This document shows positions 1-31,644 of a stretch of 31,644 nt of DNA, piece by piece. The stretch lies in the IMG/VR virus record IMGVR_UViG_2770939491_000001. The stretch is one strand, 5' to 3'. Position numbers and translations under genes: made by a program. The stretch's first letter is position 1. Each line of letters begins with the position of its first letter. This DNA is from an uncultured virus (IMG/VR IMGVR_UViG_2770939491_000001) (Duplodnaviria > Heunggongvirae > Uroviricota > Caudoviricetes). The notes under the pieces are model-generated. The model did not search any database. It worked only from the letters and a program-made list of their open reading frames with translations, and had not been told where the DNA came from.

Positions 1-2
1 AC

Positions 3-623
3 ATCGACACCCGATATAACACGGCATGGTCGGCGATCGCCGAGGCCCTGTGTGCCGCAGACGAGCCACCGACCCGGCATGAGCTTGTCCAGGTGGGCTG
101 GCAAGCCATCTACGCCGAGGTCCGCGAAATGCGACACACCTACGGTCAAGACCGCGATGACCCGAACGCGCCCGTGGCGTCGATGCCTCGCGCGCAACAG
201 TTCTGGTTCGTCCATCCGGTCGAACCCGGTCTGTCGTTCATCGAGCGTCTGGCTGCCAAGCAAATCATGGCCACGCTGTCGCCGATTTATCAAGACGCCG
301 TGCTTGCGCTGGCAGTCCATGGAGACTATGACCGGGCGGCGGCATCGCTTGGTCTGAAATACAGCGCGTTCACTGCGCGGATGTCGGTTGCCCGCAAGGC
401 GTTTCGACAGCTTTGGTTCGCGCCAGAACCGGCACCGCCGATCCGTGGAACTGATCGGCGGGTCGGTTCTCGAACCACGGCTTTGCGCACGCATTGCCAT
501 CGCGGACACGAACTAGCTGGCGACAACGTCCGCGAGCGGCGCGGCCGAAAAGAGCGCGTCTGTCGCGCATGCGAGCACGACCGAAGCGTCGCTAAGCGGA
601 CCGCACAGGAGAGGGCAGCTTGA
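3..623 (+). CDS. 5'-truncated phage protein with sigma-70 region-4-like HTH and C-terminal CxxGH...CRxC Zn finger
   Basis: Frame is open from position 3 (IDTRYNTAWSAIAEAL...); contains DAVLALAVHGDYDRAAASLGLKYSAFTARMSVARK and THCHRGH...RVCRAC. Confidence 0.7.
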   Translation: MDTRYNTAWSAIAEALCAADEPPTRHELVQVGWQAIYAEVREMRHTYGQDRDDPNAPVASMPRAQQFWFVHPVEPGLSFIERLAAKQIMATLSPIYQDAVLALAVHGDYDRAAASLGLKYSAFTARMSVARKAFRQLWFAPEPAPPIRGTDRRVGSRTTALRTHCHRGHELAGDNVRERRGRKERVCRACEHDRSVAKRTAQERAA

Positions 624-790
624 TGGGCTGGCGTAAACGGCGTTTCACGATCGAGGAGTTGAAGTTGGCATACGACGTCGGTGCGGCGCATCAGCTGATC
701 CTGGAGCGGATCGGCGAGGACAACGAGACGACGTCGTTCGAGCGCCTGGTGGCGGACCTGCGGGGTTCGGTTCGAAAGGGAGCGGTGTGA
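623..790 (+). CDS. Small hypothetical protein, 55 aa (MGWRKRRFTIEELKLAYDVG...)
   Basis: Not in the ORF track; TGATG overlaps with both neighbours. Confidence 0.7.
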   Translation: MGWRKRRFTIEELKLAYDVGAAHQLILERIGEDNETTSFERLVADLRGSVRKGAV

Positions 791-1353
791 TGGCAAAACC
801 GTTGCTGTACCTCGATGTCGACGGCCCGCTCAACCCGTATGCCGCGAAACCTGAACGCCGCCCAACTGGGTACGACACTCACCGGTTGATGCCTGCGGCG
901 TGGCTCGAGCGGCACCCGAACACACCACCGGACCGGGTGAAGCCGTTGCGGGTGTGGTTGAACCCGGCGCACGGTCCCGCCTTGCTCGCCCTGGCCGACG
1001 TGTTCGAGCTGGTGTGGGCGACGACGTGGGAGCACGAGGCGAACGAGTTCATCGGCCCGTTGATCGGGTTGCCGGAGTTGCCGGTGGTGGAGTGGGCGGA
1101 GGGCCGGCCGAAGGTGAATCGGGCTGGCGTCTACTGGAAGACACCCCAGCTGATCGAGCACGCGGCGGGTCGACCGTTTGCGTGGGTTGATGACGAGATC
1201 GGCCGATACGATCGGGAGTTCGTTTCGACCTATCACGGTCGTGCTGCGCTTCTGCACTACGTTGGCCCTGCGAAGGGGTTGCTCGACGAGGACTTCGCGG
1301 TGCTGCGGGAGTGGGGAAATGGTCAGACCGGCGTGGCAGGATCGGCGGCGTGA
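790..1353 (+). CDS. HAD-superfamily protein (Swiss-Army-knife RNA-repair HAD type)
   Basis: Motifs LYLDVDGPL, LVWATTW and FAWVDDE. Confidence 0.85.
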   Translation: MAKPLLYLDVDGPLNPYAAKPERRPTGYDTHRLMPAAWLERHPNTPPDRVKPLRVWLNPAHGPALLALADVFELVWATTWEHEANEFIGPLIGLPELPVVEWAEGRPKVNRAGVYWKTPQLIEHAAGRPFAWVDDEIGRYDREFVSTYHGRAALLHYVGPAKGLLDEDFAVLREWGNGQTGVAGSAA

Positions 1354-1532
1354 GCGAGTTCGCGCTGAAAGTGGATCTCGGCGACCAGGACGGCGCCGAG
1401 GCTACGGCCGCGGTGGTGGCTGCGTTGCGGGCTGTGGCGGATTCCCTCGACGACCAGCCGTTGACCGACAGCCAGTACCGGCGGGTGCGGAAGCATCAGC
1501 CGCAGCGAATCGAATGGGAGTGGACCCGATGA
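1350..1532 (+). CDS. Small hypothetical protein (MSEFALKVDLGD...)
   Basis: GTGA overlap with the HAD stop. Confidence 0.65.
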   Translation: MSEFALKVDLGDQDGAEATAAVVAALRAVADSLDDQPLTDSQYRRVRKHQPQRIEWEWTR

Positions 1533-1666
1533 CCTGTGATGTTTGCGACGAGCCTGCCAAGGTGCTCGTGGTGCAGCCGGACGAGCCGGGTGGTGTGCCG
1601 CATCCGCTGTGCGCGCTGCATCTTGCACAGTTCGCGCAGGATTTGCTAGCCGCAGAACCCGGTTAG
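1529..1666 (+). CDS. Small Cys/His putative Zn-binding protein (MTCDVC...LCALH)
   Basis: ATGA overlap; CxxC...CxxH. Confidence 0.6.
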   Translation: MTCDVCDEPAKVLVVQPDEPGGVPHPLCALHLAQFAQDLLAAEPG

Positions 1667-1675
1667 TCTGGCCTC

Positions 1676-1855
1676 ATGAGGTTCGAGGTTGGTCAGCGTG
1701 TGCGGTTGCATGCGAATGGTGGGTCGGTGTTCAAGGTGCTCGAGGTGGATTACGAGGGCAACTCGGAGCGGGTGTTGATCGAGTCGGTGGAGGACACACC
1801 GGGCACGTACCCGTGGTCGGCGAGCACGACGTTGATGGTGAACGCCGACGAGTGA
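1676..1855 (+). CDS. Small beta-rich, SH3/KOW-like hypothetical protein (MRFEVGQRVRL...)
   Basis: Translated by hand; FxVGQRV start typical of small barrels; followed by a terminator. Confidence 0.7.
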   Translation: MRFEVGQRVRLHANGGSVFKVLEVDYEGNSERVLIESVEDTPGTYPWSASTTLMVNADE

Positions 1856-1866
1856 TGGTGAACGCC

Positions 1867-1901
1867 GAACGCCCCGGACACGGTTTGTGTCCGGGGCGTT
1901 C
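1867..1901. terminator. Intrinsic, possibly bidirectional terminator hairpin
   Basis: GAACGCCCCGGACAC-ggttt-GTGTCCGGGGCGTTC, perfect 15-bp stem between convergent genes. Confidence 0.85.
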
Positions 1902-1981
1902 GTGATTGGGTAATCGGCCGCACGGCAGGCTTGATACAAGCGTGTGTATTGGCCTTCGAAGTGTAGGTCGTCGGGCTACGG

Positions 1982-2131
1982 TCAGGGTAGCGGCCCCAGG
2001 TAAGGGGCGGGGATGACCGTGTCGCGGTATTCGACGAGCAGCAAGTTCACCCGGATGAGGCGTAGTTGGGTGCGCCAGTCGTTGGGGTCGTGACCGGCTT
2101 CGAGCAGGGCGTCGCGCTCGTAGGAGTCCAT
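1982..2131 (-). CDS. Small hypothetical protein, 49 aa (MDSYERDALLEAGHDPND...)
   Basis: 3' part of ORF 1982..2395; internal ATG avoids overlap with the divergent gene. Confidence 0.5.
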   Translation of the reverse strand: MDSYERDALLEAGHDPNDWRTQLRLIRVNLLLVEYRDTVIPAPYLGPLP

Positions 2132-2215
2132 GCATGGTTGGACGCGGTGACCGCGCTGGGGGTTCCCGGCATTTCGGACCAGTTCCGTTCGATCGGTTCC
2201 CCTACACTGCGAACC

Positions 2216-2512
2216 GTGTCGGATGACCCGATCTCCCAGGAGGACGCCGAGATCATCGCGGCTGTCGTCGACCACATCGACCCCGACACCCCACTCACCG
2301 ACGAACAACTCCAGCAGGTCCTCGCCGTTGAGCTCGACCCACCACCAACGTTGCGGGCGATCCGGACGGTGCTGGCGATCCTGCGGATGCCGCACGTGCA
2401 GTACCGGCCGGGTGAACCATCGGCCGCGGTGCTCGACCGGATGCGCACCATGCTGGAGGACGCCGAGACCAACCCACCACCGCCGGACTATCTAGGCAAC
2501 ATGCCGTACTGA
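2216..2512 (+). CDS. Acidic hypothetical protein (MSDDPISQED...)
   Basis: GTG start within ORF 2066..2512; protein-like composition. Confidence 0.6.
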   Translation: MSDDPISQEDAEIIAAVVDHIDPDTPLTDEQLQQVLAVELDPPPTLRAIRTVLAILRMPHVQYRPGEPSAAVLDRMRTMLEDAETNPPPPDYLGNMPY

Positions 2513-2516
2513 TCCG

Positions 2517-2539
2517 TAGAATATCGAACATGTGTTCGA
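2517..2539 (+). promoter_or_regulatory. -10 element (TAGAAT) overlapping region plus actinobacterial LexA/SOS box TCGAAC-ATGT-GTTCGA
   Basis: Exact match to TCGAAC-N4-GTTCGA at 2524-2539; TAGAAT at 2517-2522. Confidence 0.85.
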
Positions 2540-2799
2540 TGGATTGGCGGCTCGCATCGACCACCGGACTCGACCCCGACCGCCTCTACGCGGTCCGCGG
2601 GGGATGGGCACGCCCCTCCCCCGTCGCCTGCCCCGCCGGACACCCCCTCGGGCCTGGTCAAGTCCTCGTCGGCACCCTCGCCTGCCTCGCCACCCCCGAC
2701 GGGCTCCACCGCACCTGGGCATGCCGCAGTTGCGACACCGTCATCTACTGGCCACCCATCACCGACAAGTGCGACCACAACCGGACGGCGTGGAGCTAA
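2530..2799 (+). CDS. Small Cys/His-rich putative Zn-binding protein, likely SOS-induced (start 2530 leaderless or 2539)
   Basis: CPAGH...C...HRTWACRSC; directly under the SOS box. Confidence 0.75.
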   Translation: MCSMDWRLASTTGLDPDRLYAVRGGWARPSPVACPAGHPLGPGQVLVGTLACLATPDGLHRTWACRSCDTVIYWPPITDKCDHNRTAWS

Positions 2800-3263
2800 C
2801 TCCGTTCGGCGCCGACCGGCCACACCACATCAACCGGGACACCATGCTGACGCGCGAGCTCGACTACCGTTCCAGTGCCAGCACGCTGACCGTCTTGGCC
2901 GTCCCACACCGCGATCAACCTGTCCGCGTCCAGCAGTGCCGCGTTCGCCGCCTCATAGGCTTCTTTTCCAGCGGTGTCGAAGTCCATCACCCGGACCACG
3001 TCAGCGCGGGCGATAAGGGCGTCGAACTGTTCGAGATGATCTGGTTTGACCTTCGCCTCGCGGTAGTCGCGCGACGGCAGCACCACCTCGAGCTGACCGC
3101 CCGCGGCCAAGACAGCTTCGGCGAACACGCTGTCGGCGCCGCGGGCGATGCAGGACACGCCGACCAGGTCGGGTGTGCCGGCGATCAGGTTCGTGATCGC
3201 TTCCCGCACCAGTTCTGCGGTGTCGGAGGTGATGTTCATGTGTCCGGTGACGCTGATCCTCAT
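2796..3263 (-). CDS. SLOG-superfamily (YspA/DUF1273-like) nucleotide-binding protein
   Basis: ISVTGH, SCIARGAD, YEAAN, LIAVWDG...GTGTVV motifs. Confidence 0.85.
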   Translation of the reverse strand: MRISVTGHMNITSDTAELVREAITNLIAGTPDLVGVSCIARGADSVFAEAVLAAGGQLEVVLPSRDYREAKVKPDHLEQFDALIARADVVRVMDFDTAGKEAYEAANAALLDADRLIAVWDGQDGQRAGTGTVVELARQHGVPVDVVWPVGAERS

Positions 3264-3270
3264 CAGCTCA

Positions 3271-4683
3271 TCATGCCGGGGACAGCGTCAGCGGGTGCAG
3301 CATGTCCCGCAGCTCGACGACTGGTCGGCTGTCGCCGCACTCGGCTGCCCGCTGGTACACCTCGGAGACCTTGGCCTGCACACGATGCGAGCTGGTTTTG
3401 CCGACGTCCTGGATCGCGACTTCACCGAGTCGGCGGGCTTCCCCGTATTCGCCTTGGATGAGGCGCGCTTCGGCAATACCGAGCCGGTCGAGCGCGCTTG
3501 AACGCCACCGTTCGGGTCGACGCAGCGCGATCGCCGAGGTGATGGCTTCGGCGGCCTCGTCCGCGAAGTCGGCTTCCTTGCGGGCCAGTTCGAGCAGCCG
3601 CCCGCCGAGGGTGCCGGACAGTTCGGCGGCGTCGAAGTAGTGCAGCCAGTACGGGTCGTCGTCCGGGCGCGCCTTGGCGAACGCGGCGTGAGCGTTGTCG
3701 GCGGCGCGATGAAACGCAGCGGGACGGCCGAGCTTTGCGTACGCCCACGCTTCCCGCGTGTACAGCAGCGCGCGCGTGGTCGGGGTAATCGACCGACCGA
3801 CGACGTCCTGTGCGAGGCGGACGAGTTCGAGTGCGTCGTTGGCACGGGCGTGCGTGTAGGCGATCCGATCGACGCCGTCGCCCTCGGGTTCGAGGGTGAG
3901 CATTTGGCGGGCGAGGCCGGCGAGCCCATTGGCGAACAGTGCAGGGTCTCCGGCCTCGCGCGCGGATCGGATGGACAGCATGTAGTAGCCCTGCGCGGTG
4001 TGCTGGTCGCCGGAGTCCCACGACATGGTGGCCGCGGTCTCGGCGAGCAGGGCACGGATGTGGCCGAGCCGTTGGCGGGTCGCTGGACTGGTGGCCGCAG
4101 TGACCATGTCGTTGACCTCGGAGAGTTGTCCGACGACAGCTTTGCGGCGCAGGCCGCCACCGAATTTGTCGTCCCATTCCCGGAATAGGCGGGCGGCGTG
4201 TTCGAGTTCGTCGAGTTCCTGTGTGCCGGTGCCGGTGATGACCGGCGCGGGCGTGGCGGTGTCGCGTTGTTGGCGAAGCCACCGTTCCAGTGGTTCGAGG
4301 AGGTACGTGCCGACGACTACCCCGAACAGGGTGGTGGCGGCTTCGCGGCGATCCACGAGAAGGTCCTTCCGTGCGAGGTCGTCGGTGACGTCCTCGCAGG
4401 TTGACTTCCAGATGGCCGGGTCGTCGTCGAGTTCGAGGGCGCCGGGCGCGACAGCCCGCTTGGTCTGCAGTCGATGGAATTGTGCGCGCTGGGCTGGTGT
4501 TGCCGCAGCGAGCACGCTGTTGAGGCGTTCGGCGTATTCGGGGAGCAGCGTGATCGTTTCTCCGCGTGTGCACCACTTCTTGATGGTGTTGATGTGGATT
4601 CCGGCGCGCACAGAGAACCGGTTGTGTGACAGCCGCAGGGCATCACGCAGGTCCTTCGCGTCTGCTCCCGTCCAGACATTCAT
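3271..4683 (-). CDS. XRE-HTH transcriptional regulator with helical TPR-like C-terminus (actinobacterial NsdA-like architecture)
   Basis: N-terminal WTGADAKDLRDALRLS...GIHINTIKKW; DDKFGGG, AQGYY...AREAGD, PYWLHYFDAAEL. Confidence 0.8.
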   Translation of the reverse strand: MNVWTGADAKDLRDALRLSHNRFSVRAGIHINTIKKWCTRGETITLLPEYAERLNSVLAAATPAQRAQFHRLQTKRAVAPGALELDDDPAIWKSTCEDVTDDLARKDLLVDRREAATTLFGVVVGTYLLEPLERWLRQQRDTATPAPVITGTGTQELDELEHAARLFREWDDKFGGGLRRKAVVGQLSEVNDMVTAATSPATRQRLGHIRALLAETAATMSWDSGDQHTAQGYYMLSIRSAREAGDPALFANGLAGLARQMLTLEPEGDGVDRIAYTHARANDALELVRLAQDVVGRSITPTTRALLYTREAWAYAKLGRPAAFHRAADNAHAAFAKARPDDDPYWLHYFDAAELSGTLGGRLLELARKEADFADEAAEAITSAIALRRPERWRSSALDRLGIAEARLIQGEYGEARRLGEVAIQDVGKTSSHRVQAKVSEVYQRAAECGDSRPVVELRDMLHPLTLSPA

Positions 4684-4714
4684 AGTCGTCTCCTGGGCCG
4701 GTTGTAAGTGGTGG

Positions 4715-4762
4715 TGTACCAGCGTGTACCGAGCATGTACCGGAACAGGTTCCGCGTGTACT
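4715..4762. repeat. Phased TGTAC(C/T) direct repeats, probable operator
   Basis: Copies at 4715, 4725, 4736 and 4757 in the divergent intergenic region. Confidence 0.65.
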
Positions 4763-4884
4763 TACGTGGTCTTCCGGGGGAACTGGTGGCACGCCAAGGT
4801 TGGAAATGCAGGCGACGTCAGTTCGACCTTCATCACTGACGTCGCCAGCTTTCCAATCTGCTACCTCTCACTCTAGGTGGTCCA

Positions 4885-5112
4885 ATGCTGACCGGCCGCA
4901 CCATATTTCGAACAAGTAGTGATCAGACGCTGCTGATTTGCACTGTCGACCCCGGCCCGTTGTCCGTCGAGCAGGCGCATCGTGCGATGCAGGTTCATCT
5001 GGAGTGTGATGTGCTCACGTGCCGTTGCCGCCGCCGTGCCCGCGCAACGTTGGTTGAGCTGAAACGGATGGTGCTCGACGACCGCGCCGTCCGCGTGGAG
5101 CTGCGGCGATGA
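4885..5112 (+). CDS. Small His/Cys protein (AHRAMQVHLEC...CRCRRRA)
   Basis: First gene of a coupled operon divergent from the XRE gene. Confidence 0.7.
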   Translation: MLTGRTIFRTSSDQTLLICTVDPGPLSVEQAHRAMQVHLECDVLTCRCRRRARATLVELKRMVLDDRAVRVELRR

Positions 5113-5339
5113 CGTTGACCCGTTGCCAGGACTGGATCCTGCAGAGCCTGTGCTCTGTGGCTCGACGGGCGCCTGTCACTGCCGCCGACCTCGCCGACCA
5201 GCTGCAGAACCAGGCACACACCACAGAAACCTATCTGCGGCAGCTCGAGGACATGGGTTTGGTTCGGTCGCACCAGGTTTCAGGTGAGGTCGGTTGGCGC
5301 CCGTCCGGTGACGGGCTGATGGTCGGGACAGTGCTGTGA
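5109..5339 (+). CDS. Small winged-helix DNA-binding protein
   Basis: VTAADLADQL...TETYLRQLEDMGLVRS; ATGA overlap. Confidence 0.75.
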   Translation: MTLTRCQDWILQSLCSVARRAPVTAADLADQLQNQAHTTETYLRQLEDMGLVRSHQVSGEVGWRPSGDGLMVGTVL

Positions 5340-5710
5340 GCGACGCGATCGTGCTCGAAGGCATCGCGATCGGGTACCTCCGCACCGATGTGTCCGGTGA
5401 TTCTTTCGACCTGCACAAGGCGGCGATCGAGCACCTGGCCAAACGGTGGGGATACGACGTGAAGGAAATCGTCCTCGCCGACGAACACACCCCCGAACCC
5501 ATCGAGTACCTGAAAGCCATCGCCCGCGTCTCCAAGGCAGATGCTGTGTTCACCCTGTCGGCCCGTCATTTCGACGGTTGCACCGTCCCCGCTGACTTGA
5601 TCGCGGTCTGTGACGTCGTCACGGTCGCGGACAAACAAACGTTCGCGCGACAAATCCCGTCGCCGTTCGAATTCCGAAGCGTTACCCCACCCAACAAGGA
5701 GACGAAGTGA
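5336..5710 (+). CDS. Serine-recombinase/resolvase catalytic-domain-like protein, no DNA-binding domain
   Basis: AIGYLRTDVS start resembles resolvase GYxRVS; only 124 aa. Confidence 0.55.
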   Translation: MSDAIVLEGIAIGYLRTDVSGDSFDLHKAAIEHLAKRWGYDVKEIVLADEHTPEPIEYLKAIARVSKADAVFTLSARHFDGCTVPADLIAVCDVVTVADKQTFARQIPSPFEFRSVTPPNKETK

Positions 5711-5844
5711 CAAAGCCCCTCGCGCAGCGCGGCAACTCGAACGCCAGCGGCGGCGCCCAGTTTGAGGGTTTCGAAGGTTTGTACGGCACAAGCCCCCGCG
5801 AAAGCGCGCAGCACTCCGTATTCAACTCGGGCGACGCACAGTAG
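5707..5844 (+). CDS. 45-aa peptide (MTKPLAQRGNSNASGGAQFEGFEGLYG...)
   Basis: AAGGAG RBS, GTGA overlap, followed by a terminator; not in the ORF track. Confidence 0.55.
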   Translation: MTKPLAQRGNSNASGGAQFEGFEGLYGTSPRESAQHSVFNSGDAQ

Positions 5845-5896
5845 CCCACCTCGACTCCCCCGACGCTTCCGTCACACGAATGCCGGGGTGATGGTG

Positions 5897-5935
5897 ACCC
5901 CCGAGACCCTTCCACCACACCCGGGTCTCGGGGGT
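5897..5935 (+). terminator. Terminator-like hairpin
   Basis: ACCCCCGAGACCC ... GGGTCTCGGGGGT, 13-bp stem. Confidence 0.65.
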
Positions 5936-6024
5936 TGCTGCCTCTATCCCCCAAACACAATCCCGGTGGATACGATGATCCAAGCACGAACCGACCTCGC
6001 CACCACTCGCGAAAGGTTCACACC

Positions 6025-6522
6025 GTGGGCGAAGACCGACCCTACTCAGAAATCGAACTGCGCCGCCTGGCGAAACAGCAGCGGTCGCCGGAGTTCCGGG
6101 CGTGGCTGGACCGCGAAGCCGACGACCTGGCGCAACTCCTCGTCGAGATCCCTGCGCTGCGCGACCTCGACGACCCCTGGACCGTCGCCGGGTTCGACGC
6201 GATCGAGAACGCTGCAATGCAACGCCTACCCAACCCCGGCCCGACCGTCACCGACGAGGAGATGGACTACCTCGCGTTGTGCGCCCGCGGGATCGGCCAC
6301 ATCTTCCTCCGCCGCATGGGTGTCGGCAAGTGGGTGTGGGTCAACCTCTACGAAGGCCTACCAACCGGGCCCGCGATCGAATTCCCAGGTCACTCATTCT
6401 GGACCGATCCAGGCCAGTCGATCCGCAACGTGGTGTTCGACCGGAAACCCGGGGTCTTGGCGACTGAACTCGAAGGTCTCGCCGCCTGGTCCCGCGAGGC
6501 ACCGAAGTACTCGCTGGGGTAA
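6025..6522 (+). CDS. Putative immunity protein for the downstream nuclease
   Basis: GAAAGG RBS + GTG; pattern PWTVAGFDAIE...ARGIGHIFLRRMGVGKW resembles helical toxin-immunity proteins; adjacent to the toxin-like gene. Confidence 0.55.
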   Translation: MGEDRPYSEIELRRLAKQQRSPEFRAWLDREADDLAQLLVEIPALRDLDDPWTVAGFDAIENAAMQRLPNPGPTVTDEEMDYLALCARGIGHIFLRRMGVGKWVWVNLYEGLPTGPAIEFPGHSFWTDPGQSIRNVVFDRKPGVLATELEGLAAWSREAPKYSLG

Positions 6523-6552
6523 CCAGAGGATCCTTTCTCGTTGGGGTCGGCG

Positions 6553-8391
6553 ATGACCGGCCCCGCGGAGAACGACGACCACGGTGACGTTGTCCCACGG
6601 ACCGATCGTGGGCTGACCGAGGCCGGCGATGCGGGCCACAACGCATACGTGCAAGCCAAGCTCGCGGAGGCAGCCACCCAGCTCGACAAGATCCGTGGGC
6701 CGTTGGACTGGCAACGTCAGGTGGAGTTGTGGGGAGACCGGAAACTCCTCCACGACATGATGATGCACGGCTACCAAGAGCTCCATGGCCGCACCCCCGA
6801 ACTCGGGTGGGTACACGAACACCCAGCGACAACGTCGCTCGGCGCCAGACGCCACGACGCCGCGCAAGTCGTCGAACGCGCAGGGATACCCGTCGTCCAG
6901 AAGACCACCGAGTTCAAAGCTGGTTGGGCAAGCAAAAAGGAAGGGCTCGAGCAGCTCAAAAAGGAACGTGAGCTGCTTCGCACAGACCCCAACCGGAAGC
7001 TCAGCGAGTACATCATCCGGGCGGCGCACCCGCCACACCCGGAGGTCGTCAAAGAAGCTCGGCAGCTGGCTCAAGACTTCCCTGGCCGGTTTGTCCATAT
7101 CGAGCTGAACGAGCGCGAGTTCGAGCGTGCGGTGGAAGCTGGCCGTCCGATTGTTGAGAAGCAGCTGATGCACAAGCTCGGCCATTTGGTCGAGAAGCTC
7201 CGCAACGCCCCGGAATTGAAGACAGCGCCGCGCGCGCTCGAGGGATTCGTCCGGGAGATCGAGATGGCGAAGGAGCGAGGCGACCCGATCGGCCTGGAAG
7301 TCCTTGCGGGCGCACAGATCGAGCTGGCGTCGCTGATCGAGGTCGACAAGCAGATCACCCGTGAGCAGGACAAGATCGCCCGCGAAGCCGCCAAGCTGCG
7401 GCTGAAAGAGGCGCAAATCGTCGAGCGGGTCCAAGCCCAGCAACGCGCGGAGCGTGAGCAGCAGTTGCTGAAGCTCCTCGAAAAGGTCGACCGGGAGGTC
7501 GTGATCGCCGCGGTGAAGGAAGCCCGCACCTTGGCGGCGCCGGCGAAGGGTTTGGATCTGGCTGTGGAGCCGGGGATGGATCCGGAGCTGGCGGCGATGA
7601 TGCAGCAGATGCACGGTGTGATCGCGAGCCAGGGGTTGGAGGCGAGGCAGAGTGAAATGCTGGAGTATCTGCCGATGCCCACACCCCGGCACCGTGAGCT
7701 TGCCGGGTTGGTGCTGGCTCAGCAGGCCGAACAGCCGGGTAAGCCGGTGACGGAGGCTGTTGCGGCAGCTGAGGAGAAGCTGAAGGAACGCGAGGCGAAG
7801 GAGCTTGAGCAGGCGAAAGCTGTTGAGGCGCAGCAGGTTCGGGAGCGTGAGAATCGTGAGTTGATGGAGCGGATAGTCGATGCCCACAACAAACGGTTGG
7901 AGCAAGCCGCACGGGATCAAGGGCAGCGTGTCACCCATGATCGGATGGATGACGCAGCGTGGAAAGACAGGGTGCCCAAGATTGCGGAGTCGCTGAAAAT
8001 GGATCCGCAGCGCCTATTGGAACGGGGTGTCGACCCGCAGGTCGTTGACGCGATCGCCCGCGGAGCTTTCCGGACCGACGATAAGGCCCGTGCGGTCGTC
8101 GTCGAGATCAACGGTGCCGAAAGGTGGGTCGCCAACGACAGCAAAGAGATCGCGATAGCGACCCAAATTCAGCAGGTTCAGGCCGGAATGAACTTGGGAG
8201 AGGTTCATGTCCGCGCACTGGCTGATGCTGGTGGTGGCCGTGGCGCGGTGGCGCTTTCGCGGGAGAAGCTGCAGAAGCAGAGGGAAGAAGCGGAACGGCG
8301 AAGGGTACGGGAAGCCGAACAGGTTCCAGAACGAACCCGGTCTGAAAGAGGGGACCGAGGGACCGAGCGAGGAATTGAACGAGGGCGGTAA
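6553..8391 (+). CDS. Putative toxin/effector: N-terminal restriction-endonuclease-fold (PD-(D/E)xK) domain, coiled-coil body, charged C-terminal tail
   Basis: RRHDAA...TTEFKAG...EQLKKE motif; E/Q/A/R-rich helical stretches; ends RTRSERGDRGTERGIERGR. Confidence 0.65.
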   Translation: MTGPAENDDHGDVVPRTDRGLTEAGDAGHNAYVQAKLAEAATQLDKIRGPLDWQRQVELWGDRKLLHDMMMHGYQELHGRTPELGWVHEHPATTSLGARRHDAAQVVERAGIPVVQKTTEFKAGWASKKEGLEQLKKERELLRTDPNRKLSEYIIRAAHPPHPEVVKEARQLAQDFPGRFVHIELNEREFERAVEAGRPIVEKQLMHKLGHLVEKLRNAPELKTAPRALEGFVREIEMAKERGDPIGLEVLAGAQIELASLIEVDKQITREQDKIAREAAKLRLKEAQIVERVQAQQRAEREQQLLKLLEKVDREVVIAAVKEARTLAAPAKGLDLAVEPGMDPELAAMMQQMHGVIASQGLEARQSEMLEYLPMPTPRHRELAGLVLAQQAEQPGKPVTEAVAAAEEKLKEREAKELEQAKAVEAQQVRERENRELMERIVDAHNKRLEQAARDQGQRVTHDRMDDAAWKDRVPKIAESLKMDPQRLLERGVDPQVVDAIARGAFRTDDKARAVVVEINGAERWVANDSKEIAIATQIQQVQAGMNLGEVHVRALADAGGGRGAVALSREKLQKQREEAERRRVREAEQVPERTRSERGDRGTERGIERGR

Positions 8392-8406
8392 GTTGTCTGC
8401 CCGGCA

Positions 8407-8446
8407 GTCCGGCCGGCGGTCGTACTATTGCGAACGCCGGCCGGAC
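8407..8446. terminator. Bidirectional terminator-like hairpin
   Basis: GTCCGGCCGGCG ... CGCCGGCCGGAC between convergent genes. Confidence 0.7.
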
Positions 8447-8452
8447 CTCTGC

Positions 8453-8635
8453 CTATCTACGGAGCATCGGGCGAGTTGGAAGCCCAGCTTCTTTTCGTTC
8501 GATGTGATCGGCGAGCATCACGATGTCGAGCAGTTTCCTGGTGATCATGTTTCGCTGCTCAGCCGACAGCGGTCCGAGGTCTCTTTCGAATTCCCGCATG
8601 TACTTGTCGACCGCCACTGATTTATCCCTGCTCAT
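8453..8635 (-). CDS. Small hypothetical protein, 60 aa (MSRDKSVAVDKYMREFE...)
   Basis: GAAAGG RBS upstream of the ATG at 8635. Confidence 0.6.
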   Translation of the reverse strand: MSRDKSVAVDKYMREFERDLGPLSAEQRNMITRKLLDIVMLADHIERKEAGLPTRPMLRR

Positions 8636-8879
8636 GATGAGCCTTTCACTGATTGGTGGCTGCCCGGCCCTCAACTCGATCCACGATACGACGATCTCGG
8701 TACGATCAACAGCCCCGAACGGATGCTCGACCGTGTCGTTCGTCTCGTTACCCACAGGTAGCTGAGACGAAGCCCGGCAAACCTCCTGTTCCACAGCCCA
8801 TGTCAGTGGTTCCGGGTACGGTAGCCGCCGATGCCCAACCCTGGGCAGTCGCACAGCAACATCCGATAGAAGGACACAC

Positions 8880-9293
8880 TTGCCTGAGTACGTTGAACCA
8901 CCTGGCGCTCGATACAACGACTACATCGGTGTCGGCGCGATCGAAGACAGCCTCGTCAACACCAGTCTGAACCTGAAGGAACTGGCCGGTCTGAATGACG
9001 GCGATTGGACCATCGTCGGAATTGAGGCTGACGCCTACAGCCACGGTGACCCACCACGTTGGACCATCGGCGTATATGCGTTGAACCGCCGCGAATACAA
9101 CGTGACTTCGTTCGAAGACTGGCAAAAGCTTCAGGCCGAACGTGGTGCTCTGCCCGTGAAGCATATCCTCCTGCACGACGTCGATTTCGAAACGCTCGTC
9201 CGCACAACCAAGGGCGTGCACCTGCAGTTCTTGAACCCGAACGTCACCAAGTTGGAGATCGTCGAGCGCGGGGATCATCCACCGCAGGACTGA
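8880..9293 (+). CDS. Hypothetical cargo protein, 137 aa
   Basis: GAAGGA RBS, TTG start, globular composition, hairpin after the stop. Confidence 0.75.
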   Translation: MPEYVEPPGARYNDYIGVGAIEDSLVNTSLNLKELAGLNDGDWTIVGIEADAYSHGDPPRWTIGVYALNRREYNVTSFEDWQKLQAERGALPVKHILLHDVDFETLVRTTKGVHLQFLNPNVTKLEIVERGDHPPQD

Positions 9294-9398
9294 TCTACCG
9301 ATCTGACACCTGCCCGCCGAGTCCCCATTCCCAGACGGGGATTCCGGCGGCGCGGGCGTGCCGCATGCAGTGCTGGGTGCCGATCGACTTGCCGAGAC

Positions 9399-9983
9399 TC
9401 ACGCGGCCTTCCACGACTTACGCTGCCTGATCCGAATGCACTCGCGGCAGCAACGCCGGTCAGGCTGGCCAGGAGGTGAGTAGACGTTCTCGCCTGACAG
9501 GCTGTGCCCTCGCTTGCACGCCACCTGCCTGCGCTCCGGCGCGACATGCGCCCCATCAGGTTTCCACGGCTCCCAGTCCTGGTCTTCTTCACGCTGCGCA
9601 TTGCATGAGTTGCAGGCAGCGACCAGGTTGTCTGGGTCGTTGTTATGGATATCCCAGTCCAGGTGGTCACCGGTCAGGCGACCGTGAGATCCGTACGGCA
9701 GTTCCCAGCTGATGTCCTGGCCGCACCAGTGGCATGGATGCGTTCCGCTACCAATCTTCGAATAGAGAATGACCCGATGTTCAAGCGCGCGGCCGTACTT
9801 GTCGGCTAGCGGGTGCCCCCAAATAGTGATCTGACGGTACCTCTTGAGCGCACTCGGGCGTCCGGACATCAGCGGGCTGCCGTACCTGCGAAGCTTCTTG
9901 TAGTGCCTGTTGCAAAGCCCACGGGCAATCACTCGACCCGCGCAGTCTTGGACGGAACACATCGCAACATTCTTCACCTCCAT
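9399..9983 (-). CDS. HNH endonuclease with N- and C-terminal Zn motifs
   Basis: CSVQDC...GLCNRHY; EHRV...CHWC; DHLDWDIHNNDPDNLVAACNSCN; CKRGH...CREC. Confidence 0.9.
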   Translation of the reverse strand: MEVKNVAMCSVQDCAGRVIARGLCNRHYKKLRRYGSPLMSGRPSALKRYRQITIWGHPLADKYGRALEHRVILYSKIGSGTHPCHWCGQDISWELPYGSHGRLTGDHLDWDIHNNDPDNLVAACNSCNAQREEDQDWEPWKPDGAHVAPERRQVACKRGHSLSGENVYSPPGQPDRRCCRECIRIRQRKSWKAA

Positions 9984-10046
9984 TGGAACAACGGAAGTGG
10001 ACCTGCTATTCCGAAATAACCTGCATATCAGCGCTTTTGGTAGGTC

Positions 10047-10265
10047 TCACGGGATTTCCATCGCACACTTCTTTAGCGCCCGCAGTACAGCGTCGGCGAG
10101 TTGGTAGCAGTCGATCGTGTCGCCGTCGCCGAACGTGTCGGGCGGGATGTACACCTGCCCACCCAAATCGATCCCGCCGCCGTCGAGTTGGCGCAGCATC
10201 TCCGCCGCCATCAGCCGTGCGAGATCATCCCGGCGCTGGTCACGCGCGGACGCACGCCTACCCAT
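10047..10265 (-). CDS. Small phage hypothetical protein
   Basis: Overlaps the upstream gene by 8 nt. Confidence 0.6.
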   Translation of the reverse strand: MGRRASARDQRRDDLARLMAAEMLRQLDGGGIDLGGQVYIPPDTFGDGDTIDCYQLADAVLRALKKCAMEIP

Positions 10266-10809
10266 AGCTGCAGTTGAGGTGCCAGCCGGGTTCGGTGTCG
10301 CCGACGTCCAGGCCGAGCACTTCGACGAATCGAGTCAGCTGTTCGCGCCATTCCGGCTTTTCGACCAGCGGGTTCAGGCGTGTGGCGCTCCACCCGTACA
10401 CGTGCTGGACTGATGCCTTGATACGGACGGCATGGATGTCGCGGTCGTAACCCTGGCTGTCGAGTTCGACCGGGATGGAGGCAAGCAGTTCTGCCCGTTG
10501 TTCCCGGCTGGCTGCATACGCCTGATACTCCGGCGAGGACTCCTCGTACGCTTTTTCACGTGCGCGAATGGTCGCCTGGACTGCCTCGCGTGCCTCACGC
10601 GGAAGGCTCCAGATCGCGATGTCATCATCGCGCGGATAGTCGGTAGGGAACGGCACTTCGACCCAACCGAGTAGGCGAGCGAGTTCGTCTTCCCAGTCTT
10701 CACCGTCCTGCATCCACTGGGGCTCAGCGGTGGTGTCGGTGTCGTAGTCGTACTCGTATTCGGGCAGGTCGTACCCGAAGTACACATCGGCGGAAGGGGC
10801 ACTACCCAT
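10258..10809 (-). CDS. Acidic phage hypothetical protein (MGSAPSADVYFGYD...)
   Basis: Internal ATG coupled to the upstream gene. Confidence 0.75.
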   Translation of the reverse strand: MGSAPSADVYFGYDLPEYEYDYDTDTTAEPQWMQDGEDWEDELARLLGWVEVPFPTDYPRDDDIAIWSLPREAREAVQATIRAREKAYEESSPEYQAYAASREQRAELLASIPVELDSQGYDRDIHAVRIKASVQHVYGWSATRLNPLVEKPEWREQLTRFVEVLGLDVGDTEPGWHLNCSYG

Positions 10810-11011
10810 TGGCTTCTCCCGGGATTTCGGTCGGTGGTGTGCTGTTGGCCGCGGTCCACCCAAGGAGGCATTCGAGCGTGTCGAAATGCTTTGTGGCGTC
10901 GGCGCTGATGTCGTCGGAGAGGTTCAGCTTGTACCAGCCAGGATTCGGCTCGGTGCCGAGCTTCTGCCATGCGCCGCAGCCGTCGCGGTCGCAGTGGACT
11001 GCCATGCTCAT
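10802..11011 (-). CDS. Small Cys/His protein (MSMAVHCDRDGC...HFDTLEC)
   Basis: ATGA overlap. Confidence 0.7.
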   Translation of the reverse strand: MSMAVHCDRDGCGAWQKLGTEPNPGWYKLNLSDDISADATKHFDTLECLLGWTAANSTPPTEIPGEANG

Positions 11012-11181
11012 GCGGGCCGCCATTCGCTATCGGTGCGCATCCACAGCCGCCGGACTGTGTGTCCGGCCGAGATGGCGTACGCGCGGACCGAGATTTCGTC
11101 GGTGGCCTCGTAGACCAGCAGGCCGTGTTCGTCGAACGACGCCCACCATTCGGTGGGCTGCCAATCCGTCATCGCGGTCAC
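11008..11181 (-). CDS. Small hypothetical protein (MTAMTDWQPTEWWASFDE...)
   Basis: Hand-translated; GGAGG RBS, GTGA/ATGA overlaps; not in the ORF track. Confidence 0.7.
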   Translation of the reverse strand: MTAMTDWQPTEWWASFDEHGLLVYEATDEISVRAYAISAGHTVRRLWMRTDSEWRPA

Positions 11182-11291
11182 TCGTCGTCCTCCTCGTTTC
11201 CGCGAACAAGGATTTCGATGATTCGCCGCTTCTCGTCGTCGGTGAGATCACGCCGGATCGGTTGCATGTCTTCGCCGGTGAGCGCCGACAT
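11178..11291 (-). CDS. 37-aa peptide (MSALTGEDMQPIRRDLTDDEKRRII...)
   Basis: Fills the gap with TGATG and GTGA overlaps. Confidence 0.6.
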   Translation of the reverse strand: MSALTGEDMQPIRRDLTDDEKRRIIEILVRGNEEDDE

Positions 11292-11674
11292 CACGCCGCC
11301 CCGATGTTCGGGAAATTGCCAGATTCCGTGTCACACGGAACATCGGGGTTTCCTGAACATTTCGGAAAGTCGACGCACTCAGCGCGCCCGTTGACATGGA
11401 GCATGTGCTCAGGAACGAGGCACCCGCAGGCCGCCCGCCTCATCACTCCGAACGTGCGCGGTTTCGCGGCGGCTTCGGCAAGCTTCGGCGCCGGATCGGC
11501 CTGGTCAACCTCAGCCATCAACTGGTCGAACTGGTCGGCGGGCAACGTGACGTATCGCGCCGAGCCGGTGACAGCCGAGAACGCCTGTGCCAGTAGGTCG
11601 TGACGGATTCGCCAGTCGGCTGCCTCTGCCTGTGCACGCGCGAGCTCGGCGCGCAACTGCTTCTTCGTCGTCAC
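11291..11674 (-). CDS. Phage hypothetical protein with C-terminal Cys cluster
   Basis: Coupled ORF. Confidence 0.7.
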   Translation of the reverse strand: MTTKKQLRAELARAQAEAADWRIRHDLLAQAFSAVTGSARYVTLPADQFDQLMAEVDQADPAPKLAEAAAKPRTFGVMRRAACGCLVPEHMLHVNGRAECVDFPKCSGNPDVPCDTESGNFPNIGAA

Positions 11675-12168
11675 GCTGCCACCGCCTCAACTGGGTAGCA
11701 CTCGCCACGCACAACGCGACCGATCGTCGTTGTCGACACCCCGAACTCGGCCGCCAGACGACGGTAGGGCTCGCCTCGTCGACAGCGGATTGCTTCTACC
11801 TCAGCGTCGGTCAACTTGGCGGACCAGCGAGCTGCTCCCGTCGGCTCTGTCCCGTCCCGCTTCTTGTCCGCGATGTTCTCCCGGACCGTGCCCATCCGCA
11901 GTTCCGAAAGTCGGTTGTCGGACTGACCGTTGGGGCCATGCCGGACATGCATTCCATCGGGAATCGGGCCGACGAACGTCTCGTACACCATGCGGTGGAT
12001 GTAGTAGAGCTTCCGGTCGTTCGACCCGTTGCTCAACAACACGGTCAGGTACCCGTTTTTCAACGCCACTGGGCGCCGAACCCGGCCTGTCGATACGCGG
12101 CGGACACGGCCGAGGTCCGAGACCTCGTACCGATCGTCGGAAGGGAAAGGCTTCCACTGCTCACCCAC
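11671..12168 (-). CDS. NUMOD4-HNH endonuclease with C-terminal HTH
   Basis: WKPFP..YEVSDLGRVR; YIHRMV...VRH...DNRLSEL; KLTDAEV...LAAEFGVS. Confidence 0.92.
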   Translation of the reverse strand: MGEQWKPFPSDDRYEVSDLGRVRRVSTGRVRRPVALKNGYLTVLLSNGSNDRKLYYIHRMVYETFVGPIPDGMHVRHGPNGQSDNRLSELRMGTVRENIADKKRDGTEPTGAARWSAKLTDAEVEAIRCRRGEPYRRLAAEFGVSTTTIGRVVRGECYPVEAVAA

Positions 12169-12538
12169 GGTTGGTACCTCCGCTCAGCGTCAGCACCTCT
12201 GCCTCGATGAGGTTGAGAGCGCCGGTGTAGTCGTTCGTCAAGACGACGCGCTCGATGGCGCCGTAAACGCCGTCGGCGTGCGGGATGACGTGCTCGACAA
12301 CCAGAGAGCGAACAGTGTCCTCATGTCCCGCAAGGATCGCCGGAGTGCCGTCCTCGACCGCCCATCGCAGATATACGACTGCCTTTCGGAGGTCCTCTGC
12401 ACCGTTCTTCTCGGCAAATCGCCAGCAGTACTTCACCGCGTTGCCCGCGGTGAACGTCAAATGGCGTGTGATGGTGATGCATTCGCAGGTGAAGCGGCCC
12501 GTCGAGTAGTGGACGGGGTGGTTCACGACGTCGGTCAT
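12161..12538 (-). CDS. DUF3310-domain protein
   Basis: DVVNHPVHY...ECI...GNAVKYCWR...KNGAEDLRKA. Confidence 0.88.
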   Translation of the reverse strand: MTDVVNHPVHYSTGRFTCECITITRHLTFTAGNAVKYCWRFAEKNGAEDLRKAVVYLRWAVEDGTPAILAGHEDTVRSLVVEHVIPHADGVYGAIERVVLTNDYTGALNLIEAEVLTLSGGTNRG

Positions 12539-12723
12539 GCGAGGAGCTCCGTGATGTCGAGAGTGGTGTATCCGGCGGTGTGCGCGCCGTCGCTCATGCG
12601 GCGGACACTGTGTTCGGGCGAGGGGTTGGTGCGCAGCCAGGTGATCAGCTCGTGCTTGACGGTGAACGCGGCTACCACGCCCCACCCGTCTTTGACGAGG
12701 TAGATGTATGTGGAGCGGGCCAT
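12535..12723 (-). CDS. Small phage protein (MARSTYIYLV...AAFTVKHEL)
   Basis: Coupled ORF, TGATG overlap. Confidence 0.75.
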   Translation of the reverse strand: MARSTYIYLVKDGWGVVAAFTVKHELITWLRTNPSPEHSVRRMSDGAHTAGYTTLDITELLA

Positions 12724-12884
12724 CAACGGCGCCGGGTGATCTTGCGGGCTTTTCGGGCGGCACGGTTGCGCACCCGCCGGCGCTGCACTTCGGCTTCGGG
12801 GACGGTGCCCTGGTACACGTGCTTGCGCTGCAGGCCGAACAAGATGGCGCGCGCGTACGGGGTATCGAACAAGGTGGTGCTCAT
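12723..12884 (-). CDS. Small basic phage protein (MSTTLFDTPYARAILFGLQRKHVYQGTV...)
   Basis: Hand-translated; overlaps on both sides. Confidence 0.7.
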   Translation of the reverse strand: MSTTLFDTPYARAILFGLQRKHVYQGTVPEAEVQRRRVRNRAARKARKITRRR

Positions 12885-13903
12885 GCTGCTTGGTCTCCTT
12901 CGACCGGTTCGTCACGGCGCAGGTTGAGAATGAGAGCGGGGTCGTCGAGGATCCCGGCGGTGAGCTCGCTGAACGGTGTCAAACGGTTGGCGCGGATCCA
13001 CTCGTCGACGTCGTCGCCGGGTAGCCACCGCTGGACTCGGATTGCAAGCGGAGAGGGCTCGGGCTGCGAAGTGCGCGGCCGGTACACCCAGCGGCGGGTG
13101 ACCGTGTCGTACGCGGCGCGCTCGTAGGTGACGGCGTTCAGCTCCATTGGGGGCGGGCAGTCGAAGTCCGCCGGTGTGAATGTCACCGGGGCCACGGTTT
13201 CGACTCGGTGGCCGACGTTCGGGTTGACCTCACGTCCGTGCGCATGCCCACCTTCGAGCACGCCGCCGAGCGGGGCCGGTTCCCACCATGCGACCAGACT
13301 GCTGATCCCGTCCTGCCGGTACTCGGTGCGGATCTCTGCGGCATCCAGTTGCACACCGGAGTATCGGCGCGCGACCTCTTCGAAGAAGCTGCACCGCACG
13401 TGTTCTCGCAGGTGCTCCGCGTACGCCGCGTCGGGCGTATCCACCTGGCATCGGAGGCCACGGAGGCTGTCGACTTCAGTCATCTCGATAACCCCGCGCG
13501 ACGAGTTGTCGTCGTACGGGTCGTCGGGCAGCGGCCAGGTGCCGAGGATCTCGCTGTGCCATGCGGCGACGCGGCGCATGGTGTCAGCGAAAGTGCCCCA
13601 CCCGGTGTCGATTCCGGCGCGCAGGTCGACGGGCGGCGTGAATTCGCCCTCGAAGTCGGAGCCGGGGCACAGCACTTCGCTGTCGTCGTCGGCGTACCGG
13701 TAGTCGGGATCGACGTAGCCAGCTCGCCGCATCGCCCGCATGCGCGTGGTGATGGCGAGCCCGTGCCAGTCAGCGTCGCACCACGGCTGCGGGCAGGTGA
13801 CCTGGTTGATGTTGTGGTCGTACCCGGAGGATTCCTTTCCGAGTTGCCAGTCGACGAGTTCGTCGATGGCGTCCACGATGTCGCGGTCAGGCATCGGCGT
13901 CAC
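12881..13903 (-). CDS. Phage hypothetical protein, 340 aa
   Basis: Long coupled ORF; DIVDAIDELVDWQL...C...WHGL N-terminus. Confidence 0.75.
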   Translation of the reverse strand: MTPMPDRDIVDAIDELVDWQLGKESSGYDHNINQVTCPQPWCDADWHGLAITTRMRAMRRAGYVDPDYRYADDDSEVLCPGSDFEGEFTPPVDLRAGIDTGWGTFADTMRRVAAWHSEILGTWPLPDDPYDDNSSRGVIEMTEVDSLRGLRCQVDTPDAAYAEHLREHVRCSFFEEVARRYSGVQLDAAEIRTEYRQDGISSLVAWWEPAPLGGVLEGGHAHGREVNPNVGHRVETVAPVTFTPADFDCPPPMELNAVTYERAAYDTVTRRWVYRPRTSQPEPSPLAIRVQRWLPGDDVDEWIRANRLTPFSELTAGILDDPALILNLRRDEPVEGDQAA

Positions 13904-14315
13904 CGTCCAACCAGGCGCGCACGTCAGTGAAGCGGCCCTGTTTGTCGCCGAGGTAGCCGACGACGAAGGAGACGTCTTTGATCTGGGTGGGCGAGGTGTA
14001 GCAGTCGAAGGACAGCACCGCCTCGGCTCGGCCGATGTCGTAGGCGAAGCTGGCCCACACGCGGTCTTCCGGCTGCCCGTTCAGCCGTGAGCGGACCTGG
14101 TCGGCGAGTTCGCCGACGACGAACATGCGGATGACGCGCCAGTGCGGGTAGTTCGCCGCGCATTCGTCGAGGGTCGAGACGGTCCCGAACTCTTCGGGGC
14201 GTTCGACCCACGCGTTGTACAGCCAGGGCGTCATCCCGAGGTATTCAGCCAGCGGGCGCGGGTCGTCGCTGTCGTGCCATTCGCCGACGAGGTCATCGAG
14301 GTCGAGGTCAGCCAT
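13887..14315 (-). CDS. Phage hypothetical protein
   Basis: DDLVGEWH...LAEYLGMT..YNAW; coupled. Confidence 0.75.
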   Translation of the reverse strand: MADLDLDDLVGEWHDSDDPRPLAEYLGMTPWLYNAWVERPEEFGTVSTLDECAANYPHWRVIRMFVVGELADQVRSRLNGQPEDRVWASFAYDIGRAEAVLSFDCYTSPTQIKDVSFVVGYLGDKQGRFTDVRAWLDGDADA

Positions 14316-14610
14316 TGCGTGCCTGCCCGAGTTCGCGGATGGCCGACATGATCAGGTCGTAACACTGGTCGGTATCGGCCTCGTCGACACCACCGTATTC
14401 GTCGAAGGTCATCGGAACGGCGCCACCGCGGCCGAGTGCTGCGTAAAGATCCCATTGCCATCCGGAATTACCGAACGGCCGCTTGCCGCTGAACCCTTCC
14501 TTCTCGATCCACAGTTCGCCGAGCAACGCGACGAGGAAGCCACGGATGGTGGTCGCGCCGCTGTCGTTGCCGGTTTCGAGGGGGAGTTCGAGGATTTCCG
14601 CTGGGGTCAC
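14308..14610 (-). CDS. Phage hypothetical protein (EGFSGKRPFGNSGW)
   Basis: Coupled ORF with a distinctive G/W-rich motif. Confidence 0.8.
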   Translation of the reverse strand: MTPAEILELPLETGNDSGATTIRGFLVALLGELWIEKEGFSGKRPFGNSGWQWDLYAALGRGGAVPMTFDEYGGVDEADTDQCYDLIMSAIRELGQARNG

Positions 14611-14692
14611 ATATCAAGTGTCGTGGACCGCACCAAACAAGGGTTTCCGGCGCGAGGGCCGCGCGGGTATCGGCCGCGCGGACCAGGCCGGG

Positions 14693-14929
14693 TTAAAACT
14701 TTTTCCGCCGCGTTTCCGGGTCCGCTGGGGCGATCCCATTCTCTCGCGCGATACGACGAACATAGGTGGAAGTAAAAGGGGACGCGGCAGCAACATCAGT
14801 GGGTCTCAGGCCTGCACGTAAAGCCTTCAAAACCAATTCCAAAACCTTTTCACGGGCTTCTTCTTTTCGTTTTACGTACAGTCTATAACTGCTGGTCGCA
14901 GCTCGTAGTTGGTCCAAGTCTTCCGTCAC
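14693..14929 (-). CDS. Small HTH DNA-binding protein (MTEDLDQLRAAT...)
   Basis: ALRAGLRPTDVAAASPFTSTYVRRIAR HTH-like segment; AT-richer codons; start uncertain. Confidence 0.65.
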   Translation of the reverse strand: MTEDLDQLRAATSSYRLYVKRKEEAREKVLELVLKALRAGLRPTDVAAASPFTSTYVRRIARENGIAPADPETRRKKF

Positions 14930-14989
14930 GCGCCGATCATATCGACGGACGGGAGCTTGGTTTGTGACGCCAACATCGAAACCACCCAT

Positions 14990-15038
14990 CGAGCGCAACC
15001 GTGTTGCGCAACATAGTTTCGCAACTAGGTTGCGCAAG
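14990..15038. promoter_or_regulatory. Array of four GTTGCGCAAC-like palindromes at 13-bp period
   Basis: CGAGCGCAAC (14990), GTTGCGCAAC (15003), GTTTCGCAAC (15016), GTTGCGCAAG (15029). Confidence 0.75.
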
Positions 15039-15253
15039 CAGGTGGTTTTAAACAGGTGTTATGACCAATTTTCCGAAAGACTGGAAGCCAATTTCTAGAA
15101 CCAAGATTGATAGACACCGACCTTCGCGATCAACCTGCCGTTCGAACCTGCAGAACACCACCCATCCCGACCCGCACCACCGCGTGGCGCAGAACGCCCT
15201 CGGGAGGTGGAACCCCATGTTCACGGGCACACCCCCCCGGTACGGTGGCCATC

Positions 15254-16369
15254 GTGAACAAGATCCAGCTCGAGACCCGAGTGAACGAGATCGTGAACCA
15301 CGTCATCGCAGGCGGCAAGGTCGAAGACGACCACGTCGAAGCGAAGCGTGAATGGCCGAAGCTCGACAAGGCCGCCCAGTTGGCAGGGATGGCGAACGCC
15401 GCAGGCGGCTACCCGATTCTGTGGATTATCGGCCTCTGCGAGGGATCGAAGCAGGTCATTCCTCTCGATGACACCGATCCTGCGAGTTGGTGGCAGCAGA
15501 TAAAGGGCGGTTTCGCATACGGTGTCACTCCGTCTCTCACGACCCTTCGTGTCGTGACTGATCACGGGTCGGTGATGGCGTTGCTGTTCGAAACCGACCA
15601 GGCGCCGTACCTGGTGAGTCTTCCCAAGGTGCCAAGGGACCCGGACAATCCCGCGAGCGGATTCCGGTGGGCGACTGCGGCGGTGCCGTGGCGCGAGGGC
15701 ACCAGCAACCGTACTGCGACCCGCGCCGAACTGCTATCGCTGCTGCGGGACTCAGCGGCAGCACCCGACCTCGCGGTCGTGACCTCGGTAGCGACGTTGT
15801 TCGACGAGATCGACGTGACGGTTCCGCCTCCCCCGATGGACCTGTCGTTCTTCGCTGTCCTCTTGATCGACACCGAACCGGGGGTACACACGTTTTTCCC
15901 TGTGTACCGCCAACAGATCACCCTCACGACCTCCACCGGGGTGGAGGTTGACTGCTCGGAGGCACAGTTCGCGACGTCCGCTGCGGTTAGGCCAGCCGAC
16001 CCGCATCAGCCAGCCTCGGCCTTCCTTCCAAGGCAGAAAGAATTTAATCCGTATGGCGCGACCGATCGGCCCAGCGGATTGGTGGTGATGGCGCCTGACG
16101 TAGTCCGGATGCAAGTTGATCTGGAGGTGCCTCGCGACGATGCGCAGGAGATGAGTCAGGCGGACTGGGTAGAACTGACGGTCCACTTGCCTATCGGCGC
16201 GTCAGAGCGGGTTGCGAAGACACACCACCGTCTGCTCCGGGTCAAAGACAGTGGAGAGAAGGAGTCGACGAGTTTCAATCGCCGACGGGTAACCGCTTGG
16301 GCGACGAACGGTGCGATCGAGCACCGGAAGCCGCCGAGGTGGTCACCCGGCCCACGCACCGTCCGATAG
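15254..16369 (+). CDS. Schlafen/AlbA_2-domain protein with unknown beta-rich C-terminal domain
   Basis: VEDDHVEAKREW...LAGMANAAGG..LWIIGL matches the AlbA_2 E-x4-E-x-K...AN..GG...IG pattern; start 15245 or 15254. Confidence 0.75.
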   Translation: MNKIQLETRVNEIVNHVIAGGKVEDDHVEAKREWPKLDKAAQLAGMANAAGGYPILWIIGLCEGSKQVIPLDDTDPASWWQQIKGGFAYGVTPSLTTLRVVTDHGSVMALLFETDQAPYLVSLPKVPRDPDNPASGFRWATAAVPWREGTSNRTATRAELLSLLRDSAAAPDLAVVTSVATLFDEIDVTVPPPPMDLSFFAVLLIDTEPGVHTFFPVYRQQITLTTSTGVEVDCSEAQFATSAAVRPADPHQPASAFLPRQKEFNPYGATDRPSGLVVMAPDVVRMQVDLEVPRDDAQEMSQADWVELTVHLPIGASERVAKTHHRLLRVKDSGEKESTSFNRRRVTAWATNGAIEHRKPPRWSPGPRTVR

Positions 16370-16386
16370 AGCGGCCACTCCCTACG

Positions 16387-16417
16387 CCCACCCTGGCTGG
16401 TAGTCGGGGTGGGTTTT
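16387..16417 (+). terminator. Intrinsic terminator after the Schlafen-like gene
   Basis: CCCACCCTGGCT-ggt-AGTCGGGGTGGG-TTTT, with G-U pairs. Confidence 0.7.
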
Positions 16418-16423
16418 CCATCG

Positions 16424-16828
16424 TCACGTGTCGTTCTCAACAGCGAGGGCTTCGGCGACACCCCAACGGCCGACGCGCAGGTGCGGTGCGATCTGCTTCG
16501 CGAGGGCGAGGGCCTCGTTGAACGGGAACCGGTGCGTAGCAAGCCATTCGTCGCGGCGTTCGCTGGGAATGGATTCCGGGGATCGGCTGCCGTCGGCGGC
16601 GTAGCAGCGGCCGAGGTGGGTGACTGCCCACCGACCGTTCCCGCGGTACTCCACGTTGATGGTGAATGCGGCCCGTTCAGGGTGGTCGCGGGGCACACAT
16701 GACACCTCGAACCGACCGACCTCGAGCTCTGGTTCCGGCAAAGTACGGTCCGGTTGCGAGGGCCGAAAGACGTGCCGGAAATTGTGGCCTGCGCTGGAAT
16801 GCCCGCAGGTGGCACAGAACTCGATCAC
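16424..16828 (-). CDS. Phage hypothetical protein (VEYRGNGRWAV...EALALA)
   Basis: Coupled ORF. Confidence 0.75.
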   Translation of the reverse strand: MIEFCATCGHSSAGHNFRHVFRPSQPDRTLPEPELEVGRFEVSCVPRDHPERAAFTINVEYRGNGRWAVTHLGRCYAADGSRSPESIPSERRDEWLATHRFPFNEALALAKQIAPHLRVGRWGVAEALAVENDT

Positions 16829-17019
16829 GCGGCCAGCTTGTTCGGTTCGAGGGAGAAGTAGATCACGTTCGCGTCCCGTTCCGGGTTGGCGTCGACGAAG
16901 ATCTGCTCGAACAGTTCTTGTCGGGTTCCGCTGCTGATGATGATCCCGGCTCGGGTGGTAGACATGTATCCCGCCGAGTTCGGTTTCTGCACGGTGATGA
17001 TGTAGTGGTATTCACGCAT
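16825..17019 (-). CDS. Small phage protein (MREYHYIITVQ...FSLEPN)
   Basis: TGATG/GTGA overlaps. Confidence 0.75.
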   Translation of the reverse strand: MREYHYIITVQKPNSAGYMSTTRAGIIISSGTRQELFEQIFVDANPERDANVIYFSLEPNKLAA

Positions 17020-17252
17020 CAGTGCTTGGCCTTCTTCGCCTTGAGCGGCTTCTTCTTGTGCTTGGGTTTGTCGTGGTCGGGTTCCCACTCGTACCCGGCG
17101 ACGTTCTGTTCGCAGTACGAGTTGTCGACGACGACATCACCTTGGTCGAGTTCGCACCAGCGTTGGGTGCGGGTGCAGGCGGTTGATCCGGCGCCGGCGA
17201 GCACGGTGAGGGCGATGATTGCCGCGACGGAACGGGTTCGGGTGGTGGTCAT
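17019..17252 (-). CDS. Small putative lipoprotein
   Basis: Basic N-terminus, hydrophobic stretch, then GSTA-C lipobox-like site; Lys-rich tail. Confidence 0.65.
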   Translation of the reverse strand: MTTTRTRSVAAIIALTVLAGAGSTACTRTQRWCELDQGDVVVDNSYCEQNVAGYEWEPDHDKPKHKKKPLKAKKAKH

Positions 17253-17467
17253 TTCGCTACCTCGCTGGTGGTGAATCCGACGATCAGGTGGTCGTCTTCG
17301 TGAGTGACAAACGCCCAGTCGTCGTAGGTGGGGATGCTGCCGTGGATCTCGGTGTACCGGTTGCGGGCGAACGCGACGGCTTCGAGGAAGTCACCGACCG
17401 CGGCCGGGTTCGGTACGAGCCATTCGTGCTTGGTTTCGACGCGTGTACGTGAGGTGACGACGCTCAA
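17249..17467 (-). CDS. Small phage protein (MSVVTSRTRVETKHEW...)
   Basis: TTG start overlapping the upstream TGA. Confidence 0.65.
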   Translation of the reverse strand: MSVVTSRTRVETKHEWLVPNPAAVGDFLEAVAFARNRYTEIHGSIPTYDDWAFVTHEDDHLIVGFTTSEVAK

Positions 17468-17661
17468 TTCGGGTTCTCCTGGATTCCGATACGTTCGATG
17501 TGTTCGCGATTGTCGAGGCTGTGATGGATGTGCACCCAGCCGGCGGTCGCGCCCTGCAGGTCCTTGACCATCTCCAGGTCCGGCCCGCACACGCAGTTGC
17601 CGGTCAGGGTGTGTTGGATGAGGTCCGCGCGCGGAGTCACGTGAATGTCGTCGACGGTCAT
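17464..17661 (-). CDS. Small His/Cys phage protein (CVCGP...HHSLDNRE)
   Basis: Coupled ORF. Confidence 0.75.
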   Translation of the reverse strand: MTVDDIHVTPRADLIQHTLTGNCVCGPDLEMVKDLQGATAGWVHIHHSLDNREHIERIGIQENPN

Positions 17662-17894
17662 GCAACAGCCTTGTCTCGGATGTAGTTAGCGGTGCGGAAT
17701 GCCAGCGAGACGGCGAGCCGCCAGGACAGGACGTAGGCGACCTCGTAGCCGGTGTCGCCGCACAGGACACACACTGCCCAGCCCTGCACGCGGTCGTTCA
17801 CTGCGCGGACGGCGCCGACATGCACGCGTGGGGATCGCGGGCCCCCTGCGCAATACCGGTTGAGGTACCGGTCGAGCTGCTCACCGTTCGTCAT
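17658..17894 (-). CDS. Small phage protein (MTNGEQLDRY...)
   Basis: Coupled ORF. Confidence 0.6.
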   Translation of the reverse strand: MTNGEQLDRYLNRYCAGGPRSPRVHVGAVRAVNDRVQGWAVCVLCGDTGYEVAYVLSWRLAVSLAFRTANYIRDKAVA

Positions 17895-18150
17895 CGGCGT
17901 CGCCTTCCCACGCGGCGAGAAGCTGCAGCACTTCGGCGTTCGGGCACAGCTCACCCGGCTCTAGGGTCATGCCGTGTGCTTGGCAGTCGCCGGCATGGTC
18001 GAACCAGCAGTCTTCGCCGTCGATGAACATCGCGACCAGTTCGCGCAGTCGCGCGAGTTCGTTGACGAGGGCGTGGGTTTCGTCCGTGTCGGGGTAGGTG
18101 GAGTACTCCAGCCAACCCGCGAGCTGTTCGTCCGTGATCCGGTCAGACAT
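17881..18150 (-). CDS. Small phage protein (CWFDHAGDCQAH)
   Basis: Coupled ORF with a Cys/His motif. Confidence 0.75.
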   Translation of the reverse strand: MSDRITDEQLAGWLEYSTYPDTDETHALVNELARLRELVAMFIDGEDCWFDHAGDCQAHGMTLEPGELCPNAEVLQLLAAWEGDADDER

Positions 18151-18379
18151 CGTGAGCCGTCTTCCGTCGTTGCCGCAGCCCGTAGATGTTCGCGGCGCCG
18201 TACGTGAGTGCGGACAGCAGGAACCACCATTGACCCGTCGCGACCGCGTACGCGATCCACAGCGCTTGTACGGAGAGCCCGATCACCGGGCCGATGAGCG
18301 AGTTCGGGCGCCCGTAGACGAGGAACAGGCCCGTCACACCGATCGATGTGAGCGCGAACGACCACCACAGTGAGATGAT
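18143..18379 (-). CDS. Small 3-TM membrane protein; start codon non-canonical or mutated
   Basis: LWWSFALTSIGVTGLFL...QALWIAYAVATGQWWF; GGAGG 8 nt before ATC. Confidence 0.65.
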   Translation of the reverse strand: MISLWWSFALTSIGVTGLFLVYGRPNSLIGPVIGLSVQALWIAYAVATGQWWFLLSALTYGAANIYGLRQRRKTAHDV

Positions 18380-18382
18380 GGC

Positions 18383-18820
18383 TCAGCCCTCCAATGCTTT
18401 TCGCTGGGTGTAGCGGCGCTGTGCCAGCTTTCGACACTCTCGGCAATACCGAGTTCGAGAGCCGGATCGGGTGTACGTGTTCTCAGCGGTCATTGCGTGC
18501 CCGTTTGCGCAATGCGCATACTCGGGCAGCGGTTTTCGCGCCATGTTCTCGGCGAACGTGACGGCTTCCAGGTGGTCTATGTTCACGCAATCGCGGTGTT
18601 GACAGCCGCGGGCCGCAACATGGTCGATCGTGATGTCGTCCGCAAGAGGGCCGTGGTGGTGTTCCCAGACGACTCGGTGGACCATTGTGAGGCGGCGGTT
18701 CACGCTGATGCGCCCGTAGCCTCCGTTCGTGGAGCGATCGCCGGTGAACCGAAGGCAACTGCCATCGTGGACAGTTCGCGCAAGGACCCGCTCGTAGGGG
18801 CTCGTCAGGACCTTCGGCAT
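18383..18820 (-). CDS. HNH endonuclease with C-terminal Zn finger
   Basis: GYGRI...VHRVVW...IDH...CVNIDHLEAVT..EN; HCANGH...YCREC. Confidence 0.92.
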   Translation of the reverse strand: MPKVLTSPYERVLARTVHDGSCLRFTGDRSTNGGYGRISVNRRLTMVHRVVWEHHHGPLADDITIDHVAARGCQHRDCVNIDHLEAVTFAENMARKPLPEYAHCANGHAMTAENTYTRSGSRTRYCRECRKLAQRRYTQRKALEG

Positions 18821-19122
18821 CAGTCCACCGCCTCGTAGGTGACGGCGAATATGTCGCGGCGGCATGGGTAGAACTCGCGCGCGATGCCGCGAATTACCCA
18901 GTCACCCGGCGATGCCTGGATCCACCCTTCGAGTGTTCGGATGGCGATGGCGTGCCCCTTTGCTGTTCCGGGGCAACCCATGTCGTGCGAGCAGTGGTAG
19001 TTGGCGAGACCGCCGTTGTCGAGAATCCACTGGATGACCGCGGTAGCGCCTTCTGCGGTCCCGTCCCACTCCATGGCGGTGATGACGACGGGCTTCTTGC
19101 GGTACTGCTTGGCCTCAGCCAT
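18820..19122 (-). CDS. Conserved phage protein (YRKKPVVI...IRTLEG...GDWVIRG...FYPC)
   Basis: Motif pattern widespread in phages. Confidence 0.85.
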   Translation of the reverse strand: MAEAKQYRKKPVVITAMEWDGTAEGATAVIQWILDNGGLANYHCSHDMGCPGTAKGHAIAIRTLEGWIQASPGDWVIRGIAREFYPCRRDIFAVTYEAVD

Positions 19123-19444
19123 GGTTCTCCTCGGCCACCCAGCGGGTGACGGTGATGGTTTCGGTGACCTGGTGCACCAGGGTGATGTCGGGGTCGCCAT
19201 ACTCGGCGGGCCCGAAATCGGGATGGTCTTCGGCCAAGCCCTCCTCGAACTCCCACCGGTAGTGCTGCCCGGATGGCCCGCGGGTGACGATCGCGACGGT
19301 GCGTGTCCAGTCCCGGTTTTCGCCGTTGATGCGCGCGACAGTGGTGAAGCCGTCAATGTCGTAAGGTTCGACGTCTGTGAGCTCGTGCCAGTAGGTGCCG
19401 CGCAGGAGTTCGGCGAGCTGGTCGATCTCAGTCTTCTCACCCAT
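19115..19444 (-). CDS. Phage hypothetical protein (MGEKTEIDQL...)
   Basis: Coupled ORF. Confidence 0.75.
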   Translation of the reverse strand: MGEKTEIDQLAELLRGTYWHELTDVEPYDIDGFTTVARINGENRDWTRTVAIVTRGPSGQHYRWEFEEGLAEDHPDFGPAEYGDPDITLVHQVTETITVTRWVAEENHG

Positions 19445-20033
19445 CGTTGTTCTCCCTGCGTTGGCGGGCGCGCGCGATGGCTTCCCGGAATTCGGGAGAT
19501 GGGCCGGGGTTTTCGGCGCGCATCTTGGCGATCGTGCCGGGCGGGACGATCGTGCGGTCCACACCACCGTCACCCGCGCCCACCTCCTCGGTGCCACCGG
19601 TCACGGCCATGAGGGCTTTGTGGTACTCGTGGACCAAGTCGTCCAGGTGCCTGATGTGTTCGTGGGCGGCGGACCCATCGGCGCAGGCTGCGCGCAGCTG
19701 ATCTTGCAGGCGGCCAGCGAGCGCACCCTCCTCGCGAACATGCTCTTCCAGGGCGTCAATGAGGGCTTGGTCGCGCTGCTGTTTGGCGTGGATGGCCGCG
19801 TAGTCCTGCTGCACCTGCGCGCGTAGGGCGTCGAGTTGGCGGGTGCGGAGGATGGCGAGGTCGATCATGTGGACCAGGCCGCCATCGCCGTCGACGACCT
19901 TCAACAGGTGCGGCGGGAGCGTGTTGTACTGCTCGTCACCGCCCTCATAGGTACGCAGGGTCGCGTTGCGGATCTGCTCAAGCTCGGCGACGGTCAGGTC
20001 AGGGGTGTCGGCGCGGATCTCCTCGGCGGTCAT
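19437..20033 (-). CDS. Coiled-coil phage protein (MTAEEIRAD...)
   Basis: ATGA overlap. Confidence 0.7.
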   Translation of the reverse strand: MTAEEIRADTPDLTVAELEQIRNATLRTYEGGDEQYNTLPPHLLKVVDGDGGLVHMIDLAILRTRQLDALRAQVQQDYAAIHAKQQRDQALIDALEEHVREEGALAGRLQDQLRAACADGSAAHEHIRHLDDLVHEYHKALMAVTGGTEEVGAGDGGVDRTIVPPGTIAKMRAENPGPSPEFREAIARARQRRENNDG

Positions 20034-20716
20034 GCTGCCTCGCTTCGGATGACGCGACCGAAGCCGTCGACGATATCGACCCGGTCCGCAACGGATTCTT
20101 CGAAGTCGTCCAGGGCACGCAGAACCCGCAGCACGTGCTTGGCGTCTGCGAGAGCGTTGTGCTGTCCTTCGGTCTGTTCGGGCGGCTCGAACCCGTCGGG
20201 TACCTTCCGCAGCGCCTGCTGTAGGTCGTTGGTGTACATCGGCACACCCGCGGGGAGATCGATCATGCGGCCCCACAACTGTGCGAGGGCGACGTGGTCG
20301 TAGGCGCCGTAGTCAGCCCACAGTTCAGGCAGGTCCGTGTCGAAGTAAAACGGCCGACCATCGAGTTCGCCGGCCGGGGTCAGGTCACCGACGAGGAATT
20401 CGCGGACCTCGTTCGCGATCACCCACTTCGGCTTCACGAGCGTGCTCTTCGTATCGAGGTCGACGAGATCGATCGACGGCTTCGGGAACGTGTTCCGTGG
20501 GTGCGCGAGGTACCGGTCCAGCCCAGTCCGCCAGTTGAGCGGCAGGCTAGGCAGGACGTTGCGGACCAGCCAGTCGTTCGCCTTGATCTGGTTGAGAGGC
20601 ATGTCGGAGTTGACGGCGTAGTACTCGCGGCCGTCCTCACACACGATCCCGATCGATATCAGCTCGATCGTCCGGCCGTCCTCGAGGAACTCCGTGTCGT
20701 AGGCATACAGGGTCAT
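20030..20716 (-). CDS. Rv2179c/RNase AS-like DEDD 3'-5' exo(ribo)nuclease
   Basis: YDTEFLEDGRTIELISIG...WADYGAYDHVALAQLWG...HNALADA. Confidence 0.9.
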   Translation of the reverse strand: MTLYAYDTEFLEDGRTIELISIGIVCEDGREYYAVNSDMPLNQIKANDWLVRNVLPSLPLNWRTGLDRYLAHPRNTFPKPSIDLVDLDTKSTLVKPKWVIANEVREFLVGDLTPAGELDGRPFYFDTDLPELWADYGAYDHVALAQLWGRMIDLPAGVPMYTNDLQQALRKVPDGFEPPEQTEGQHNALADAKHVLRVLRALDDFEESVADRVDIVDGFGRVIRSEAA

Positions 20717-20720
20717 GCGG

Positions 20721-21101
20721 TCACCACCAGATGTGCAGGCCGTAGGAACCGGCGTCGATGAGGCCGCGGGCGTGGAGGTCGTCGATAACGGCTTCGAACG
20801 GCGGATAGAACTCGCGACGCCAGTGCAGTTCGGTCTGCCACGAGTGTTCGTAGTCACCGATCGGGGTGTTCGCCCATTCCTCGACGGTGGGCACGCCTTC
20901 CGCGTAGCAGCCGCGGAACTCCTCGATCGATTCCCAACCGCCTTCGGGGTGGGGCACGTCGAACAGGTACACGGTGTCCTGACCCCACCGACAGCCATCC
21001 TGCTGCTGGAATCGGTATGGGCGACCGTAGGTTTCGGTGACGAGCTTGCTGAACTCGGACTCGTGGATGAGGGTCACGGTCCGCCCGGTGAGCGAGGTCA
21101 T
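20721..21101 (-). CDS. Phage hypothetical protein (MTSLTGRTV...)
   Basis: ATGA overlap. Confidence 0.75.
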   Translation of the reverse strand: MTSLTGRTVTLIHESEFSKLVTETYGRPYRFQQQDGCRWGQDTVYLFDVPHPEGGWESIEEFRGCYAEGVPTVEEWANTPIGDYEHSWQTELHWRREFYPPFEAVIDDLHARGLIDAGSYGLHIWW

Positions 21102-21472
21102 GCGGTGTGGTCTCCTTCGAGGGCTTTGCGGACTTCGCGGACACATTCGGTTTGGACAGCACCGAACAGGTCGTCGTACTTCTCGCTGTCCCACCGCCGC
21201 AGCAGCGTGTTCACCCGGTCGAGGGCGTCGAGCAGGTGCGACAGGTTCGTCATCGCCCACGCGATCGCTCTGGCGTCAGCGCCGTCATCTACCGCGTCGC
21301 GCGGACCTTCGCCGGTGAACCGTTCCAGCAGCCCGTCCGCCGTGGTGCCGACAGCCCAGTAGTCAGCGGGCCACGGGCCGGACGGCGGGGTCGCCTTCCA
21401 TTCACCGAGGGTCGCTTCGGCGAGGAGTGAGCGGCCTTCCGCGAGAAGGTGACTGAGCGGCGGCGGGGTCAT
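21098..21472 (-). CDS. Phage hypothetical protein, Ead/Ea22-like pattern
   Basis: AEATLGEW...ADARAIA...LLDAL; AGGAG RBS. Confidence 0.7.
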   Translation of the reverse strand: MTPPPLSHLLAEGRSLLAEATLGEWKATPPSGPWPADYWAVGTTADGLLERFTGEGPRDAVDDGADARAIAWAMTNLSHLLDALDRVNTLLRRWDSEKYDDLFGAVQTECVREVRKALEGDHTA

Positions 21473-21551
21473 GGCGGGTTCTCCTGACAGGCTCTATGCG
21501 TGGATGCGCACATCTTGATTTCACTACCCATGTCAAACCGGGTTCGCGGGT

Positions 21552-22223
21552 TCACGCCGCCGCCCGACTAGCGCGGCGCCGCGGTGCCGCACTCGTCGCT
21601 TCAGGCCGGTCAAGGTCGCCCTCGTCCCACTGAAACGGCAACGGCCAATGCTGCTTCCGCCCGAAGTTCCTGGCGCGCAACGACGGACCAGGCTCGAGCT
21701 GCAACCGGGCGAACACGTCAACCACCCGCCGATGCTTATCGACGGTGATCAACTCCGGTCGGGTACGCAACAGGTTGGACACACCCGTCTCCCCCATCCC
21801 GCACTCACGCGCCAACGTCGACATCGGCCAACCCGCAGCAACAAGCGCCTGCAGGCGGCGAATCGCCCCGACAGCGGGCATGTGGTCCCCTGCCGCGGCA
21901 ACTGCGTGCGCGGCGCCGGGGATCTCGACAGCAAGGAGCCGCTTCGCGGTGCTCTCCCAAATCTTCTCGGCCGGACCACCACGTTTGCCAACCAGAAGCG
22001 TGCCGAGAGAACTGCGCGGGATACCTGAGAGCTTCACGATCTGACGGCGACTCACACCAGCCGCGATCAACGCCAGGACGTGTTGGCGGACAGGCTCAGC
22101 GTCGACCAGAACCGATTCCCAGCGACCGTAGGCGGTCTGGCGATCCAGCACGGTCTGGTAGCAGGACTTGCACAGCTTCCGACGCAGCGGCTTGTATTCC
22201 TTGCCGCATCGGGTGCAGCTCAC
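21552..22223 (-). CDS. Tandem-HTH phage protein, paralog A, with N-terminal Zn finger
   Basis: CTRC..LCKSCY; DAEPVRQH; GAIRRLQALVAAGW; GGAGG RBS before GTG. Confidence 0.8.
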   Translation of the reverse strand: MSCTRCGKEYKPLRRKLCKSCYQTVLDRQTAYGRWESVLVDAEPVRQHVLALIAAGVSRRQIVKLSGIPRSSLGTLLVGKRGGPAEKIWESTAKRLLAVEIPGAAHAVAAAGDHMPAVGAIRRLQALVAAGWPMSTLARECGMGETGVSNLLRTRPELITVDKHRRVVDVFARLQLEPGPSLRARNFGRKQHWPLPFQWDEGDLDRPEATSAAPRRRASRAAA

Positions 22224-22285
22224 CGGGCACCTCCCGGAATGGCCCCCAGATTCGCCGCAGCCGTCCCCGGGTAACCGATCCCCTG

Positions 22286-22301
22286 TCGAACGCCTGTTCG
22301 A
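22286..22301. promoter_or_regulatory. Second LexA/SOS box, TCGAAC-GCCT-GTTCGA
   Basis: Exact consensus, about 60 bp upstream of paralog A. Confidence 0.7.
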
Positions 22302-22428
22302 CCGTCTCTGTGGACGACAGGCGGGCGCACGGCCAACAACAGCTCCGGCATCGGACCGCAGCAGAACAACACGGACACTGCACACAACTGCGTCCCATGT
22401 ACACAGTTTTGTTTGCTAATGGTTCTGT

Positions 22429-22824
22429 TCATGCTGCGGTGGTCTTTCCTACGAGGCGGGCGATGCAGGGTGCGTGTGCTTCTTCGCCGGTGGCTGCGGT
22501 GCAGGTGTGGCCGGGTTGGGCGTCGCAGTTGGGGCAGTGGTCGTTGATGGCGCCGTTGACTTGGTAGGCGAGCATGACGGCGCGTCGTTTGCGGTGTGGG
22601 GCGCTGGTTTGCCGGGTGGTGATGTGGGTGGCGATGTCGAGGAGTTGTTCGGGGGTGATGCGGAAGCTGCTGGTTTTGTGGTGGATGGAGACGGCTTCGG
22701 AGGCAACGTCTTTCGGGAGGTGGCCGATGGTGTCGTGCCAGTGGGTGATGGTGTCGGCGGTGATGTCGCGCTGGTCGTAGGCGGCGATTTCTTCCAGGAT
22801 CGCCGCGGTGTCAACCCGGTTCAT
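22429..22824 (-). CDS. Replication-associated protein (helicase loader/inhibitor-like) with Zn finger
   Basis: AAILEEIAAYDQR...WHDTIG...AVSIH; CPNC...C...HAPC; lies downstream of the initiator. Confidence 0.65.
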   Translation of the reverse strand: MNRVDTAAILEEIAAYDQRDITADTITHWHDTIGHLPKDVASEAVSIHHKTSSFRITPEQLLDIATHITTRQTSAPHRKRRAVMLAYQVNGAINDHCPNCDAQPGHTCTAATGEEAHAPCIARLVGKTTAA

Positions 22825-23384
22825 GCTGCGTCTTCTTCCTCGGTGGAGTCGCTGGTCAGGGCGCGGAACGCTTGCTGTGGGCCTTCGGTTGCTTCGCGGA
22901 GCACTTTCCACAGGGGCTCGAGGTGGCGGGGTGGCTGTTCGAGCTGTTCGCGGGTTCGGGCGAGCCTGGCGCGCAACTGGTCGGCCTGGTCGTTGGTGAG
23001 CTGGACGCTCGGGACACGACCGAGGGCGACGGCGCGGGAGTACCGGTGGGCCTCGTTGGTGCTGAACCCGATGTCTTGGAGGGCGTAGTTCGCTTCGTCC
23101 ATCAGTCGGCGCCGGTCGTCGGGCAGGTTGCGCAGCGCCTCGAAGTAGGCGGTTCGCGCGTAGCTGATGATCGACGCGGGGAGCGGCCGGTAGCCGGGGG
23201 CTTCGGTTTGGTAAGCGCGGTCGACGCCGGCGATGAGGTCTTCACGGCTGAGTTTGGATGTGGCGAACACGTTGGCCCAGGCGACGATCGCGGTCTGCGA
23301 GGGGGTGGGGAACCACAGGTCGTACCCGGAGCAGTGCTGGAGGACTTCACGGGCGATGTCGAGGTACTCGGGGTTGGTGTTCAT
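22821..23384 (-). CDS. Replication-associated hypothetical protein (MNTNPEYLDIAREVL...)
   Basis: YDLWFP...AWA...GVDRAY...PASII; similar layout to its neighbour. Confidence 0.7.
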   Translation of the reverse strand: MNTNPEYLDIAREVLQHCSGYDLWFPTPSQTAIVAWANVFATSKLSREDLIAGVDRAYQTEAPGYRPLPASIISYARTAYFEALRNLPDDRRRLMDEANYALQDIGFSTNEAHRYSRAVALGRVPSVQLTNDQADQLRARLARTREQLEQPPRHLEPLWKVLREATEGPQQAFRALTSDSTEEEDAA

Positions 23385-24313
23385 GCGATTTCCTGCACGT
23401 AGTCGGAGTCGAGGATGGTGAGCAGCGGTCGGTCGCCGGGGGCGGGGAGCGCGGGCTGGTTGTCGCCGGGGATGAGGCCGAGGGACCGTTTGGCGGCTTC
23501 GGCGGCTTCTTCCCAGCCGAGGGTTTTGCGGTCGTGGTGGGCGACGGGCACGCCGGTGTTGGCCGCCGCTGTGGGTGCTCGGCGGGCTTTGACGGCGTCG
23601 TCGACGAGGTGCCGGAACAGGCCGATGCGGGCGTCGGGTCGCGACATCCATGTTTCGAGGCCGGTGGTGATGTCGGTGGCGTCGACTCCGGCGTGGAGCA
23701 TGGCCGCGGCTTGGATGGCGAGTGCTGTGCGGGTGGGCTGCGAGAGGCCTTGGGTGAGGTTGCGGACGATCTTCCAGCCGTCGGGCGGCACTGTCGGCCC
23801 GGTGGCTTCGTCGGCGGGTGCGCGGCGTGTTTCGTCGTGCGTGTGCGCGTTACTTACGTGAGCAGCACTAGGTACGTAAGTAGTGTTCTTTTCTTCTCTA
23901 GTCTGCTCTGGGGGCGTGACGTCACGTGAGGTGTCACGTGACTCGTTTGCCTTCTTTCCGGATTTGCGGGCGCGCAGTCGGGCCTGCCGTTCGCGGTCAT
24001 TCTTCTGCCGTTCCAACAGGTCATCGCCCTTTTGGTTCCACTGCGCCCAGTCTGCGAACTGGTAGCCAGGGATGATTGACCCGCTGATTTCGGCCTCAGT
24101 TTCGTGCAGGATTCCGACCGAAACCAGGTCAGAAACTCGACGCGAAACCGACCGAATTCCGAACGTTTTCAACGCGCTTTTGGGGATGAAGCCCTTGGTT
24201 TCGGCGAGCCCGCAGTGGGCCCAGGCGCGGGTGAACAGCGTCTCGCAGTCTCGGTGGAGGCTGCTGAGGGCAGGGTCGTGCCAGTAGTTTGACGGCAGCC
24301 AGACGGCTTTCAC
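23381..24313 (-). CDS. Putative phage replication initiator
   Basis: WHDP..LF...AHC...GFIP, LVSVG...YQFADW, RERQARLR and SRDTSRDVT linker; GAAAGG(A) RBS. Confidence 0.75.
   Translation of the reverse strand: MKAVWLPSNYWHDPALSSLHRDCETLFTRAWAHCGLAETKGFIPKSALKTFGIRSVSRRVSDLVSVGILHETEAEISGSIIPGYQFADWAQWNQKGDDLLERQKNDRERQARLRARKSGKKANESRDTSRDVTPPEQTREEKNTTYVPSAAHVSNAHTHDETRRAPADEATGPTVPPDGWKIVRNLTQGLSQPTRTALAIQAAAMLHAGVDATDITTGLETWMSRPDARIGLFRHLVDDAVKARRAPTAAANTGVPVAHHDRKTLGWEEAAEAAKRSLGLIPGDNQPALPAPGDRPLLTILDSDYVQEIA
23851..23942. repeat. Candidate replication origin inside the initiator gene
   Basis: CGTGACGTCACGTGAGGTGTCACGTGAC repeats next to an AT-rich tract and TACTTACGT...ACGTAAGTA inverted repeat. 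Confidence 0.55.
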
Positions 24314-24345
24314 AGAAGGTCCGTCCTTTCGCTTCGGCGGGTGGG

Positions 24346-25068
24346 TCAGGCAGGCTTGGCGGCTTGTGCGAGGGCGCGTTTGTTGGCTTTGGAGCGGGCG
24401 ACACCGGCGCGGTGGCATACCCGGCAGGCACGGGATCCGTCGATCCGTCGCATGGTGTTCTCGGGGCTGTAGAGGTGCCCGTGCCTGCATTCGCCGTAGA
24501 CCGCGACCCAGTCCGGTTCGGCCAGTGGGTGATCGATGTCGATGCCCTCCCAGGCCAGCGGTGGGACGTGGCCTGCACGGCGTGCGGTCGAGGCGACGTG
24601 GTTGCTGGGTCCACGGGTTGCCGACAATTCCTCGTAGAGGGCTTTCACGGCGAGCCATCGCGTGTAGCTGGTGTGGCATTGCGTGAACAGTTGGCTCACC
24701 AGACTGCTGTCGATGCCGAGGCGTGCGGCGAGTACCCGGCGGGGCCAGCCGAGCGCGGAGAGCGCACCGAGGCGACGGGCCGCGCCAATTGCGAGGACAC
24801 GGTGCTGTGCTGGGTGTGGATGGTGGGACACCGCGAGGATTCGGCTGGCGAGGTGGGTGTTGACCTGCTGCTGATTCGGAATGTTCTGAATCGTTTGGCG
24901 GTCGACGCCGACGACGTAGCCGACCATCTGCGGTGTGACGTTCAGGGCGGCGAGGACGTCGAGATGCCGCTGCACCGGTGCGGCGTTGGTGTAGAACGCG
25001 ATGCCGTTGGCTTTGCGCCACCGGTACCGCTTGGTGTCGATGCTGCGGCTTCCGAGGGGCGTGGTCAT
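24346..25068 (-). CDS. Tandem-HTH phage protein, paralog B, with C-terminal CxxGH...CRxC finger
   Basis: GAARRLGALSALGW; PPLAWEGIDIDHP. Confidence 0.8.
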   Translation of the reverse strand: MTTPLGSRSIDTKRYRWRKANGIAFYTNAAPVQRHLDVLAALNVTPQMVGYVVGVDRQTIQNIPNQQQVNTHLASRILAVSHHPHPAQHRVLAIGAARRLGALSALGWPRRVLAARLGIDSSLVSQLFTQCHTSYTRWLAVKALYEELSATRGPSNHVASTARRAGHVPPLAWEGIDIDHPLAEPDWVAVYGECRHGHLYSPENTMRRIDGSRACRVCHRAGVARSKANKRALAQAAKPA

Positions 25069-25892
25069 GCTGCCTCCCGCAGTTCCCGCCGGCGGCGCAC
25101 CAGCGCCTGGTCGGCACCGTCCATGCTGATGTTGAGTGCCGCAGCGAGGCGGGCCCGCAGCCAGCCGTGCGTGATGGCGTGGTCGATGACCGCGATACGT
25201 TCCGGGCCGCGCAGTGGGTTCGCGTCCGGGTAGGTATGGCGGCCTTCGATGATGCGCTGCAGCAGCACTTCGTCGACACAGCCGGTGGCCGGTTCGGCAT
25301 CGAGAATCGGGGTGCTATCGGGGTGGTCGATATCGATTCCCTCCCACGCCAGGGGTGGTGCGTAGCCGCGGCGCGCGGATCGTGTTTTGCCGATAGCTGA
25401 AGGCCCCACCTGGTGGGACAACAGGTCATAAACAGCGCAAACTTGTTGGAAGGTTCGGCCTTTCACGGATTTGGAGCGCAGGATCTTGTCAACGCGCTCT
25501 TGTGTCCAGCCCAGGTGAGTGCCGATCTGGGCTTGTGTGTGGCCAGCGGCTTGCAGTGCCTGGATGCGTCGCTGGGTGCCGATCGCTGGGACGTTTCGTG
25601 ATTCTTGGTCGGGGGTGGGGATGTGGGTGACTGCGAGGACTCGTGCCGCGTACTGCCTGCGTGCGGTGGAGTACTTTCTTAGGCGGAAGTCGCGAATGGT
25701 GTTCTGGGTGAGTCCTGCGGCTGCGGCGACGGAGGAGTCGTTGAACCCGATCGAGACCAACCAGTTGACGTGGTCCTGTGCTGGTGTGGCGTCGATGATC
25801 GGGGATGGTAGGCCGCGGTACAAGCGCATTGCTCGCAGTTTGTGGTTGCGGTATTGCCCCTGTTTGGGAACGGTGGTGTGGATTGTGCTCAT
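25065..25892 (-). CDS. Tandem-HTH phage protein, paralog C, with an extra C-terminal HTH
   Basis: GTQRRIQALQAAGH; PPLAWEGIDIDHP; VDEVLLQRIIEG. Confidence 0.8.
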   Translation of the reverse strand: MSTIHTTVPKQGQYRNHKLRAMRLYRGLPSPIIDATPAQDHVNWLVSIGFNDSSVAAAAGLTQNTIRDFRLRKYSTARRQYAARVLAVTHIPTPDQESRNVPAIGTQRRIQALQAAGHTQAQIGTHLGWTQERVDKILRSKSVKGRTFQQVCAVYDLLSHQVGPSAIGKTRSARRGYAPPLAWEGIDIDHPDSTPILDAEPATGCVDEVLLQRIIEGRHTYPDANPLRGPERIAVIDHAITHGWLRARLAAALNISMDGADQALVRRRRELREAA

Positions 25893-26350
25893 GCCGTTTC
25901 GCCGTTGTCGTTGTGCGTGTTGGTGATGGCTTCGCGGACGGTGGCGCCGGACATATGCAGGGTGGTCGCGATCTTCTTCAACGACCAGCCTTCTGCGTGG
26001 AGGGCGCGGGCGTAGATCCTTTTGTGCCCGTATGGGATACGCGCGTACTTGCCGGCTTTGATGCGTTCGTAGACGACGTCGTCGAGCCGGTTCGGTTCGC
26101 GCCGGCAGTGGGTGTAGACCTCGTCGCGGTCGAGTTGGTCGATGGCATTGGCGGTTTCGCGTGCGACGTAGGTGGCTTGGCCGCGGGCGATGCGGGTGAG
26201 GAGTGCGGCGTCGACGCCGATCATGCGGCTGAGGCGTTTCATGATGATGTCGTCGGCGAGCATGGGGGCGAGGATGTCGCGGGTGCGGTCGGCGGGGACG
26301 TAGTCGTTGGCGAGGAGGTGGCGGGCCTTGGGGGTGAGGGTGGTGTTCAT
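25889..26350 (-). CDS. Two-HTH protein, shortened relative D of paralog C
   Basis: LSRMIGVDAALLTRIARG; LDDVVYERIKAG; EGWSLKKIATTLHMS. Confidence 0.75.
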   Translation of the reverse strand: MNTTLTPKARHLLANDYVPADRTRDILAPMLADDIIMKRLSRMIGVDAALLTRIARGQATYVARETANAIDQLDRDEVYTHCRREPNRLDDVVYERIKAGKYARIPYGHKRIYARALHAEGWSLKKIATTLHMSGATVREAITNTHNDNGETA

Positions 26351-27042
26351 GCTGCTTCGCTTTCGGGGTTCGTGGCCTGGATGGGCCATTGGGTGCGCAC
26401 GCCGGAGTGGTCGCGGTCGTTGCGGCGCAGGTAGTCGCGGAACCGGTGGGCTTCTTCGCGGTACCAGTGGGTTTGGCGTTCCATGAGCTCGTCGGCGGTG
26501 AACTCGGCCAGGTGCGGGAAGGTGCGGGGCAGTTTCCAGGCGAGCCGGGCGGCGGCGAGTGCGTCGGCTTCGGCGTCGTGGGCGTCGTCGAGGCGCATCC
26601 CGTAATGGATCATCACCGCGGACAACTTCCTTGAGCCCTTGCGGAACCGGTCGTACTGCTTGTCGAGGACGAAAGGGTCAACGACCAGGCCACCGATGGT
26701 GAATTCCGCGTCCTGGGCTGCGAGGAGGGTGAGGTCGTAGCTGCCGTTGTAGACGGCGAGCGCGCGACCTTCCTGCCACACCGCCTGCAGTTCGGTGACT
26801 ACCTCGGCTACGACGTCGTCGTGGGGGCGGCCGTGCTTGGACACGTATTCGTCGGTGTAGCCGTGGATTTCGGTGGCCTCGGCGGGGATCGGGACGCCGG
26901 GGTTGGCGACCCAGTGGCGGCGGGTCACGTCGCCGCCGTCGATCCGGAGGACGCATGCCGTGACGATCCGCGCGGTATGCGGGTCCGGTGAGGTTGTCTC
27001 CAAATCGAAGGCGGCGAGCGGGAGTTCGGTCCAACTAGTCAT
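26347..27042 (-). CDS. DEDDh 3'-5' exonuclease (DnaQ/Pol III epsilon-like)
   Basis: AFDLETT, ATEIHG, YNGSYD, AHDAEADA. Confidence 0.92.
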   Translation of the reverse strand: MTSWTELPLAAFDLETTSPDPHTARIVTACVLRIDGGDVTRRHWVANPGVPIPAEATEIHGYTDEYVSKHGRPHDDVVAEVVTELQAVWQEGRALAVYNGSYDLTLLAAQDAEFTIGGLVVDPFVLDKQYDRFRKGSRKLSAVMIHYGMRLDDAHDAEADALAAARLAWKLPRTFPHLAEFTADELMERQTHWYREEAHRFRDYLRRNDRDHSGVRTQWPIQATNPESEAA

Positions 27043-27268
27043 GGGCGGCGGCTTCCATCGCGTCGACGGCTTGGAGGAGGGATTGGCCGGGCTGGGCGTA
27101 GACGGCGCGGAAGCCGTCGTGGCGGTTGGCGTAGCGGAGGGCATCGAGTTCTCGGTCACCGAAGTAGACGACCTCGTAGCAGTCGCCGCCCTCCCCGGCT
27201 CGTGTCCCCGCGACGGGGTACACGAGCCAGCCACCCAGCTCGCCGAGCTGGATCGGGGTTGTCATCAC
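27035..27268 (-). CDS. Small phage protein
   Basis: Coupled ORF. Confidence 0.7.
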   Translation of the reverse strand: MMTTPIQLGELGGWLVYPVAGTRAGEGGDCYEVVYFGDRELDALRYANRHDGFRAVYAQPGQSLLQAVDAMEAAAHD

Positions 27269-27906
27269 TGCTCCGGCGGAACGTCGTCGTAGTAGTCGGC
27301 GGGTGCGTCCTGGACGTCGTCAGCGGGCGGTGCCGTCTCGCTGTTGGCGATGGCGGTGGCGCGTTCCTTCCAGAGCTGCACCAGGGGGTTGCGATGCTCG
27401 CCCAAGTCGAATGTCTTGAGCTGCGCCCAGATCGCGGCGAGCGCCTCACGGTCGGCGGCCGACCGAATGTCGACGATGATCTCGTCGGCCTGGGCGTCGG
27501 TGATCGGCGGCGGGCCATCAGGGAGGGGTTCGACGACGAATGGCGATCGCTTGCCGCGGGTTACGGTCAGGGCGAGGGTCAACCGCTTGCCGATGTGGGA
27601 CATGTGGGAGATGCGGATCCCGCCGACTTTCTCGGGACCGAATTTGATCTCGGGGTCGCGGTAGAGCTTGAGGCGGCGACCGGCGTAAACCTTCGAATCC
27701 GCCCCCCAGGCGTTGATGAGGACACGGATCATCGACTTACCGGGGCGGTACGGGCGCTTCGGCCCGAACTCGGCCGTGACGATTTCGACGGGCTGCTCGG
27801 CGTTCCCCTTGCGGGTCTCGACGATGGTGACCACACGTGGCCCGGACATCAGGTCGTCCGCGTTGATCTGGTCGGATTTCGGTGCTGCGGCTGCGGAAAT
27901 GTCCAT
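27265..27906 (-). CDS. Conserved phage protein next to the exonuclease; candidate ssDNA-annealing/binding protein
   Basis: PKSDQINADDL...PGKSMIRVL..AWG...VGGIRISHMSHI; acidic tail; position. Confidence 0.7.
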   Translation of the reverse strand: MDISAAAAPKSDQINADDLMSGPRVVTIVETRKGNAEQPVEIVTAEFGPKRPYRPGKSMIRVLINAWGADSKVYAGRRLKLYRDPEIKFGPEKVGGIRISHMSHIGKRLTLALTVTRGKRSPFVVEPLPDGPPPITDAQADEIIVDIRSAADREALAAIWAQLKTFDLGEHRNPLVQLWKERATAIANSETAPPADDVQDAPADYYDDVPPEQ

Positions 27907-27907
27907 G

Positions 27908-28609
27908 TCAGAAGCTCATCTCGGTGAGTTCGCGTTCGGTGGTCGGCAGGCCCTCGGTGGCCTCGTGGTAGCGGCGGATCATCTCGGCGACGTTGGCTTC
28001 GAATGCCTGTACGGCGGCGATGATGGCCTCGAACCACCGTGAGTCGGGGTGGACGCGTACGCGCCACATCGGCATGCCGCCGGCGTAGCTGATGTAGTCC
28101 AGCCAGGCGCGGCCGGACACGAGCAGCCCGGCCTGGCACTGCGCCATGTTCTCGGCGGGTACTCCACCGGCGAGGATGTGTGCGAGGTGGATCTTCGGGC
28201 GTCGGGACTTGATTTCGATGAGTCCGTCGCCGCCGACGAGTCCGTCCGGGGAGTAGCCGAGCTGGATCCCGTCGAATTCGCGGACCATGAACCCGGTCTC
28301 CTGGACCGGGGCGTAGTGCTCGCTGTACTTGGCGCGGGCACGGGGTTCGTCTTCGATACCTCGGAACATGTCGTCGGACATGAACGTCGGGTCGGTCCAG
28401 CCGGTGATCCGCTCGGCCGCAAGCAGGGCGGTCAGGCCTCGGGATGTTTCGTTGCTGGCGGGCTTCATCGTCTTGGTGGTGATGAGGTCGCCGACGACGG
28501 ACGCGGTGACGATGCCTCGGCGGTGAGCGAGCCATTCGTCCGAGCCTTGAAGCACGTCGGGGTAGACGGTGAGTCGCGAGGGTTCGCGGTACAGGGCGGT
28601 GTCGGTCAC
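27908..28609 (-). CDS. YqaJ / lambda-exonuclease-like recombinase nuclease
   Basis: QGSDEWLAHRRGIVTAS, RGIEDEP, YSPDGLV...LIEIKS, QCQAGL. Confidence 0.93.
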   Translation of the reverse strand: MTDTALYREPSRLTVYPDVLQGSDEWLAHRRGIVTASVVGDLITTKTMKPASNETSRGLTALLAAERITGWTDPTFMSDDMFRGIEDEPRARAKYSEHYAPVQETGFMVREFDGIQLGYSPDGLVGGDGLIEIKSRRPKIHLAHILAGGVPAENMAQCQAGLLVSGRAWLDYISYAGGMPMWRVRVHPDSRWFEAIIAAVQAFEANVAEMIRRYHEATEGLPTTERELTEMSF

Positions 28610-28740
28610 TGCACGCTCCAGTTGGTCAGCCAGAGAACGAATCCGAAGAAGGTCCCGCAGGCGAAGACGTTGGCGGCGACGATCAGGGTGTCGCTGACCT
28701 GGGTGGTTTTGGGTGCGGCGGTAGGCTTGAGGCCAGGCAT
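28606..28740 (-). CDS. 44-aa single-TM peptide, first gene of the early operon
   Basis: MPGLKPTAAPKTTQVSDTLIVAANVFACGTFFGFVLWLTNWSVQ; GAAAGGA RBS; GTGA overlap. Confidence 0.65.
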   Translation of the reverse strand: MPGLKPTAAPKTTQVSDTLIVAANVFACGTFFGFVLWLTNWSVQ

Positions 28741-28841
28741 GTCACGTGGTCCTTTCACGTGGGATGTCGGGCCCGTCCCTCACTGCAATGGGGGGCGGGC
28801 CGAGGTGTTCAGGAACACCAACCGGTGTCTTGTATGGTTTC

Positions 28842-28878
28842 CTGTACGTACAGTACTCCATACTTTACGTAGAGACAA
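28842..28878 (-). promoter_or_regulatory. SigA-type early promoter (TTGTCT-N17-TACTGT) overlapped by palindrome CTGTACGTACAG
   Basis: -35 at 28873-28878 and -10 at 28850-28855 on the minus strand; palindrome at 28842-28853. Confidence 0.7.
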
Positions 28879-29077
28879 GCGGTGACCTTGTAAACTTTCC
28901 CGTACATCCGTGAGCCCACTAAATAGCCCTGAACAGGGGAAACGCGAAAGTGTGCAGCCCGTCATAACGATGTAATTACAGTTGACCGTGGACGGTAGGC
29001 CATCCTTACCGATACCATCGGCAGACTGTGTAAAGCTGCCTGTCAACCGGGTAGCCCAATCACCGGAAGGTGCACCC

Positions 29078-29539
29078 GTGACGACCCCTGAAATCAGCAT
29101 CCCGCCGACCACAAACCGATGGTGGGAGTACGTGCAGGAGATCTGCCGCGCGCACGGAATCAGCACAGCGGAGTTCTGCGCCCGCATCGGAATCACCCGG
29201 TCCGCGAGCACGCCCTGGACGAACGGGAGCGCACCTCGCCCTGAGATCGCACGTCGAGTCGCCATCGTCTTCGAGCGCCCGCTACCCGAGGTCTTCGTCC
29301 AGGCAGGTTTCGCCACCTGGGAGGAGATGAAGATAGACCCCGACGAGCAACCTGCCCCCATCGAGCCATCAGACGACGAGCTCGCAGAGCTGGTCAGACA
29401 TCGGTTCGCCGCCTACCGATCGAAACTCACCAGCAGCGGCGTCGGAACCCTCGCGGTCGTCGACGGCGAAGCGGAGACCGAGGCTGCGCCAGCGCCGAGG
29501 AAGAACACCGTTCGCCGGCGACCGAAAGAACGGAACTGA
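29078..29539 (+). CDS. XRE-family CI-like repressor
   Basis: WWEYVQ...STAEFCARIGITRSASTPWTNGSAPRPE...EVFVQAGF; divergent from the early operon. Confidence 0.82.
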   Translation: MTTPEISIPPTTNRWWEYVQEICRAHGISTAEFCARIGITRSASTPWTNGSAPRPEIARRVAIVFERPLPEVFVQAGFATWEEMKIDPDEQPAPIEPSDDELAELVRHRFAAYRSKLTSSGVGTLAVVDGEAETEAAPAPRKNTVRRRPKERN

Positions 29540-29546
29540 CAGACAA

Positions 29547-29588
29547 AAAGTGAGGCCCCAACCATGGAGATGGTTGGGGCCTCACTTT
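29547..29588. terminator. Bidirectional intrinsic terminator
   Basis: AAAGTGAGGCCCCAACCAT-ggag-ATGGTTGGGGCCTCACTTT, 19-bp stem. Confidence 0.9.
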
Positions 29589-29601
29589 GTTGTCCGTCAG
29601 T

Positions 29602-30024
29602 TCAGGCGGCTCCTTGCATCTGCAGGCGTTGCGGGCGCCGGATCACCAGACGCTCGCAGGCGCGGACCTGCTCGGCGAAGGGGTCGCCGGTGTGCGGGAG
29701 GATGCTGACGTCGCAGTGCCAGCGTCCGTCGCCACCGCGTCGCCATGCCGAGATCTCGTTGGGAGGGTGTGCGATGGCGTCGACTCCGCAGTCGTCGAGG
29801 GCCGTGGCCTCGGCGTCGGATAGACCGCAGAAGGGCCACAGTTCGATGCGGCCGGCGGTGTCGACGGTGATGTGGCCGATGGATTTCCAGATCTGCCCGT
29901 CGGCGGGCCAGTAGGAGTAGACGCCTTCGGGCGGGTGGACGACGATGCCGTAGGAGGCCGCGTGGGGGGCAATTTCGGTGTTTGCGACCAAGGGGGTGAA
30001 TTCGAAGCTGTCGGGGTGCGACAT
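29602..30024 (-). CDS. Hypothetical protein (MSHPDSFEFTP...)
   Basis: GAGGA RBS; ends at the terminator. Confidence 0.7.
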   Translation of the reverse strand: MSHPDSFEFTPLVANTEIAPHAASYGIVVHPPEGVYSYWPADGQIWKSIGHITVDTAGRIELWPFCGLSDAEATALDDCGVDAIAHPPNEISAWRRGGDGRWHCDVSILPHTGDPFAEQVRACERLVIRRPQRLQMQGAA

Positions 30025-30400
30025 GTCGTCCTCATCTTCTCTGCGGGTGCGTGAGCCCGCCGTCACCTCGGGGCAGGCTGATTTTCCGGGTTGCCCCGGT
30101 TTAACGGTCGTGCAGTTGAGAGTGCAGCCCGGCGCGAAGCGCTGGGGGTTGAGCGGATACGTCTACTCTGTCCAGGCCACCTAACTTGTGCCAAGGACCG
30201 GCTGACCTGGCCCTTCCCCCGACGGAAAGGTTGCATCGATTGCCGGTTTTAGCGGAATGTTCTCCCTGAAAAGCTCTTGATGAGAGAGTAGTACCAGAAA
30301 AGCCGGTACCGCAACACCGGATCGCTAAGAATTTGCGACATCGAGGTTTAAAACGTATCAGCTCTGGATAAGGGCACCCTCAATCAGTTACCGTGGAGTA

Positions 30401-30712
30401 GTGGTGGATCGGTCTGCTGGGCCCATGGATGCCGCGGTCGGCAGAGTGATCACCGACCGCCGAATAGAGCTGGGGTTGACCCAGCAAGACGTGTGGACTG
30501 CGATCGGCATGGGGAAGACTCCATACCGCGATATCGAGCAGCAGCGTCGAACTGTTCCACTCGAGGTTCTCCGGGTGATTGCCCCGATCTTGGGAATGAA
30601 GGTTCGCGACATCGTCGCCCAAGCCGAGGATCTTGTCGACGCCGAGGAGCGGCGGCGCGTAGCGAGCAATCCGCATGCCGAAAAGCTTGGCCGCTCTTTG
30701 GGTTTCCCCTGA
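30401..30712 (+). CDS. XRE-family HTH regulator
   Basis: VGRVITDRRIELGLTQQDV...YRDIEQQRR..PLEVL..IA..LG. Confidence 0.85.
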   Translation: MVDRSAGPMDAAVGRVITDRRIELGLTQQDVWTAIGMGKTPYRDIEQQRRTVPLEVLRVIAPILGMKVRDIVAQAEDLVDAEERRRVASNPHAEKLGRSLGFP

Positions 30713-30751
30713 TTACGGGCTAGTTTCGGGTGGAAACAATAGACTCGACCA

Positions 30752-31526
30752 TGTGGTTGTGGCTGTTGCGGTCGAGCTTTTAGTAGCCCTTGCTCGGCTT
30801 GCGAGGTGGGGCAGGCGAGAGACCAGGTTGTTCACGGCGGCGTTGCTGACCATCGGGGTGGCGTACGCGTTGACGATTCCTTGGCTCGGTGACCGGCGTT
30901 TGGATCGGTGGCTGTCACAGGCGGCGGGTGAAAACGTCAGCGACATAGGGCATACCGTTCTCGTGGCCGTCGGGTGTGGGCTGTTGTCGCTGGTGTGTGT
31001 CGGGGGTTTGGCTGTTGACGACAATGGTGGTGAGTCGAATTGGTATCGGCCTGCCCGGTGGGTGGTGATATCGCTGACCGCCTTGATCGTTTTGGCGGTT
31101 TTGGTGCTGTCCTGGATCGGTGATGTTTCCCGCGTCCCCGTGGGTGATGTTTTGGCGTTGTCTGATGGTGGGAGCCGGGGTGTTTCGGTGATGTTCTTGG
31201 TGAGTGTGGCTGCGACCGCGGTGGCGTTGATATCGGTTTTCATGGTTGCGGTGCAGGGGTCTGGTCCGCGTCGGATGGTGGCGTTTTCGGCGTTGGCTGT
31301 GGTTGGTGTTTTGGGGTTGGTCTACGTGGCGTTGATCGGGGGTGGGTTGATCTTGGACCCTGCGGGGGTGGTCGATCTTCACCGTGTAGTGGAGCCGTGG
31401 GCGGCGGGGTCGGCCTTGGTGGCGTTGGCCGTGGCTGGGGTGTGGAGTTCGTGGACATACCGTCCGGGTTGGTGGCCGTGGGGGCGCGAACGGCTTCCCC
31501 ACAAACGTCCCACGGTTCAGCAGTGA
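30752..31526 (+). CDS. Multi-pass (~7 TM) membrane protein; start uncertain (frame open from 30675)
   Basis: Repeated hydrophobic segments; follows the XRE gene. Confidence 0.7.
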
Positions 31527-31530
31527 TGTA

Positions 31531-31619
31531 GCGGGATATTGCGGGAACTCGCGGGATAGACGAGTCTCTATCCCGCGAGGTCAGCCACCGTTTCCGGGAT
31601 GCTGCGGGATGTGGCGGGC
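31531..31619. repeat. 10-bp-phased GCGGGA array with an internal inverted repeat
   Basis: Copies at 31531, 31541, 31551; inverted at 31571; variants at 31594, 31604, 31614. Confidence 0.75.
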
Positions 31620-31644
31620 AGTACGACTACATACCAATCCGTTA

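Follow-up and report, generated by a model that had tools for sequence, protein, structure and literature searches.

The locus analysed here raises the question of whether a large nuclease-like protein and the small protein encoded directly ahead of it form an exported toxin with its immunity protein, or a module that acts inside the cell that carries it. Both genes are located on the + strand of a 31,644-nt stretch of DNA (the window), in a two-gene unit that consists of up165 (positions 6025–6522, 165 aa) and big612 (6553–8391, 612 aa) and is flanked by two strong hairpins. The initial annotation had described an immunity gene followed by the gene for a nuclease effector that is delivered to neighboring cells via a conjugation-type channel. 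This overall reading survived in part: the nuclease fold, the obligate upstream partner, and the conserved type of tail stood, whereas delivery by conjugation or type IV secretion did not.

The open frames on the + strand extend from 5935 to 6522 and from 6541 to 8391, and the actual starts are a GTG at 6025 for the 165-aa up165 and an ATG at 6553 for the 612-aa big612. All 19 up165 homologues share the N-terminus M/V-GEDRPY, and most of the 27 long-form big612 proteins begin with MTxP. In the window, the two genes are separated by 30 nt. The upstream hairpin (5897–5935), with a perfect 13-bp stem and a 13-nt loop, closes the preceding three-gene unit and is present in 4 of the 11 aligned loci (the window, L003, L007, and L011). 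As RNA, it has a folding energy of −34 kcal/mol (z −5.3), and none of 200 shuffled sequences was as stable. The same holds for the downstream hairpin (8407–8446; 16-nt arms, 94% complementary), which lies between the pair and convergent genes on the − strand, and for which values of −40 kcal/mol (z −5.9) on the + strand and −37.5 kcal/mol (z −5.1) on the − strand were obtained; it is likely to be a two-way terminator. Taken together, the open frames, the homologue starts, and both hairpin folds bear out the description of two genes between hairpins. A consensus scan yielded no sigma-70-type site. The candidate −10 element of the pair is TACGAT (TAnnnT; 5971–5976, + strand), which we take to be of the actinobacterial type; its T147, A148, and T152 are invariant in all 11 aligned upstream regions, in otherwise poorly conserved surrounding DNA. 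The ribosome-binding site GAAAGG (6011–6016, + strand) is located 9 nt ahead of the GTG start, and its purine-rich columns are conserved across loci.

Residues ~60–205 of big612 (6730–7167, + strand; all residue numbers refer to the 612-aa form) are predicted to adopt a PD-(D/E)xK nuclease fold, of which the catalytic residues are conserved. The predicted order of elements is helix, three strands, helix, strand, helix, strand, which includes the alpha-beta-beta-beta-alpha-beta core of the superfamily. The motifs RRHD (99–102), EFKAG (120–124), and QLKKE (134–138), encoded within 6847–6966 (+ strand), were found as claimed and are conserved in homologues: R99, H101, D102, E120, K122, A123, G124, Q134, L135, and K137 are invariant in all 27 long forms. 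In the wider superfamily (47 sequences, 22–56% identity), E120 and K122 are still invariant, and D102, Q134, and L135 are at least 90% conserved. Taken alone, a D…ExK pattern is trivially expected by chance; here it is meaningful because it is invariant over a divergent family and placed on the predicted strands 2 and 3, with D102 in strand 97–109 and E120 and K122 in strand 112–122. Thus, the predicted fold and the conserved D102, E120, and K122 agree with an N-terminal PD-(D/E)xK domain.

The predicted core topology is shared with BstEII, BamHI, SfsA, and NucS and with the nuclease domains of Can2, Cap4, and Card1, and the placement of an Asp on strand 2 and of Glu-x-Lys on strand 3 is common to PD-(D/E)xK nucleases and, by prediction, big612. 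Unlike these named enzymes, however, big612 has no counterpart at the sequence level among Pfam, NCBIfam, or PDB families and contains none of their sensor or DNA-recognition domains; instead, its nuclease domain is followed by an extended coiled-coil-like body and a tail rich in RG. Neither big612 nor up165 was matched by a Pfam, PHROG, PADLOC, or NCBIfam model, with no PADLOC family up to an E value of 0.1 for either protein and no Pfam family up to an E value of 10 for residues 1–250 of big612. A profile search with big612 against PDB sequences retrieved nothing meaningful (malyl-CoA lyase, E value 0.19), and Pfam searches with 63 of 71 wider-family relatives returned sub-threshold chance matches only. 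One big612 homologue carries PF25980 as a precomputed annotation.

The charged, helical, coiled-coil-like body comprises residues 246–593 (7288–8331, + strand), with a non-helical break near residues 335–390 and a conserved C-terminal segment. Glu, Arg, Lys, Gln, and Ala make up 53% of residues 246–612, for one homologue the source gives the name "coiled-coil domain-containing protein", and the Atlas whole-protein model has a pLDDT of 0.62. The tail, RTRSERGDRGTERGIERGR (residues 594–612; 8332–8388, + strand), contains (D/E)RG repeats and ends with RGR. The type of tail is conserved, as the initial annotation had supposed: a loose tail pattern is present in 22 of the 27 long forms and in 40 of 60 wider-family proteins, and ends of the type RG[ILM][ED]R.R occur in short forms, too. 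The consensus for C-terminal type IV signals is a positively charged, unstructured segment. The last 20 residues of big612 are a mixture of Arg and Glu, with 7 Arg/Lys versus 5 Asp/Glu and a net charge of about +2.

The partner protein up165 (6025–6522, + strand) is mostly helical with one beta-hairpin and has a predicted DUF3806-like fold, in which it resembles only the C-terminal domain of PDB entry 3hlz. The N-terminal domain of 3hlz is described as Tsi3-like in an excerpt of one paper (PMC3792639), and an excerpt of another treats the locus BT_1490 as a B12-binding protein of the BtuG/BtuH type (PMC8941943); we do not read a B12-related role into the resemblance of up165 to 3hlz. In Atlas feature space, the families nearest to up165 are DUF3806, DUF6278, and YwmA (0.87–0.90), and 3 of 19 homologues bear the name DUF3806 in UniRef. 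At the sequence level, up165 matched no Pfam family up to an E value of 10, and the DUF3806 model (PF12713) reached 9.5 bits on a paralogue of up165, versus a cut-off of 21. Nothing significant was obtained in Pfam searches with 28 partner proteins (Imm71 appeared once, with an E value of 0.011), and neither the comparison of the partner profile with PDB sequences (cellobiose epimerase, E value 0.16) nor the search of viral folds in BFVD (best E value 0.28) gave a meaningful match. A literature search under the name DUF3806 found nothing. A weak PF12713 match near a coupling-protein gene on contig C9 was dismissed as noise, with no family member at that site.

To what extent do the two genes belong together? 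Altogether, 35 distinct nuclease loci were compared, and 32 of them have a partner gene immediately ahead of the nuclease gene, in the same orientation, which agrees with the linkage initially proposed. The gaps range from a few to about 60 nt, with 3–4 nt in several loci, and the pairing holds down to 22–30% identity of the nuclease domain. The three partnerless loci are all damaged or truncated: in one, the N-terminus is truncated and preceded by an ORF that resembles a transposase by eye (L024), one is located at a contig end (L027), and one is a fragment with two stop codons (L029). Intact nuclease genes devoid of a partner were not seen among the 35 loci. The close partner family (A3) and the ORFs upstream of short forms (A7) showed no link in a direct hhalign comparison (probability 0.7%), and only the broadened partner profile (A8) joined them (A8 versus A7, probability 97.5%, E value 5.5e-12).

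The comparison of loci also revealed decay and exchange. The nuclease gene of N. rosealba (L011) carries two or more frameshifts, encodes Met instead of K122, and lacks its 3′ part, while the partner gene is intact; the protein P0043 consists of a partner joined straight to the tail, the nuclease body being gone. These are the only two cases of a partner kept and a nuclease lost. The genes neighboring the pair are 83–89% identical between L011 and the window, the partner only 64%, and two diverged copies within the same genome have identities of 60–62% and 68%. Across nine loci, the identities of partner and nuclease co-vary (r 0.73; Spearman 0.70, p 0.036), which is to be read as indicative because the loci are related.

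The nuclease domain occurs in 98 of the 267 Nocardia genomes searched, often in several copies each, and a 401-genome sample of the order contained it in no genus besides Nocardia. Neither blastn nor tblastn retrieved a match to the pair from 50,697 phage records, a set from which near-identical entries may be missing. The context is that of temperate phages and their remnants. The 49,131-bp contig on which the pair lies is listed as viral in its entirety (L051) and contains phage replication and recombination genes, with genes for a YqaJ/RecE-like exonuclease, a DnaQ-like exonuclease, a replication initiator, RusA, and several HNH endonucleases; the pair is on the strand opposite to the flanking phage operon. 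Elsewhere, the pair adjoins tRNA-Val (L004, L009) or tRNA-Ser (L005, L010), once together with an integrase fragment, is preceded by lysis genes, tail genes, or a serine integrase (L058, L059, L061), or lies near an AbiEii toxin gene (L062). Independent, oppositely oriented transcription units of phages that have their own promoter-like element and terminators are known as morons.

We tentatively propose, at somewhat less than an even chance, that the pair works within the cell as a toxin-antidote or phage-exclusion module, a moron that temperate Nocardia phages bring along and that persists in their remnants. This reading is backed by the fold, the conserved catalytic residues, the strict pairing, the context of phages and attachment sites, the cassette exchange, and the decay of nuclease genes with the partner kept. 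In such a module, up165 would be made first from the shared message, bind big612, and keep it inactive or gate it. The big612 protein, a nuclease of the PD-(D/E)xK class that would cut DNA or possibly RNA, is probably dimeric or elongated, judging from its coiled-coil body, and its RG-rich tail may serve to contact nucleic acid or a partner. Once the two proteins are out of balance, big612 would cut DNA, and the cell or the invader would be stopped. This imbalance might be triggered by an infecting second phage, by the element being lost, or by a different signal, perhaps passed on by the neighboring XRE- or NsdA-like regulator. The pair, presumably expressed in lysogens, would thus behave as a toxin-antitoxin, abortive-infection, or exclusion system.

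The arrangement as a tight two-gene operon that is conserved as a pair, with the antidote-like gene first, is that of toxin-antitoxin systems. With type II operons, the pair shares the antidote-like gene in first and the effector gene in second position, short gaps, carriage on mobile elements, the presence of multiple diverged copies in one genome, and first genes left as orphans next to second genes that have decayed. However, big612 with its coiled-coil body is far larger than classical type II toxins, and up165 lacks the recognizable DNA-binding domain of the first proteins of such operons. Several observations speak against the module proposed above: a 612-aa toxin with a coiled coil of ~350 residues is unusual for a toxin-antitoxin pair, no known toxin-antitoxin or defense model matches either protein, and strict pairing is no less compatible with an obligate two-subunit enzyme of any kind.

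The prophage cassettes of Mycobacteriales offer a further comparison. According to excerpts of the respective papers, prophages of related bacteria have cassettes that adjoin their attachment junctions and are active in lysogens (PMC8092301), and two-gene prophage defense systems are encoded by mycobacteriophage Sbash and Gordonia phage CarolAnn (PMC6426596, PMC6426606). Such cassettes and the pair alike are small, self-contained, located at the edge of temperate phages by tRNA attachment sites, integrase, or regulator genes, and variable between otherwise similar prophages. Yet the pair lacks a WXG-100 motif and an ESAT-6-like gene, and its proteins are unrelated to those of the cassettes.

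Might big612 instead be exported as an interbacterial toxin, via a channel of the conjugation or type IV kind or, for example, a type VII system, with the tail as the export signal and up165 as the protector of the producer? The tail is indeed Arg-rich and conserved, and Tox-REase-7 was the Atlas lead for big612 (score 0.78). Two of the Atlas families nearest to up165 are matched by SitI2: DUF3806 and DUF6278 matches are reported in an excerpt of one paper (PMC12390754) for this candidate immunity protein of the DNase-like toxin SitA2 (PMC12390754; PMC5562445, likewise excerpted). Prophages of M. abscessus have polymorphic toxin-immunity cassettes at attachment junctions, as stated in an excerpt of PMC8092301, and coupling-protein and relaxase genes exist elsewhere in the genome. 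These matches, however, are on contigs C26, C5, and C9, away from C38 and C45, and genes for a relaxase, a coupling protein, VirB4, or FtsK/TraB-like proteins were not seen among the scanned ORFs of the window, the 99 ORFs of eight long-form loci, and the 123 ORFs of ten short-form loci. Nor did tblastn against 72,556 plasmids yield a match. Delivery of the conjugation or type IV kind is unsupported in view of the missing linked machinery, the lack of a plasmid match, and the mixed Arg/Glu composition of the tail, and the anticipated co-occurrence with relaxase or coupling-protein genes was not seen in any of these loci. The Tox-REase-7 model (PF15649) had no candidate in this genome and a single real match in 401 actinobacterial genomes, too few for a profile comparison; this and other Pfam toxin models did not match big612. 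The restriction-fold polymorphic toxins with their immunity proteins, that is, CdiA-CT/CdiI (4g6u), TseT/TsiT (7dym), the Tox-REase families, and SitA2/SitI2 of Myxococcus, differ in layout: their toxin domain is C-terminal behind a trafficking domain and their immunity gene immediately downstream, whereas in big612 the nuclease occupies residues ~60–205 of 612, the partner is upstream, and the downstream side is taken up by a hairpin and by convergent genes on the − strand. The initial annotation had called this an inverted architecture; the N-terminal nuclease and the upstream partner are indeed there, but the arrangement is better read as an ordinary antidote-first operon in a phage moron. 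A trafficking domain, a lipobox, and linked secretion genes, as found in polymorphic toxin systems, are all missing. The early statement that no WXG/LXG, RHS, or signal peptide is visible holds because neither protein has a W-x-G, a hydrophobic stretch (the maximal 19-residue Kyte-Doolittle means are 1.42 for big612 and 0.90 for up165), or a secretion-related Pfam domain; a transmembrane segment is likewise missing. We therefore regard export as highly improbable.

Two other explanations dispense with both export and an antidote. A role in phage DNA metabolism is possible because the unit sits among recombination and replication genes in the phage of the window, and strict pairing suits an obligate complex: big612 and up165 could be a two-subunit enzyme for recombination, degradation of host DNA, or cutting linked to replication or packaging, with up165 as a structural or specificity subunit rather than an inhibitor. 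The contig that carries the pair is full of such genes, but the pair is oriented against the flanking phage operon between hairpins of its own, survives in small chromosomal islands by tRNA genes that have no other genes of phage DNA metabolism, is exchanged independently of its neighbors, retains the partner where the nuclease is broken, and has no relative in the phage records searched, which makes this explanation unlikely. The long coiled-coil-like body would also suit a non-catalytic tether or organizer of DNA, with a nuclease-like DNA-binding head, a rod, and a minor-groove-binding RGR tail, which would act in segregation or silencing of the element with up165 as an adaptor; the terminal RGR presumably resembles the AT-hook-like RGR of Lsr2. 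Such a tether is disfavored because the expected catalytic residues all show full or almost full invariance throughout a deeply diverged family, which is unexpected for mere DNA binding, and the chromosomal remnants need no segregation function; we consider it very unlikely.

The favored reading of an intracellular module can be extended to a more daring version, which we regard as doubtful: an undescribed, Nocardia-wide, phage-borne defense or exclusion module, in which a PD-(D/E)xK nuclease, tethered by a coiled coil and ending in an AT-hook-like RG tail, is restrained by a cytoplasmic protein from the DUF3806/DUF6278 "immunity-protein" superfamily until phage attack or loss of the element frees it. 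In this version, a fold that is known for immunity to secreted toxins would have found a second use as an antitoxin within the cell. If the favored reading is right, more than a third of the sampled Nocardia species would bear phage-delivered nuclease modules that lie outside the current domain and defense libraries. Nuclease head, rod, and RG tail would be a new effector architecture, and toxin-antitoxin and anti-phage biology would gain a new antidote fold, with a testable role for DUF3806, DUF6278, and YwmA proteins. It would also help to explain phage resistance and prophage retention in Nocardia, a genus with few known phages. If the favored reading were wrong, the pair would still be a clean, conserved two-subunit nuclease that is biochemically worthwhile.

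The genes ahead of the pair differ in their conservation. Divergent from the + strand cluster, a 470-aa TPR-like regulator of the NsdA family is encoded at 3271–4683 on the − strand (NCBIfam NF053720.1, 207.6 bits versus a cut-off of 75; phrog_10886 "transcriptional regulator", E value 2.2e-42). It perhaps regulates the island, and XRE- or NsdA-like regulators of 390–650 aa adjoin the pair in other loci. The three small + strand genes upstream of the pair (4885–5710), for proteins of 75 aa, 76 aa (a winged-helix protein with weak winged-HTH Pfam matches), and 124 aa, vary between loci, and homologues were found upstream of the pair only in L003, L007, and L011. By eye, a relative of the 124-aa protein is also encoded upstream of the pair in L039.

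The contig at whose end the window lies is 49,131 bp long, belongs to a Nocardia genome of 7.0 Mb, and is listed over its full length as a viral genome in IMG/VR (locus L051). No virion gene families were found in the scanned parts of the contig. Its phage DNA-metabolism genes encode two exonucleases (YqaJ/RecE-like and DnaQ-like), a replication initiator, RusA, an RlaP-type nucleotidyltransferase, and several HNH endonucleases. The majority of the genes in the window lie on the minus strand. The exception is one plus-strand block, faced by the gene for a 470-aa NsdA-family regulator (3271–4683, minus strand); it is headed by three small genes (4885–5710) and continues with the genes for the 165-aa partner protein up165 (GTG 6025 to 6522) and the 612-aa nuclease protein big612 (ATG 6553 to 8391), the starts of both being fixed by homologues. 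As proposed in the initial annotation, these two genes form a unit between hairpins, located at 5897–5935 (−34 kcal/mol) and 8407–8446 (−40 kcal/mol); for each hairpin, 0 of 200 shuffled sequences folded equally well. A scan for the sigma-70 consensus revealed no promoter for the pair. About 50 nt 5′ of the up165 start, amid DNA of otherwise low conservation, lies a TACGAT motif in which the first T, the A after it, and the final T did not vary among the 11 aligned loci. The actinobacterial −10 consensus is TAnnnT, and from its sequence TACGAT is a putative −10 element.

A further gene at 28982–29536 (plus strand) matches phrog_3949, "transcriptional repressor" (E 1.3e-10), and is oriented divergently to the beginning of the long minus-strand operon. 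It may be the true immunity repressor of the phage, in which case the block 3271–8391 would be a separate island. HNH endonuclease genes are unusually dense in the phage early region, together with phrog_1590 paralogues (9399–9983, 11671–12168, 18383–18865, 21552–22385, and 24349–25892, all minus strand); the latter number four, lie next to or near one another, and have HTH and HNH-like parts. The 124-aa protein encoded upstream of the pair (5336–5710, plus strand) had no family match; by eye, its start (GYLRTDVSG) resembles the catalytic domain of serine recombinases, and a relative, likewise recognized by eye, lies upstream of a pair in L039 whose nuclease is of the short form.

The RRHD, EFKAG, and QLKKE motifs of big612 and its tail are located where they were originally reported. 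An AF2 model of residues 1–250, built from a 27-sequence alignment, had a mean pLDDT of 80.3, with block means of 86–97 over residues 61–200, and the topology helix, three strands, helix, strand, helix, strand. Foldseek searches of this model against the PDB gave no match below E 1e-3; the top rows, with moderate scores, were nearly all restriction-fold nucleases, namely BamHI (E 2e-3), the R2 endonuclease domain, BbvCI, Can2, MspJI, FokI, and Cap4. Strand 2 carries D102 and strand 3 carries E120-x-K122, the expected catalytic residues, and these are invariant in 27/27 full-length relatives (long forms). A profile of the N-terminal domain, searched against 1.84 billion representative proteins, retrieved 71 proteins (20 at E ≤1e-10), mostly of 240–560 aa and with the domain at the N-terminus. 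Forty-seven of them (22–56% identical) were aligned; no columns except E120 and K122 were fully invariant, and conservation was ≥90% at D102, Q134, and L135. A Pfam scan of 63 of the 71 proteins gave none above the curated cut-off.

Glu, Arg, Lys, Gln, and Ala together make up 53% of residues 246–612, and one homologue carries the source name coiled-coil protein. A recurrent tail type consists of (D/E)RG repeats, frequently ending in RG[ILM]ERGR. The loose tail pattern was found in 22/27 long forms and in 40/60 wider-family proteins of at least 230 aa, against a high background in Arg/Glu-rich sequence; the specific ending was seen in long forms and in the shorter members of the wider family (short forms) alike. 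The terminal RGR of big612 may resemble AT-hook-like motifs.

All named homologues of big612 are from Nocardia. The nuclease domain is present in 98 of 267 Nocardia genomes, with up to six matches per genome, counts that are inflated by kinship; in an order-wide sample of 401 genomes it occurred in two, both Nocardia, that is, in one of 97 genera. Among the long-form loci, the window, L003, L007, and L011 are phage regions. The others are small chromosomal islands ending at tRNA-Val (L004 and L009) or at tRNA-Ser (L005 and L010); in L004, the nuclease gene and the tRNA are separated by an integrase fragment. Next to the pair, most loci have a regulator of the XRE or NsdA-like type (roughly 390–650 aa), sometimes two in tandem. 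Large examples of about 390–490 aa (window 3271–4683, minus strand; L004:3968–6649; L005:2296–3591; L009:5491–6810; L056:8824–10125) are XRE-HTH or NsdA-family proteins with a long C-terminal TPR-like part. In size and HTH plus TPR build, they may be analogous to peptide-sensing phage regulators. The surroundings of the short forms varied: L058 and L061 follow lysis or tail genes, L059 has a serine integrase 4.5 kb away, L062 an AbiEii toxin gene nearby, and L054–L056 are small islands with HTH regulators.

The partner profile covering the long-form family and intermediates (A8) matched that of the short-form upstream ORFs (A7) in hhalign with 97.5% probability (E 5.5e-12); the narrower profile A3 failed to link to the latter. 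With A7 and A8, a same-strand partner gene was found directly upstream of the nuclease gene in 32 of 35 distinct loci, a count inflated by kinship. The three loci lacking it are all damaged: in L024 the nuclease gene is N-terminally truncated behind an ORF that by eye resembles a transposase, L027 breaks off at the contig end, and L029 retains part of a nuclease gene, interrupted by two stop codons. Among the 35 loci, every nuclease gene seen to be intact was accompanied by a partner. Conversely, in N. rosealba (L011) an intact partner stands beside a broken nuclease gene, which carries two or more frameshifts, encodes Met at the position of K122, and lacks its 3′ part. In P0043, a 205-aa partner homologue from Nocardia fluminea, the partner runs straight into the tail that makes up the last ~45 residues of the nuclease protein, a natural fusion that looks like an in-frame loss of the entire nuclease body. 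The genes neighboring the L011 pair are 83–89% identical to those of the window, versus only 64% for the partner; thus, the cassette has been exchanged independently. A second copy in the window's genome (contig C45) shows 60–62% and 68% identity, and several other species also have two copies.

These observations point to a self-contained phage moron coding for a nuclease and its obligate partner, because the pair has its own boundaries and runs against the phage genes on either side, is located at prophage edges and survives in remnants, is exchanged independently and present in multiple diverged copies per genome, and has the partner gene first, with the nuclease decaying while the partner is kept. 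A positional precedent is provided by prophages of M. abscessus, whose attachment junctions carry toxin-immunity cassettes that are expressed in lysogens; the toxins there have WXG-100 motifs and C-terminal toxin domains, whereas big612 has neither (PMC8092301).

The partner has 19 homologues, from Nocardia wherever named, three of them labeled DUF3806 in UniRef; the Pfam DUF3806 model was below significance on up165. Its nearest feature neighbors in the ESM Atlas, which are leads only, include YwmA, DUF3806, and DUF6278 clusters (scores 0.87–0.90). According to one report, SitI2 of Myxococcus matches exactly PF19794 (DUF6278) and PF12713 (DUF3806) (PMC12390754), so that both families are common to SitI2 and the neighbors of up165. 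According to another, the SitA2 toxin domain is a distant relative of a CdiA DNase and shows cytoplasmic toxicity, SitA2 constructs gave no inhibition of E. coli, and sitI2 is a candidate immunity gene, cognate rescue being described for SitI1 and SitI3 (PMC5562445). This likeness lends indirect support to an immunity-like role of up165.

The most economical mechanism, which we favor tentatively and with somewhat less than even confidence, is that the pair would act inside the cell as a toxin-antidote, abortive-infection, or exclusion module. The initial annotation had instead envisaged a nuclease effector delivered to neighboring cells through a conjugation/T4SS-like channel. It had correctly noted the lack of WXG or signal-peptide-like features, as big612 contains neither W-x-G nor a hydrophobic segment. 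However, the linkage that delivery predicted did not materialize: relaxase, coupling protein, VirB4, and FtsK/TraB-type genes did not appear among the ORFs scanned in the window and in 18 other loci (99 ORFs of eight loci and 123 ORFs of ten). In the window's genome, coupling-protein-like genes are on contigs C26, C5, and C9 and a relaxase on C5, with none on C38 or C45, and a plasmid search for the pair gave no match. Delivery therefore appears improbable. Equally doubtful is a non-catalytic tethering role of big612, to be weighed with its possibly AT-hook-like ending on the one side and its invariant E120 and K122 on the other. A phage DNA-metabolism enzyme, a reading that fits the contig's exonucleases and the obligate pairing, is slightly less improbable, albeit still unlikely.

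In L053 (G538:C1:5233900–5253500), two short-form nuclease genes (6934–8076 and 11945–13087) lie 5 kb apart on one chromosome with a CYTH-domain gene between them. In L060, an NYN-domain (RNase-like) gene (7853–9040, plus strand) overlaps the 3′ end of the short-form nuclease gene, and its product may be a third component of that variant. The phage regions that carry the pair repeatedly contain a HAD domain of the "Swiss Army Knife RNA repair" type (window 787–1350, plus strand; L003:3458–4015; L007:1204–1887), and L045, further along the contig, encodes the RlaP nucleotidyltransferase and a metallophosphoesterase; together, these genes hint at an RNA-repair set in these phages.
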